From Promethearchaeota archaeon (lineage in GTDB: Archaea; Asgardarchaeota; Lokiarchaeia; Sigyniarchaeales; SOKP01), in contig JAHPZE010000001.1 of NCBI GenBank assembly GCA_019058365.1, forward strand, positions 224,001 to 288,000: a DNA stretch of 64,000 bases. The letters are read 5' to 3'. The translations under genes and the position numbers were made by a program. The notes under the pieces are model-generated. The model was not told where the DNA came from, ran no database searches, and saw only the letters and a list, made by a program, of their open reading frames with translations. This document shows positions 1 to 64,000 of the stretch, in pieces (position 1 is the first letter of the stretch; every line of letters begins with the position of its first letter).

Positions 1-319
1 TCAGTTGTAATATTTCCTTCTTTTTAATATCTTTTATAATTTATCTATGACAACTATAGAATACGTTGTTACAACTTAAATTATGTCTGTTTTCTTACTA
101 TTTTAGGAGGGGGTATCATGGGGCAGGAGAAAAGGAGAAAATTTCTAGGAAAATTAGAAATTAATTTAATATAAAAACATAAAAATCAAATATAATTTCC
201 ATAGTCTATCCTTTTCTGTATAAGAGTAATGACAAAATTCTTTAAACTATACATAAAATTTTTAAGAAAATCAAATTTCACTTATATTTATAAATTAAAT
301 CTAATATAAAGTGATTTTT

Positions 320-1726
320 ATGTCAAAAGAAGAAAATGATGTAAAAACTCCTTCTGAAATTCTCAGAAATGAAGAAGTAGAATATGAAACCACAACTTCA
401 AGACGAAATGTATTCTTTTGGGCAATGTATGATCTCGCAAACACAATTTACTCTATGGTAATTGTGAGCTTAATAATTAATCGTTATATCCTGGTGATAG
501 GTCAATTAGAATATGGGATGTCTTATGGCGAAGTTAGCTTTCTTTATGGTTTAGTTAGTTTCATAATGCAAATCGGAGTAGCTATTTGTGTGCCTATTTT
601 AGGAGCATTTAGCGATACTGTCGGAAAAAGAAAACCTTTCATTATAAGTTTAACAGGTATTATTCTTCTCTTTGCGAGTTTGCTTGGATTTTTTCATGAT
701 CTAACAACAGTTATAATATTTTACGTAATAGCAAATGTTGCTTATCAGTTTAGTTTGGCTTTTTATGATGCAATGCTTCCATTTATTGCTAAGAGAGATG
801 ACATAGAAAAAGTAGCTGGATTTGGGGTTGCTTGGGGCTACTTGGGTACTATTCTTGCTCTTGCTATAATGTACCCATTAATATATATATTAAAAGATAC
901 GGTATCAACTCCGCCTGTATTACCTGGAGATAAGCCAGTACAATATGGATTTGCAGGATACTGGTTTACATTTTTTATACCAATGGTTCTATTTTTAGTC
1001 TGTGCTATTCCATTTCTTTATGTTCGTGAAAAGCAAAAAAAAGGCAAGAGACCGTCAATAGGGAATTTAATCAAAAATACTTTTAGACAAATAAGAAGTA
1101 CATTTAAAGATATTAGAAAACATAAATCAATGTTTATTTTCATTATTGGTTATTTTTTCGTCGCTGACATCGCTAATGTTATAGTTCTCTATATGACACC
1201 AATAGTTACTGATGGTTTAATTATTGCGGGTGGAGCAACCTTATTTGCTATCCTTTTTATAATAATTGCTACTATGTCAGCAGTTGCTTTTACTTATTTT
1301 GTAGGAAAGTTTGGTGCAAAATATGGAGCAAAAAAAACATTTTACCTTGTAGGCGCTTTGTGGGGAATTGCATTAAGTATAGGTATAATATTAGTATTTA
1401 CAACGCAATATATCGATATTGGTGCAAATCTTCCCTTTATCTTTAGTCTAATCATGGGTATCGTAGCGGGTCCAGCACTAGGAGGAACATGGACAGCACA
1501 ACGGATTATGATAATAGAACTCGCCCCCAAAGAAAAATTTGGAGAATTTTTCGGGTTTTCTAAGTTGAGTGGAAAATTTTCTTCAGCACTAGGACCTTTT
1601 ATTTGGGGTACAGTCATGTTAACTTACGATATAATAGGTAAGGCTGCATATGGTTGGGCAATGATATCTGTTGGTATTATAATGGGAATCGGAATATTGA
1701 TTATCTCTTTTATAAAAAAAAATTAA
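320..1726 (+). CDS. MFS transporter, UMF1/Atg22-like family
   Basis: WAMYDLANT N-terminal motif, GAFSDTVGKRK loop, FFGFSKLSGK, about 12 hydrophobic segments. ATG at 320 follows a GTGA SD-like motif; the ORF-track GTG at 311 is probably that SD. Confidence 0.85.
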   Translation: MSKEENDVKTPSEILRNEEVEYETTTSRRNVFFWAMYDLANTIYSMVIVSLIINRYILVIGQLEYGMSYGEVSFLYGLVSFIMQIGVAICVPILGAFSDTVGKRKPFIISLTGIILLFASLLGFFHDLTTVIIFYVIANVAYQFSLAFYDAMLPFIAKRDDIEKVAGFGVAWGYLGTILALAIMYPLIYILKDTVSTPPVLPGDKPVQYGFAGYWFTFFIPMVLFLVCAIPFLYVREKQKKGKRPSIGNLIKNTFRQIRSTFKDIRKHKSMFIFIIGYFFVADIANVIVLYMTPIVTDGLIIAGGATLFAILFIIIATMSAVAFTYFVGKFGAKYGAKKTFYLVGALWGIALSIGIILVFTTQYIDIGANLPFIFSLIMGIVAGPALGGTWTAQRIMIIELAPKEKFGEFFGFSKLSGKFSSALGPFIWGTVMLTYDIIGKAAYGWAMISVGIIMGIGILIISFIKKN

Positions 1727-1737
1727 TCTTTAAAATA

Positions 1738-1752
1738 ATTCTTTTTTTTTTT
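1738..1752 (+). terminator. Oligo-T archaeal terminator
   Basis: Long T-run immediately after the stop at 1726. Confidence 0.45.
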
Positions 1753-1923
1753 AACATTAAAGTCAAAACGTTTCTTATTTCTATTTATTCATACGAAAAA
1801 TTAGAACTCCAATACTTTTTATATAAAAATCTTTGGTTTCCTCATGGTTTAACGCTATATAATATATAAAATGAACATACTCAAAAAAATAATCTTAAAA
1901 TATTAACTTTAGATATGTAGACA

Positions 1924-2918
1924 ATGGAGATTAAAGATATATATAAAACGATTCAAGATATTTTTCTACCTATAGAACAACCTCATTTCCCTGATATATC
2001 CCGGTTACTTATTTCATTTGAAGATTTAGGTCAAACTAAAAAAAATAGACTTATTTATTTTGGAGATGAGAAAATATCTTTTAAAGAAAGACTTCCTGAG
2101 TATCAAGAAATTCTAATTAATGAGTCCCTAGCAGATAGAATTATTCTCCTTAAAATTTATATGTAAAATTCTCTAACTCAACAAGTATAAGATATAATTT
2201 TAAAGATTTACTTAACTTAGATCAAAAATTCAACCTCTTTTTATATTTAAATAAAGATAATCCATAAAAGAGAGTGAATTTTAATTGATTGGGGAATCAC
2301 GTATAATTGAAAAGAAAGTTGAAAATTTTCTGAAACATATTTTCAAACCAGAAAATTCATTTAATAGGAGAAAACTCCAAAAAAGGAAATTTTTCTTATT
2401 ATCCAAATTTGTGGCTGATTTGTTTAACAGTAAGAATTCACGAATTTGTTTTAATAATATTTCAAATTTAATAATTCTAATCCTAAATATCTATAATGAA
2501 AATTTTCCAGTTGATAGTTATTTTAGCATAGACGATAATTCTCTTAAATCTTTCAATTCAGAATATAAACATATTTTGAAAGAAGAATTTCTTAAGAAAT
2601 AAAAATCTATGAATTATCACTAAATTTGTCGGGACGCCCAATATTAATTAATGGATTTTTACTGGAGTATTAAGCAATAATCAATGTGAGATAAAAATGG
2701 GTTTAGAATTAATAGATAGTAAAATTCGTTTTAATGATAATGAATTAAAATTCTCTGAAGAATTTCTAGATATTTCAAATCTGGCAACCCCGTTCTCGAT
2801 CATGTTTAAAAAAGGTTCTACACCAGACATCTATTCTGGTGAAGAAATTATACCCTTTAAAAACAAAATCTCAGAATTTCAACTAATTCTAATAAATGAG
2901 TTTATAATGGACTATTAG
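1924..2918 (+). pseudogene. Degraded gene of unknown function, three fragments in three frames
   Basis: ORFs 1924-2166, 2285-2602 and 2697-2918 lie in three different frames. The gaps still read as protein-like text in shifted frames (RYNFKDLLNLDQKFNLFLYLNKDNP*, EIKIYELSLNLSGRPILING, FTGVLSNNQCEIK leading into MGLEL). Confidence 0.55.
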
Positions 2919-3050
2919 ATTTAACTACATTAAAAAAGATAAAGAGAATTTTTAGCTTCATTTCAGACAAGAAATTCAAATTTTATATATTAATAAATAT
3001 AAGATATAATCCATATATCTTTTGCATTCAAATAAAAAAAATGATCAATC

Positions 3051-3683
3051 ATGGAAAAATTAGATAAAATATTCGAAAAAGTTCATGCAAGTTATTTTGG
3101 GTTTATAGGGATTGTTATTTTTCTTGTTGGAGCAATCCCAGCGATGTTGGTTCATAGTGATTTCAGCTTATTGACTACATTTATTAGTGATTTATCCGTA
3201 CCAGGATGGAACGGATTAGCTATTTTCTTTAGTGTCTGTTGGTTTATAACTGGGCTTTTCATGATAATGTTTATCTTAGGTTTTACTAGATATTTACAAG
3301 AGAAGGGGGCATCTATAAAAGCAACTTGGATAGCATGTATTTTAGGTGTCGTTTCAGCCATAGGTATTTTAATGTTGGCACTATTCAATACTAGGGACTT
3401 TGATGCCTTACACGATATCGCACAATATGTTTTCTTTTTCCCAGGTATTTTATACTTATTTAGTTACGCCTATCTTGAATACAAGCTTTCAGAATTTCCC
3501 CTATGGCAAGCATTGATTAATATTATTGTAGCATTTTTCTTCATATTATACTTGGTACTTTTTATTGTTAATAGAGTGGATGAAACGCTACTTGTAGAAG
3601 CTAAAGTTTTAGCTGAGTGGTTATTTCTTTTTTCAAATTTATTCTGGTTTGTAGAAACAGGTGCTTTTATCCTAAAGAAGTAG
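3051..3683 (+). CDS. DUF998/Frag1-DRAM-Sfk1-like membrane protein
   Basis: About 6 TM segments, FISDL motif after TM1, conserved LH, C-terminal EW. Confidence 0.65.
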   Translation: MEKLDKIFEKVHASYFGFIGIVIFLVGAIPAMLVHSDFSLLTTFISDLSVPGWNGLAIFFSVCWFITGLFMIMFILGFTRYLQEKGASIKATWIACILGVVSAIGILMLALFNTRDFDALHDIAQYVFFFPGILYLFSYAYLEYKLSEFPLWQALINIIVAFFFILYLVLFIVNRVDETLLVEAKVLAEWLFLFSNLFWFVETGAFILKK

Positions 3684-3709
3684 AAAATTCCAATTTTTCT
3701 TTTTTTTTT

Positions 3710-4027
3710 TTAATTCTTTCCTAAAGCGAAAATCTTATTTGGAAGCACAAAGACATTTTGACACATTGGACATGCATTATATTTTAGCAGCCAAGGTGAA
3801 ACACACGTTGAGTGAAAAATGCTTTCACAATAAGAACATTTGATTGTCTTATGCTTATTAGGATCAACAATTTTGTGGCAAATTGTACATTGAACTTTTT
3901 TTATGAATTTCTCGTTATTCTTTTTTAATTTTTTGCCACAAAAAGAGCAAAAATTTGTCTTATCCTTATCAGATCTAGGTAATCTCTTCCCACAATAAGG
4001 ACAAAAATTATAAATTCTTCCGGGCAA
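3710..4027 (-). CDS. Zinc-ribbon plus C4HC3 RING-finger protein (putative E3 ligase)
   Basis: CPYCG...CSFCG ribbon, then CTIC...CSYC...HSTC..PW....CPMC. Confidence 0.75.
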   Translation of the reverse strand: MPGRIYNFCPYCGKRLPRSDKDKTNFCSFCGKKLKKNNEKFIKKVQCTICHKIVDPNKHKTIKCSYCESIFHSTCVSPWLLKYNACPMCQNVFVLPNKIFALGKN

Positions 4028-4124
4028 ATATTTTTCACAAATTATAATATACTTTTCTATACTTTACTAAAAATAAAAATAGTAATAAAATGATCTTTAG
4101 TCCAATTTTTAAACAATCTTTCTC

Positions 4125-5408
4125 CTATTCATGAAAATATTTCGTTAAGATCCATATTTCAAATAAAATCCCTATGATTGAAATAATAAATGGGGCTAAA
4201 TAACTGACACTTTCAATGAGAAATGCTCCAATAATACCTGTAGGTAAATATCCAATTCCTTGTAGAAAGCCCAAAATACCATAAGATTCAGCTTTTCTGG
4301 TTTCATCTAAATTAGTTATGATCATTTGCTGGGCACCGATAAATGTAGAAGCACTTAGACCACGCAAAATGGCACCAATACTGAGTAGTGGAATTAAAAA
4401 TAAACCAAAACTGTTTGACCAGAGTATAAAAGTTAAAATTAGTATTGAGAAGTATCCTACACCAAAAAGTTCACTTACAATTAAAGTTCGCTTTTTACCA
4501 ATTTTATCTGCAAGATGTCCTCCAGGAATTTGAAAAACAATACTAGATATACTAAAACTAATTGATAAGAGGGCCAACTGTTCATATGTTAAATTGTATT
4601 GAGATCTTAATCCCGCAAAATAAACCGACAGGGAAATGTTATATACTAATACATCTAGTGTGAAAAAAATAATCACTACCTTATTTTTAGGATTAAGAAA
4701 GATATTTCGCCAAAGTTTTTTTCTTTTAGAAGGATTTCTGGGACAAATCTTAGGATTTTTAGCTTCATTATTCAATGGATTAGAGATACCAAAGATTGTA
4801 ATGAGGTAGTTACCTAAATTAAAAATTATATAAATTATGAAATAAATGCGAACGTCTTTTACAATATCAAGCATTACAAAGTATTGACCACAGACTCCTC
4901 CAAGATTTATGCCAAAAAACATTAAGCCAAACATTAAATCTTTTCTCGATTTCCTACTACTTTCAGAAATAAACATAAAATAACTTATTTCTCCTATAAC
5001 TGAGCTCATATAGTAAAAAACTATTCCCACAACCAAAAATATAAGTTTTTTAGCAAAAATTAGAAGAAACAGCCCTAAAATTGCTAAAGGAACATCAAAT
5101 AACCAAATTTTTTTACGATTAAAGCGATCAGATAATTTTCCTACCCATGGTCTTGGAAAAAACATTATTATCCCTCCGATGGTTATAAGAATTCCTGTAA
5201 TAAAGAGTGATCCTGTAACTTCCAATAAGAATGGTTGATAAACTAAAAAAAATGGACTTGAACTAAAACCATAAATTAATGCCATAAAAAATAAAGCCCA
5301 GAGATTCCTACGCTTTAATTTTTCTTCTTCTTGCATATCCTTAACATCATTATAAACTTCTTTAATCTCCTCTAAATCTTCCTGAAAACGTATTTTCATG
5401 CTATTCAC
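4125..5408 (-). CDS. MFS transporter
   Basis: GKLSDRFNRK and GHLADKIGKK MFS loop motifs, about 12 TM segments. Confidence 0.85.
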   Translation of the reverse strand: MNSMKIRFQEDLEEIKEVYNDVKDMQEEEKLKRRNLWALFFMALIYGFSSSPFFLVYQPFLLEVTGSLFITGILITIGGIIMFFPRPWVGKLSDRFNRKKIWLFDVPLAILGLFLLIFAKKLIFLVVGIVFYYMSSVIGEISYFMFISESSRKSRKDLMFGLMFFGINLGGVCGQYFVMLDIVKDVRIYFIIYIIFNLGNYLITIFGISNPLNNEAKNPKICPRNPSKRKKLWRNIFLNPKNKVVIIFFTLDVLVYNISLSVYFAGLRSQYNLTYEQLALLSISFSISSIVFQIPGGHLADKIGKKRTLIVSELFGVGYFSILILTFILWSNSFGLFLIPLLSIGAILRGLSASTFIGAQQMIITNLDETRKAESYGILGFLQGIGYLPTGIIGAFLIESVSYLAPFIISIIGILFEIWILTKYFHE

Positions 5409-5799
5409 CCAATTTTTATTAATTATTTTTCAATTCTTACTTTAATTCTCCCAAATTTGATCTTATAGAGCCTATCTACCCTAGCTACTTTAACTGAAGT
5501 TCTTACTTCTCTACTTCAGGAAAATCGGTTTATAACAAATTATCATATACTTTTGAAGTAAGTTAATGTATAAAATAATTGGTAAAGTTCATAGCAATAT
5601 CTATCATTCTATTAGCTAAAATTAGTACTTAGAAGAAAAGTTTATTTCAAATATGATAAACGCTATAAACTTATTCCATTTTTAATCACTATAATTATTA
5701 GCACATCTTAAATATTTAAATTTTTAGGTTTGAATTGGATTTTTTAAAGAAGAAAAAATAATTTATTCGTAATTTTTAACGATAATATTAAGTTAATTA

Positions 5800-6585
5800 T
5801 TATTTATGCTTTTGAATAAATTCTTTTAATGTTGTAGTATATTCCTCTTTAAATGAGAAAATGTTATTATGCCCAGCATCTTCAATTAGAACTAATTTTT
5901 TTTCAACTCCCTCTGGGATGCATTCATAGATCAGTTTTCCTTCATCACACGGAATAACCCAATCTTGAGTTCCATGAATAATTAATACTGGCTTTTGGAA
6001 TTTTCTAAGTCTAGTATCATTTGAATAGTCACTCAATCCATCTGGAGTAATACCTGGCCCACTCACTCTGAATAGTCTCGTCATCATATTGTACATACTA
6101 GCAAATCCACTTTCAAAAATAATACCTTTCAAACTATCTGGGTTATAAGAGCCAATTTCTGAAGCACACACACTACCAAGCGAACGTCCTAACACAAATA
6201 AAGAGTCTTCTAAGTTTTCTTCGATCATCCATTTATGAAATTCATTATAAACGGGTAGTGCATCAGTAATCAAACTACTATATATTGGGTTGCCTGAACT
6301 GAAACCATAACCGCGAAAGTCAACAACTGCCAAATTTACTCCACAATCGAAAAAAAAGTTTAAGAAATATTGGTAATCAGCTGCAATCTCTCCATTTCCA
6401 TGAAATAACAATATTGTTGGGAGGTTCACATCATTTAAATAGAAAAATCCTCCTATCATAATGTTTTTACTTATTTCAAATTTTAAGATTTTTATGTTTG
6501 GACCTAAATTAGTTGGGATAGGAATTCTTCTGGGGTAAAAGACAATATTAGAAACTGTTGGATTATCTATTAATTTTTTCACCAT
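5800..6585 (-). CDS. Alpha/beta hydrolase, ABHD13/17-BEM46-like
   Basis: FHGNGE, DFRGYGFS, nucleophile GRSLG, HGTQD, AGHNN triad motifs. Confidence 0.85.
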   Translation of the reverse strand: MVKKLIDNPTVSNIVFYPRRIPIPTNLGPNIKILKFEISKNIMIGGFFYLNDVNLPTILLFHGNGEIAADYQYFLNFFFDCGVNLAVVDFRGYGFSSGNPIYSSLITDALPVYNEFHKWMIEENLEDSLFVLGRSLGSVCASEIGSYNPDSLKGIIFESGFASMYNMMTRLFRVSGPGITPDGLSDYSNDTRLRKFQKPVLIIHGTQDWVIPCDEGKLIYECIPEGVEKKLVLIEDAGHNNIFSFKEEYTTTLKEFIQKHK

Positions 6586-6743
6586 AATAGAAAAACCTCA
6601 CTTATGTTTTTAAAAATTGCTCAAATGCTTAAATTATTTTGTTAATAATTTTTGACAAAATTGAAAATCCTTAAATAAAATTGGTATAATTTGTACATAC
6701 CGTAAATCTAATTTTTAAAATTTAAAAGAGTTATATATGAACT

Positions 6744-7055
6744 ATGGGAGTTATAATGATAACTACATGGTATCCTAGCCATAAAAGTATGGATATTGGT
6801 AAAATGTATTTAAAGCAACCAAGAGAGGTACCATATGTTACAAAATGGCGTGTTTTTAATACTCCAGCTGGGAAGGATGGTATGAAACAATACCATTTAA
6901 TATATACAGAAAGAGGAAAATTAGAAGAAGCAGTTATGGAACTATGGAAATATTTTACTCCATTTGCTTTACAGATAGAAGGATATAATATGACAGTTGA
7001 AATGCTAATTGGAGTATCAGATACCTATAAAATGGCAGGAATGAAATGGGAATAA
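6744..7055 (+). CDS. Hypothetical protein
   Basis: 103-aa ORF with protein-like composition, followed by a T-run. Confidence 0.7.
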   Translation: MGVIMITTWYPSHKSMDIGKMYLKQPREVPYVTKWRVFNTPAGKDGMKQYHLIYTERGKLEEAVMELWKYFTPFALQIEGYNMTVEMLIGVSDTYKMAGMKWE

Positions 7056-7100
7056 GTTCCTAATTAATTTAAATTCTTTTTTTTTATTTTGAGAGAAAAA

Positions 7101-7661
7101 TCACTTTCTAATCCTGAGAAACTTTTTCTTAAAAAACATAATAATAAGTATCATTGTGCTAAGTAGGATTATTGAAAATGTTATCACATTGAAATCAATA
7201 TTTGGTTGACCATCAGTACAAACAATATATCCCTCAGCTATCCAACCATCTATACCGCCCAACATGTTATATATTAAAGTAAAGTTATGATTATCAACAA
7301 GATTCTGGCTTGCTAGAGCACTTCTATAGCCAGACTTACAATACACAATTATTTCAGTATTTTTATATGAGTTTAGTTCGCTGATTCTTGCATCAATTTC
7401 TGAAACAGGTATTAAAATTGCATTACATAGGTGATTTTCATTATACTCCGATTGTTCTCTAACATCAAGTATAACCAAGTTTGGATATTGAGTATTGTTG
7501 TTTATCATATTATAAGCGGTTTGTACAGAAATATTTGTTACAGTCTGAGCTTTGACATTTACTACAGGCATCAAAATAAAGGTCTGTAATAAAAAGAATA
7601 AAATAGAGAATAATATAATATTTTTAGCATTAAATAATTTTAACTCGGTTTTTGAAGTCAT
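7101..7661 (-). CDS. Exported, membrane-anchored rhodanese-domain protein
   Basis: N-terminal signal-like hydrophobic stretch, LDVRE, active loop YCKSGYRS, MLGGIDGW, C-terminal TM plus basic tail. Confidence 0.85.
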   Translation of the reverse strand: MTSKTELKLFNAKNIILFSILFFLLQTFILMPVVNVKAQTVTNISVQTAYNMINNNTQYPNLVILDVREQSEYNENHLCNAILIPVSEIDARISELNSYKNTEIIVYCKSGYRSALASQNLVDNHNFTLIYNMLGGIDGWIAEGYIVCTDGQPNIDFNVITFSIILLSTMILIIMFFKKKFLRIRK

Positions 7662-7840
7662 ACTATTACCATTATTGTTATAATTAGATTATTTTAAAAT
7701 TTTACTCAGAAGAAAAACGTATCTAAGTATTTTAATCTTACTATTAAAGTAATTTACTTTTCTAATCTGCTTAATAAAATTCTCTTTATAAATTAGATTT
7801 TAAAATTAAATACTTTTTATGATAGTAAAATTATAAATTA

Positions 7841-8587
7841 TTATTTTGCTTTTCCTTGACTGGCAACAGCCTCAATTGATTTAGCTATTTCTTCTGCATT
7901 GCCAAGATAATAATGTGCAATTGGCTTTAAATTATCATCTAATTCATATATCAATGGAACACCAGTAGGTATATTTAATTCGACTACTTCTTCATCTGGC
8001 ATATTATCAAGATATTTAACAAGTGCTCTTAAACTATTTCCATGAGCTGAAATCAAGACTTTCTTGCCAGATTTTATAGTTGGGATGATTGTATCATACC
8101 AATAAGGTAAGACTCTTGCAACTGTATCTTTCAAACATTCAGTTAAAGGAAGCTCATCAGCAGTTAAACCTTTATATTTCTCCTCATTTCCAGGATATCG
8201 TGGATCGCTTGTTTTAAGGGGAGGGGGTGGCACATCATAACTCCTTCTCCAAATCAGAACTTGTTCTTCACCAACATCTTTTGCCATTTCAGATTTTGAA
8301 TATCCTTGTAAGGCACCATAATGTCTTTCATTTAATCGCCAAGAACGAAACACTGGAATCCACATTAAATCCATCTTATCTAAGACAATCCAAAGAGTTC
8401 TAATTCCTCTTTTAAGTACCGATGTATATGCTATATCAAAAGTGTATCCTTCTTCTTTCAATAATTTGGCTGCTTCTATCGCTTCTTGAACCCCTTTTTC
8501 TGAAAGATCCACATCTGTCCAACCAGTAAACTTGTTTTCTTTATTCCATGTACTTTCTCCATGCCTTAGAAGCACGACTTTATACAT
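7841..8587 (-). CDS. gpmA: 2,3-bisphosphoglycerate-dependent phosphoglycerate mutase
   Basis: [51 protein letters not shown]; ATG at 8587 after a GTGA SD. Confidence 0.95.
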
Positions 8588-8717
8588 TTTAATCACATTT
8601 TGAACTTGTATTTAATACATTATTTGAATATTTTAAAACTTAATATATAAATTCTTTCTCTAAAAAAGAATGAAAAAAAAAGTAAAATTAAAATTACATA
8701 TTTTCTCTTATGAATGG

Positions 8718-10142
8718 CTATGAGTGATCGATTTTTGAAGATGTTTCTAATTCTTCTAATTTTTTGTGTTTTTCCCCATGTAATATAAGTATATCTTTTT
8801 GAATCTTTTCCCAATATTCTCCTTTTATTGGATATAATTGCAATATTAAAGCTGCTATTATTAATGCAATTCCTGGTATTAATCCAATAAAAAGCCTAAT
8901 TGCAAAAATTGCTGCTTCTGGTTGTGGAAGAACTGGGTCTTCACCAAGAGCGTGAGGAATAAAGTTAGCTAAATCTAATAGTGCAGCGGGAATTATTATA
9001 GCTATACTTTGTGCAGGTTTAGTAAAAAGGGCGTTCATACCAAAGAAAGCAGCTTCTCGTCTCACTCCTGTTTTCAATTCATCTTCATCAGATATTTGAG
9101 CAAATAATACATTAGTAAAAATTAAAGGTCCTACAAAACCAATTGCTGCAATAGCTAAAGCTAAATAGACTAATCCTATTATATCAATAGCAGTAATAAT
9201 AAATAACAGAATTAGTCCAGATCCACCGATTAGTAGTAAGAATTGGTCGCTTCTTACTACTCCCCATTTTTTAATTAATTTCGGAGTCATCCAGATACCG
9301 GCGAGGAGTGGTATAAATATAAACAATAATAAGATTATTGTAGATTGTTGTAGAACATAATCTGCTAAATAGAAGAGAGACCCAACAATTAATGACTGTA
9401 TAAGTATTCCCATAAAATTAGCTGCAGTAACGACAAGAAAGGATTTGTTTTTAATTGTGACTTTAAAAGCCTTTGCAAATCCTAAAGGTTCACCTATTTT
9501 AGTGAATTCTGGCCTCTCTGTGAATTTATAAGAAGTATACAAGATTAATGCCATACCCAAAATTCCAACTAAAACCATTGACATCAGAAGTAAGAAACGT
9601 GATTGATTACGAAATAAATCTGGGATAATGAAACCGAAAATCGTACCAACCATACTAAAAAATTGCCAATACATATTGAGGCCATTTCGCTCTTGTTCAT
9701 CTTCGGTCAGCTCGGGTAGAAGAGCAGAATACACAAGAAATATTATTGTATAAGCTGTATCATAAAGACATGTCGTAATAACCATCCACCAGAATATACT
9801 CCAATTTCCTGCACTCACATTTGGAGCAAACCAGACTAATATAAATGTTAAAGCTAAAAATGGAGCAGTGAATCTTATGAATGGAATTCTCCTTCCTTTT
9901 TTGATTTTTGACTTATCTGAATAAAACCCGAATATTGGATCATTTAAAGCATTAACTATTAAATAGATGATTTGGACATAATAGATAATCACTGCGTTCT
10001 CTACAAGGCCTAAATAATCTATGTAAAAAATTGGTAATAGTGATGCGTAAATACCTCCAATTATTGATCCACCAAGACTTGCCATACCCCATTGTAATTT
10101 ACGTGTTTTTGAAAACTTAGGTGGTGTTCTACCGATTGACAT
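8718..10142 (-). CDS. GPH family (MelB-like) glycoside:cation symporter
   Basis: NALNDPIFGFYSD, GRRIPFI, LLPELT, DEDELKTGVRREAAFFG. Confidence 0.85.
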   Translation of the reverse strand: MSIGRTPPKFSKTRKLQWGMASLGGSIIGGIYASLLPIFYIDYLGLVENAVIIYYVQIIYLIVNALNDPIFGFYSDKSKIKKGRRIPFIRFTAPFLALTFILVWFAPNVSAGNWSIFWWMVITTCLYDTAYTIIFLVYSALLPELTEDEQERNGLNMYWQFFSMVGTIFGFIIPDLFRNQSRFLLLMSMVLVGILGMALILYTSYKFTERPEFTKIGEPLGFAKAFKVTIKNKSFLVVTAANFMGILIQSLIVGSLFYLADYVLQQSTIILLLFIFIPLLAGIWMTPKLIKKWGVVRSDQFLLLIGGSGLILLFIITAIDIIGLVYLALAIAAIGFVGPLIFTNVLFAQISDEDELKTGVRREAAFFGMNALFTKPAQSIAIIIPAALLDLANFIPHALGEDPVLPQPEAAIFAIRLFIGLIPGIALIIAALILQLYPIKGEYWEKIQKDILILHGEKHKKLEELETSSKIDHS

Positions 10143-10254
10143 TATTGATCAATTTTATTTTTTTTTTTTATAAGAGTGAATTTTTCTTAATGAAAATATT
10201 TCGACTATTTTCTTTATAAAAATTTATTTTAACAAATTATTAATTTATTTAAAA

Positions 10255-11145
10255 TTAGTTTAGTTTTTGGTTTGAAAATTGATTTATATCAAATTTAATT
10301 CTTTCGCCGGTATCTATCAATCTTCTCATTGGCTGTTTCTTACTATCTTCTATGGCAATCTGAGTTGGTTGATATTTTTGCGCCGGATTTCCAATGTAGA
10401 TCCAATCGGGCTCTATAATTTGATTAATGTATGTGACTGTCCACACTCCTAAAGTTGATCCTTTCCCGATTATCGTACCTGGTGAAACAATCGAATTTGC
10501 TCCTAAAACTACATGATCACCTATAATAACTTTTTTAATTAGAAGATAATCAATATTCTCTATTCTGACAATAGTGCTCGAAAAAATTTGAGCTCCTTGC
10601 CCTATCATAATATTATTCCCATACTCAATAAATTCAACATCGCTCCAACCATCAAACATAGTACTTTTAAAATCGGCATTTATATCACACATTTTAAAAG
10701 CAAAATTATTGACCCATGGAAAACAGAAATTATTCCATATCAGAAAAATGAATTTTTTCACAGTTACTCGTAAGCAGAAACAAAAATAGTCTTTATCGTT
10801 TCTATCAATTTTAAAAAGCCCCTCTTTTGGCTTATGAATTAATTTAAGAATTATTAAACACAATTTACCTAAAAGTAAACTAAGGAGAATATAGGAGCCC
10901 CACCAAGCCAAAATATCAATAAAGAATAATACAATTCTCCAATGAAAAAGATTTGAATCCATTGCAAAACTAAAAAAAGTTAATATCATTACTGAAGGCA
11001 TTACGAATGAAAGAAGATGCAATAATAAATAGAGTAAAGATGACGTAAAGGTCCATTTAAATCCATTTGTTGTTATAGGGATCTTTTTAATATCAATTGA
11101 ATTTTCTCCAGATTTATCAACTGAAATTCCATTATCCTCCATCAT
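10255..11145 (-). CDS. Membrane protein with one left-handed beta-helix (hexapeptide) acyltransferase-like domain
   Basis: 2 TM segments, then KPKEGLF, IEYGNNIMIGQGA, VIIGDHVVLGANSIVSPGTIIGKGS, GNPAQ; start after GGAGGTGA SD. Confidence 0.75.
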   Translation of the reverse strand: MMEDNGISVDKSGENSIDIKKIPITTNGFKWTFTSSLLYLLLHLLSFVMPSVMILTFFSFAMDSNLFHWRIVLFFIDILAWWGSYILLSLLLGKLCLIILKLIHKPKEGLFKIDRNDKDYFCFCLRVTVKKFIFLIWNNFCFPWVNNFAFKMCDINADFKSTMFDGWSDVEFIEYGNNIMIGQGAQIFSSTIVRIENIDYLLIKKVIIGDHVVLGANSIVSPGTIIGKGSTLGVWTVTYINQIIEPDWIYIGNPAQKYQPTQIAIEDSKKQPMRRLIDTGERIKFDINQFSNQKLN

Positions 11146-12679
11146 ATTCACCTCCAGTAAATTTCTTTATTTGTTCTCGATTCAATTTTTTTGCAGGAAA
11201 TCGACTATATATATTATTTTTTCCCAACTGATCATATTTTATCGTAGCACACATTGGTAAGACTGTAGAATCATCCTCCATCTTTAAACCAGGTAAAGAA
11301 CCATTTGATAAACTAAAAACACAATTATTACCAATGTCAGCACCAAAAAAAGTTAGATTCTCTTCTCCATAAACACCATCAACTAAATGGTTGGTAATAT
11401 GGGCAAAAGTTCCGATATAGCAATTTCTGCCAAAATCAACATGACTGTGAAAAAAAGTATCTTCAAACACAGTTCCTTTACCAATCTTATTCGAACCTAT
11501 AAATTTTAACTCCCAACTAATAAGCCAAGGGAAGGGAGAACGAATAAAAGCAAAGATTGGATATTTAAATAAAAAGGATCTAAAATGATAATAATCTAAA
11601 GCTTTAGATGTTTCATCTAAATTCCGATCAAATACACCTTGAACATGTCCTCTTTTATCTGTCATTTTATAGAACCATCTAGTAAAAAGAGCTACAAAAA
11701 ATAAATGAATTAGGTATATTGCAATAAAGATTAAAGGAGTAAGGAAAAGAATTGTAATTTTAGTCATATCTAAAAGTAAATTTAAAGAAAAAGTAGTTGA
11801 GAGTAAATTTGGAGTTAGTAATCCAAATAGAAATAAGAAAAATAAAAAACCAGGTAAAATAAAAGAACACCCAATTATTATTATTCCTGCGATTAAGTAG
11901 AACTGAAAAGGAACAGATAATTCCTTTGCATGCGCTCTTAAATTTCCTCTATCATATTCATCAAGAATCTTCCTATTAAAAATAATATTTTGGAGACTAT
12001 TCTCATTTTTAATTGATTCTATTCCCTCTATCTTTTTAGCAGGAGAACCTCGGTAAATTGAATTAGGTTCTAATCGTTGATTGATTGTTGTCATTGTAAT
12101 CGCATCTAATATTGTATTAGATTCTATTATTGTCCCAGGTAATACAATTGAATGAGCACCTACAATTACATTATCTTTTATTGATACTTTTTTCAGAATT
12201 AACTTGTCTTTGATGATGATATTAGATATAATAAAACTTCCTGTCCCAACTTTAACATTTTTTCCCAATTCAATAAATTCACAATCAATCCATCCCTCAT
12301 ATAACGAGTTTGAAAAAGATGTTCTAACCCCGAGCATTTTCAAAACTAAAATTTCAAGAAAGGGTAATGACAATTGCCGTGCTAACCAAGTCGGCCATTT
12401 TCTTACAACCGCTCTTAAACTCCAATAACAGTAGTCTTTATCTCTACTATTTCTTAAGAAAACACCTTCTTTAGGTTTATGTAAGATATTTATAAATATC
12501 AAGAAGATTTTAGCAACAATAGCAGAACTTATTATCATTAATATTATACCTAAGAAGAAAGCTAATGGAAAAAGCGTATAAAATATTAAATCAAGAATAG
12601 GAAAGAATTGCCAAAAATACCATAACCATAATAACGATGGTTGAGCACTTAATATAATTACCAAAAAGTAGATTAGCAA
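11132..12679 (-). CDS. Membrane protein with two TM-pair plus LbH acyltransferase-like modules
   Basis: IELGKNVKVGTGS...IKDNVIVGAHSIVLPGT...GSPAKK, and a second module IGKGTVFED...FGRNCYIG...IGNNCVF...FPAKK. The true start may be ATT at 12745. Confidence 0.75.
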   Translation of the reverse strand: MLIYFLVIILSAQPSLLWLWYFWQFFPILDLIFYTLFPLAFFLGIILMIISSAIVAKIFLIFINILHKPKEGVFLRNSRDKDYCYWSLRAVVRKWPTWLARQLSLPFLEILVLKMLGVRTSFSNSLYEGWIDCEFIELGKNVKVGTGSFIISNIIIKDKLILKKVSIKDNVIVGAHSIVLPGTIIESNTILDAITMTTINQRLEPNSIYRGSPAKKIEGIESIKNENSLQNIIFNRKILDEYDRGNLRAHAKELSVPFQFYLIAGIIIIGCSFILPGFLFFLFLFGLLTPNLLSTTFSLNLLLDMTKITILFLTPLIFIAIYLIHLFFVALFTRWFYKMTDKRGHVQGVFDRNLDETSKALDYYHFRSFLFKYPIFAFIRSPFPWLISWELKFIGSNKIGKGTVFEDTFFHSHVDFGRNCYIGTFAHITNHLVDGVYGEENLTFFGADIGNNCVFSLSNGSLPGLKMEDDSTVLPMCATIKYDQLGKNNIYSRFPAKKLNREQIKKFTGGEYDGG

Positions 12680-12901
12680 GTACGGTTTTTTAGCAAGAGT
12701 ATTTGTAGTTCTTGGTCCAACTCTTAATGATGACGGAATTGAAATCTTAAAATCACTTTAATTTATCCTTTTTTAAAGCCAGAATATACGGAATTCAACT
12801 ATTAAATTTATATATAGAAGAATAATTATGTCCTATTTATTTATTTTTATCTATATAAAAAAATTAGCTTAAAAAAGACAATTTGGATGACTAAGAGGAT
12901 A

Positions 12902-13261
12902 TTAATCTTCTATTGTAAAATTTTTTATCATTGAAATATTTTTATCAATATCAATAGTAATGGCAATAAGCTTTAATTCTTCTTCATCTACGGTTTCTGG
13001 ATCCATCATCACAAAATAAAACTTATCCCCCTCTGTGTCAAAACCAACTTCCATTTCACCGCAATCCTCTGGAATTATCTCGATAATATTTTCTGGTGCA
13101 TTTTTTTTCAAGATCTCATAGATAGCATCTTCAAGTGTTTTCTGGTTCTCTCTAATTTTTTTAATATTCGAGAAATCAAATTGTCCCATTGATTCTTGAG
13201 CTTTTAAATTCAATTCATTCCATTCTGAAAACATTTCTTTTAAATTTTCTTTTGAAGACAT
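12902..13261 (-). CDS. Hypothetical acidic protein
   Basis: 119-aa ORF with protein-like composition. Confidence 0.7.
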   Translation of the reverse strand: MSSKENLKEMFSEWNELNLKAQESMGQFDFSNIKKIRENQKTLEDAIYEILKKNAPENIIEIIPEDCGEMEVGFDTEGDKFYFVMMDPETVDEEELKLIAITIDIDKNISMIKNFTIED

Positions 13262-13371
13262 AAAATAGCATTATTATTAACTAAATTAAAATTTCTTATT
13301 TTCAGAAAAATAACTAATAAGTAATTAATCTGTACTATATTATAACTATTTAAATTAAATTAGGTGAGATA

Positions 13372-13947
13372 ATGGATCTTCAACTTCCAAAGCCGATATT
13401 AAAAGGTAGTAAAAGTCTGGAAGAATGTATCTACGGACGGGAAAGTGTTAGAAGTTATAAAGAGAAAGTAATTGAGATAAAAGAGATTTCACAGATTTTA
13501 TGGGCAACCCAAGGGAAAAAAGGGAGTAAAAGAACAGTTCCTTCAGCAGGGGCTACCTATCCTTTAGAAATTTATGTTACTATAAAAAATAAGGGTTATT
13601 TTTATTATAATTACAGTAAGCATGTTTTAGAATATATTACAGATAAAGATTTAAGTAATAAGCTTGTTGAAGCTTCATGGAATCAACATTTTATTGCTGA
13701 GGCATATCTTAATGTAATAATTTGTGCTATTTTCGGAAGGACAATTGAAAGATATGGTCAAAGGGGAGTTAGATATGTTTATATTGAAGTAGGTCATTGT
13801 GCTCAAAATGTTCATTTAGAAGCTGTAGCCTTAGGTCTATGCTCAGTTCCTATAGGAGCATTTGAAGACGATAAAGTTAAGGAAGTACTAAAACTCAAAA
13901 AACAAATTGAACCTCTATATATTATTCCAATTGGACATCCAAAATGA
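13372..13947 (+). CDS. SagB/ThcOx-family nitroreductase-like flavoprotein
   Basis: RESVRSY, RTVPSAGATYPLEIY, EVGHCAQNVHL, IGAFED. Confidence 0.9.
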   Translation: MDLQLPKPILKGSKSLEECIYGRESVRSYKEKVIEIKEISQILWATQGKKGSKRTVPSAGATYPLEIYVTIKNKGYFYYNYSKHVLEYITDKDLSNKLVEASWNQHFIAEAYLNVIICAIFGRTIERYGQRGVRYVYIEVGHCAQNVHLEAVALGLCSVPIGAFEDDKVKEVLKLKKQIEPLYIIPIGHPK

Positions 13948-13957
13948 AGTAAACTTT

Positions 13958-14506
13958 TTAATATTCTCCTTGAACTTCAAATTCAGCTCTTTCTATAGAA
14001 AAATACATAGTTTTAGATGGAAAATCTTTAATTGGCATATGACCCATATATTTCATTCCTACTCTTTCAGCTACTTTCCACGCTCGTGAGTTTGTAGAAC
14101 GGATAAATGCGATAATTCCTGTTAAAGTTGGCTCTTCAAACGCATATTCTATAAGCTTTTTCATCGCTTCTATAGCAAAACCATGACCTCTATACTCAGG
14201 TCGCACCAAGTAGAAACACTGTGCCGTCTTACCATTTTCTGAAGATAACAACCCACACAATCCAATATAATTTCCACTTTCTTTATTTATGATTATTAAT
14301 GCAATTACAGGATCGATTGAGGTATAAGAATCTATAATAGAATTGAATATTTGCTGTGAGTTATTATCTAATTTCATCTTCAAAATGAATTTCAGGTTAG
14401 TATCCGCAGTAGTATCTTTTATAATATCCGAAAAAACCTCAAAATCATCTCGGTTCATTAGCCTTAGAATAAGTCTTTTACTCACAATTTTTTTAGGAAG
14501 ATTCAT
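13958..14506 (-). CDS. GNAT N-acetyltransferase, RimJ/RimL family
   Basis: SKRLILR, PEYRGHGFAIEA, NSRAWKVAERVGM. Confidence 0.85.
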   Translation of the reverse strand: MNLPKKIVSKRLILRLMNRDDFEVFSDIIKDTTADTNLKFILKMKLDNNSQQIFNSIIDSYTSIDPVIALIIINKESGNYIGLCGLLSSENGKTAQCFYLVRPEYRGHGFAIEAMKKLIEYAFEEPTLTGIIAFIRSTNSRAWKVAERVGMKYMGHMPIKDFPSKTMYFSIERAEFEVQGEY

Positions 14507-14603
14507 CGGACTAATTTACCTTATAAGATATACGTTATTAAGTTCTAAAGTTGTATTATTATTTATAATTTCCATTAAATCACGAACATTCAAGATTACA
14601 TTA

Positions 14604-15401
14604 ATGTCATTCGACGAGAATCTTGTAAAAAAAAGGATAAAAAACAGTTTAATATACAATTCCATAATTCTCTTAATTTTTATATTTTGGTTTTTTTACT
14701 CTTCGTTTGAAAACATTTTAATTGTATTCCTGATATGTCTCCTAATTTTTTTAGTGGTCTTGGTTAAATTTAATACAGAACTAAGATCTGGATTTACCGT
14801 AGAACAAAAAGTTTTTTACATACTGCTTTTTTTAATACCATTTGCTTTATTTGGGGATGCTATCCTATTTTATAACACTTCAGTTACATTTTTTATCCCA
14901 TTTAATAGATTAGTAGGCATAAAGAATAATTATAATCTTCTTCTATTTTTATTCTATTTCTCAATAATAGTGCTAAAATTAGTCGGGATTAAGGTTTATT
15001 TCTCAAGAAATGTTAAATTCCTTGAAGAAGGAAGAGGAGATGAAATATTTCAGTTTTTTACGAAGAATATTACATATAAAAAAGTAATACTTTTGGTGAT
15101 TCTCTTTCCACTTGTAGCGTTCATTGAGGAATTGATTTATAGAACACTTCTAATTAGTATTTTAACGTATTATCTTAATTTGGACTATACACTAAGTATC
15201 ATTTTTATTTCAATTATTTTTGGATTAGTACATTATTCAACTTCGCAAAATTGGGGGCATGTAATTTCCACACTTATATCTTCTATAATTTATTCCCTTG
15301 CTTTAATTCAATTAGGTATTATATATCCATGGATATTCCATTTATCAACTAATCTATTTGTTTTACTGTTTTATTATCAAGGAAAAAAAAATATTCTTTA
15401 G
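14604..15401 (+). CDS. CPBP/Abi (CAAX-protease-like) intramembrane metalloprotease
   Basis: EELIYR, FGLVH and HLSTN motifs. ATG at 14604 avoids overlap with the GNAT gene. Confidence 0.85.
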   Translation: MSFDENLVKKRIKNSLIYNSIILLIFIFWFFYSSFENILIVFLICLLIFLVVLVKFNTELRSGFTVEQKVFYILLFLIPFALFGDAILFYNTSVTFFIPFNRLVGIKNNYNLLLFLFYFSIIVLKLVGIKVYFSRNVKFLEEGRGDEIFQFFTKNITYKKVILLVILFPLVAFIEELIYRTLLISILTYYLNLDYTLSIIFISIIFGLVHYSTSQNWGHVISTLISSIIYSLALIQLGIIYPWIFHLSTNLFVLLFYYQGKKNIL

Positions 15402-15496
15402 AAATGAAATGATTATTAATTGAAATAATATGATTAGATCTTGAATAACCTTCTGGATTTAAAACAATACCCTAATGAATAATAAAGATTAAAAAA

Positions 15497-16312
15497 ATGA
15501 AAATAGATTTTCGAGAAGCCAAGAGTATCATAACAAAGAGTAATATTCCCTCAATTGATTATGTAATAAATCCATATACTGGATGTCAACATGGTTGCAT
15601 TTATTGTTATGCTGAATTTATGATAAGATTTACAGGTCATAAAGGAGATAAATGGGGACAGTTTTTAGATATAAAAAGTTTCGATTTGAATAAAATTAAA
15701 CCTCAGAAATATAATGGAAAAATAATTTTATTAAGTTCAGTAACAGATCCATACTTACCCTTAGAAAAGAAGTATCAAAATACAAGAAAGATTTTGGAAA
15801 AGCTAGTTGGAACTGAAGCTGAAATTTCAATTCTTACAAAATCGAAATTAGTTGTTCGAGATATTGACCTATTTAAAAAGTTTAAAAATGTTAATGTTGG
15901 TATCTCAATTAGTACTTTAGATGAGAATTTTGCAAGGATTATTGAACGAGCGGCATCAAAACCTTTAGATCGATTAGACGCTATTAAACAAATTTCTGAA
16001 GCTGGTATTGAAACATATACATTTATATCACCCTTTTTTCCAGAAATTACGGATTTTAAAGCAATTATTGAAGAGAGTAGAGAATATTCAAATCGTTTCA
16101 TGTTTGAAAATTTGAATTTTAGACCTCATAATGTGCCTAGAATAATAAAAGTAATAAAAGAATATTATCCAGAATTGGTTTCTAAATATAAAGAAATCCA
16201 AAAAGATCAAGGTTATTGGGATATTCTTGAGAGTGAGATTGAGAATTATTGCGAAAAAAAGAATCTTAATTATGATATTGAATTTCACCATGGAGGCTTT
16301 TCAAAAAGCTAA
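15497..16312 (+). CDS. Radical SAM protein, spore-photoproduct-lyase-like (Rv2578c-type)
   Basis: INPYTGCQHGCIYCYA, SSVTDPY, ILTKS..VVRDIDL. Confidence 0.85.
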   Translation: MKIDFREAKSIITKSNIPSIDYVINPYTGCQHGCIYCYAEFMIRFTGHKGDKWGQFLDIKSFDLNKIKPQKYNGKIILLSSVTDPYLPLEKKYQNTRKILEKLVGTEAEISILTKSKLVVRDIDLFKKFKNVNVGISISTLDENFARIIERAASKPLDRLDAIKQISEAGIETYTFISPFFPEITDFKAIIEESREYSNRFMFENLNFRPHNVPRIIKVIKEYYPELVSKYKEIQKDQGYWDILESEIENYCEKKNLNYDIEFHHGGFSKS

Positions 16313-16375
16313 AATTGTTCGTTATAATATATTTAATTAAGAATCATATATCTTAAAGATAGATATAATCCAAAA

Positions 16376-17683
16376 ATGCCCGAAGATTACCAGATTGCTT
16401 TAAACAAATTAAAAAGAATTTTACCCTTTGTTAATTCAGTTGCATTAATGGATGAAAGAGGCGAATTAGTTTATTCAACAGATAATTGGGATATAAAAGA
16501 AGATATGGTTAATCTAATATCTCTCTGGTCATCTATGAAACGTCAACCTATTGTAATTTCAGGAAAGGAATATTTAGTACGCACTTGTACAAGCGATAGA
16601 TTTGTAGCAAGCTCACCTAAAGGAGAAGGCCATATTGTAGGTGCTAAAGATGATGAGAGGACAATCATTACTCTTATTGAACCAGATGGGATTATTCCTT
16701 TTACTACTATGGAGATAGCTAGAATTTTAGCTTCATTAAAAGAAAAAGAACCTTACTTGGATAAGAGTATACAATTAGGAAAGAAAATCAAATTAATACG
16801 AGATGGATCCTCTAATAGTGAAAAAGTAAAGCAAAATAAACTTAATATTGATGTATTGCCTTTACAAAAACAAGATAAACCAGAATTAGATTTACCTTTC
16901 ACGGCTCGCCTTATGGCTTATTATCGAGCTCAAGAAGCTAAACACGATGATCCGTTAATTTTTGATCCTTTCGCAGAACGCCTCTCGGGTGATTTGAGTC
17001 CGTACTTGAATGATCATATACGGTTCTCTGAAATGGATTATCCGATCGTACGTTCATATTATATTGAAGAAGAGTTATTAACACCTTGGTGTAAAACAAA
17101 AGGAGAATCACAAATAGTAATGTTAGGAGCGGGGTTAGACACACGCGCGTATCGATTCAAACTCCTTCATAAAAATAAGCATACTCTTTTTGAAATCGAT
17201 TTTCCAAAAGTGATTCAATATAAAAATAAAATTTTAAAAGATGAAAAACCCTATTGCGACGTTGTACACTTATCTACTGATCTTTCCAAATCTAAATGGA
17301 TATCAATTTTGTTAAAAAGCGGATTTTCTAAAAATATTCCGACTTTTTGGATATTGGAGGGTCTCGCCTATTATATAGAAAAGCAAGATTTTACCTCTTT
17401 ACTCTTAAAAATAGCGGAGATAAGTATTGAAACCAGTCAGATTTTCACAGACATCATGCAATTATCAAGATGGTACTCTTTTCCATATACTTCAAATGGA
17501 ATTGTAGGTGATCCTTTTTCTAGGCATTTTAAATGGGGTATTGATATGAAAGTAGTTCAATCATTCTTTTCTGAATTTGGTTGGAATGTATCATGTTCTT
17601 TCGCTGACGATCATGATCAAGGTAGAAATGTGGGGCAGAAGGCGATGATTTTTATTCGTGGAGAAAGGGCTTCTAATATGTAG
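16376..17683 (+). CDS. Fusion of an N-terminal profilin-like domain and a C-terminal LCM-family (TIGR00027-like) SAM-dependent methyltransferase
   Basis: N-terminal VALMDERGELVYSTDNWDI...IVISGKEYLV..CTSDRFVASSPKGEGHIVGAK; C-terminal TARLMAYYRAQE, DPFAERL, MLGAGLDTRAYR, FEIDFP, ILEGLAYY. Confidence 0.8.
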   Translation: MPEDYQIALNKLKRILPFVNSVALMDERGELVYSTDNWDIKEDMVNLISLWSSMKRQPIVISGKEYLVRTCTSDRFVASSPKGEGHIVGAKDDERTIITLIEPDGIIPFTTMEIARILASLKEKEPYLDKSIQLGKKIKLIRDGSSNSEKVKQNKLNIDVLPLQKQDKPELDLPFTARLMAYYRAQEAKHDDPLIFDPFAERLSGDLSPYLNDHIRFSEMDYPIVRSYYIEEELLTPWCKTKGESQIVMLGAGLDTRAYRFKLLHKNKHTLFEIDFPKVIQYKNKILKDEKPYCDVVHLSTDLSKSKWISILLKSGFSKNIPTFWILEGLAYYIEKQDFTSLLLKIAEISIETSQIFTDIMQLSRWYSFPYTSNGIVGDPFSRHFKWGIDMKVVQSFFSEFGWNVSCSFADDHDQGRNVGQKAMIFIRGERASNM

Positions 17684-17785
17684 GTTTAGGCAACTTAAGG
17701 ATTTATTTTGAAATAAAACAATAAGATATAATTCATTTAAACTATTAAATAAAAATCATAAATTTAAAAAGAAAAATTTACATAG

Positions 17786-18433
17786 ATGCCAAGCGGAGTA
17801 ATTTCTCACCAAGCACCAGGATTATTAATTAAAATTAAATATCCAAGTAAGTTTGATGGAACAGCTCTATGTCTCAGTACATTAGTTCCCGATTTAAATG
17901 TACTCATTGACCCCTTTTTATCATTTTCATTTAGAAATTTAACTCATAGCTTATTAGGATTAATAATTTATACGATACCTTTAACGATAATATTAGCAAT
18001 TATTTTTTGCAGAAATATTAGTCCATTTATGGCTAAGATTGCGAAAAGAGATAATGTAATATATAAGCCATTGAAATATTTTGGCGTAGATGAATGGGAT
18101 AATTTAAAAAAAAAAAAATACAATAAGAGATTCTTTATTATTTCGTCTTACTCTGCACTTATCGGGGGATTAACACATCTTTTACTAGATCTTCCAGCAC
18201 ATGAATATGTAGAATTGTTTTATCCAATAATATTACAAAATCCTGACTTTTTATTATACTCTATTATAGATTTTGGCCCTATTACTATTGGTTCAATGCA
18301 AATTGAACGTAATTTAACAGTCTATCAACTTATATGGATGATCGAAACCTTAATTACATTTGTTATAGCTCTTTATCTTCTTAGATACATTAAAAAGCGT
18401 AATTTAATTAGCAAATGGTATGAAGATAGGTGA
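17786..18433 (+). CDS. DUF4184/YdjM-like membrane metal-dependent hydrolase
   Basis: SH, VPD, THS and THLLLD metal-ligand motifs with TM segments. Confidence 0.75.
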   Translation: MPSGVISHQAPGLLIKIKYPSKFDGTALCLSTLVPDLNVLIDPFLSFSFRNLTHSLLGLIIYTIPLTIILAIIFCRNISPFMAKIAKRDNVIYKPLKYFGVDEWDNLKKKKYNKRFFIISSYSALIGGLTHLLLDLPAHEYVELFYPIILQNPDFLLYSIIDFGPITIGSMQIERNLTVYQLIWMIETLITFVIALYLLRYIKKRNLISKWYEDR

Positions 18434-18440
18434 ATCATCA

Positions 18441-19424
18441 ATGAATTCAACCTTAAAAATAGTTCGAAAGCAGGAAATCATTGCATATATATTATTAATC
18501 ATAACTATGGTCATTTGGGGAGGCACATGGCCATTAGGTCGATGGTTAGTTTCTGAAGAAGTAGGAGGCGCAACAATCCCACCATTCATGATAGCAGCGA
18601 TCCGATATTTTTTAGCTATAATTTGTTTTTTTCTCATTCTTAAATTTAAAGAAGGAACGTTAAATTGGCAATTTGCAAAGAAAAATTGGAAGATCTTAGC
18701 CATGATGGGGTTTTTATCTGTTACAATTTATCAAGCAGGTTATCTTTTAGGTGAAATCTTCACGGCTGCGAGTGATGCAAGTATAATGGTCGCAACAAAT
18801 GCTATTTGGGTTGTAATTCTTTCCAGCATTTTCTTAAAAACAGAATTTTTTAACTGGAAAAAAGCAGCTGGATCTTTGTTAGCATTTCTAGCGGTTATCC
18901 TTGTTGTAGGGTTTTCTCCAAATGTAGAGGTTTTGAATCGATTTCTTGGAGATATTTTAATATTGGGAGCGGCATTTGCTTATGCTACATATACTATCAT
19001 TTCGCGTTATTTTTTGAACAAGACTAAAAGCGAAGCTGAATCCCATCAACCGAGCTCTATATGGATAATGACATGGGTATCATTTTTTGGATTTTTAACA
19101 ACCACTCCAATAGCTTTAATTATCAGCCCGGAATACCTTAACCCTCTTTGTTACATTTCAATTCCTCCCCGAGTATGGATAGGAATTGCATATTTAGCAT
19201 TTTTATCAACAATAGGCGCATATACATTTTATTTAGAGGGAGTAAAACGTTTAGATGCCAGCAGAGCAGCAATTTTTCAAGCATTAGTTCCTTTATTTGG
19301 TGTATTATTTTCTGCGATATTCCTTCAAGAAAACTTCGATATTTTCATTTATCCCTTCTCTTTATTATTGGTTGTTTTAGGAATAATTCTTGTAAATATT
19401 AAAAAAAATAAGAAAGTGGATTAA
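18441..19424 (+). CDS. DMT/EamA family transporter
   Basis: IWGGTW, two EamA repeats, ASRAAIFQALVP; ATG at 18441 after AGGTGA. Confidence 0.9.
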   Translation: MNSTLKIVRKQEIIAYILLIITMVIWGGTWPLGRWLVSEEVGGATIPPFMIAAIRYFLAIICFFLILKFKEGTLNWQFAKKNWKILAMMGFLSVTIYQAGYLLGEIFTAASDASIMVATNAIWVVILSSIFLKTEFFNWKKAAGSLLAFLAVILVVGFSPNVEVLNRFLGDILILGAAFAYATYTIISRYFLNKTKSEAESHQPSSIWIMTWVSFFGFLTTTPIALIISPEYLNPLCYISIPPRVWIGIAYLAFLSTIGAYTFYLEGVKRLDASRAAIFQALVPLFGVLFSAIFLQENFDIFIYPFSLLLVVLGIILVNIKKNKKVD

Positions 19425-19542
19425 TTTTCAATCCCTGAGACAAATTCTATTATTGATCGGCAACTACAAAAAAAAATTCATAATTTCAATATAACATTAA
19501 CTATATGTTTTTATATCAGAATTTATTTCTAACAAGTAGAAA

Positions 19543-19890
19543 ATGAATGAGAATAAGGATTATTATGAACTTTTAGGGATTGAAAAAGATTCTACAGAAG
19601 AGGAAATCAAGTTAGCATATAGAAAATTAGCTAAAAAATATCATCCCGATGTAAATAAAACTGATCCTAAAGCGAAAGAGAAATTTATCGAAATAAAAGA
19701 AGCTTATGAAACCTTAACTGATCCTATAAAACGTAGAATCTATAATCAACCAAAAAATAATCCTCAAAACCCAGATTGGAGTGATCTATTTAGAATTTCT
19801 GATTTTAGGACTTTTATCGAAATAATGAGACGAATGAATAGAAATTCAGCTCTATATTATAAACCTCCTCCTGAAGGGATGTACATCTAA
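19543..19890 (+). CDS. Small J-domain (DnaJ-type) protein
   Basis: [31 protein letters not shown]. Confidence 0.9.
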
Positions 19891-20033
19891 TAAGGTGATT
19901 TTCTATTTGTTTGCCTAATATCTTAAGGAAATATTAGAATTTTTTTTAATAAAAATAATATAAATTTATAAGTTCATTATTTCATTTAGAATAGATCTGA
20001 TAATGTTGATTTAATTTTAATTCAGGTTATAAT

Positions 20034-20303
20034 ATGGTTGATTCCTCAAAATCTGACTTAGTGAATAAGATTAAAACTGAATATAATAAAAAATTGAAAG
20101 AATTAGAATCAAGGTTAGCATTAAAACATAAAGAATTGAAACAAATTGAAAATGAGCTTATTCATGACACAAAAAAGATTGATCATTCAAATGTTGGTAA
20201 ATTAAAATCACAAAAAGCAGAAATAAACGCAGCTATATTATTGTTAAAAAAAGAAATTAAAAAAGTCAGTAAGGAAAGGACTAAAAAACTTAAAAAATTG
20301 TGA
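20034..20303 (+). CDS. Small basic coiled-coil hypothetical protein
   Basis: 89 aa, K/E/L-rich heptad pattern. Confidence 0.65.
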   Translation: MVDSSKSDLVNKIKTEYNKKLKELESRLALKHKELKQIENELIHDTKKIDHSNVGKLKSQKAEINAAILLLKKEIKKVSKERTKKLKKL

Positions 20304-20446
20304 AGATTCCTTTTTGTTTAATTTTTTATTCTCATGGAATGTTTCTTGATTTTTCAATAAGACTTATAGATTTTAATAATTAAAATATTAATAGATCTTG
20401 AATAGACAAAAAAAAATAAATTAAACTAAAAAATTTTAAAATACCT

Positions 20447-20572
20447 ATGGCTGAAGTTAATCAAGAAATGGGAAATTGCGAAGAATGTGGGACGGCGATT
20501 AATCTAGCTGAAGCATGGAGAGTAAACGAAAAATTTTATTGTCAAAATTGCTTTGAGAAATTGAACCTCTAA
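20447..20572 (+). CDS. 41-aa C4 zinc-finger protein (LIM-half-like), not in ORF track
   Basis: MAEVNQEMGNCEECGTAINLAEAWRVNEKFYCQNCFEKLNL*. Confidence 0.7.
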   Translation: MAEVNQEMGNCEECGTAINLAEAWRVNEKFYCQNCFEKLNL

Positions 20573-20720
20573 TTTTACCGCCTTAAATTTTAAAGTCTTT
20601 TCATAACTAGTTTTTTTATGAAATTATCTTAAGATAACTCTATTTTGAGCTAACTGATGGACAATGGATATAATATTTAGATACTCTTTATAAATAAATA
20701 AAAAAATAAGAAAATTGTAT

Positions 20721-20767
20721 TTAAGAATTATTCTGGTGTCGCTCGTTTTTTCATAAAGATATATACA
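20721..20767 (-). repeat. Orphan copy of the 3' end of the beta-helix surface-protein gene (partner 25415-25461)
   Basis: 42/47 identical by hand alignment, 23-bp exact core gctcgttttttcataaagatata; encodes VYIFMKKRATPE* versus VYIFMKKRATLV*. Confidence 0.85.
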
Positions 20768-21267
20768 CGAGCACTTATAATTAAGTATTAAATTATAAAA
20801 TTCGAATATCATGAATTAATCTTTCTAACTGAATTTATTCTGCAATAATCCAAGAAATAAGACTATAATTTATTAAAATTAATTCTCTAATACTAGGGTC
20901 ATCATTAATAGTATTTTAAAAAGGGTAAAAACCCGAAAAATATCCCTAACATTGGAAAGGATATTATTGTTATTAATTGAATCTATTCTTTTAAAAAACT
21001 TAATCATGTACTACGTCAGTTAGTCTAACTTTCTTTAAGTTTTAAATTCCCTTTTTTGCAAGGATTATTTAAATTAATGCTTTTCAGTAAAACATCGATT
21101 TTCAGTTTTATTAAGAATATTAATTAATCTTTTTCACAGATATTACCTAAATAATAAGGATATTCAGTTAGAGTTCTTACTACGTTTATGAGAGGGAGAT
21201 TTATAATTTTTACGCCATATTATTATAAAAGTGATTAGCTTACATTCTAATAATATATAATTAAAAT

Positions 21268-22662
21268 ATGAGAAAAATAATCGCTAAGATGTTAATTCAC
21301 AAATCTGGGAATAATACGTTTATTTATGTTATTGCGATGGTATCAGGACTAAGCGGAATGTTATTTGGTTATGATACTGGTGTCATTTCTGGGGCTATTC
21401 TGTTTATCAAGCAAGAATATACTCTTTTACCATTTATACAGGGATTAGTTATTAGTGCTGTATTAATTGGAGCAATAATCGGAGCATTTATTGGTGGAAC
21501 GTTAGCAGATCGTTATGGACGAAGAAAAATGATTATTGTAGCAGCAATTATATTTACTGGGGGTGCCATTGGAACCTCATTAACACTAAATATAATTTTC
21601 TTGATCATTGGAAGAATAATTGTAGGAATTGCTATAGGGATGGCATCCTTTATTGCTCCACTCTATATTTCTGAAATGTCTCCACCAAGGATTAGAGGAT
21701 CATTAGTGTCCTTAAATCAATTATTTATTACTATAGGAATTGTTATATCTTACTTGGTGGATTATGCTTTTACTCCTATAAGTGGTTGGCGTTATATGCT
21801 TGGTTTAGCGGCTATTCCCTCACTTATATTATTAATTGCAATGACCTTTATGCCAAATAGCCCACGATGGCTAGTTAATAATAGAAAGATGGATAAAGCA
21901 CGTTCTACCTTGATTGAGATTCGAAGGACTAATAATATCAATAATGAACTCAATGAAATAATGACTAGCCTAGATAAGCAAAAAGGAGGGAGAAAAGAAC
22001 TGTTTAGTCCTTTAATAAAACCTGCAATGATTGTGGGTATATCATTAGCAATTTTCCAACAAGTTACTGGAATTAATACCGTGATATATTATGCTCCGAC
22101 GATTTTTGAATTTGCAGGATTTCAATCAGCTGCAGCTGCTATCTTTGCTACAATCATAGTTGGAATTGTGAATGTAGGCTTTACTCTTGTTGCGATATTT
22201 TTGTTGGATCGCGTCGGTCGGCGTAAATTATTGTTACTCGGTTTAGCTGGTATGAGTGGGATGCTCATAATGTTAGGGATAGTATTCTTTTTACCAAGTT
22301 TATTAAATCAATTAGGAACATTAGCTGCAATTGGTTTAATTTCTTATGTTGCCTTTTTTGCTATAGGGTTAGGACCAGTCTTTTGGTTATTAATCTCCGA
22401 AATATATCCTCTAAAAGTTAGAGGTCTTGCGATGAGCATTGTAACAGAGGCTAATTGGGGATCTAATTTAATCATTGCGTTAACCTTTTTAACTCTGATT
22501 CAATTATTGGGACGTGCAGGTACATTTTGGCTTTATGCTGTTGTAGGAATATTGGCATTAATCTTTACGTATGTTTATGTTCCAGAAACTAAGGGAAGAA
22601 CCTTAGAAGAAATTGAAGAACATTGGCGTGGTGGAAAACATCCACGAGAATTGGGGAGATGA
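21268..22662 (+). CDS. Sugar porter family MFS transporter (GalP/AraE-like)
   Basis: GMLFGYDTGVISGA, DRYGRR, PLYISEMSP, QQVTGINTVIYYAP, DRVGRR, PETKGRTLEEI. Confidence 0.95.
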   Translation: MRKIIAKMLIHKSGNNTFIYVIAMVSGLSGMLFGYDTGVISGAILFIKQEYTLLPFIQGLVISAVLIGAIIGAFIGGTLADRYGRRKMIIVAAIIFTGGAIGTSLTLNIIFLIIGRIIVGIAIGMASFIAPLYISEMSPPRIRGSLVSLNQLFITIGIVISYLVDYAFTPISGWRYMLGLAAIPSLILLIAMTFMPNSPRWLVNNRKMDKARSTLIEIRRTNNINNELNEIMTSLDKQKGGRKELFSPLIKPAMIVGISLAIFQQVTGINTVIYYAPTIFEFAGFQSAAAAIFATIIVGIVNVGFTLVAIFLLDRVGRRKLLLLGLAGMSGMLIMLGIVFFLPSLLNQLGTLAAIGLISYVAFFAIGLGPVFWLLISEIYPLKVRGLAMSIVTEANWGSNLIIALTFLTLIQLLGRAGTFWLYAVVGILALIFTYVYVPETKGRTLEEIEEHWRGGKHPRELGR

Positions 22663-22668
22663 TATTTT

Positions 22669-25089
22669 ATGAATCAAAAAGAAGTATTGTATGATGGTGA
22701 GGCACCAGGACATCCTGGAAAAGATCCCAGTTGGACATCAAGTGCAAAAGATGGAATAGGAACATCTATATCTCGTGAAAGCTTAGTTTGGTTTACATTA
22801 TCTAATGGTATCGTTGATGAAGTATATTATCCTCGTATTGATCAAGCAAATATTCGAGATCTTCAATTTCTTATTTCTAATGGCATTGATCTTTTCGAAG
22901 AAGAGAAAATTGACTGTGATCATAAGATTTCAACGTTAGATGAAGGAGTTCCTGCATATAAGATTACAAATACATCACATAAAAGAAGATATACAATAGA
23001 AAAAACAATTCTAACTGATCCTAGAAGGGATGTACTCTTGTTAAAAGTAAAATTTACACCTTTAAAAGGAAATTTTGATGATTACCATCTTTATACAATT
23101 TTGAATCCTCATGTCAAAAACTTTGGTTATGGCAACGATAGCTGGGTGGGTGATTATAAAGGCATTCCCATGCTTTTTGCTCAGAGAGAAGATGTTGTTT
23201 TAGCATTAGCATGTTCTACACCATTTATTAAAATGAGCTGTGGATTTTATGGTATAAGTGATGGTTGGCAAGATATTAATAAAAATCATACCTTATCACA
23301 TCAATATTCCCGTGCTTCAAATGGAAATGTTGTTATAACAGGAGAAATTGATTTAAAAGCAAGTAATGGAAACTTTATTTTAGTCGTTGCATTCGGAAAT
23401 AATCCGGCAGAAGCAGGTCAACTTGCCCGTAGTACTTTGTTTAATGATATTGATCAAATAATTGAGGCTTATACCCTATCTTGGTTAGAATTTCAGCAAA
23501 AATGTATGAATTTAGGCCAAGTTGGAAAAAAAGGATTCAATATTTACCGGTTGAGTATTGTAGTCTTAAAGACTCATATGGATAAACGTCTTTCAGATGG
23601 CACAATAGCGAGTTTATCAATTCCTTGGGGATTCGCTAAAGGGGACGATGATTTAGGAGGGTATCACTTAGTGTGGCCTAGGGATCTTGTTGAAACTGCA
23701 GGTGGACTTCTTGCAGTGGGAGCTAATATAGAAGCTTTACATATTATGATTTATTTAATGAGTACTCAAAATGAAGATGGACATTGGCCTCAAAATATGT
23801 GGTTAGATGGAACTGAATATTGGCATGGAATACAAATGGACGAAACTGCTTTTCCAATATTACTTGCGTATGCTCTAAAAAAAAATGGGCAGCTTAAAAA
23901 GATCAATATTTGGCCTACTATAAAAAAGGCTGTGAGCTTTTTAGCATGTAATGGTCCAGTCTCTCAAGAAGACCGATGGGAAGAAGATCCAGGTTATTCT
24001 CCCTTCACTTTAGCAGTAGAAATTGTTGCTCTGCTCATTGCATCAGAATTTGCTAAAGAAGCAGGGGAATCGTTAATTGCTAAATATTTAACAGAAGTAG
24101 CGGACTATTGGAATTCTAATATCGAAAAATGGACTTATGTTAAATATTCACATCTCACCGAGAGACTGTATGTTGAAGGTTATTATGTTCGAATAAGTCC
24201 TCCTGATTTTTCAGATGCACCCTCTCCCAAGGATGGTTATGTCCCTATTAAAAATAGACCTCCTGGTGAAAATAGAGCTCTTTTTGAATATATTGTTAGT
24301 CCTGATGCATTAGCTTTGGTACGATTTGGATTACGTGCTGCTGATGACCCAAGAATCGTCAATACAGTAAAAGTTGTTGATTCTATGTTAAAAACAGAAA
24401 CTTCAACTGGTCCTGTATGGCATCGTTATAATAAAGATGGATATGGAGAACATTTAAATGGAGATCCTTTCGATGGTACTGGAATTGGTAGGGGGTGGCC
24501 TCTTTTAGCAGGTGAACGTGCCCATTATGAACTAGCGAAAGGAAATATTGATCGAGCAGAAAAGCTTTTAAAAGTAATGGAAATGCAAGTTGGTTCGGGA
24601 GGACTCATTCCCGAACAAATTTGGGATGCAGAAGATATACCTCATAAGAATTTATTTAACGGGCATCCTTCAGGTTCTGCTATGCCCTTAGTCTGGGCGC
24701 ATTCTGAATATGTAAAATTAGTGCGATCATTAGAAGACAACAATATTTTTGATATGCCGTTTCTAACCAAACAGAGATATGTAAAAGAAAATCATCCTTC
24801 AAATCTAAAAATATGGAAATATAATCATAAATGTTCTCAAATGGATGTAGGAAAGATCTTGAGAATTGAATTAAGAGTTCCAGCCAGAGTTAGATGGTCC
24901 ATTGATGATTGGAAGACAATTCAAGAATCCGAAACAATTGATACAGGTTTAGGTATCTATTATGTAGATTTACCGACTAAAGATTTGAGTGAACAAGTAA
25001 AGTTGAGTTTTACATTCCATTGGTTAGCTCAAGATAAATGGGAAAATATTAATTATGAAATCGAATTGACCAATAAGAGTTCTGATTAA
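22669..25089 (+). CDS. Glucoamylase/glucodextranase, GH15 with N-terminal beta-sandwich domain
   Basis: APGHPG..P.WTSSAKDG, EVYYPRID, GGYHLVWPRD, QMDETAFP, DRWEE, RYNKDGYGE, GRGWPLLAGER, IPEQIWD, SAMPLVWAHSEY. Confidence 0.92.
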   Translation: MNQKEVLYDGEAPGHPGKDPSWTSSAKDGIGTSISRESLVWFTLSNGIVDEVYYPRIDQANIRDLQFLISNGIDLFEEEKIDCDHKISTLDEGVPAYKITNTSHKRRYTIEKTILTDPRRDVLLLKVKFTPLKGNFDDYHLYTILNPHVKNFGYGNDSWVGDYKGIPMLFAQREDVVLALACSTPFIKMSCGFYGISDGWQDINKNHTLSHQYSRASNGNVVITGEIDLKASNGNFILVVAFGNNPAEAGQLARSTLFNDIDQIIEAYTLSWLEFQQKCMNLGQVGKKGFNIYRLSIVVLKTHMDKRLSDGTIASLSIPWGFAKGDDDLGGYHLVWPRDLVETAGGLLAVGANIEALHIMIYLMSTQNEDGHWPQNMWLDGTEYWHGIQMDETAFPILLAYALKKNGQLKKINIWPTIKKAVSFLACNGPVSQEDRWEEDPGYSPFTLAVEIVALLIASEFAKEAGESLIAKYLTEVADYWNSNIEKWTYVKYSHLTERLYVEGYYVRISPPDFSDAPSPKDGYVPIKNRPPGENRALFEYIVSPDALALVRFGLRAADDPRIVNTVKVVDSMLKTETSTGPVWHRYNKDGYGEHLNGDPFDGTGIGRGWPLLAGERAHYELAKGNIDRAEKLLKVMEMQVGSGGLIPEQIWDAEDIPHKNLFNGHPSGSAMPLVWAHSEYVKLVRSLEDNNIFDMPFLTKQRYVKENHPSNLKIWKYNHKCSQMDVGKILRIELRVPARVRWSIDDWKTIQESETIDTGLGIYYVDLPTKDLSEQVKLSFTFHWLAQDKWENINYEIELTNKSSD

Positions 25090-25201
25090 TTGATAATTCA
25101 ATTTAATCTTATGAACATTTGAGTTAAGTCTATTTGGTCTCTATTATTGTACAGGCAAAAATGTATAAAAAAATTTTTATTCGAATAGTTTGAATATGGC
25201 G

Positions 25202-25319
25202 TAACTATTCAGGAATAATAATTGAATGATCTTCTTTTATTCGGTCTAAGACAATTTCAGTTTTAACCTCTTCAACTCCAGGAAGGTTGCGAAGGATTTC
25301 AATAAGACACTTAGAATCT
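25202..25319 (-). repeat. Orphan copy of the 3' end of the Lrp/AsnC gene (partner 27597-27714)
   Basis: 100/118 identical with no indels by hand alignment; encodes DSKCLIEILRNLPGVEEVKTEIVLDRIKEDHSIIIPE*. Confidence 0.9.
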
Positions 25320-25421
25320 CGCAATAATTGTAAAAATGTAGTAATAGTGAAGTAAATCAATTTTTCAGGATAAACTCAGGATGAATTATATAAAAAAAAG
25401 AAGAATTAAGGAAATTAGGAA

Positions 25422-27398
25422 TTATACTAGTGTTGCTCGTTTTTTCATAAAGATATAGACAACGGCGATTACTGCGACTCCTCCGACTATAGACACAACG
25501 ACTACAACTATAATAACGGTTGGATCTATTCCACCAGCAGGGATACTTTTAGTAATCGTTACTTCTTCAAACGTGAGATTTCCTAAAGTATCATTAGCGT
25601 AGAATGTAATAGTAACTGATCCTTCAGATAGAGCAGCCCATGCGGCTTGATCAATAGTACCATTCGTAATAATATCAAATGTTGTTAAACCTCCATCAAG
25701 AGAATACCACATGGAGTCCAAGTGGTCATCTGTAACTGTAATTACGAAATTGGGGGCAGTAGTACCAAATTCGCTTCCAGCAGAAGGTGAATTGATTGTA
25801 ATAGTTGGAGCTTGAGTGTCTTTTTCTATGCTTAACTCAGCAGATCCAATATTTCCTACTAGATCTGAAGCATAAACTGTGAAAGTAATACTACCGTCAG
25901 ATAAGGCATCCCACGCTAATTGTTCAATAGTTCCAGTAGATCCAATAAATGTAAAGTTATGCATCCCTCCGTCAATTGTGTACCAAGTTTCATCAAGAAA
26001 ATCGTCTGTAATAGTAACACTAAAATCTGGGGCGTTAGTTCCAAAAACATCATCCTCAGAAGGACTATTAATGATTATTGATGGAGGTCCATCTTCCGCT
26101 ATTGGGAAGTAATCTATACTATTCGCTGAACCTTTAATGTAAGTGTATGGAGTATCTACAATTCCATCAGGTTCTGAATCTGGACCTGTCCAATTATCCC
26201 AGTAATTACCAATTGACGTGCTATTCCAAGTGTTATCAGTTCCATCATCAATCGCATGTATTCCATTTTCCAGAAAGAAATTTTTATAAATTGAGTTGTT
26301 ATCACACCCTGAAGCAATACGTATTCCCTGAGTATTATTATAGAAGATATTTTCAATTATGTCATTGTAATCGCAATTATTTTCTAGATATATCCCTGTA
26401 TCATCATTGTAGTTTGCGGTGTTTCCCGTGATGTTAGTGTAATGGGATTGATGTAAATATATCCCGAATTTAGTATTATTGTTAGCTGTGTTATCCGAGA
26501 TCGTGTTATCATAGCAATTAATAGCTAAATAAATCCCTCTTAAATTTTTATTTACGGTGTTTCCCGAGATGGTGTTATTATCGCAATCAAGATATAATGC
26601 TATCCCATAATAATTGGTATTTTCACTTGCGGTGTTTCCCGAGAGCGTGTTTCTAGAGCAATAAGAATCTAAAGTTATCCCATAATTGTTGAGGCTTGCG
26701 TTGTTTCCCGAGATCGTGTTATCATCGCAAGAATAGAAATATATCCCTGTATCATCATTATTACTTGCGGTGTTTCCCGAGAGGGTGTTATTATCGCAAT
26801 CAAGATTTAATCCTATCCCAAAATCGTTGAGGCTTGCAGTGTTTCCCGTGATGTTATTATCATCACAATTCATGGATAAATAAATCCCGTATCCAATGTT
26901 ATTATTTACGGTATTTCCCATAATTATGTTATCATCACTTTCATATAGGTATATTCCATAAGAATTATTATATGCTCGATTATCTACTATTTGTCCATTT
27001 GTGACATTATTTAATTTAAGTCCAGCGAAGCTAGCAACAGGGATATCTTTAAATGTAGAATTCTGAACTATAAAATACTTTCTTGAATTTTGAATTAGTA
27101 GGCAATCACTTGGACCTGCTGAGAGAAAGATCGAATCTTCTATTACGTAGGGAGTTCCCTTCGTTCCATCGCCTTTAGTACACCATGGTTGAGTTCTTGC
27201 CCATGTCCAATTCCCCCAACTCGTTCCGTTATTCGTAAGTGTATCGTCAATAAATATACCATTATAAGTACCTGAAATCTTTGGATTCTCAATTATAGGC
27301 TTATAATTACTACTGAAATTAAAATTATAATTAAGAATTAACGGAAAAATTAGTCCGATTACTAATAAAATAGCTAAATTTTTTGTTTTAGATTTCAA
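25422..27398 (-). CDS. Cell-surface protein with NosD/PbH1 right-handed beta-helix, two Ig-like repeats and a C-terminal TM anchor
   Basis: Signal peptide, about 10 repeats of the type GIYL..CDNNTISGNTA.NN, GNYWDNW, two P.I.INSP...APDF...DD.LD..WY..DGG repeats, TM plus KKR tail. Confidence 0.88.
   Translation of the reverse strand: MKSKTKNLAILLVIGLIFPLILNYNFNFSSNYKPIIENPKISGTYNGIFIDDTLTNNGTSWGNWTWARTQPWCTKGDGTKGTPYVIEDSIFLSAGPSDCLLIQNSRKYFIVQNSTFKDIPVASFAGLKLNNVTNGQIVDNRAYNNSYGIYLYESDDNIIMGNTVNNNIGYGIYLSMNCDDNNITGNTASLNDFGIGLNLDCDNNTLSGNTASNNDDTGIYFYSCDDNTISGNNASLNNYGITLDSYCSRNTLSGNTASENTNYYGIALYLDCDNNTISGNTVNKNLRGIYLAINCYDNTISDNTANNNTKFGIYLHQSHYTNITGNTANYNDDTGIYLENNCDYNDIIENIFYNNTQGIRIASGCDNNSIYKNFFLENGIHAIDDGTDNTWNSTSIGNYWDNWTGPDSEPDGIVDTPYTYIKGSANSIDYFPIAEDGPPSIIINSPSEDDVFGTNAPDFSVTITDDFLDETWYTIDGGMHNFTFIGSTGTIEQLAWDALSDGSITFTVYASDLVGNIGSAELSIEKDTQAPTITINSPSAGSEFGTTAPNFVITVTDDHLDSMWYSLDGGLTTFDIITNGTIDQAAWAALSEGSVTITFYANDTLGNLTFEEVTITKSIPAGGIDPTVIIVVVVVSIVGGVAVIAVVYIFMKKRATLV
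26400..26940. repeat. Intragenic tandem repeats of about 69-72 bp encoding beta-helix turns
   Basis: gtttcccg-containing unit recurs about eight times. Confidence 0.8.
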
Positions 27399-27599
27399 AT
27401 TGTTGCACCTAAATTTTGTTTAGATGTGTATGTTAAGATAAACCAATATATAACGATATATATTTTCTTTTTATCAATACTCTTTGCGTATAAAAACAAT
27501 ATAATATGATTTGACACTAATGTTCGAATTTGATCGTTGAGATCTTTAAAGTATTTGTGTTTAATTTTAAAAGTCAAAAACACTTTTAGATTTGTTTAA

Positions 27600-28067
27600 C
27601 TACTCAGGAATAATAATCGTATGATCTTCCTTAATTCGATCTAAGACAATTTCAGTTTTAACTTCCTCAACTCCTGGAAGATTACGAAGTGTTTCTATAA
27701 GCCCCATAGAGTCTGAATGATCTAAACATTTTGCCATGATAAATAAAGGATACTCTCCTGTGACAACATAGGCATATTTTATTTTTTCCATCTTCTCAAT
27801 TTCGTTTTTAACATCCTCTAAAGGATTTGTTGCATTTACTCTCAGTGATGCCATTACCATTTCACGATATCCTAATTGGCGACAATCGATTAATGCGACA
27901 TACTTTTTAATTAATTCCTTTTCAAGTCGTTGAATACGGGCTCTTATAGCAGTAGCACTTTTATTTGTTTGATGAGCAATTTCTTTAATAGTTATTTTTG
28001 CGTCATCTTGTAATAACTCAAGAATTTGTCGATCTATATCATCAAGAGTTCCAATTGTTGATACCAT
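27600..28067 (-). CDS. Lrp/AsnC family transcriptional regulator
   Basis: LDDIDRQILELLQDDAK HTH, VTGEYP, LPGVEEVKTEIVL RAM domain. Confidence 0.92.
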   Translation of the reverse strand: MVSTIGTLDDIDRQILELLQDDAKITIKEIAHQTNKSATAIRARIQRLEKELIKKYVALIDCRQLGYREMVMASLRVNATNPLEDVKNEIEKMEKIKYAYVVTGEYPLFIMAKCLDHSDSMGLIETLRNLPGVEEVKTEIVLDRIKEDHTIIIPE

Positions 28068-28129
28068 AAAATTAATCCCTTTGATAATTTTTCAAGTTTT
28101 GTTATAACTGTTTATAGTTTATTAGTTTC

Positions 28130-28275
28130 TTACTTTCATTAGAAAGTAATATGTTCTATTTTTAATATAGAAGTTTTGATTTATAATTTTTTTTACTACA
28201 AACTTATGATCATATAGTTTTATTTATTAATAAATAATATGTTTATAGAAAAAAAAACTATACTTTAAATATGTA
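28130..28275. promoter_or_regulatory. Divergent lrp/tusA promoter region with candidate operator palindromes
   Basis: ttactttc-atta-gaaagtaa (28130-28149), tatgatcata (28205-28214), TATA-like tttaaata near 28264 preceded by an A-rich stretch. Confidence 0.45.
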
Positions 28276-28369
28276 ATTATATTTTTAATCTATAATGAGT
28301 ATCAAATTTAAATTAATATGATACCCAAAGTGAAAAAAATAAAAAAAAAAACTAAAAAAAGTGAAAAAA

Positions 28370-28594
28370 ATGGCTGTTAAAACATATAATTATACGGGCT
28401 TAAAATGTCCGATGCCAGTTTTGAAAACAAAAAAGGAGTTAAGAAATTTAGCTTCTGGAGAGGTTATGGAAGTAATCGCTGATGATGTAGGGGCTAAAAA
28501 AGATATTCCAGCACTTCTCAATAAAAGTGGTGACGAGTTAGTAGAACTTCGAGAAGACAACGGTAATTTAATTTTTGTCATTAAAAAAGCTTAA
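28370..28594 (+). CDS. tusA: Sulfur carrier TusA family protein
   Basis: GLKCPMPVLKTKKEL, VIADD.GA..DIP. Confidence 0.92.
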   Translation: MAVKTYNYTGLKCPMPVLKTKKELRNLASGEVMEVIADDVGAKKDIPALLNKSGDELVELREDNGNLIFVIKKA

Positions 28595-28623
28595 ATCGCA
28601 TTAAACGGAGTAAGGATATTACT

Positions 28624-28992
28624 ATGTCTAAATATGTTTTCTTTATTAGCACGGAACCTTATAAATATCAAGCTGTAGATACTCTTATAGAAATAGGCAA
28701 AGCTGCAATAAGAAAAGGACATGAGATAACGGGTATTTTTTTCTTTGGGACTGGTGTTTATAATCTTAAAAAGGAGATTAGTTGCGGAACTTCATTAAGA
28801 AATATCCCAGAGAAAATTGAAAAATTTTCCAATGAGAACAAAATTCCAATATCAGGGTGTAGTACATGGGTCAGTATAACGGGGCTTAAAGAATCAGATT
28901 TTATTGAAGGTGCTACTGAAGAGGGTTTAGGAGATTTTTCAGATTGGGTAATTAACGCAGATAAATTAATTGTATTTGGAGCTGGAGGTTAA
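28624..28992 (+). CDS. dsrE: DsrE/TusD-family sulfur relay subunit
   Basis: GHEITGIFFFGTGVYN, conserved Cys in ISGCSTW, GLGDFSDWVINADKLI; position in the E-F-H triad. Confidence 0.8.
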   Translation: MSKYVFFISTEPYKYQAVDTLIEIGKAAIRKGHEITGIFFFGTGVYNLKKEISCGTSLRNIPEKIEKFSNENKIPISGCSTWVSITGLKESDFIEGATEEGLGDFSDWVINADKLIVFGAGG

Positions 28993-28997
28993 GAATT

Positions 28998-29366
28998 ATG
29001 GTAGAATCTGTGGTAATAATAAGTGATCAATCTCCAATTGGTAGAAATTCTACTGTTGAGAGTATTAGAATTGGTTCAGGATTTACGGCTCTTGGAGAAT
29101 TTGTTGACTGCAAAATTGTATTTATGGGAGATGCTGTGTATTTATTTAATAAGAATAGCGATCCTGAAGCTGTGGGAATGGATTCTTTGGCAGAAGTATT
29201 AGAGATGGCTGATTTATCTGATTTAGAGGTATATATTCTTGAATCTGCTTTAATTGATGCAGGCTTAACTAAAGCTGATATGATTGACTATGAAAATTTG
29301 AAAATTATTGGATACGATGAACTAACAGATTTAATTGCTAATGCAGATACATGTTTTAGATATTAA
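28998..29366 (+). CDS. dsrF: DsrF/TusC-family sulfur relay subunit
   Basis: SPIGRNSTVESIR, VFMGDAVY, EVYILESAL..AGL. Confidence 0.78.
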   Translation: MVESVVIISDQSPIGRNSTVESIRIGSGFTALGEFVDCKIVFMGDAVYLFNKNSDPEAVGMDSLAEVLEMADLSDLEVYILESALIDAGLTKADMIDYENLKIIGYDELTDLIANADTCFRY

Positions 29367-29382
29367 GAGGGGATAGAAAAAG

Positions 29383-29724
29383 ATGACAGAAAATCTTGAT
29401 ATGGTGTATTTGTTTGGATATAGTGGATTAACAGGGAATCAATTACAGAGATTATTACCTATTTTGAAAAGTCAAATTAAAAAAAATGCAAAGCTTGGAT
29501 TAGTTTTAATTCATGATGGCGTAATAGGCATAACAACAAAGGGAAAGATACAAAAAGAATTGGAAGAACTCCTCAGTTTGAATGTAGCTGTATTTGCTAT
29601 GAGATCAGACATGAAAGCTCGAGGTATAGCTCCAGAATACATTCATGACAAAATTAAATCTATAGATTATGATGATCTAATAGATGTTATTGATGCTACG
29701 CCAAAAGTAGTATCTTGGATGTAG
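29383..29724 (+). CDS. dsrH: DsrH/TusB-family sulfur relay subunit
   Basis: LIHDGVI, DMKARGI, IDYDDLIDV...VSW. Confidence 0.8.
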   Translation: MTENLDMVYLFGYSGLTGNQLQRLLPILKSQIKKNAKLGLVLIHDGVIGITTKGKIQKELEELLSLNVAVFAMRSDMKARGIAPEYIHDKIKSIDYDDLIDVIDATPKVVSWM

Positions 29725-29743
29725 TAAGACGAGAAAATCAAAA

Positions 29744-29795
29744 TCAAAAAATTTTTTGATAATTTCTGGGTAAAACCAGAAAATTTATAATATTA
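29744..29795. promoter_or_regulatory. Inverted repeats and TATA-like element before the dsrE2-like/hdr genes
   Basis: atcaaaa..ttttgat (29744-29760), tttctgg-gtaaaa-ccagaaa (29763-29782), then tttataat. Confidence 0.35.
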
Positions 29796-29843
29796 AACAA
29801 AAAAAAGGAAATTTCCAAAAAAAAACAAAAAAAGGTGGTATAT

Positions 29844-30266
29844 ATGGCTGAAAACGGAACAATAAATTTTATTGTAAAGGACAAATCATTCGAAAAGTTC
29901 GCAATGATGATGATCCTTGGAACAACAGGTGATGCTATGGATACAAAAATGAATTTTTTCTTTACTTTTTGGGGTTTGAATCTTCTAATGAAGAAGTTTA
30001 AACCAAAAGTTGCAGGAATGCCTACTCCTATGAAAGGTATGGGAGCTAAGATATTCTTAAAAAGAATGAAGAAATTCGGAATTGAAGATCCATGGGCAAT
30101 GATTAAAGAAGCGGTTGATAACGGAAATATGAAATTATATCCATGTCAAATGACAATGGAGTTAATGGGGATTAAGAGAGAAGATTTGCTTGATTGGGTC
30201 GAAGAACCTGTTGGTGCTGCCTCATTTTTAGAAATGAGTAATGGTGGCCAAATAGTTTCATTATAA
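29844..30266 (+). CDS. DsrE2/DsrE3-like (DrsE_2) sulfurtransferase
   Basis: FFFTFWGLNLL, YPCQMTMELMGIKREDL, VGAASFLE. Confidence 0.88.
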   Translation: MAENGTINFIVKDKSFEKFAMMMILGTTGDAMDTKMNFFFTFWGLNLLMKKFKPKVAGMPTPMKGMGAKIFLKRMKKFGIEDPWAMIKEAVDNGNMKLYPCQMTMELMGIKREDLLDWVEEPVGAASFLEMSNGGQIVSL

Positions 30267-30317
30267 TAAATATTAAATTATTTTTTTTTATTTTTAACAA
30301 AAAAAAAGTGATGATTA

Positions 30318-30875
30318 ATGTCAGATATAAAAGAAGAACACCGTGAGTATAAAACGGATGAAGATTTTGATCAAGAATTTTTTAAAAATATAGAAAGAAA
30401 ATCAAATATATGGCAGTGCATCCAATGTGGAACTTGCACGGCAAGCTGTGAAAGTGGAAGATGGACTGCTTTAAAAACTCGTTCAATTATAAGAAAAGTT
30501 GTATTAGGAGATTTATCGGTATTAAAAGATCCAGATATATGGCTTTGTACGACATGTTATCAGTGTTATGAGCGATGTCCACGTGATGTAAGACCTACCG
30601 ATGTAATTATGGAGTTAAGAAATTATGCTACAAAACTAGGAAATATTTCTCCTAATCATAGAGCTGTTGTAGGTTATCTAAAAAACTTTGGACATGCTGT
30701 ACCAATAAATGATGAGGTAAGAAAACGACGAGTCGAATTAGGATTAGAAGAATTACCCCCTACTGCATTTAAATTTAAACAAGAGGGGGATAATAAAGAT
30801 TTAAAGAATATTGAAGAAAATATGTTTGAATTACCTCCAGTTAAGGAGGATAAAAAAGAAGAGGAGGAGGCATAA
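30318..30875 (+). CDS. hdrC: Heterodisulfide reductase subunit C
   Basis: CIQCGTCTASC and IWLCTTCYQCYERCPR; GHAVPIND. Confidence 0.93.
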   Translation: MSDIKEEHREYKTDEDFDQEFFKNIERKSNIWQCIQCGTCTASCESGRWTALKTRSIIRKVVLGDLSVLKDPDIWLCTTCYQCYERCPRDVRPTDVIMELRNYATKLGNISPNHRAVVGYLKNFGHAVPINDEVRKRRVELGLEELPPTAFKFKQEGDNKDLKNIEENMFELPPVKEDKKEEEEA

Positions 30876-30877
30876 AA

Positions 30878-31795
30878 ATGGTTAAAGAAAACACTTTCGC
30901 TTTTTTTTTAGGGTGTATCATGCCTAATCGATACCCTGCTATTGAAAAATCAACGAAATTTGTAATGGAAAAATTAGGATATGAACTTTTGGACATGGAA
31001 AGAGCAACTTGTTGTCCTGCTCCAGGAGTTTTCCGTTCTTTCAATAAATTCGATTGGATGGTAGCTGCTGCGCGAAATTTATGCATAGCTGAGAAATTGG
31101 ATGCTGACATTCTAACAGTATGTAATGGTTGTTTTGGAACACTTCAGGAAGTAAATAAACATCTTAAACAAAACGAAGAACACCGTGAAATGGTAAATGA
31201 GAAACTCAAATTACTGGGAGATTATGAATATAAAGGAACTATTAATGTACGTCATATAGCTGAAGTTTTAGGTTATGAAATTGGACCATGGGGAATTGAA
31301 GATCATATTATAAGAAAAGTAAATGTTAAAGCTGCTATTCATTATGGTTGTCATTTTTTAAAACCAACAAGAATTAGAGAAATTGAAAGTTCTGAAGGTC
31401 CAACAATTATTGAAGATTTTATTGAAGTATTAGGAGTTGAATCCGTACGGTTCAAAGAGCAACTTACTTGCTGTGGTGCGGGTGGAGGTGTAAAAGCATA
31501 TTCTGGTGATGCGAGTATGACAATTTTCGGAGAAAAAATGAAAAATATCGATGAAGTAAAACCAGATATAATATTAGATATCTGTCCATTTTGTCATTTA
31601 CAATTTGAGACAGGGCAAGATTATTTAAATAAAAATAAAAGCTGTAATTATGATTATCCTGTAATTCATATCTCCCAACTTGTAGCCTATTGTATGGGAA
31701 TGGACCAAGAATTTGTTGGCCTTCAATATCAGTTAATGGGGCGAGAGTTTATTTTTGGGGGAGAACAAATTACTGAAAAAGAGGAGGCTGCTTAA
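30878..31795 (+). CDS. hdrB: Heterodisulfide reductase subunit B (methanogen type)
   Basis: FLGCIMPNRYP, CCPAPG, CNGC, HYGCH, CCGAGGG, CPFCHLQF. Confidence 0.95.
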   Translation: MVKENTFAFFLGCIMPNRYPAIEKSTKFVMEKLGYELLDMERATCCPAPGVFRSFNKFDWMVAAARNLCIAEKLDADILTVCNGCFGTLQEVNKHLKQNEEHREMVNEKLKLLGDYEYKGTINVRHIAEVLGYEIGPWGIEDHIIRKVNVKAAIHYGCHFLKPTRIREIESSEGPTIIEDFIEVLGVESVRFKEQLTCCGAGGGVKAYSGDASMTIFGEKMKNIDEVKPDIILDICPFCHLQFETGQDYLNKNKSCNYDYPVIHISQLVAYCMGMDQEFVGLQYQLMGREFIFGGEQITEKEEAA

Positions 31796-33832
31796 ATGAC
31801 CGTAAAAGAGGAAAAAATAACGGAATCAAAAAATATTAGTAAAACAGATAAAGATAAACAAGAAGAAGAACCTAGAATAGGAGTTTTTATATGTCATTGT
31901 GGTCATAATATTGCTGATACTGTCGATGTTGCTAAAGTAGCAGATTATGCCAAAGATTTGCCCAACGTGGTTAAAGCTGAGCATTATATGTTTATGTGTT
32001 CAAAACCCGGAGTTCAAATGCTTAAAGATTCTATTGAAGAATTAGATGTCAATAGAACTGTAGTGGCTTCATGTTCAAAAAATCAGCATGGTAGGACTTT
32101 TGCTAAAGCAATTGAAGAAATGGGATTAAACAGACATAAACATCAACAAGTAAATATTAGAGAGTATAATAGTTGGGTGCATCAGAAAGAAAAAGATAAA
32201 GCAACTGAAAAAGCAAAGAAGTTAGTAAAAGCTGGAGTAAATAGAGCGCGAAAATTAGAAGATGTCGAGACACGGAGAGTCCCTACAACGAAAGCTGCGT
32301 TAGTAATTGGTGCTGGTATCGCAGGGCTTCGTGCATCATATGATTTAGCGGAGTTGGGAATTCCAGTTTATTTAGTTGAAAAATTATCTACAATTGGAGG
32401 TCATATGACACAATTGAATAAGACATTCCCAACATTAGAATGTCCCCAATGTAGTATATCTCCATTGACAAATGGAGTAGCTAATCATCCATTAATTGAA
32501 CTTTATACTAATGCTCAAATTAAGAGTGTTGAGGGTTCAATGGGTAATTTTGAAGTTGAGGTTGAAATTAAACCAAGATATGTTAAAGATAATTGTACAT
32601 CTTGCGGTGAGTGTGCCCTACATTGTCCTGTGGAGGTACCTAGTGAATGGGATAGTGAGATGTCAATGAGAAATGCAATATATAAAGCTTATCCACAAGC
32701 AATTCCCGCTACATATGTGAGAGATAAAAAAAGCTGTATTGAGTGTAATACTTGTATTAACGTTTGCCCTGTACAAGCGGTAGATTTTTCAATGCAAACC
32801 GAAATAAAAACCTTTAAAGTCGGTTCTATTGTTGTCGCAGCTGGTTACGATGAATATGATCCTTCTGAGATTGAACCATACCATTATGGTCAAGAAGGAT
32901 ATGAAAATGTTATTACACAACTCAAATTAGAAAGGATGTTAGCTCCGGGTTCTCTTACTAACAGTCAAGTATTAAGACCTTCTGATGCTAAAATTCCTAA
33001 AAGTATTGTAATGATACAATGTGTAGGAAGTAGAAATGATCAAGTAGGGAATCAATATTGTACAGGAGTTTGTTGTAAGTTCGCAATTAAAAACGCTCGA
33101 ATAGTGAAAGAAATGTATCCCGATGCAGATGTTACTATTTGCTATATTGATGTGAGAACTCCTGGCTTAAACTTTGAAGAATTATATAAGTCTGCACAAG
33201 AAGTAGGAGTAAGATTTATTAGAGGACGTCCATCCGAGATACTCAGAGGCCCAATTTCTGGAGAATTGAGAGTTATAGTTGAAGATACTCTTAGTCAAAC
33301 ACCGTTAAAATTAAAAGCGGACATGGTCGTACTTTCAGCAGCGATGGTTCCACCTGAAGGCATCGGACCTTTAGGGTCTAAATTACATGTACTTCGCTCA
33401 AAAGAAGGTTTCTTAAAGGAGTTCCATATTAAAATGAACCCTACATTAAGTAGCAAAGGAGGTATCTTTTTAGCGGGGGCTATTCAAGGTCCTAAAGACA
33501 TTTCCGAATCAGTTGCTCAAGCAGGGAGTGCTGCAGCAATCGCAGCTGCTCCATTAGTAAAGGGTTATATCGAGAAGGAAATGTTAGTTCCTTCAGTGGA
33601 TTACGATTTATGTGTTAGATGTGGACTATGTAAAACTGTGTGTGCTCCAGCAGCGATAGAAATAAACGATGATGGAATACCTATGATAAATGAAGTTGCG
33701 TGTAAATCATGTGGAATGTGTATGCCTGCGTGTCCTACGGGAGCAATTCAATTATTAAACTTTAGTGATGATCAATTATTAGATGAAATTATAGCAATAT
33801 CCAGTGGAGGCGTTATATGCGAAAATGAGTGA
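31796..33832 (+). CDS. hdrA: Heterodisulfide reductase subunit A (FAD, Fe-S)
   Basis: IGVFICHCG, VIGAGIAG, KTFPTLEC, inserted ferredoxin, IQCVGSR, YCTGVCC, QGPKDI, C-terminal ferredoxin. Confidence 0.96.
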   Translation: MTVKEEKITESKNISKTDKDKQEEEPRIGVFICHCGHNIADTVDVAKVADYAKDLPNVVKAEHYMFMCSKPGVQMLKDSIEELDVNRTVVASCSKNQHGRTFAKAIEEMGLNRHKHQQVNIREYNSWVHQKEKDKATEKAKKLVKAGVNRARKLEDVETRRVPTTKAALVIGAGIAGLRASYDLAELGIPVYLVEKLSTIGGHMTQLNKTFPTLECPQCSISPLTNGVANHPLIELYTNAQIKSVEGSMGNFEVEVEIKPRYVKDNCTSCGECALHCPVEVPSEWDSEMSMRNAIYKAYPQAIPATYVRDKKSCIECNTCINVCPVQAVDFSMQTEIKTFKVGSIVVAAGYDEYDPSEIEPYHYGQEGYENVITQLKLERMLAPGSLTNSQVLRPSDAKIPKSIVMIQCVGSRNDQVGNQYCTGVCCKFAIKNARIVKEMYPDADVTICYIDVRTPGLNFEELYKSAQEVGVRFIRGRPSEILRGPISGELRVIVEDTLSQTPLKLKADMVVLSAAMVPPEGIGPLGSKLHVLRSKEGFLKEFHIKMNPTLSSKGGIFLAGAIQGPKDISESVAQAGSAAAIAAAPLVKGYIEKEMLVPSVDYDLCVRCGLCKTVCAPAAIEINDDGIPMINEVACKSCGMCMPACPTGAIQLLNFSDDQLLDEIIAISSGGVICENE

Positions 33833-34277
33833 ATGTGAATATATTGAACCAGAAGTACTGGAAAAGATGGAAAATATTGTAATTTTTATGTGTAATGAAT
33901 GTGGGCAAGGTTCAGCAAACACTGCTGGTGTTGCTCGAATGGCATATAATCCAGCAATTCGAATAGTTCGAGTACAATGTACTGGTCAAGTCGGTCCTAT
34001 TCAGATTATGGATGCTTTAAGTAACGGGGCTGACGCAGTTGCGTGTGTTGGTTGTTGTTTAGGGGCATGTCATTTCTTTAATGGAAATATTTTATCAATG
34101 CATAGAATAAAATTGATGAAGAAGTTATTCAAAGAATTGGGTTATAGTGATCAGTTTGTTAATCAATATACTTCTCGAGCTGCAGAAGGAGAAACAGCTG
34201 TTGGAGATTTTGAAGATATTGTCGAACGATTAGCAACTGCAATTAGAGAGGAGGGGACTTTCAAAGATGGATGTTAG
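33825..34277 (+). CDS. mvhD: MvhD-like [2Fe-2S] subunit
   Basis: FMCNEC, IRIVRVQCTGQV, GADAV..VGC..GACHFFNGN, AAEG. Confidence 0.85.
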   Translation: MSECEYIEPEVLEKMENIVIFMCNECGQGSANTAGVARMAYNPAIRIVRVQCTGQVGPIQIMDALSNGADAVACVGCCLGACHFFNGNILSMHRIKLMKKLFKELGYSDQFVNQYTSRAAEGETAVGDFEDIVERLATAIREEGTFKDGC

Positions 34278-35508
34278 AATATTTCAGTTTAACGGATGTA
34301 ATAAATGCTTTAATGAGACGATTCTCTTAAAGGGAGAATCCAAATATAACATAGAATTTATACAAGATCCTCAAAATTGGAAAGAAGAAAAGACAGATGT
34401 ATCAATAATCACCGGATTTTTACTACCAGAAAATAAGGATGCTTTAAATAAAATTAAAACAAATTCAGAAAAAGTAATTGCTTATGGAAACTGTACTACA
34501 ACTGGAGGGATTTTTGCTCTTGCTAATCAAAAGGGTCATGAAATATCGCCTTTAAATAACATTATTGAAGATTCAATTAATATTAACGGTTGCCTAGGGG
34601 AAATTGAGGAACTAAAACTGGAGATTAAAGATAAAGATCTCCCAAAATTAAAAAATCTTTGTATTGTATGCGGAAGGCGAAAAACATGTGATTACTTAGA
34701 TGACATAAAACGGCAAATTGATTTAGAAGATACTGAGACATGTTTTAACGATCTCGGGTATCTTTGTAATGGTTTTGTCTCAAGAGAATGTAAAGAACGA
34801 TGTATTGACTATAATGCTCCATGTAGAGGTTGTAAACCAATTATAGAACGTTCTGGGATCAGAATGTTAGGAATGTTTGGAACTCTTATGGGAAATATTG
34901 AAGTTGCAACTGAACATTCTGAAAAGGGAGCAACTGATAAATTAGCAGATAAGGACGATGAGGTAACTGAAAGGCTACCTGATATAGTAGGGAATTTCTT
35001 TAGATTTACTTTACCAACATCTGGATTACCAAAAGGTAGAATACCGTCAAGTGGTACATTATTAGAGGATGTTTTTACGGGAAGGCTTATTGAAGAATTA
35101 CCACTAATTTCGGGATTATTAGGAGGAGATCATTCAATCTCATTAACACTTAAAATAATTGAAACCTACGAGGAAGCTAATAATATTGAAGTAAGTGAAA
35201 AGACTAAAAATTATCGAAAACAATTATTAAAATTAGAGGATCAACTTCAAACAGCAATTCAAAGTAAAGATCCAAGTCAATACAAGAAAATCACTAAAGA
35301 AATTCGTAAAATTGCGGGAAACATGAATTTATCAAATGTGTTTTTTGGAGGATTTAGGTCAAAAATCAATGAAAACGATAACTTTGAAGATTATAAAACC
35401 CACGTTTTTGATGTGGTCGAAGGAACATATAAGAATGGTTCAGTTGAATTCACAATTGATCCAATTGGTATTGTAAAAGAAATTAAAATTAGAGAGGGAT
35501 ACGCATGA
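34267..35508 (+). CDS. MvhG-like Fe-S subunit with a C-terminal extension resembling a degenerate hydrogenase large-subunit fragment
   Basis: GCNKC, AYGNCTTTGGI, INGC, LCIVC, CFNDLGYLC, CIDYNAPCRGC, DIVGNFFRFTLP, then about 155 extra aa with no Cys. Confidence 0.8.
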   Translation: MDVRIFQFNGCNKCFNETILLKGESKYNIEFIQDPQNWKEEKTDVSIITGFLLPENKDALNKIKTNSEKVIAYGNCTTTGGIFALANQKGHEISPLNNIIEDSININGCLGEIEELKLEIKDKDLPKLKNLCIVCGRRKTCDYLDDIKRQIDLEDTETCFNDLGYLCNGFVSRECKERCIDYNAPCRGCKPIIERSGIRMLGMFGTLMGNIEVATEHSEKGATDKLADKDDEVTERLPDIVGNFFRFTLPTSGLPKGRIPSSGTLLEDVFTGRLIEELPLISGLLGGDHSISLTLKIIETYEEANNIEVSEKTKNYRKQLLKLEDQLQTAIQSKDPSQYKKITKEIRKIAGNMNLSNVFFGGFRSKINENDNFEDYKTHVFDVVEGTYKNGSVEFTIDPIGIVKEIKIREGYA

Positions 35509-37973
35509 GTTTTGAATTATTAAGAGAAGAAATTGTAGATGCTGGTCTGTGTCAAGGATGTGGATTATGTGCTGGTTCATGTAAACATATTGAAATGGAC
35601 GTAAGACGTCCAACATTAAAAGATTATTGTATAATGGAAAGAGAGGGGCAAGATTGTGGAAAATGTTATCAAAATTGTCCTCAAGTAATCCAAAAGAAAT
35701 TTAAAGAGAAGCAACCCCTTGTGATTTATTCATTAAGAAGTAAAGATCCTATAGTATTAGCTAAAGCTTCAAGTGGAGGATTTGTAACTACTTTTGCTAA
35801 AGAATTGTTAGAAAACAAGGCACTTAAAGAAATTGTCATGGTCCAAGAAGAAGATGAGAAGCCTACAGCTGAAATAGTTTCAGATCCTAATGAAGTAGTT
35901 CAAAAAGCTGGTGTTATTTATGGTAGATCTGGCGTTCTACAGAGATTAGTAGAACTCACTGGTGAAACATTTGATCCAATTGGTATTATCGGAGTGCCAT
36001 GTGAAATGCGTGGAGCTGCTGAACTCGAAGAAGATATGAATCGAGAAATCTTAAAAATCGGATTGTTCTGTAGTTCTCAAATGAGAACTAAACAAACAGA
36101 TAAGGGATTAGTATGTTCTCCATGTTGTAATGGGTGTCCTTCTGGTGTGAATGCTCAAGGATATATTTCATTAATACGTCAAGGGAAATATCAAGATGCT
36201 GTAGACTTAATTAGAGAAAACAATCCACTCCCCTCTATTTGTGGAAGAATTTGTACAAATGAATGTGAACATGGTTGTACTTTAATTGGAGATGACCATC
36301 CTGTTGCGATTCGTGAATTAAAGAAATTTGTTACAGAATGGGAGATTGAAAGAGCTAAAAAAACATCGAAAACAAAATCTAAATTAAATAAAAATACCAA
36401 AAAAGTAGCAATTATTGGATCCGGACCAGCGGGATTAACAGCAGCATATTTCTTAAGGAGAATGGGTTATGCCCCCACCATTTTTGAGAAGACAGATCAA
36501 ACTGGAGGAATGCTAAGATTCGGCGTACCACAATTTAGATTACCAAATTATGTATTAGATTATGATGTAGGTAAGATCGTAGATTCTGGTGTCGAAATCA
36601 TACTCAATAAACCTTTAGGGCCTGAAATGTCAATAGATGATTTAAAAAATGATGGATTTGAAGCCATATTTATCGCAACAGGACAGTATAAACCTCGTAC
36701 TTTACACTTAGAAGGAGAAGACTTACCGAACGTTCATGTAGCGATTAGTTTCTTAATAGATAGAAAGTATCGATATTGGGAAAATAAAGAAGAATTTAAG
36801 GGAAAAACTCTAGGCATAATTGGAGGAGGCCCGGTTGCTGTTGATGTTGCACAAACAGCGCTTAGGTTAGGTGCTGAAAAGGTTCACCTCGTTGATATCA
36901 TGTCAGAAAAACAACTCGAGTTAGTTTTAAGAGATATCCCTGAAAATGAAATGGAGCTAATGAAATATCATTTTACGACATCAACTTCTAAAATCACTCA
37001 GAATAAAGATAAAAAATTAGTACTTAATTGTTATAATATTGAATGGGGCAATCCTGATAAAAACGGGAGAAGACCATTAAATAAAATTGAAGGATCAGAT
37101 TATGAGATACCCATTGATTCTATTGTAATTGCAGTTGGTCAAGCTGTAGATTTCGAACAAATCGATGCTGCTACGAATAATAAATTAGAAAAAGAACGAA
37201 ATAAAATCAAAGTAAACGAGGTTACATTTGAAACAAATATTCCTGGTGTTTTTGCTGGCGGAGATATTATCAGTAATTCTAAGGCAGTAGCGATTGCAGC
37301 AATAGCTCATGGAAAAGAAGCAGCATTTTCAATTGACAGATATTTAAAAGGAGAAAGCTTAATGGAAGGAAGATATAAGATAGAAAAATCATTTTTCACT
37401 GGACCTAAGAAACCTCCTAAAGATTATTCTTTAAAACCAGAAACTCTGGATGAAGCAACTGAAGAAATAAGTTGGAATTTTGAAGAAATTGATAAAATAT
37501 TCAATGAAGATATGGCTTTACAAGAAGCGCGAAGATGTTTGAGCTGTAATCATTTCTGTTCTCATTGCCAAGATTTTCCAGCAATATATTCAGATCTTAC
37601 TGCGGGTGAAGTAGGTTCAAAAGATGGCTATACTACAGTGGTAGTATGGACAGAGCGAGGCAAGAATCTTGTCGAAGAAGCGATTGAAAAAGGATTATTC
37701 GAACAAGGAAAAGTTAACGAGGAAGAATTGAAAAATGCAATTAATCTAAAATCAAAACGCGAATTAATGAATTTTGAAAAAACACCAAGACAACAGGTAT
37801 TAAACTATATTTCACTTCAGGGCCCTAGCACCATTACAGATATCGCAAAACAAACAGGTCTTGAACCTAAAAAAGCACGATATGAGGCACTTCGATTAGT
37901 TCAGTTGATGGCATTAGAAATGAAAGCTGATCCTAATATGAAGGAGCCAATATTTTCTATAATATGTGATTAA
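35505..37973 (+). CDS. FrhB/FdhB-family F420-linked flavoprotein with an inserted GltD/SudA/NfnB-like module and a C-terminal HTH
   Basis: CQGCGLC ferredoxin, SSGGFVT, GVPCE, IGLFC; insert SPC..GCP, CGRIC, IGSGPAGL, GGGPVAVD, FAGGD, EARRCLSC; then CSHCQDF..SDLTAGEVGS.DGYTTVVV.TERG; HTH STITDIAKQTGLEP. Confidence 0.85.
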   Translation: MSFELLREEIVDAGLCQGCGLCAGSCKHIEMDVRRPTLKDYCIMEREGQDCGKCYQNCPQVIQKKFKEKQPLVIYSLRSKDPIVLAKASSGGFVTTFAKELLENKALKEIVMVQEEDEKPTAEIVSDPNEVVQKAGVIYGRSGVLQRLVELTGETFDPIGIIGVPCEMRGAAELEEDMNREILKIGLFCSSQMRTKQTDKGLVCSPCCNGCPSGVNAQGYISLIRQGKYQDAVDLIRENNPLPSICGRICTNECEHGCTLIGDDHPVAIRELKKFVTEWEIERAKKTSKTKSKLNKNTKKVAIIGSGPAGLTAAYFLRRMGYAPTIFEKTDQTGGMLRFGVPQFRLPNYVLDYDVGKIVDSGVEIILNKPLGPEMSIDDLKNDGFEAIFIATGQYKPRTLHLEGEDLPNVHVAISFLIDRKYRYWENKEEFKGKTLGIIGGGPVAVDVAQTALRLGAEKVHLVDIMSEKQLELVLRDIPENEMELMKYHFTTSTSKITQNKDKKLVLNCYNIEWGNPDKNGRRPLNKIEGSDYEIPIDSIVIAVGQAVDFEQIDAATNNKLEKERNKIKVNEVTFETNIPGVFAGGDIISNSKAVAIAAIAHGKEAAFSIDRYLKGESLMEGRYKIEKSFFTGPKKPPKDYSLKPETLDEATEEISWNFEEIDKIFNEDMALQEARRCLSCNHFCSHCQDFPAIYSDLTAGEVGSKDGYTTVVVWTERGKNLVEEAIEKGLFEQGKVNEEELKNAINLKSKRELMNFEKTPRQQVLNYISLQGPSTITDIAKQTGLEPKKARYEALRLVQLMALEMKADPNMKEPIFSIICD

Positions 37974-38012
37974 AATTAAATAAAAACTAACAAATTTTAA
38001 GAGGTAAAAAAT

Positions 38013-38249
38013 ATGAAATATGATATGGAATTAAATGTCTGTGGATTAGTATGTCCTGTTCCTGCTTTAAAAACGAAAAAACAACTTATGAAAATGAGAC
38101 CTGGTACAGTTTTAAAAGTAATTACGGACTATAAACCCGCAAGTGAATCTGTTCCACGTGATTTAGCCAAAACAAAACATAAACATTTAGGAACAGACTT
38201 CATAGAAGACGATGAGCAATGGTATATCTATTTTGAAGCAGTAAAGTAA
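38013..38249 (+). CDS. tusA: Second TusA family sulfur carrier
   Basis: LNVCGLVCPVPALKTKKQL, LKVITDY. Confidence 0.9.
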   Translation: MKYDMELNVCGLVCPVPALKTKKQLMKMRPGTVLKVITDYKPASESVPRDLAKTKHKHLGTDFIEDDEQWYIYFEAVK

Positions 38250-38491
38250 GTGTTCATTCCTTAAAATTAAATTTTTTTTATATCTTCTTTTTTTATTAAA
38301 ATAATATTCTATAGATTCTACTTTTTTACAAGATTTTGAATCTTTGCCTTCTCTAGACTCTGATCATTAAATACAATATAAATTTCTAGTAACAATCCAA
38401 GACTCCAATGAGAGTTTTAGATTGTGAACTATAAATAAACTGTATCATCATTATAAAATAACAAGATACTAAAAAAAAGTTGTAAAAAATC

Positions 38492-39232
38492 ATGCAAGAA
38501 GTAGAAAATGTATATCAGGATGCTTATTACAGAACAAAGAGCCTTAAAGGGTTATTCATTCACGATATTTCAAATTTATTCCAGATAATAAGTAATTCCA
38601 TCGAGCTCTGTGAATCACTACTAAAAGATCAAGTAAAAACAGGAGATATTATTGAGTATTTCCAAATGATTGCTCAACAATTAAACCTAGGTAAGATGTT
38701 GATTAGAAATGTTAGAAATCTTTCAGAATTGGAAGAATATAAAATGCCTTTAGCACCTGTGGAAGTGTTTTTTACATTAAGCAGTGCGATTAATTTTACT
38801 CATATTAATTTTCCTAAAAAGAATATTGATATTAAGGTTAACTCTGATTACAGAAACCTTTACATTATGGCAAATGAGTTATTGAGTGAAGTGTTTGAAA
38901 ACATAATTACAAACTCTATTAATTATAATAAAAATAAAGTTGTTCAAATTGAAATAAAAATCTCTGTTTTTGATATTCAGTATAAGAATTATGTAAAGAT
39001 CGAATTCAAAGACAATGGTATAGGTATTGATGATGCTAGAAAAGAGATAATCTTCCAAGAAACTCATTTGAAAAACATCCATTCTAAAGGCATGGGGATC
39101 GGACTATCATTAGTTTCTAAATTAATAGAATTATATAGTGGAAACATTTGGGTTGAAGATCGTATAAAAGGAAATTCAACGAAAGGTAGCAATTTCATAA
39201 TCTTAATTCCGTTAGAAAAAAAAAGAAGGTGA
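38492..39232 (+). CDS. Cytoplasmic histidine kinase without a sensor domain
   Basis: H-box HDISN, N-box ENIITNSINY, G1 DNGIGI, G2 GMGIGLSLV, GSNF. Confidence 0.88.
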   Translation: MQEVENVYQDAYYRTKSLKGLFIHDISNLFQIISNSIELCESLLKDQVKTGDIIEYFQMIAQQLNLGKMLIRNVRNLSELEEYKMPLAPVEVFFTLSSAINFTHINFPKKNIDIKVNSDYRNLYIMANELLSEVFENIITNSINYNKNKVVQIEIKISVFDIQYKNYVKIEFKDNGIGIDDARKEIIFQETHLKNIHSKGMGIGLSLVSKLIELYSGNIWVEDRIKGNSTKGSNFIILIPLEKKRR

Positions 39233-39238
39233 AGTTTG

Positions 39239-40084
39239 ATGACAAATAGTTATGAAAATTTAAAATCAGGTAAATCGAAGAAGGATATAAAATGGTATAC
39301 TTATGTAGATTCTTATCTTGACTCCAAATTAAAAGATTTCATGGAAAATTATAAGATAAACAATCAAGCGAAAATTATAAGAAACTGCGTTAATTATTGC
39401 ATTGATTATTTAACTGCTGCATTTCAGAAGAAATCACATAACGACCCTCAAAGTTATGATGAAATCGAACTTGATAATTTAATTAGAAAGGCTATTAAAG
39501 AATACGAAATTGGTAATGGTTTTCACGAAGAATTAAAGCAAAAACTTTCGCCACTTAAAATATCGCTCTTAATGTTGAATGATTATATTGAGGAAAAAGA
39601 AAAATTCCAATGGGGCATTCAGAATGCAATAAGCGCTCTAGAAGAGTTAGAGAAATCTGTGAAGCGTCATTTTGAAGAGCCAAATATAGTAAGATTTGTA
39701 AAAAAGATTGATGTTTTATATATTGAAGATAATGAATTAGAGCGCAAAACCATTGATCACCTTTTTAAAGCAAAATGTGTAGATATTAAATCACTGGAGA
39801 CTTCTGACGAAGCTTTGTACCTTCTTAAGACTATAACTCCTAGGGTAATAATACTTGATATTAATTTAAAGACTAGCAATATAAATGGAGACCGTTTTTG
39901 CCAAATGTTAAAATCGAGCGCTCAGTATAATTCAATTCCAATAATTTTAATATCCGCTGTTTTCTCCGAAACAGAAAAAAAGGAAATTTTAACAACGACA
40001 GGAGCAGATGATATTATATTTAAACCTATTGACAGATTAAAAGACTTAGATATTCTATTCACATATATAAAGCAGCAATATTGA
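39239..40084 (+). CDS. Response regulator with C-terminal receiver domain and N-terminal RHH-like/helical region
   Basis: LYIEDNE, ILDINL, NGDRFC, IPIILISA, GADDIIFKP. Confidence 0.85.
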   Translation: MTNSYENLKSGKSKKDIKWYTYVDSYLDSKLKDFMENYKINNQAKIIRNCVNYCIDYLTAAFQKKSHNDPQSYDEIELDNLIRKAIKEYEIGNGFHEELKQKLSPLKISLLMLNDYIEEKEKFQWGIQNAISALEELEKSVKRHFEEPNIVRFVKKIDVLYIEDNELERKTIDHLFKAKCVDIKSLETSDEALYLLKTITPRVIILDINLKTSNINGDRFCQMLKSSAQYNSIPIILISAVFSETEKKEILTTTGADDIIFKPIDRLKDLDILFTYIKQQY

Positions 40085-40283
40085 AAACTTAAGAAATATA
40101 CGTTGATAAAAAACATAACCCAAGATATATTTGAATAAAAGAAAAAGAAACCAGATGTTTTTAGTTTTTTTAATCAATAAATTTTAGAACAAAATCTAAA
40201 TCACAGAACTATTTGAAAATTATTATTAGTTTTAGTATATTATCAATATCTAACATTAATTAATAAAGAGAAGGGATATATAA

Positions 40284-41678
40284 GTGAAGATAATCGTTTT
40301 AAACGGAAGTCCTAAGGGGATTGAAAGCGCTACAATGCAATATATTCTATACATTCAGAAAAAGTTTCCTCAACATGAGTTTAAAATCTTAAATATTGCT
40401 CAGCAAATTAAAAAACTCGAAAAAAGTGATGAAAAATTCCAAGAAATTATAGAGGAAGTGAAGAATTCGGATGGTATTATTTGGGGCTTCCCTTTATATG
40501 TGATGCTCGTTCCATCTCAATATAAAAGATTTATTGAACTAGTTGCGGAAAGAAATAATGAAGATGCTTTTAAAGATAAATATACTGCTGTTTTAACCAC
40601 ATCAATTCATTTCTATGATCATACTGCTATAAATTATATGAATGCTATTTGTGATGATTTGGAAATGAAATATGTTGGATCTTTTTCTGCAGACATGTTT
40701 GATCTTATGATTCCAAAAAAGAGAGAGCAATTAATTTTATTTGTTGAAAATCTATTTAACGCGATTGAAAATAAGATTCCCACAACCCGAAAGAATTTAC
40801 CCCTAATTAAACACCCCTTTGAATATGTACCGGAAAAACTTGAAAAAGAAGAAGAAAAAATAGATACAAATGGAAAAAAAATACTTATTATAACAGATTC
40901 TGTAGATAGAAGCTCTAATTTAGGGAAAATGATCCAACGTTTTCAAAGTTGTTTTTCTACGATAGTTGAGGTAATAAATATCTATGATCTAAATATAAAA
41001 GGTGGCTGTTTAGGATGTATTCAATGTGGATATGATAATATTTGTGTTTATAAAGATAAGGATGAGTTTACAGAATTTTGGAGTGTGACATTAGAATCTG
41101 CGGATATTTTAGTTTTTGCGGGAAACATAGTAGACAGATATTTATCATCAAGATGGAAAATGGTTTTTGACAGAAGTTTTTTCAATGGTCATATTCCTAC
41201 ATTAAGGGAAAAACAATTCGGTTTTCTTATATCTGGACCATTAGGTCAAATTGCTAATTTAAGACAAATCATCGAATCAATTCCTGAACTTGAAGAAAGC
41301 AACTTTGTAGACATTATAACTGATGAGTACGCAGATTCAAAGATTATAGATTCATTAATTTATAATTTAGCTAAAAATTTAATCATGCTTTCCCAATCTG
41401 GTTATAAAAAACCACAAACATTCCTTTCAGTAGGAGGAAATAAAATATTCAGAGATGCTGTATATGGTAGAATGAGGTTTGTGTTCCAAGCTGATCATAG
41501 ATATTATAAAGAACATGGATTTTATGATTTTCCACATAATGATAAATATGCAAAAAAAATGAATGAAAAATTCATCCCTTTAACTCAAAATGAGAAATTT
41601 AGAAAGATTTTTTATTCTGTGTTAAAAACTGAAATGATCAAACCTTTAAAAAGTATTGTTGACAATCCAGATAAATAA
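40284..41678 (+). CDS. Two-domain flavodoxin-fold NAD(P)H:FMN reductase / iron-sulfur flavoprotein
   Basis: LNGSPKG, FPLY; second domain with GCLGCIQCGYDNIC. Confidence 0.85.
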   Translation: MKIIVLNGSPKGIESATMQYILYIQKKFPQHEFKILNIAQQIKKLEKSDEKFQEIIEEVKNSDGIIWGFPLYVMLVPSQYKRFIELVAERNNEDAFKDKYTAVLTTSIHFYDHTAINYMNAICDDLEMKYVGSFSADMFDLMIPKKREQLILFVENLFNAIENKIPTTRKNLPLIKHPFEYVPEKLEKEEEKIDTNGKKILIITDSVDRSSNLGKMIQRFQSCFSTIVEVINIYDLNIKGGCLGCIQCGYDNICVYKDKDEFTEFWSVTLESADILVFAGNIVDRYLSSRWKMVFDRSFFNGHIPTLREKQFGFLISGPLGQIANLRQIIESIPELEESNFVDIITDEYADSKIIDSLIYNLAKNLIMLSQSGYKKPQTFLSVGGNKIFRDAVYGRMRFVFQADHRYYKEHGFYDFPHNDKYAKKMNEKFIPLTQNEKFRKIFYSVLKTEMIKPLKSIVDNPDK

Positions 41679-41696
41679 ATAGTTATCTTTAGATTT

Positions 41697-42431
41697 ATGG
41701 ACTTATTGAATAATAATTTTGAAGAAATCAAAAGAGCCAAAGACCCAGAATTAATAAATGATTTCTTAATAAAGTTAAGCGAAGATCCGAATATAGATTA
41801 TCTAAAGTTTTTAGAATACTTCATGAATAATTTAGATACGCAGATCTTTGATAAAGTTAAATTAAATTTGATTTTTTTATTAGGAGAAATTGGAAAATTA
41901 ACAACACTAGAAGAGAGATATTTAACTTTTTTAATAGAGATTTATTACTCATCAGATAGATGGATTAGAAATGAGATAATTCAAGCAATCGGTAAAATTT
42001 CTACAAATTCAGATATAACTGATGAAGCAATAAAATTAGTCAGTAATGCTGTAAATGATGACTATTCTCCTATTAAAGTTAATGTTCTTCAAGTGATGTT
42101 AAATTTAAGAGAACTCTCTCCTGGAGGGAGAAGAAATATATTTCAGGCATTAAATTTTAACGATTCTGAGTTAGAAGCTGTTTGTGTAAAAATTTTAGAA
42201 AAATTTCTTCCAGATTATAATCAATTGTTTAATTCTTTGAATTATTTAGATAATTACAAAATTTTAAAACAAAATGCCATTAGAACTTTACTATTGGTGT
42301 ATTTTAGATCTCCATTTAATTTAGAATCATTTCGGCAAAAGATTTCAAGCGCAAATTGGGAAATTGAGTATAAAGAGATCTTCCTTAAAGAAATAGATAT
42401 ATTTGAAAAAATTATCTTACGAAAATTATGA
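41697..42431 (+). CDS. HEAT-repeat protein
   Basis: Helical repeats: LIFLLGEIG, DRWIRNEIIQAIGKI, DDYSPIKVNVL. Confidence 0.7.
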   Translation: MDLLNNNFEEIKRAKDPELINDFLIKLSEDPNIDYLKFLEYFMNNLDTQIFDKVKLNLIFLLGEIGKLTTLEERYLTFLIEIYYSSDRWIRNEIIQAIGKISTNSDITDEAIKLVSNAVNDDYSPIKVNVLQVMLNLRELSPGGRRNIFQALNFNDSELEAVCVKILEKFLPDYNQLFNSLNYLDNYKILKQNAIRTLLLVYFRSPFNLESFRQKISSANWEIEYKEIFLKEIDIFEKIILRKL

Positions 42432-42441
42432 ATCGGTATAT

Positions 42442-43662
42442 TTATTGATATTTTTTAAGTATATCTTCTAAATCCTCATAAGATAATACAATTTCATTAA
42501 ATATCTTTATTAATAACTTTATTATTCCTCTAGGATTACCATTCGTTTTATTGTATATATATTTTAATACATTTTCATTTAGAGGATAATAAGAATTTGA
42601 AAAATCTCTCAAATAATCAAAATAATTGATATGTCCAAAAAAGAATTCTAAATTTCTTTTATAAAATAATGTAAGATCTTCTTCAATAAAATTAGATAAA
42701 ATAATAGGGGCACTTACTACATTTAGCAGTGTACTATCTTTTTCTTTTAATTTATCTATTATTTCTCTGTAAAATTCAGGTGATTTTAAAGTAATTATGA
42801 TTCTTAGACCATTAATTTTATTTAATTTGATGATTTTCTTTAAGATTTTATCAGCAGTACGTGTTTCTGGTGATTGCATAGCCCCATAAAGCCAACTTCT
42901 ATCAAAAACTTCTTCTTTTTGTTCTTCTAACGGTATTGGTATCATCATAGAAAGAATTTTCTCAAAATCATCAATAAATAGTACACTACTTACCATTGCA
43001 TTTTCAACTAATACTTTAAGCATTGTGTATGCATTATTCCTCTCTCTTAAATCATGCTGTAAATTTAACCTTGAAAGATCCCTTATATCTATCACTTCCC
43101 CCAAAAACCATCTCTCCGCTTCTATTTTTTTATATGGATCTAATTGATGTGTAGTTATAGCAGTTATTATATCCGTTATAGCTTCTTTGTTTTCAAAATT
43201 CGGAGCCCACTTTTCGAAAGCTTCTTTTTTAACTTTTTCTACATCTGCTAAATGAAAAAAGCCAAATTTTCTCTCTAAAGCACCCCATTTATTACATAGT
43301 CTTCTTGCAATGTTTCTTAACACTTCAATGCCCATATTTTCTATAAATTCTGAATACGTATTGTTATAAAATTTCTTAATAACATTTTCTAAAGAAATAT
43401 AGACGATATTATAATAATATAACTCATGTTTCAAAGCCCAGTATAAGTGTGTTTTACCTGTTCCTATATCACCTATTATTGGTAAGATTACATTTTCATC
43501 TTTTTCAAGTATATTTATTATAGAATCTAATAAATCTTGTCTTGATTGGACTAATCCAATGTCTTCTTTAATTTCTCCAGTAGATACGAATTTTTTAAAG
43601 GGTGATCCCGTAAATTTTAAGAGATTCAATAATTTTTGTTCCTTATTTTCGAAAAGAAGCAT
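42442..43662 (-). CDS. P-loop AAA+-like ATPase
   Basis: Walker A GDIGTGKTH, Walker B LFIDDFE, C-terminal YYPL...GNPR. Confidence 0.8.
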   Translation of the reverse strand: MLLFENKEQKLLNLLKFTGSPFKKFVSTGEIKEDIGLVQSRQDLLDSIINILEKDENVILPIIGDIGTGKTHLYWALKHELYYYNIVYISLENVIKKFYNNTYSEFIENMGIEVLRNIARRLCNKWGALERKFGFFHLADVEKVKKEAFEKWAPNFENKEAITDIITAITTHQLDPYKKIEAERWFLGEVIDIRDLSRLNLQHDLRERNNAYTMLKVLVENAMVSSVLFIDDFEKILSMMIPIPLEEQKEEVFDRSWLYGAMQSPETRTADKILKKIIKLNKINGLRIIITLKSPEFYREIIDKLKEKDSTLLNVVSAPIILSNFIEEDLTLFYKRNLEFFFGHINYFDYLRDFSNSYYPLNENVLKYIYNKTNGNPRGIIKLLIKIFNEIVLSYEDLEDILKKYQ

Positions 43663-43679
43663 TTCAAATCAGAATTATT

Positions 43680-44303
43680 TTAAATTTTTAATTCCTCTAT
43701 ACCTAAAATTATAATATACACAACGACTTTATCATCAACATTGACTATTGGTTCATAACTTATATTAAGTTCATCATCTTTATCCCTTCCAACAATTAGA
43801 CAATCATAAAAAACAGGGTTAACATTATCATCAATAACAACTCTATCAGCAACAATAATACCATTTCTAATCATTGAAACAGGATTTTTTAGAATTTCAC
43901 CTTTAAAAAAATTTAAATGATTAACACCAAAGTTAAGATCGTTTAATAATAGCCCAGCAGTATGAAGTAAATTTATTGTAAAGGGAAAATCATTTGAAAA
44001 TTGTCCTTGATCGTACTGTTCCATCGTATCTTCAGGAATTAAAACAGAATATTCTAATGGTATTTCATTTAAATTCCATTTGAAATCAGAATTTCTCGAA
44101 ATTGGATCGATGTTATTGCCCTTTTTTTCAAAACCAATAATTAAACCTTCAGTTATAATTATTCCTTCAGAATCTGAAATTTTTATATTATCTGAAAAGA
44201 TAATTTTATCTTGACATTTAGAAATAATAGAACCTGTAAATTCTCCATTACTTTTTATATCTTTAAATGAGTCATAAAGTATAAAATTGCGCGAATTTTT
44301 CAT
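43680..44303 (-). CDS. Hypothetical protein
   Basis: 207-aa ORF, beta-rich; 17-nt gap upstream of the ATPase. Confidence 0.7.
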   Translation of the reverse strand: MKNSRNFILYDSFKDIKSNGEFTGSIISKCQDKIIFSDNIKISDSEGIIITEGLIIGFEKKGNNIDPISRNSDFKWNLNEIPLEYSVLIPEDTMEQYDQGQFSNDFPFTINLLHTAGLLLNDLNFGVNHLNFFKGEILKNPVSMIRNGIIVADRVVIDDNVNPVFYDCLIVGRDKDDELNISYEPIVNVDDKVVVYIIILGIEELKI

Positions 44304-44438
44304 GGGAACTATTTTTTAATCAATTATTTTTACTCTTTTTATTTGAGTATTTCAATTTCATATCATTAATATTATATATATCTCCCTTCCATATATTTTT
44401 AGATAGAATATATAATATATCCAAGAAGAAAGTATAAA

Positions 44439-45683
44439 ATGAGTACTTCCATGCTTTCTCAAAATCTTTTAGCATTATCGAAGGTTGAATTGTTAGATAG
44501 AGCAAGTCAATTCATCTTTTCGACTGGTTTAAATGACGGAACCTCAAAATTATGTAAGGCAAATATGAAATATGGTTTAGCTCAATTCCATTTGATCCAA
44601 GAGAAGTATGGATTTGAGCCAAAAGCAACATTTATTTCTTCTCCAGATGAAACAATTTCACGCAATGAATTTAGGTGGAATTCTGGAATAGGATACGGAG
44701 GAAGATTAAATTGGGGTATTGGAAAAGAAAAATTAATTTTCTTGAATTCCAAACCAAACTGTTGTGGCATCTTAGTAGGTGGTTTGGAAGAATTGCCTGA
44801 TCCCTATAATTTAATTACAAAAATTGATAGAATAAAATCAGAACCGTTATATTATGATGATATTTTAATAGATTGGGATTACGGGATATCTAATCATTTT
44901 ATTAACTGTTTTGAAACAAAGAAATTATCAGATATAGATCTTCCCCCTTATATATTTTTAATTCATGGTTCAGCTCCAGAATTTAGAGATGATTACCATG
45001 GAATTGGACTTTATATAGATAAATCAAAAACATTACAGGATATTGCTATTGAAGAAAAAACCAAATTTGGGACACAATATATTTTATTGGATTCTGATGC
45101 TACTGAATACTTTAAATTCAGTAAAAAAGCTTTAGAATTTTCTGGTATAAAAAGAGAAATAATAGCTAATAATCTTTTTGATTATGGTTATAAAATTATT
45201 TGTAACCAACCGCATCAATTTTTAAAAGATTATAATAATATGTACTTAGGAAGTAATTGTACAGATGTTAGTTGTGAATTAATAAATTCAGATAAATTTC
45301 CAACAACTCTTAGAGCAGATATCGCAGCTTATTTATTTAAAGGAAAAAAGAATTTTTCAGAAATAACACTTAAAAATCAAAATCTCTTTGAAAGAGCAAC
45401 CGATTTTGAACTTTTAGAATTATTAACAAATGCTAATATTCTCCCACATGGAGGGGGATATTCCTTTAATGATGTTGAAGACGTTTTGGATATATTAGAA
45501 TATAAAGACCAACGATATTTTGTCACATCTTTAAAAACAAATACTAGTAGATTAAAAATAATTAGAAATGTAAGCGAATTGCAATTTGAATATAGGGGTC
45601 GGGATGTTGTACTTAAAACTATTCAATTAGATCTTGGAGAAATTATTGCTCGTTTAAATCCTTTGTTTTCCTTAAAATTATAA
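44439..45683 (+). CDS. Divergent RtcB-like RNA ligase fold protein
   Basis: Ordered motifs SPD, PNCCG, SNHF, LIHGS, PHQ, PHGGG match the RtcB order PD, NCG, GNHF, HTGS, HN, HGAGR. Confidence 0.65.
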   Translation: MSTSMLSQNLLALSKVELLDRASQFIFSTGLNDGTSKLCKANMKYGLAQFHLIQEKYGFEPKATFISSPDETISRNEFRWNSGIGYGGRLNWGIGKEKLIFLNSKPNCCGILVGGLEELPDPYNLITKIDRIKSEPLYYDDILIDWDYGISNHFINCFETKKLSDIDLPPYIFLIHGSAPEFRDDYHGIGLYIDKSKTLQDIAIEEKTKFGTQYILLDSDATEYFKFSKKALEFSGIKREIIANNLFDYGYKIICNQPHQFLKDYNNMYLGSNCTDVSCELINSDKFPTTLRADIAAYLFKGKKNFSEITLKNQNLFERATDFELLELLTNANILPHGGGYSFNDVEDVLDILEYKDQRYFVTSLKTNTSRLKIIRNVSELQFEYRGRDVVLKTIQLDLGEIIARLNPLFSLKL

Positions 45684-45684
45684 A

Positions 45685-47742
45685 TTATTCTATTCTTGCT
45701 CCAGGAGGAAGATCTCTATCTAGTATTAAGATTGATACTTTATCATTTTCAACAGCGGCAAGAAGCATTCCTTTACTTAAAATTCCTTTTAATTTCCTAG
45801 GTTCTAAATTAGTTAATACTACAATTTTTTTTCCTTGTAAGTCTTCGATTTTATAGTGTTCTGCTAACCCAGCAACTAAGGTTCTTTTTTCGGTTCCTAA
45901 ATCAATAGAAAGGTTATAGAGTTTATCTGCTTTCGGAACTTTTTCAACTTTTTCAACCAAAGCAACTCGAATATCTAATTTTTTAAACTCATCATAAGAA
46001 ATTATTTCTTTTTCACCTTCATTTGGTTTACCTTCTTTTAATTGTTCATATTTTTGTTTAATTTCCTCAATATCCAATTTTTGAAATAGAGGTTCTGGTT
46101 TCTTAATAAAATGTCCTGCTTTTAGAGAATTTTCACTTATACTATCCCATATTAGTTCTGATAATTTTGAGGTATTTAAATAAGATAAAATCTTTTCAGA
46201 TGTTCCTGGGATAAATGGGCTTAACAAAACAGCTAAAGCATATGATGCTTGAGCACATAAATTAAAAACATATCCTGCGGCTTTTTTATTTTTCTTAATT
46301 AAATGCCAAGGAGCTTTTTCATTTAAATACACATTACCGTCTCTTCCAAAGTTAACAATTTCTCTCAATGCTTTTCTTAATTCAAATTTTTCTAATAAAT
46401 CTCCTACTTTTTTTGATATCGAGGTTATTTTTAAAATAAAAGCTTTATCTACTTCATCAGGCTCAATTTTTTCTGGTATCTTATTATTAAATTGCTTATT
46501 AATAAAGGTCATAGAGCGATGAATAAAATTACCAATAACATCATTTAATATTTTATTATTATTATCAAACTCAGACCATAAGAATGATGCATCACTTTTT
46601 TCCATTCTGTTATAAACTAAACTAAAACGCCAATAATCTAAAGGAGCTAGTTCTAATGCTTCATCGATCCAAATACCAATTCCTCTTGATTTTGAAAATT
46701 TTTGATTTTCATACATTAACCATTCTGTTGATGATACATTGTAGGGTAATACAAGTTTTTCACTTTCTTTCTTGTTATCATTATAAGCCAATAACAATGC
46801 AGGGAATACAATTAAATGAAAAATGATATTATCTTTCCCGATGAAAAACACTGTTTTAGTGGTCGGATCGTTCCAAAAGTAATTAAATTTATCTGGATCA
46901 TTAATTAACTTTTCAGCCCATTCCTTTACAGCAGTAATATAACCCAATACAGCTTCAAACCACACATAAATGGTTTTATCTTCAGCATTCTCGAATGGTG
47001 CTGGAATCCCCCATTCTAAATCTCGTGTAATTGCACGTTCAGGTAATCCTTCAGCTATACTATTTAAACACATTTGTCGCGCGTTAGCAGGTATAATTTC
47101 ATTTTCTTCAATTAGGTTTTTTAATCTATCTTGTAATTTCGGTAGATCTAAATACCAATGTTTTGTCTTTTTAATTGTTGGAGTATGTCCACATACTGCA
47201 CATTTAGGTTTAATAAGGTCTAAAGGAGTTAATAATCTCTGACAATTATCACACTGATCTCCTCGTGCATCTTCAAAATTGCAATGGGGACATATTCCTT
47301 CCACGAACCTATCGGGTAGAAATAAGTCGTCCTGTTTACAATAAAGTGATTCAATCTCTTTTTCTAAGATATACCCATTTTTCTGTATATCTAAATACAT
47401 TTTCTTTACAAATTCAATATGAATAGGATTATGGGTTATTGTATAATTATCAAAAGAAATTTGCCATTTTTCATGTAAATCTTTAATAATATTATGATAT
47501 TTAAAGGCTAGTTCTTCAGCTGGGACGTTTAATTTTTTTGCTTCTATCGAAATAGGCGTTCCATGAGAATCTGATCCTGAAACAAACACTACTTCATCTC
47601 CTTTCATTCTCAAAAATCTAGCAAATACATCTGCTGATAATGTACTACCGATTAAATTCCCTAAATGTGGTATAGCATTCACATAAGGCCAAGCGGACGT
47701 AACAACCCATTTATTTTTATTTTTGGTTACTAATTTAATCAA
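45685..47742 (-). CDS. metG: Methionine--tRNA ligase with C-terminal tRNA-binding domain
   Basis: TSAWPYVN, HLGN, zinc knuckle, RAITRDLEWG, IYVWFEA, GKDNI.FH, KFSKSRG, C-terminal OB domain NLEPRKLKG. Confidence 0.97.
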   Translation of the reverse strand: MIKLVTKNKNKWVVTSAWPYVNAIPHLGNLIGSTLSADVFARFLRMKGDEVVFVSGSDSHGTPISIEAKKLNVPAEELAFKYHNIIKDLHEKWQISFDNYTITHNPIHIEFVKKMYLDIQKNGYILEKEIESLYCKQDDLFLPDRFVEGICPHCNFEDARGDQCDNCQRLLTPLDLIKPKCAVCGHTPTIKKTKHWYLDLPKLQDRLKNLIEENEIIPANARQMCLNSIAEGLPERAITRDLEWGIPAPFENAEDKTIYVWFEAVLGYITAVKEWAEKLINDPDKFNYFWNDPTTKTVFFIGKDNIIFHLIVFPALLLAYNDNKKESEKLVLPYNVSSTEWLMYENQKFSKSRGIGIWIDEALELAPLDYWRFSLVYNRMEKSDASFLWSEFDNNNKILNDVIGNFIHRSMTFINKQFNNKIPEKIEPDEVDKAFILKITSISKKVGDLLEKFELRKALREIVNFGRDGNVYLNEKAPWHLIKKNKKAAGYVFNLCAQASYALAVLLSPFIPGTSEKILSYLNTSKLSELIWDSISENSLKAGHFIKKPEPLFQKLDIEEIKQKYEQLKEGKPNEGEKEIISYDEFKKLDIRVALVEKVEKVPKADKLYNLSIDLGTEKRTLVAGLAEHYKIEDLQGKKIVVLTNLEPRKLKGILSKGMLLAAVENDKVSILILDRDLPPGARIE

Positions 47743-47820
47743 CCTCTTAATTCAAATTTATTAATAAAAAGAATGCTATGCTTAAATAATTTAAACAAAG
47801 TAAGAATAAATAATTAGCTA

Positions 47821-48999
47821 TTAAAAGATAATTTTAGCTCCACAATATCGACATGCTTTGATTTCTTTATTCATTTTTTGAAGACAAGGTTCATGGTAAT
47901 ACGCATTACAATTTTCACATTGGTATACTTTAAAATCTCCTAAAAAAATGCTATGACAATAGGAACATGATGCATTGATCTGATCAATTTTCTCATCAGG
48001 TATTAACATCATTTTTGTATCTAATTTTTCACCTTCTTCTATAATCTTTATTTCTTGCGTTAGATCTTCTTTATCTTTAATGAGTTTCAACGCTGCTGGC
48101 GATAGCTCCAAAAGGAGGAAACAGAAAGGACATCTGAAAACATTTTCACTATATTCTGTTTTTTTAGCCCACATAGCAGCACAAGATAGATGCATTGCTC
48201 GATCACAATTGGGGCAAAAGCGACCCTCACTGAAGAAATCAGCACCTGTAACTGCCGCTTTAACAGAATGACAGATTTGACACTTTTTTTGTCCACGATC
48301 TTTCCCCTCTATCATTAACCTAATATCTAATAAAGTTGGTCTTCTTAATGGTAGGGCAATCTCACTGACAAGAGGAGCAATAGTATCTTTTTTATCGGGG
48401 GAAAAATAATCTATGCCCTCTTTCACATCTTTTTTTGAAGCGAACGCTTTACCTGCAGAAATTAATTCTTTAGAATTGTTAAAATATTCATAATCTCCTC
48501 CAGTTTTTTGGGTTATTCTCTTTAAAGAATTTTCTCCATATTCTTGTTTACCTCCTAATTGACAAACGTCTATAAACACACCTAAACCCTTAGCAATTTC
48601 GATTATTTTTACTAATTTGTTAGTATCAGTATTTAATTTGTTATCAGTAATTATAAATATACGAGGTATTTTTCCACCAATTTTTCGCATTTCCTCAACA
48701 AGAATTTGTAAAGCGAATGCAACCCCTTCATGTAAATAACCCTGTCCCGAAATTTGAACTTTTTTTAATGATTCAATTAACTTTTCTTCTTCAAATGCAA
48801 AATTAATTAATTTTTTAGTGATATTCCCGAAAGTGATTATTGAAATTCGATCTTTTATATCAATTGATAATTTTGATTGAATGAAATTCTTGGCGGTTTG
48901 TAATTCAACTACTAATCTACTTGGTTTAAAATCTTTTCTCAACATAGACCTAGAAGTGTCTAAAAGAATAACTGTATCTTCTATTTTTAAATTAGGCAA
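47821..48999 (-). CDS. vWA domain plus two C4HC3 RING-like fingers (Ssl1/p44- or Rpn10-like vWA)
   Basis: LLDTSRSM...DFKPSRL; CQIC..CPNC..HLSC..W..CPFC; CSYC..CENC..HEPC..CRYC. Confidence 0.8.
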   Translation of the reverse strand: MPNLKIEDTVILLDTSRSMLRKDFKPSRLVVELQTAKNFIQSKLSIDIKDRISIITFGNITKKLINFAFEEEKLIESLKKVQISGQGYLHEGVAFALQILVEEMRKIGGKIPRIFIITDNKLNTDTNKLVKIIEIAKGLGVFIDVCQLGGKQEYGENSLKRITQKTGGDYEYFNNSKELISAGKAFASKKDVKEGIDYFSPDKKDTIAPLVSEIALPLRRPTLLDIRLMIEGKDRGQKKCQICHSVKAAVTGADFFSEGRFCPNCDRAMHLSCAAMWAKKTEYSENVFRCPFCFLLLELSPAALKLIKDKEDLTQEIKIIEEGEKLDTKMMLIPDEKIDQINASCSYCHSIFLGDFKVYQCENCNAYYHEPCLQKMNKEIKACRYCGAKIIF

Positions 49000-49086
49000 A
49001 TTTTTGGCATAATTTCTTGTTAATTGAAATTTAATAAAATAATAAGGGTTAAATCTTATAAATTTCTATTTAAGTTTTGAAAAATC

Positions 49087-50439
49087 TCAATTTGTTAAAA
49101 AGTTATATGCAAATAAAGTATACACTTTAATGGCATTAATAAAGTCTTTTATTTCAATATTTTCATTAATTGCATGGGCAAGTTGTCCATTCCCCGGTCC
49201 GAATAAAATTGTAGGTTGACAATAATTTGTGTTTCTGTAGAATTTTGCATCAGCACTCGCCGGCATTATAAAATAGAAAGGCTTTCTTTGATAAATTTTC
49301 TCTACAATCGAATAAAAATCCTTCAAAAAAGGTGAATTTCTCCAATCACTATAGAATGATGCTTCACCAGCTTCCTCTACCTCCAAATATACAAAAATTT
49401 CCTTAGGAAGTCCTGTGGGTTCATCTTTTACTTGATAACCTAATTTATTTATCAATTTTTTCAAACCATTTAACACTGTTTCGGTATTTTGTCCTGGTAA
49501 TAATCTAAAGTCAATCACTGCTTCGCATCGATCTGGAACAACGTTTGATTTGATACCTCCTTTAATCATAGTCAGGTTTTTAGTAAATTGACAATTTGCT
49601 TTTATAAGATTCTGAAGAATTGGTTGTTCACTTAGGATTTTCTCGAAAATCTCTTTATTTGGAAAAGCCATACTTATCAATTCTTTTAATTCTTCTTGGG
49701 TTAGTGGCGGCTTGATTTTTGGGATTATTTCATCTAATTCATCCAAATTTTGAATAATTTCATTCATCATATAAATCGCATTTTTTCCTATTGCGGGAAG
49801 AGATGCATGACCTGAAATTCCATTTGTTATTATTTTTATAGCTATACGTCCTTTTTCTCCAAGGATTAATCCCTTTGGTAATGGATCTAACCCCGTAGGT
49901 TCACCTATTATAATAAAATGTACCTTTTTCGATTTTAATATGTGGTCTAGACACCATTGAGTACCAACTCTACCACCAATTTCTTCATCAGCAACAGCAT
50001 TTAGAATTAAATTACCCGCATTACTGATATTTAACTTTTTTAAAATTTTCAAAGAGATAACCATAGCTGCTAATCCTCCTTTCATATCTGTTGCGCCCCT
50101 TCCATAAAGATATCTCTTTCTTTTGATCGTAGCAGATAATGGTGGATATTTCCATTCTTCTTCATTTCCTGGAGGTACTACATCCATATGTCCATTATAT
50201 AATAGATTTTTCCCATTAAAGTTATCATTTAAATAAGCTATTAAGTTAGCACGATTATCACCAAAAGGAAAAACTTCAGATGTTATATTAATATCTTTTA
50301 AATATTTATCAATAATTAAAGCTACATTTTTCTCATTTCCGGGGGGATTATAAGATTCGGCTTGAATTAATTCTTGGAAAAAAGAGATATACTCATCCTG
50401 GTTTTGTTCAATTTCATGTAAAATCCGATCTTCGCTCAT
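49087..50439 (-). CDS. M20 family metallopeptidase (ArgE/DapE-like)
   Basis: NGHMDVVP, GRGATDMKGG, ADEEIGG, GEPT, GHAS, FGPG...AHAINE. Confidence 0.92.
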   Translation of the reverse strand: MSEDRILHEIEQNQDEYISFFQELIQAESYNPPGNEKNVALIIDKYLKDINITSEVFPFGDNRANLIAYLNDNFNGKNLLYNGHMDVVPPGNEEEWKYPPLSATIKRKRYLYGRGATDMKGGLAAMVISLKILKKLNISNAGNLILNAVADEEIGGRVGTQWCLDHILKSKKVHFIIIGEPTGLDPLPKGLILGEKGRIAIKIITNGISGHASLPAIGKNAIYMMNEIIQNLDELDEIIPKIKPPLTQEELKELISMAFPNKEIFEKILSEQPILQNLIKANCQFTKNLTMIKGGIKSNVVPDRCEAVIDFRLLPGQNTETVLNGLKKLINKLGYQVKDEPTGLPKEIFVYLEVEEAGEASFYSDWRNSPFLKDFYSIVEKIYQRKPFYFIMPASADAKFYRNTNYCQPTILFGPGNGQLAHAINENIEIKDFINAIKVYTLFAYNFLTN

Positions 50440-50603
50440 ATCAAATTTCCTTTATATTATTATTTTTTATTGATATGAAGAAAGATAGGATTTTATAAAA
50501 TTTTGTTATATTGGCAATTTCCCTAATATCCATAAAAAAATTAGCAAATTTTAATACTTTTAAATTATTTTATTATCAAAAATTAGAGATTACGGTTATT
50601 CTA

Positions 50604-53600
50604 TTGATTCGACGAAAAAAAGAGATAAAACGACTGTTCTTTACTACACTTATCATTACTACAATTTGTTTGTCTAATGTGCAGATCTTAAATAATTTTA
50701 TCGTAGTTAACAATGAAAATGCAAATAATAAAAATATCGAAAATGTATTAGATGAACTTCTTCTTAGTTCTAACCGTAATGTAGATGATAATATTACTGG
50801 TTCTGGTGTTAATCAAGACATCAGAATTTATGTAAGTAATCAATCGGAAAATTTACAAAACAACGAGGGATATTTTGAAATCCCTTCAGATCCTACAGAA
50901 GATATGTTTCTTACATATGGGGATTTTAATTTTACATTTCAAAATAACTTTACCACAGATTACGTTATAGAAAATAATGATGCTCTTTACGCAGATGATT
51001 TTATCGCTTTTGATTATAACACTGGTTACTCTGGTATTACTTTCACAAATGGTTCAGTATTAGATGGAGGATATGGACGCTTAATAGATAATAATAATGG
51101 GACATATATTATTGTTGATGCTCCTAATGGAGTATTAAATTTTACGATAACAGCTAATTATACTGATACAACATATACATCTGGAGTAATCAATGGTAAT
51201 GTGGAGTTTGATCGGACTCATATTTTAGGTTTAATTTCATCTTTAGTTTTAACAATTGAGAATGATGAAGATGTAAACTTAACAGTAAGGATTAAAAATA
51301 TTTCAGACTCTACTTGGAAAGAATTGATAACTAATTTATTTATTAATGGTAGTTTGGGCATACAGAAATTAAAACAAAGATTTATTAATGAAAATTTAGA
51401 TTTCATTAATCTTGGTAATGAATGTGAAATTCAGTTTATTTTAGAAAGAGGCGATTCTTTTATTACTCATTTGCATGAATATGACTTACAATCTACCTAT
51501 GCTTTCGATCTTCCAGTGACTAATCAATCTTACGTTGCTTTAGAGTTTGATTTGAAAGGAGTAAAATCAGCAGTTCATGGTTTTTATGCATGGATAAGAA
51601 CTCTCGATCTTAATGAAGTTGCTACTACTCAATTGAATATTACCTTATATAGAGCTAATAGAACTGTTGTAAGAACCGATACTAATTTAAGAACTATTAA
51701 ACTAGGTCCAAATTATGATGACATGATAGATTCGGTAATAGTAAATGCCTATTCTAGAGATAATCTTTCCTATTTTAAATTTAATAGTACCAACACGAGT
51801 AAATTGAATCTTTCTAATTATTTTATAGTAATAAAATCTAATAGTTCCAAAGAAGTCTATAGTTTGGTTACACTCCCTTGGTTTAGTTATGGAGATAAGA
51901 AAACTGAACATCAATTAAAAACGACTATAGATGATGGAAACACTTGGATAAATGCTAAAAAAGTTGTTGAAACTGACTATCGACCATATACATCGGGACA
52001 GCTAGATGCTAGTTCTTTTATGTTGAATGTCACACGAGGATATATGCCCTCAGATTTCATTATGAATGATAATTATACTTTGAGAATTCAGGATTTACCA
52101 CTTGCAAATTTAGAGATTGATACATTCCCTTTTAATGATAGTTCCTTCTTAACTTGGGGTTTAGGTCAGTGGAAATACAATTTCTCAACTCCTATTGAAG
52201 ATGATCTATCAAATAATTTTAAAGTGGACCTTACTTGGAATAAAACATTAATTAAAGGTTTTAAGTTCAATATCACTTATTCTGCAAATGCTTACTGGAT
52301 TGAAAATGCTACAACTACCTATACTGCAAAATATAACGATGATCCAGAATGGTTATATACTTACGATTTTGATATTGATAACCCATTGTTCAATAATTGG
52401 AATTTTTTTGAATTTTGGTTTACTTTTCCTGATTTTCTTATTTTTCATAATGTTACAAATCCAAATGATGAGAAAATCCTCCCTTATAATGCTACACAAA
52501 CTACTTTAAGCGATAACCCAAGTAAGGATAAAATCGTAATCCCTAGTAATTTAGCAACACAAAGTGGATTGTATATACTTAATTTAACTTCATATAATTT
52601 TATCTCCGCGATATATAGTTATATTAATTTCAAAGGGTTATTATGGGAATCAAATGGTTTTATGGATGGAGACAATATTTCTATTAGTGCTAATATACAA
52701 GACCCTAATTCTAACCCACCATTAAGTGGTGATATGAATGCTATTCTTTTTTATCCTAATGGCACACAATTTCGTGAATTAAATTCTTCTATTGGTTTAA
52801 TTCAACAATCCAGATTATTATATGATTTTGATAATCAGACAATTTTAGATTTAACAAATGATCTCACTATTTTTGGAGAATATCATTTAGGATTCTTTTG
52901 GTTTAATGGTTCTGCTATTGGATGTAAAAAATTAACAGTCTTTATTGATACTTATGATATTGAGTTGTATGACTGTAAATATTATTCTCAGATAGGCACA
53001 AATGTTCTTGATGGAGAAATAAAAAACAAGGTATTCCAAAATTATACTGCATTGATTGCTTCTATAAACGAAACAACGGGTATTTCAATGCCAAATTTTT
53101 ATCCAATTAATAATTCTGATGTAGATTCACAATTTTCTTATGAAATAGGAGGTCAAGAACTGCCAATATTGTTGTCTTCATTTAGACAGAGTGAAAATAT
53201 CTTAAATCCAAACGAAACTGTTAATATACACGTAACGCTCCAAAATTTACATCCATTTATCCCTGTGGATGTGAAAATTGATGTGAAACTGGTATCATAC
53301 ATAAATGAAGATTGGGTTATAGCTGAAAATACATCAGATTCGGCGCTTTTATATTTTTCAGGCCATCCTCAAGAAAGTTATGAATTTAGTGTCGATCTTA
53401 AAATTCCAGATTTGGATGCAGCTACTAATTTCTGGGCAGGAACAAATGCTCCAATCAGATTAGGGGGGGCAAAAACAATAGTAACCATTTATATCGATAA
53501 TTTTACTATTGGAGAGTTCAAGAGTACAGATTACTCATTATTGAGTAATGAAACTTCTAATAATTTTGAAGGATATATTCTTGGACTGAGAGTAGCTGAA

Positions 53601-54710
53601 GAAGCAACAAGTAGGTCTATCATATATGATTTTGAACGAGATGAATGCCTTTACTTTCCTAAAAATTCAACATTTTTAGTTAATATAATCGATCAAAATT
53701 ACGTAAGTAGCTATGAACAATTTATAGGTGAATTTTCTTTAAAACTTAATAGTCAATTCACAAATATATCTATAAACCCTAATAATCCCATTAAAGGCCT
53801 AAGTTTTAATTTAAGCTCCATTTTAACCACAGAGTTTGGAGAAGAATTATCAGAGAAGAATATAACTTGTCAATATTTTGATAATAACGATAATTGGATT
53901 AATATTGGTTCTGATATTACGAACCCAGATGGATTTACAGCATTTCTTATAAACACTCAAACACTTGATTTTGAAGGTGATTTATTACTTAGATTAATAT
54001 GGGATGGAGATTCTATTAATGGAGTCTCAAAAAATATTACAGTTAATGTTATCCATGAATCAAATAATCTCTCTATATCAATTATCTCATTGGATGTTCT
54101 TATCTATCGAGGTAAAGATGCGGAGCTCAGGGTTTTTCTTACTAATATAGGAAATTCGACTTTAAGAATAATTAATATCTCTATTGAATTTAATCATGAA
54201 TTATATAATTCTATTGTTGAAATTGATTATTTAGTGTTAGAACGGTTTTCACCTGGAGAAAGCACCAATTTCATTGTTGAAATGCTAGTAGGAGATATTG
54301 GTAACTTTGAAATTTCGATTTCAATAACAGCACAAAATATCATAACTAATGAATCTATAATTTCTTTAAAAGAAGCATCATTTCAAACATATAGTCCTCT
54401 AATCTATGATTATTTCATTGAATTCTTTTTTGTTATTATAATAGGTATTTTAGCCTTAGTTTGGATAGTGGCATTTTTCTATGCTCGAAGAATAAAAAGA
54501 CTTATTGAAACTCCGATTGAAGAACCTATGAGAAGGAAGCCAAGAAAGCAAAGATATGTTCCAGTCTCCGAATTGAAAAAACCTACTCCTATCAAAATAC
54601 CCCTAAAGACAAAAGAAGCTGCAAAAGAGGTAGAAGAAGAGAAAGTAGATTTAGATTCTCTGTTAGAAGAACGAGGTTTGGTAGATAAAAAGAAAAAACC
54701 AAAAGAGTGA
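50604..54710 (+). CDS. Large secreted/surface protein with C-terminal TM helix and charged cytoplasmic tail
   Basis: RRKK plus hydrophobic signal (likely TTG start at 50604), many NxS/T sequons, beta-rich Ig/CARDB-like C-terminal part, TM FFFVIIIGILALVWIVAFFY, K/E/P-rich tail. Confidence 0.8.
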   Translation: MIRRKKEIKRLFFTTLIITTICLSNVQILNNFIVVNNENANNKNIENVLDELLLSSNRNVDDNITGSGVNQDIRIYVSNQSENLQNNEGYFEIPSDPTEDMFLTYGDFNFTFQNNFTTDYVIENNDALYADDFIAFDYNTGYSGITFTNGSVLDGGYGRLIDNNNGTYIIVDAPNGVLNFTITANYTDTTYTSGVINGNVEFDRTHILGLISSLVLTIENDEDVNLTVRIKNISDSTWKELITNLFINGSLGIQKLKQRFINENLDFINLGNECEIQFILERGDSFITHLHEYDLQSTYAFDLPVTNQSYVALEFDLKGVKSAVHGFYAWIRTLDLNEVATTQLNITLYRANRTVVRTDTNLRTIKLGPNYDDMIDSVIVNAYSRDNLSYFKFNSTNTSKLNLSNYFIVIKSNSSKEVYSLVTLPWFSYGDKKTEHQLKTTIDDGNTWINAKKVVETDYRPYTSGQLDASSFMLNVTRGYMPSDFIMNDNYTLRIQDLPLANLEIDTFPFNDSSFLTWGLGQWKYNFSTPIEDDLSNNFKVDLTWNKTLIKGFKFNITYSANAYWIENATTTYTAKYNDDPEWLYTYDFDIDNPLFNNWNFFEFWFTFPDFLIFHNVTNPNDEKILPYNATQTTLSDNPSKDKIVIPSNLATQSGLYILNLTSYNFISAIYSYINFKGLLWESNGFMDGDNISISANIQDPNSNPPLSGDMNAILFYPNGTQFRELNSSIGLIQQSRLLYDFDNQTILDLTNDLTIFGEYHLGFFWFNGSAIGCKKLTVFIDTYDIELYDCKYYSQIGTNVLDGEIKNKVFQNYTALIASINETTGISMPNFYPINNSDVDSQFSYEIGGQELPILLSSFRQSENILNPNETVNIHVTLQNLHPFIPVDVKIDVKLVSYINEDWVIAENTSDSALLYFSGHPQESYEFSVDLKIPDLDAATNFWAGTNAPIRLGGAKTIVTIYIDNFTIGEFKSTDYSLLSNETSNNFEGYILGLRVAEEATSRSIIYDFERDECLYFPKNSTFLVNIIDQNYVSSYEQFIGEFSLKLNSQFTNISINPNNPIKGLSFNLSSILTTEFGEELSEKNITCQYFDNNDNWINIGSDITNPDGFTAFLINTQTLDFEGDLLLRLIWDGDSINGVSKNITVNVIHESNNLSISIISLDVLIYRGKDAELRVFLTNIGNSTLRIINISIEFNHELYNSIVEIDYLVLERFSPGESTNFIVEMLVGDIGNFEISISITAQNIITNESIISLKEASFQTYSPLIYDYFIEFFFVIIIGILALVWIVAFFYARRIKRLIETPIEEPMRRKPRKQRYVPVSELKKPTPIKIPLKTKEAAKEVEEEKVDLDSLLEERGLVDKKKKPKE

Positions 54711-54737
54711 AGTTCCTTCACTCAACTTTTTACTCAA

Positions 54738-54755
54738 TCTTTTTTAAAAAAAAGA
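54738..54755. terminator. Candidate bidirectional terminator between convergent genes
   Basis: tctttttt followed by aaaaaaaaga gives T-runs on both strands. Confidence 0.4.
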
Positions 54756-54765
54756 GATTAGAAAA

Positions 54766-55119
54766 TTATAAATTGGATATTGAAATTAAATTTCTCTTTA
54801 AAAGCCCTAAGGAACTCCTACCATCAACTCCCGCTAAGGCAATTAATACACTTTTTTCTGAACCAACTAAAACAGCATAACCTAGTTCAAGTTCAATGGT
54901 AGTAGTCTTTAAAGAACCTTTTCCAATATCTTTGCCTAAATTGTTAGAATCCTTAATAATTGTAGCACAAGCTTTTGCAATCTTTGCATGATCCATATCT
55001 GTAATCGTTTGACCTACTAATACTTTTCCATTCGCATCAGCAGCTATCAAACCTTCCGTTTCTGGCACAATATCCATAAGTTCTGCTAATTTCTGTTCAA
55101 GAACTTTTTTATCAACCAT
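54766..55119 (-). CDS. Roadblock/LC7 domain protein
   Basis: LAELMDIVPETEGLIAADANG..., DIGKGSLKTTTIELELGYAVL. Confidence 0.85.
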   Translation of the reverse strand: MVDKKVLEQKLAELMDIVPETEGLIAADANGKVLVGQTITDMDHAKIAKACATIIKDSNNLGKDIGKGSLKTTTIELELGYAVLVGSEKSVLIALAGVDGRSSLGLLKRNLISISNL

Positions 55120-55271
55120 AGTATTTTTCTCATATCATGTAATTTTCAATAGATTTGAATTCTGAAATTGGTAAAGAAATTATCTTAAATAAATATATAG
55201 TTAAATATATCGTTTAAGCAATTTAAATTTATATTTTGGAATAAAAAAGGAAAAGGTGAAAAAATAACTAA

Positions 55272-55580
55272 TTATTTAAGAATAATTAAAATTAGATTCT
55301 CTTCTAGTGCTATCATTGTTTCTCTTGATTCTCCACCTGCAGATGTTTCTAAGCGTATAAAATTAAGTGAACCTTCGTTTAATGCTTCAACGACTTGACG
55401 TCCTTTACCGATAAGTGAAGTTACATAAGCAGCAATTTCTTCTGAGAGATTAATGTCCATATTTGAATCTATTGGCAAACCTGATGAATCACAGATGATT
55501 ACTCCACGAATTCCTTCTCTTTCTTCGAAGCGTCGAATTATAGCTTTCACTTCCGCTCTATTAATCAAACTTTGCAACAC
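55272..55580 (-). CDS. Roadblock/LC7 protein, dynein light chain DYNLRB-like
   Basis: AEVKAIIRRFEEREGIRGVIICDSSGLPIDSNMD...LNFIRLET...ETMIA. Confidence 0.85.
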   Translation of the reverse strand: MLQSLINRAEVKAIIRRFEEREGIRGVIICDSSGLPIDSNMDINLSEEIAAYVTSLIGKGRQVVEALNEGSLNFIRLETSAGGESRETMIALEENLILIILK

Positions 55581-55687
55581 CTTGAGAAATATATTCTAAA
55601 TTTTTAATATTATAATAGAGTTTAAGGTTTTTAAAAATTTATATTAAAATTTTAAAAAATAAATATTTTTATGAGTATATGTCTAAG

Positions 55688-56335
55688 CTAAGTATCATTA
55701 TCTTCTAAAAAATAGTTCTTAAACATATTTAACCTTCTTTCTTCACCAACAGAAGTAATACCCATATGACCTGGAAATATTAAGAAATTGTCATTTACTT
55801 CCGGATTATACATAATTTTCTTTTTAATACTTTCAAATAAAAGACGTGAATCTCCTCCTCTGAGGTCTGATCTACCAATACTTCGACGGAAGATTAAATC
55901 GCCAGTAAAAATTACACCTTCAATTTTCTGACCTTCATATTCCTTAGGATCTTTTGAGTAATAAGACAACGCACCCGGAGAGTGTCCTGGAGTTTCAAGC
56001 ACATGTATAGTCAATTCTCCAACATGGATAGAATCTCCTTCAGTAAGCCATTTATCTGCCTTTTTTTGAGTAAAGACTCCAGAATCAAACTCTTTTTTAC
56101 TGTACATAAGAGGAATTTCAAAATATCGTAATATTTTTCCAAGCTTTAAAGTATGATCATAATGACCATGAGTTAAAAGTAATTTGATTGGTTTTACGTT
56201 AAGCTTTTCTATAACATTAATAATTGTCTCAGGTTCTCCACCCACATCAATAATCACTACTTTATTAGTTTCACTTGAGCCAAAAATATAGGTGTTTGTA
56301 CCGAGAGGTCCTACAATAAGTCTTTTTAATATCAA
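55688..56335 (-). CDS. MBL-fold hydrolase (glyoxalase II-like)
   Basis: THGHYDH, TPGHSPG, FTGD, GRSD, PGHM. Confidence 0.92.
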   Translation of the reverse strand: MILKRLIVGPLGTNTYIFGSSETNKVVIIDVGGEPETIINVIEKLNVKPIKLLLTHGHYDHTLKLGKILRYFEIPLMYSKKEFDSGVFTQKKADKWLTEGDSIHVGELTIHVLETPGHSPGALSYYSKDPKEYEGQKIEGVIFTGDLIFRRSIGRSDLRGGDSRLLFESIKKKIMYNPEVNDNFLIFPGHMGITSVGEERRLNMFKNYFLEDNDT

Positions 56336-56383
56336 AAGAATTACACTTCTTTGAGAATTAAAGGTCGAAAAAAAATAAAGAAT

Positions 56384-56668
56384 TTATTTTTTAACCATAT
56401 TATTAATTTCATTTAATTTCTCGTAGACATCTAAGCCCTTCTTTGTTAGTTTAATAGTTTTTACCTTATTTGTATTGGTAATCTCTATAAGCCCTTTTTT
56501 AATTAATTCATCTTTTACCCGAAAGAATGAGTTGTAGTACGAAAATTTATTCAATTCGTTATAAAACAAATGCTTATCAGTTTGGTAATCTTTTTGATTA
56601 ATCAACACGGCGAGGGTGTCTTTAAACCCCTTTTTCTTTAATAACGAAATTAATTCTTCAAATATCAA
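56384..56668 (-). CDS. Small winged-helix DNA-binding protein
   Basis: ELIKKGLIEI...IKLTKKGLDVYEKL wing. The TTG at 56668 follows AGGTATGGG and is a better start than 56734. Confidence 0.7.
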   Translation of the reverse strand: MIFEELISLLKKKGFKDTLAVLINQKDYQTDKHLFYNELNKFSYYNSFFRVKDELIKKGLIEITNTNKVKTIKLTKKGLDVYEKLNEINNMVKK

Positions 56669-56917
56669 GTTCCCATACCTAATTAAAATGTTTAAAATAG
56701 TTAGACTATTTTGTAATTGAAAATTAAAAGCCATTAAAAAACCTTATGATCAGAATTTTTAAGTTCATCTATAAATTACTCTATAGAAATTTAATTTGGA
56801 TCTTTTTTTTAAATAAAGTCTGAAAAATCTTAGTATGTTTTCGATCAAAGAATCTTAATATTAAACAATGTTTACATATTTTTATATTCCCTAGCGTTAA
56901 GATTTCTTTTATGTATT

Positions 56918-56955
56918 TGGGAAATGGTGGGAAAAAGATGGGAAAAGCTTAAATA
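56918..56955 (+). promoter_or_regulatory. Three phased TGGGAAA direct repeats abutting BRE/TATA
   Basis: TGGGAAA at 56918, 56928 and 56939; ttaaata at 56949-56955, about 27 nt upstream of ATG 56979. Confidence 0.55.
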
Positions 56956-56978
56956 GAATTAACTTCTATAAATCTATA

Positions 56979-57158
56979 ATGAATAGAGAAAAGTTAAATG
57001 AACAAATAATTAGAGGTGATAATAAAAACTTAAGTATTAGTTCAATTATAGTTCAAAGTATTGAGGAAAGTGATAGGAAAGTCAATGAAATTCCCAAATT
57101 AAAATTCTATAAGATCAAAGAGAGAATTTTGGAGAGTTTTATCAATACTATAAAGTAA
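56979..57158 (+). CDS. 59-aa hypothetical protein, probably leaderless, not in ORF track
   Basis: MNREKLNEQIIRGDNKNLSISSIIVQSIEESDRKVNEIPKLKFYKIKERILESFINTIK*; TATA box at canonical distance. Confidence 0.5.
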   Translation: MNREKLNEQIIRGDNKNLSISSIIVQSIEESDRKVNEIPKLKFYKIKERILESFINTIK

Positions 57159-57272
57159 TGAATAAATGGGAAAATTACAAACCCATCATAATTTCAACTT
57201 TTTCTTATATCTTGATTTTGTATATTTTTAACAATAATTTCTTAATTATTTATTTGTTTTATTACTATATCT

Positions 57273-58163
57273 ATGAAAAAAGACTACCAAGATATAATAA
57301 TTTTAGGCCACATTGCACGTGATATCATAGAAATAGATGGTATCAATTATACTTCATTAGGTGGTGCAGTTTATTATGGGGGAATTGCTGGTAGTCATAT
57401 GGGTCTTAAAATAACCATTATCACAAGATTGAAAATAGATGATTTCTCATTATTAAGTATTTTTACAAAAAATGGAGTTAAATATTATGCTTATCCTTCT
57501 GAGGAAACTTCCGGCTTAAAAAATATTTATTCTTCAAACAATATTGAGTTTAGAACCTATGAGCCACTCGGATTTGCAGGATTATTTAAAAAAGAAGAGA
57601 TTCCAAATGTAAATGCTAAATTTTTTGTTATTGGTCCTATTATAGCAGGTGAAATCGATTTAAGATTATTAGATTACTTGTATAAGAAATATCCAGAAAA
57701 ACTCTGTTTGGATATTCAAGGATTTATTAGGTTGAGGGAACAAGGGAAAGTCTTTTACCGAGATCTCTCAGAAAATGATAAGAAGGAAATTTTATCTAAA
57801 GTAGTTGTATTAAAACTTGATCAAAAGGAGACAGAAATTATTACTTGTCAAAATGATATTAATATAGCTGCAAAACAATTAGCTGAGTTTGGACCAAAAG
57901 AAATTTTAATTACTCATGAGAAGGGAATTTCTGTATATACATCTAACAATTCATATTTTTTTCCATGGAAAAACAAAAAATCAGACGGTCGGACGGGGAG
58001 GGGAGATACAGCATTCATTAGTTATTTGGGTTCGAGATTAACTAGGAATCCCGAAGAATCTTTAAAGTATGCCGCAGCTCTTACATCTCTTAAATTAGAG
58101 CATCCAGGACCTTTCATGTTACCGTTGTATCAGGTAGAAGAATTAATTAAAAAGGAGTATTGA
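57273..58163 (+). CDS. PfkB/ribokinase family carbohydrate kinase
   Basis: GHIARD, LGGAVYYG, LDIQG, GRTGRGDTAF anion-hole motif. Confidence 0.88.
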   Translation: MKKDYQDIIILGHIARDIIEIDGINYTSLGGAVYYGGIAGSHMGLKITIITRLKIDDFSLLSIFTKNGVKYYAYPSEETSGLKNIYSSNNIEFRTYEPLGFAGLFKKEEIPNVNAKFFVIGPIIAGEIDLRLLDYLYKKYPEKLCLDIQGFIRLREQGKVFYRDLSENDKKEILSKVVVLKLDQKETEIITCQNDINIAAKQLAEFGPKEILITHEKGISVYTSNNSYFFPWKNKKSDGRTGRGDTAFISYLGSRLTRNPEESLKYAAALTSLKLEHPGPFMLPLYQVEELIKKEY

Positions 58164-58170
58164 TTCTAAT

Positions 58171-58926
58171 ATGAGGGTTGGGGGAATAATTGATATCTCA
58201 ACAAAAGATATTCCTCAAAAATCGGCAATGGTAATTTTTACAGTTGGTTGTAATTTAAGTTGTGGATTTTGTCATAACAAACATTTGCTAAATAAGGATG
58301 TAGGACGCGATATTGGAATAAATGCATTAATTGATAATGTTAAATGCAATTTATTAGTGAGTGGAGTAAGTATCAGTGGAGGAGAACCCACACTTCAAAA
58401 TGATTTACTAAATTTATGTAAAGAAATTAAAAAGCTTGGAAAATATATAAATATTGATACCAATGGCACAAATCCACAAGTTATAAAGCAACTCTTTCCA
58501 TATATTAATAGGATTGCTTTAGATTTAAAAGGACCTTTAAAACCTCAAAGACTTAAACAGATCACTGGGAGTGTAGTTGATCCTAAATTAGTAATTCAAA
58601 CTATCAATCTTGTGAATAAACAAAAAGAGATCGATTTTGAAATCAGAACAACATATGTTGGAAATTTAATGAAACCTCAGGATATATATAAGATTATTGC
58701 TTTTCTTAAAAAAGCTCATTTTCGAGGAAATTTTGTTTTACAGCAATATCAATATTCAGAAAATGTTGGAAAAAAATATAAAGAGATTTATTATATACCT
58801 GAACATATTACTTTATTAAACATTCTTAACCGCTATAAAACATCAAAATTTCCTTTTGGGATATTTATTCGGGATAATGTGGTTGGTTATAGTAATATCA
58901 ATGATATAAATGTTAATGGTTTTTAA
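58171..58926 (+). CDS. Glycyl-radical activating radical SAM enzyme (anaerobic RNR-activase-like)
   Basis: FTVGCNLSCGFCHN, GVSISGGEPTLQ, IDTNG, DLKG, EIRTT. Confidence 0.88.
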   Translation: MRVGGIIDISTKDIPQKSAMVIFTVGCNLSCGFCHNKHLLNKDVGRDIGINALIDNVKCNLLVSGVSISGGEPTLQNDLLNLCKEIKKLGKYINIDTNGTNPQVIKQLFPYINRIALDLKGPLKPQRLKQITGSVVDPKLVIQTINLVNKQKEIDFEIRTTYVGNLMKPQDIYKIIAFLKKAHFRGNFVLQQYQYSENVGKKYKEIYYIPEHITLLNILNRYKTSKFPFGIFIRDNVVGYSNINDINVNGF

Positions 58927-59028
58927 TTGATTTAGTCTCGATTTTTGATTTCATACCATAGAATACACCGATTCGGCAGAGTAATATTATTATTTGGATT
59001 ACAATAATTAATTTTTAGAACTATTTAA

Positions 59029-59874
59029 TTATTTTAATCCATATTTAGGCTTTCTTTTTCCAAAGAAGGCACTAGAAGCCTCATTTAGATCTTTTGAGGA
59101 GAAACTTAAAACAATTGAACTATTTTCAAATTGCAAAATATTATTTAAACTTGGAGAATCTAATGACAAATTAAGGGCTTCTTTTGTCATACGTAAACCT
59201 AAAGGACTTTTAGTTAGTAATTCTTCCGCTAATTTAAATACTTCATCCAATAATCTTTCTTTCTTTACAACTTTTAGGACAAATCCAATCTTCTCAGCTT
59301 CTTTTCCAGAAACGCCTCTCCCACTATAGATGATTTCAGTAGCTCTTGAAAGATTAATAAGACGAGGAAGGAAATAACTACTTCCCATATCCGCGCCTGT
59401 TAAACCAATATTAATGGAAGCATTTATAAAATTGACATCTTCACTCGCAATTCTAATGTCAGAAGCCATTGCGAATCCAAATCCACCTCCCGCTACTGAA
59501 CCATGAACAGCAGCTATGATTGGTTGGGAAATTTTTCTCATTTTCATAATAATTTGAGTTATACGCCATTGATGATACATTTTTCTTTTTATTGGTTCTG
59601 ACATATTCAAGAAATAAAATTTTTCATATCCTTCTGGATTCTTTTTCGAATTCAAGATTAGACCTTCTTGTAAATCTGTTCCTGCTGAAAAGGCTCTTCC
59701 CTCCCCCCGTAGAATCAATACCCGACAATCTAAATTCACCATTAATTCATCTAATATTTGATGAAGTTCTTCTTCCATTTGAAATGAGATCGCATTTAAT
59801 TTTTTAGGTCTATTTAAACTTAAAATACCTATGCCATTTTCTCGTATTTCAAATTTGAGAGTCTCATATTCCAT
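59029..59874 (-). CDS. Enoyl-CoA hydratase/isomerase family protein
   Basis: LNRPKKLNA, FSAGTDL, QPIIAAVHG..AGGG, SDIRIA. Confidence 0.92.
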   Translation of the reverse strand: MEYETLKFEIRENGIGILSLNRPKKLNAISFQMEEELHQILDELMVNLDCRVLILRGEGRAFSAGTDLQEGLILNSKKNPEGYEKFYFLNMSEPIKRKMYHQWRITQIIMKMRKISQPIIAAVHGSVAGGGFGFAMASDIRIASEDVNFINASINIGLTGADMGSSYFLPRLINLSRATEIIYSGRGVSGKEAEKIGFVLKVVKKERLLDEVFKLAEELLTKSPLGLRMTKEALNLSLDSPSLNNILQFENSSIVLSFSSKDLNEASSAFFGKRKPKYGLK

Positions 59875-59899
59875 ATTTTTTCACGCTTTTTTCAGTTAT

Positions 59900-60760
59900 T
59901 CATGACTTTGGATAATGTGGTTTCCTCTTTTCAAAAAACGCATTAATCCCTTCCAAAAGATCAGTAGATGTTGAACATAGCATCTGCGAACGATTTTCTA
60001 TTTGCATTACTGTGTCAAGACTAGGTGAATCAAGTGATATATTAATAGCTTCTTTTGTCATTCTAAGCCCGAGTGGACTTTTCGTAAGTAAATTTTCTGC
60101 AATTTCAATTGCGGCTTCTAATAATTTAATCTCATCACCTTCTACTACTTTTAGAATGAGTCCAATTTCCTCTGCTTCTTTAGCATCTACAAAACGCCCT
60201 GTATATAATATTTCAGCGGCTCGAGACATACCAATTAATCGAGGCAAATAATAACTACTTGCTAAATCGGAACCAGAGAATCCAATATTTATAAATGAAT
60301 TTGCTAATTTTGCATTTTCTCCTGCAATTCTTATATCTGCTGCTAAACATAAAGTAAATCCTGCTCCTGTTGCAGGGCCTTGGATAACTGCAATAATAGG
60401 TTGACTAATTTTCCTCATTTTAATAATTAGATGACTAGCTCTAGATTGTGCGTAAATCTTGGCTTTAATAGTATCTTTATCTGGAGCCCTCATGAAGAAA
60501 AACTTTTTTTTGAGCTCTTCTGGTTTTTTTTTAGATTGAAGGACTGTAGATTCTCTTAGATCTAATCCCGCACAAAAAGCTTTACCCTCTGCTCTTAAAA
60601 TAAGAACACGACAATCTAAATTAATTATTAACCCATCAAAAATGGAATGCAAATCTTCAATCATTTGAAAATTCAATGCATTTAATTTATCTGGACGGTT
60701 TAGAGTTAATATACCAATTCCATCTTCTCTCAATTCAAATTTTAAAGTTTCAAAATTCAA
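59900..60760 (-). CDS. Enoyl-CoA hydratase/isomerase family protein (tandem paralog)
   Basis: LNRPDKLNA, FCAGLDL, QPIIAVIQG.ATGAG; high similarity to the adjacent gene. Confidence 0.92.
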   Translation of the reverse strand: MNFETLKFELREDGIGILTLNRPDKLNALNFQMIEDLHSIFDGLIINLDCRVLILRAEGKAFCAGLDLRESTVLQSKKKPEELKKKFFFMRAPDKDTIKAKIYAQSRASHLIIKMRKISQPIIAVIQGPATGAGFTLCLAADIRIAGENAKLANSFINIGFSGSDLASSYYLPRLIGMSRAAEILYTGRFVDAKEAEEIGLILKVVEGDEIKLLEAAIEIAENLLTKSPLGLRMTKEAINISLDSPSLDTVMQIENRSQMLCSTSTDLLEGINAFFEKRKPHYPKS

Positions 60761-60904
60761 TTTTCAAACCTCGAAATTATTATAATTATCTTATCTAGAT
60801 ATCTTACATAAGATTAATTAACTTAAAAATCCATAAAAAGTAATTTAATATTTAATGATTAAATAAACATATTTAACCTAATATTCTTAATTCAAAATTA
60901 AATA

Positions 60905-63310
60905 ATGATTTCAATAACTAATAGCTCATTAGGAAGAATACAGAAGTTAAAAAATAACCTCCTTGCAAGCAAGTATGAATTATGTATCGAACGTATGAGG
61001 TATTTTACTGAGATTTATAAAAAATATCCTAATGATCCAGAAATTATAAAAAGAGCAAAAGCTATAGCTCATACTCTAAAGAACATGACAATTTTCATTA
61101 GGAATAATGAATTACTAGTAGGGAATGAAACCAGCAAAAATTTAGGAGAAAAAATTAACTTAGATTTACTTAGATATGATAATAGTTTAGACAAACCTAG
61201 TATGTACAAAAAATTAGCGAGAAGAAAACTACAACCTTTTTTTATTGAAGATGATGAACGTGATGAGCTATTAGAGTTGATTCCTTTCTGGAAAGGAAAA
61301 TCTCTGGTTGCTGATAAAATTAATAAAAGACTCTTAAAAGAGGGATTAATTACGGGAACAGGAAAGATTGAATCACTAGCACCTAATATTGCCATACATC
61401 AAGGAACAACTGAAGGCCACATATGCGCGGGATACGAAAAGCTTTTGAAGTCAGGATATAAAGGTATTATAAAAGAAGCAGAATTCTATCAAAAACACCT
61501 CAATAAAAAGGACGATAATTTTCAAGACAAATACAATTTTTATGAAGCCATTAAAATTTACTATAATGCCACAATAGAATTATCTAAAAGATATTCGAAT
61601 CTAGCGTTAAATCTAGCTAAAAATGAAACAGACGATGCTAGAAAAGTTGAACTAGAAGTTATTAGTAAGATAATGCAAAAATTCACTGAAAATCCTCCAA
61701 ATACTTTCTATGAAGCTATACAACATATATGGTTTTCACAAAATGTAACAAATATTATATATCAACGTAGTGTTCTTGCTTTAGGTCGATTAGATCAACT
61801 TTTGTGGCCATATTATCAAAAAGACATCTCATCAAATAATTTATCGCGCAAATTTGCATTAGAATTAATAGAAGAGTTAAATTTAAAATTAACTTGGAAT
61901 TTAACCCTATTACCAACGGATTTTACAATGGTTGCTAACGCTCTCGGTCAAAATACTCAAACAATTACAATATCTGGCATGGATATTAATGGCCGAGATG
62001 CTACAAACGAACTCTCTTATCTCTTCCTCGAAGCTTATAAATCCATAAAAGTATTTACCACAGATTTATCAGTTAGAATTCATAAAAATACCCCAAAAGA
62101 ATTTTTTAAAGAGGCTATAAGAGTTTTCAGAACAACCTCGGGCATCGCATTTTATAATGATAATGTGCATATTCCTGCCTTAGTTAAAGCAGGATATTCA
62201 TTAGAAGATGCTCGTAATTATGTTATTATTGGATGTGTAGAACCCACAGGTCAAGGTAACAGCTTTTCTGCTACAGGTAGAATGTTTATGAACTTACCAG
62301 GAGTTTTAGAATTAGTTTTAAATAATGGTTATAGTAATTTATCAAAAATGGTAGATGGGTTACAAACTGGTGATCCAGCAACATTTTTGACGTTTGATAA
62401 ATTGTATGATGCTTTTAAACAACAACTACAATTTAATCTTGAAAAGTCAGTAAAAATAGCACAAATAGGAGATGAGGAAGCAATGAAATTTATGCAGCAT
62501 CCTTTTATTTCAGCCAGTTTGGAAGGATGTATGGAAAACGGAATAGATTATGTATGCGGAGGTGCTAAATATAATTTTTCTTCTATTACTGCATATGGTT
62601 TTGCGACATTAGTTGATTCATTATATAACATCAAAAAGGTTGTTTATGAAGAAAATTTAATGACTCTACCAGAGCTTATTGAGATACTAAACTCCAATTT
62701 TGAAGGGCAAGAAACACTGCTCCAAAGATTAAAAAATAAGTATGAAAAATGGGGAAATGATAATGAAGAAATCGATTCTTTTGCTAATGATCTATGGGAC
62801 TTATTTAGTACTGAAGTTGCAAAATATCAACCAATTAGAAGGGGACGATATAGTGCTGGAGCTTATTCAATGGGAATCCACGTAATGGAAGGTTTTTTTA
62901 CCCAACCAACAGCAGACGGTAGAAAAGCTATGGAACCAATCTCAAATAGTTTATCTCCGGTAAATAACGTGGAAAAAAAGGGACTTACAGCAATTCTTAA
63001 TTCAGTAGCAAAATTAGATTATAATTATGCTACTAATGGCATTGCTTTAAATATTCGAATCCATCCTCAAAATCTTTTGAGTGAGGAAACTTTGGATAAG
63101 TTTTATTATCTTTTAAAAGGATATTTTGAGAAGGGAGGGATGCAAGTACAACCAACAGCAGTTTCAACTGAAACTTTAAGGGAGGCTCAAAAGAATCCTG
63201 AAAAATTTCCTGATTTAATTGTAAAAGTTGGTGGATATAATGCAACTTTTATCGATCTCGGAACTCCGATTCAAAATGATATCATTGATAGATTAGAACA
63301 TAATCTATAA
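60905..63310 (+). CDS. Glycyl radical enzyme, PFL2/eliminase-type, substrate unknown
   Basis: GRLDQ, Cys loop IGCVEP, TADGR, GGMQVQ, Gly loop DLIVKVGGYN. Confidence 0.9.
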   Translation: MISITNSSLGRIQKLKNNLLASKYELCIERMRYFTEIYKKYPNDPEIIKRAKAIAHTLKNMTIFIRNNELLVGNETSKNLGEKINLDLLRYDNSLDKPSMYKKLARRKLQPFFIEDDERDELLELIPFWKGKSLVADKINKRLLKEGLITGTGKIESLAPNIAIHQGTTEGHICAGYEKLLKSGYKGIIKEAEFYQKHLNKKDDNFQDKYNFYEAIKIYYNATIELSKRYSNLALNLAKNETDDARKVELEVISKIMQKFTENPPNTFYEAIQHIWFSQNVTNIIYQRSVLALGRLDQLLWPYYQKDISSNNLSRKFALELIEELNLKLTWNLTLLPTDFTMVANALGQNTQTITISGMDINGRDATNELSYLFLEAYKSIKVFTTDLSVRIHKNTPKEFFKEAIRVFRTTSGIAFYNDNVHIPALVKAGYSLEDARNYVIIGCVEPTGQGNSFSATGRMFMNLPGVLELVLNNGYSNLSKMVDGLQTGDPATFLTFDKLYDAFKQQLQFNLEKSVKIAQIGDEEAMKFMQHPFISASLEGCMENGIDYVCGGAKYNFSSITAYGFATLVDSLYNIKKVVYEENLMTLPELIEILNSNFEGQETLLQRLKNKYEKWGNDNEEIDSFANDLWDLFSTEVAKYQPIRRGRYSAGAYSMGIHVMEGFFTQPTADGRKAMEPISNSLSPVNNVEKKGLTAILNSVAKLDYNYATNGIALNIRIHPQNLLSEETLDKFYYLLKGYFEKGGMQVQPTAVSTETLREAQKNPEKFPDLIVKVGGYNATFIDLGTPIQNDIIDRLEHNL

Positions 63311-63406
63311 CTTCTTAGACTAATAGGGTTAAAAAATTTGATGGATTTATTAATTTAAATTATTATTTTAATTAGAAAAGTAAAAAATACTTTATTGGGA
63401 TATTTT

Positions 63407-64000
63407 ATGACTGAAATTCATGGTTTTTGTAATGAAAAATTCAAACTCGTTAGGGAGGCTTTCTTAAAAAATTTTGAGGAAGGTTTAGAAGTTGGTGCCT
63501 CATTTTGTGTAACTTTAAATGGTAAATTTGTTATTGATATCTGGGCGGGGTATGCTAATGCTTCCAAAACGCAATCTTGGGAAAAAAATACGATAGTAAA
63601 TGTATTTTCAACAACCAAAATTATGACAGTAATTTGCACCCTTATGCTTGTGGATCAAGATCTTTTAGAACTCGATGCACCTGTTTCTAAATACTGGCCA
63701 GAATTTGCTCAAGGAGGAAAAGAATTATTACCTGTTCGATACCTTCTTAGTCATACCGCAGGACTTTCTGGATTCGATAAAACACCCCGAACTAAAGTCC
63801 TTTATAACTGGGAGAAAATTACAAACATGCTAGCAGCACAGAGGCCATGGTGGGAGCCTGGAACAAAAAGTGGTTATCATCTTGTAACTTTTGGTTACCT
63901 TTTGGGCGAATTAATACTTCGAATTACAGGGAAAACGGTTGGTACATTTTTTAAAGAAAATGTAGCTGGGCCTCTAAAAGCCGATTTTCATATCGGACTT
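63407..64000 (+). CDS. Serine hydrolase, beta-lactamase class C/esterase family (partial, runs off window)
   Basis: MTEIHGFCNEKF...DIWAG...VFSTTK (SxxK), YWPEFAQ, LLSHTAGL, PWWEPG..SGYH. Confidence 0.9.
   Translation, partial: MTEIHGFCNEKFKLVREAFLKNFEEGLEVGASFCVTLNGKFVIDIWAGYANASKTQSWEKNTIVNVFSTTKIMTVICTLMLVDQDLLELDAPVSKYWPEFAQGGKELLPVRYLLSHTAGLSGFDKTPRTKVLYNWEKITNMLAAQRPWWEPGTKSGYHLVTFGYLLGELILRITGKTVGTFFKENVAGPLKADFHIGL

Follow-up and report, generated by a model that had tools for sequence, protein, structure and literature searches.

Within a 64,000-nucleotide stretch of a Promethearchaeota archaeon genome (contig JAHPZE010000001.1; hereafter the window), one open reading frame joins a profilin-like domain to an enzyme of the leucine carboxyl methyltransferase (LCM) family. 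This raises the questions of whether such a fusion is genuine, from where its two halves were recruited, and what a fold associated with actin regulation may be doing on a methyltransferase.

A conserved fusion gene in Loki-type Asgard archaea

The 435-residue protein is encoded in a single reading frame with no internal stop (Table 1) in a source genome of 4.7 Mb and 29.5% GC. In the full-length predicted model, two confident domains are separated by a linker (residues 123-171) with pLDDT <50, and the overall pTM is 0.61. Across the fusion family, the distance from E113 to T176, which brackets this linker, ranges from 41 to 68 aa (a 27-residue spread) with a mean identity of 19%. The domain boundaries placed at about 16745 and 16892 in an initial annotation of the locus are correct to a few bases.

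Table 1. Features of the fusion gene (window coordinates)
Feature	Position	Strand	Remarks
Fusion gene: profilin-fold domain, flexible linker, LCM/TIGR00027 methyltransferase	16376..17683	+	435-aa ORF
Profilin-fold domain without Loki-loop	16376..16741	+	aa 1-122; likely from the 'profilin + helical tail' paralog family
Arg69, fusion-specific	16580..16582	+	R in 57/64; mostly Leu/Ile in tail, TrmB, Ras and stand-alone profilins
Motif E102, D104, G105, I107, E113 at start of C-terminal helix	16679..16714	+	aa 102-113; family-conserved
Lys-x-Pro-Tyr-Leu/Met-Asp segment	16742..16762	+	aa 123-129; common to tail, TrmB and Sir2 fusions
Variable charged linker, predicted disordered	16763..16888	+	aa 130-171
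Class I SAM-dependent methyltransferase, Asgard clade of LCM/TIGR00027	16889..17671	+	aa 172-432; D275, E328 invariant
SAM-binding glycine motif	17126..17146	+	aa 251-257
Lid after strand 5, with fusion-specific Ser-Arg-Trp (SRW) insert (aa 364-366)	17453..17518	+	aa 360-381

In the likely source sequencing run, the whole stretch lies within one contig with 0 differences, which does not constitute independent support. A contig from a second sample of the same study (16358-16996) spans the domain junction and is identical, and a salt-marsh run from a different study yielded a contig covering 16515-17800 with 82 differences and no gaps. In total, 72 distinct fusion sequences were recovered, about 70 clusters aligning over the full length at 44-90% identity, and dN/dS amounts to 0.29-0.45 in the N-domain, compared with 0.17-0.21 in the methyltransferase; both domains are under purifying selection, the N-domain being constrained less than the enzyme. 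That the fusion arose in assembly or gene calling, or that its N-domain is a neutral passenger, would be compatible with the patchy distribution, with the occurrence of broken copies in three relatives, and with the weaker constraint on the N-domain. We nevertheless give this explanation next to no credence, given the number and diversity of the fusions, the independent contigs that bridge the junction, the dN/dS values below 0.5, and the invariant residues within the N-domain; its artefact version is already refuted by the 72 distinct sequences together with the junction-spanning contigs from another sample and another study. The profilin-methyltransferase fusion is a real, conserved gene in some Loki-type Asgard archaea, and the concern that it might be unique and unsupported by reads has been dispelled.

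Intact copies were found in 16 of 400 Asgard genomes, all of them within the window's class (161 genomes; about 10%): 14 belong to the window's family and one each to two other families, one of these Helarchaeota. The 14 genomes of a further family (f2), three of them closed, yielded no intact fusion. The broken copies comprise a fusion pseudogene with one stop and one frameshift (G193:C161:86989-88268; L210) and N-terminally truncated methyltransferases in two relatives (L211 and L212, in G028 and G013). Across 17 fusion loci no conserved operon was detected, synteny being restricted to the genus and the neighbourhoods being mostly metabolic, and none of these loci has an actin gene nearby. 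A co-oriented radical SAM gene lies upstream of the fusion (15497-16312, +); it is nearest to TIGR04470/Rv2578c-like proteins, albeit below cut-offs, and its linkage to the fusion does not extend beyond the genus. A sigma-70 promoter scan remained at chance level, and its model is not applicable to archaea. The fusion is an accessory gene outside the core cytoskeleton. Database names for the fusion proteins refer to the methyltransferase only, and full-text literature searches returned no description of the architecture, as had been surmised at the outset, although supplements may mention it.

Descent and reuse of the profilin-fold domain

A phmmer search of the PDB with the N-domain retrieved profilins from Odin (5ZZA, E 1.3e-9), Loki (5YED/5ZZB), and Thor (7PBH) and no other entry up to E 10, and profile searches against four Asgard profilins gave E 3.4e-10 to 1.3e-6. 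An AlphaFold model of the domain alone (pLDDT 88.5) matches Loki profilin-1 with Z 17.5 and an rmsd of 1.9 Å over 124 residues, followed by Odin profilin (Z 17.4), yeast profilin (Z 14.9), roadblock (Z 12.8), and GAF (Z 9.0), and Foldseek agrees. These structural scores rule out roadblock, longin, GAF, or PAS as the identity of the domain and uphold the profilin-like assignment of the initial annotation. The Pfam Profilin model (PF00235) does not match the query and matches 7 of 52 family members weakly (E<=0.1, best E 2.1e-5); other Asgard profilin-like domains that were checked likewise fall under its cut-off. With the solved Asgard profilins (5ZZA from Odin, 5YED/5YEE and 5ZZB for Loki profilin-1 and -2, 7PBH from Thor, and 6YRR from Heimdall), the fused domain has in common the fold (Z 17-18, rmsd ~2 Å) as well as the Asn-Trp, Gly-x-Lys-Tyr strand, Asp/Glu-Arg, and Gly-His motifs at ~20-26% identity. 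It differs from them in being joined to an enzyme, in lacking the Loki-loop, and in its altered actin-equivalent face (R69, P108). In the roadblock/longin modules on Asgard small GTPases, a related alpha-beta-alpha fold likewise serves as a mobile module, and the subfamily of the fused domain also occurs on Ras-type GTPases, but the domain scores clearly higher as a profilin than as roadblock.

At least seven profilin-like genes are present in the source genome, including the canonical Loki profilin-1/2 ortholog (C37:87795-88193), from which the fused domain is separated at the level of clades and by the absence of the Loki-loop. In a careful domain tree (midpoint-rooted, P0216 omitted as a long branch), the fused profilin domains form one clade (support 100/99) that is nested in a group with 200-210-aa 'profilin + helical tail' proteins (support 89/95). 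The latter are present in nearly every searched genome of the family and have a Pro-Tyr linker motif in common with the fusion; the segment at aa 123-129 would mark descent from this subfamily, and the fused domain probably stems from this tail-type family. A tail-type profilin of the source genome is encoded at C35:120061-120693. Two such proteins, each consisting of a profilin domain, a linker, and a 60-aa helical tail, are encoded at L038:6062-6694 (+) and L039:5446-6138 (-), and the single tail-type representative scanned (P0124) had no Pfam match.

Domains of the tail subfamily are also found on TrmB-type regulators, Ras-type GTPases, and Sir2, and more distantly related profilin-like domains are joined to leucine-rich repeats (LRRs), zinc ribbons, coiled coils, and multiple winged helices, so that the profilin fold is a mobile module in this lineage. 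The statement that Asgard profilins are usually stand-alone, with which the initial annotation had introduced the locus, fails for this subfamily. Individual examples include four small GTPases of the Ras/Rab type that carry a profilin-like domain from the tail subfamily at their C-terminus (P0138, P0146, P0196, and P0217) and nine further fusions (P0210, P0221, P0222, P0230, P0243, P0249, P0171, P0242, and P0241) to LRRs, long coiled coils, winged helices, zinc ribbons, or a proteasome-ATPase OB domain. In P0133 (L207:6001-7227), a profilin domain of the same subfamily is combined with a Sir2 deacylase, the sirtuin cluster being inserted into a ribosomal-protein operon; this fusion was not found in the 161 class genomes and is probably lineage-limited. 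Furthermore, a 416-aa profilin-TrmB winged-helix fusion is located directly downstream of a second actin gene that is 84% identical to Lokiactin (L037:6347-7597 (-) and L037:7879-8880 (-), corresponding to G000:C34:310346-312999), and this adjacency recurs in G027 and G031, i.e., in three genomes in all. Profilin-TrmB is a possible actin-sensing transcription regulator; a paralog without the profilin domain is encoded at L037:1616-2527. Strict co-occurrence of the methyltransferase fusion with the profilin-TrmB/second-actin cassette was rejected, as many genomes carry one alone.

The methyltransferase and its lid

The enzymatic part exceeds the cut-offs of both PF04072 (LCM; residues 179-346, E 1.5e-33, 116.7 vs. 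22.3) and TIGR00027 (residues 176-408, 148.7 vs. 93.55 bits), and its methyltransferase residues are intact (G251, G253, the acidic D275 after strand 2, the Asp-Leu pair D302-L303, E328, R226, and Y333), in line with the intact in-frame LCM/TIGR00027-type enzyme originally annotated. R226 aligns to R81 of PPM1 and Y333 to Y203 of LCMT1, and both are invariant in 64/64 fusions. For TYW4, a conserved Arg and Tyr at the equivalent places were proposed to position the substrate carboxylate, and LCM enzymes are known to methylate a C-terminal carboxylate (PMC2685095). Because R226 and Y333 match this proposed pair, carboxyl methylation, which yields a methyl ester, is likely to be the chemistry of the fusion enzyme.

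In structure comparisons, ML2640c (2UYQ/2CKD) and Rv0731c (6ID6) are the best matches (Z 25.5-26, 25-28% identity, same SAM-binding motifs), ahead of LCMT1, PPM1, and TYW4 (Z 20-23), and sequence profiles likewise favour ML2640c (E 2.7e-19) over LCMT1 (E 6e-10). The enzyme is of the prokaryotic TIGR00027 type and is nearer to mycobacterial ML2640c than to LCMT1/PPM1; these nearest solved relatives are themselves labelled 'putative' methyltransferases. Membership of the family does not imply a protein substrate, since TcmP, a bacterial LCM-family enzyme, methylates a small-molecule carboxyl group. Compared with other TIGR00027 proteins, the enzyme belongs to a distinct Asgard clade with 50-65% identity within and ~30% to the only two bacterial loci returned, and the fusion additionally features the N-terminal profilin domain, the SRW lid, and a clade-specific C-terminal motif (aa 410-426). 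Eukaryotic LCMT1 and PPM1 belong to the same superfamily (Z 21-23) and conserve the carboxylate-positioning Arg and Tyr, but are just 14-17% identical to the fusion enzyme, and LCMT1 has no profilin domain. The analogy to LCMT1 and its substrate PP2A that had initially been drawn is accordingly a loose one: the superfamily relationship stands, whereas the enzyme is of TIGR00027 type and the best of 14 PF00149 metallophosphatase matches in the source genome (the only one read) ends in Leu without the PP2A-type TPDYFL tail. A further relative, TYW4, combines an LCM domain with a Kelch propeller and illustrates how the specificity of an LCM-family catalytic domain can be shaped by a fused interaction domain; its accessory fold differs, however, is rigidly packed, and serves a tRNA substrate, and there is no sign of RNA binding in the fusion.

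The Asgard methyltransferase clade occurs in three architectures, namely alone, with an unnamed ~155-aa helical domain at either end, or with profilin. The helical-domain fusions are found in Hodar, Hermod, Thor, Odin, Jord, and Borr lineages, and about 50 other Asgard genomes carry the clade without any profilin domain. The helical domain (e.g., L035:8001-9389, P0097) is found in 38/400 Asgard genomes, in nearly all cases attached to one or the other end of a methyltransferase of this clade; it has no match in Pfam, PDB, or Atlas, which is not proof of a new fold, and homology to the helical tail of the 200-aa profilins was rejected (hhalign probability 1.8%). The SRW lid insert is present in 72/72 profilin fusions and in 0/73 other clade enzymes (50 helical-domain and 23 stand-alone), and the profilin fusions form one methyltransferase clade (SH-like 99); nested inside it are five proteins that carry SRW but in which no profilin domain was detected, and two or more of these are truncated. 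This fusion-specific insert suggests a changed substrate, and its low pLDDT (<50) in the apo model would fit a poorly ordered, substrate-contacting lid. A three-motif scan of 185,579 GTDB species returned the clade only in archaeal records (Asgard where named), save two weak bacterial matches and one record with a doubtful label. The latter, DATKTP010000204.1 (L028/L167), carries the fusion under the NCBI label 'Candidatus Deferrimicrobium'; its coordinates match G057, a genome placed in the window's archaeal class, and the label is probably wrong.

Actin, docking, and competing functional readings

Whether the fused domain still reads actin can be approached via its residues and its rate of change. 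It retains R75, G85-H86, and D104-G105, and the aa 102-113 motif, which occupies the site where other profilins contact actin, differs from the sequence of the actin-binding Loki and Odin profilins. By sequence register with human profilin, rather than from coordinates, we take I73, R74, H119, G121, and N124 of human profilin to correspond to R69, T70, I106, P108, and T111 of the fusion, which would place Arg69 on the actin-equivalent face. These five human residues are contacted by F375 of actin through its ring and C-terminus (PMC5423778). At position 108, the fusion has Pro where Loki and Odin profilins have Arg. The equivalents of the lysines at issue for poly-proline or PIP2 binding in Loki (K60/K71) and Odin (K58) profilins (PMC8410842) are Glu65 and Phe76 in the query, Lys being found at position 65 in 38/64 members. 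Neither Loki nor Odin profilin binds poly-proline (PMC8410842). Relative to its orthologs in G027/G200/G268/G274, the fused domain is 78/46/51/37% identical, compared with 98/76/78/78% for canonical Loki profilin, 62-98% for the tail-type profilin domain, and 59-82% for the enzyme domain across the same genomes; for Lokiactin, identity within the family amounts to 96-100%. Part of the gap between fused and canonical profilin could be due to gene transfer, because the enzyme domain is also just 59-82% identical.

The initial annotation had suggested targeting to actin, phospholipid, or poly-proline ligands as a possible role. Taken together, the residues and the divergence rates speak rather against actin binding of the canonical profilin kind. 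An actin link is possible for the fusion but is weakened because the domain stems from the tail-type paralog family and not from Loki profilin-1/2, because the face equivalent to the actin-binding one has been remodelled and the domain as a whole changes faster than canonical profilin does, and because other Asgard classes have the methyltransferase clade by itself or with a different accessory domain. The remodelled face itself probably binds something, given its own conserved set (R69, E102, D104, G105, I107, and E113), of which R69 and E113 are retained, along with SRW, even in the very divergent P0216.

The explanation that we tentatively prefer, while rating it somewhat short of an even chance, is that a tethered profilin-fold protein-docking module directs carboxyl methylation of a protein partner; that this partner is actin or an actin paralog seems rather unlikely. 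According to this proposal, an Asgard methyltransferase, alone or with a helical accessory domain, would have been joined once, in the Lokiarchaeia/Helarchaeales class, to a profilin domain of the tail paralog, and the SRW lid would have been gained within the fusion clade. A single origin is shown by the support for both domain clades and by the strict distribution of SRW. The profilin domain would bind a protein partner via its remodelled sheet/C-helix face (R69, E102-E113), flexible leash and docking would raise the local concentration of the enzyme, and the latter would methylate a carboxylate (free C-terminus or acidic side chain) on the docked partner or a neighbour. A tether fits the disordered, length-variable linker and the pTM of 0.61, and docking is supported by the reuse of the same subfamily on regulators and enzymes and by the profilin-TrmB gene adjoining the second actin gene in three genomes. 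The proposal is weakened by neighbourhoods that are not conserved beyond the genus and by the enzyme clade's existence without a profilin domain in about 50 other Asgard genomes.

A narrower version of this docking proposal holds that the profilin domain captures G-Lokiactin and that the enzyme methyl-esterifies the C-terminal Phe carboxylate of actin, thereby tuning profilin binding or polymerisation. The source genome's Lokiactin (G000:C39:111968-113110) and its paralog indeed end in Cys-Phe as eukaryotic actin does, the contacts of F375 with profilin (PMC5423778) would put the C-terminus near an LCM-type enzyme, for which a C-terminal carboxylate is the target (PMC2685095), an Arg was gained at the position presumably equivalent to human I73, and Odin profilin, also without the Loki-loop, was crystallised with actin (5ZZA). 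Yet we consider this version very improbable: the fused domain is just 37-78% identical where canonical profilin is 76-98% and Lokiactin 96-100%, the substitutions at positions 108 (Arg to Pro) and 65 (Lys to Glu in the query) affect the relevant face, none of the 17 loci neighbours an actin gene, just ~10% of class genomes carry the gene, some in broken form, and a bound profilin would presumably cover the very C-terminus to be presented. The source genome has six actin-family genes (G000 contigs C39, C34, C29, C16, C12, and C40), two of which have the Cys-Phe end.

Sensor domains are usual N-terminal to TrmB-type winged helices, and roadblock/longin domains are usual beside Ras GTPases. As the profilin subfamily is found in just these two contexts, the fused domain might instead be a sensor or regulatory module for a small ligand, lipid, or nucleotide state that controls a small-molecule carboxyl O-methyltransferase. 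The prokaryotic TIGR00027 type of the enzyme and a patchy distribution with unconserved, mostly metabolic neighbourhoods, typical of accessory metabolic genes, point in the same direction. We nevertheless regard this alternative as unlikely, as the fold is clearly that of a profilin rather than of GAF or roadblock, the family-specific conserved residues appear to map to the flat protein-binding face and not to a pocket, and the long free linker offers no obvious allosteric path. Conceivably, the N-domain could also fold back on its own or a partner subunit's lid and reshape the substrate pocket as Kelch does in TYW4, in which case no external profilin ligand would be needed. This would account for the appearance of the SRW insert and the remodelled face (R69, E102-E113) in the same clade and for their persistence together, and has the TYW4 precedent within the LCM family (PMC2685095); it is quite improbable, since the two domains are not confidently packed against each other in the full-length model (pTM 0.61; pLDDT <50 in linker and lid) and the linker length varies by 27 residues.

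In the published view, Asgard profilins are small stand-alone actin regulators, whereas one Lokiarchaeia profilin paralog has become a mobile module that is found on a methyltransferase, on transcription regulators and small GTPases, and on a sirtuin. Should this module still read actin, protein modification and signalling would be coupled to the cytoskeleton in a prokaryotic cell; otherwise, the evidence for Asgard actin regulation that comes from counting 'profilins' would be inflated. If actin is indeed methylated at its C-terminus, Asgard archaea would control their cytoskeleton post-translationally with the chemistry that in eukaryotes acts on PP2A, and the fusion would be an actin-modifying enzyme of a prokaryote. 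Being small and probably soluble, the fusion protein is directly testable. It may also lead to a substrate for the TIGR00027 family, in which the nearest members of known structure continue to be labelled 'putative'.
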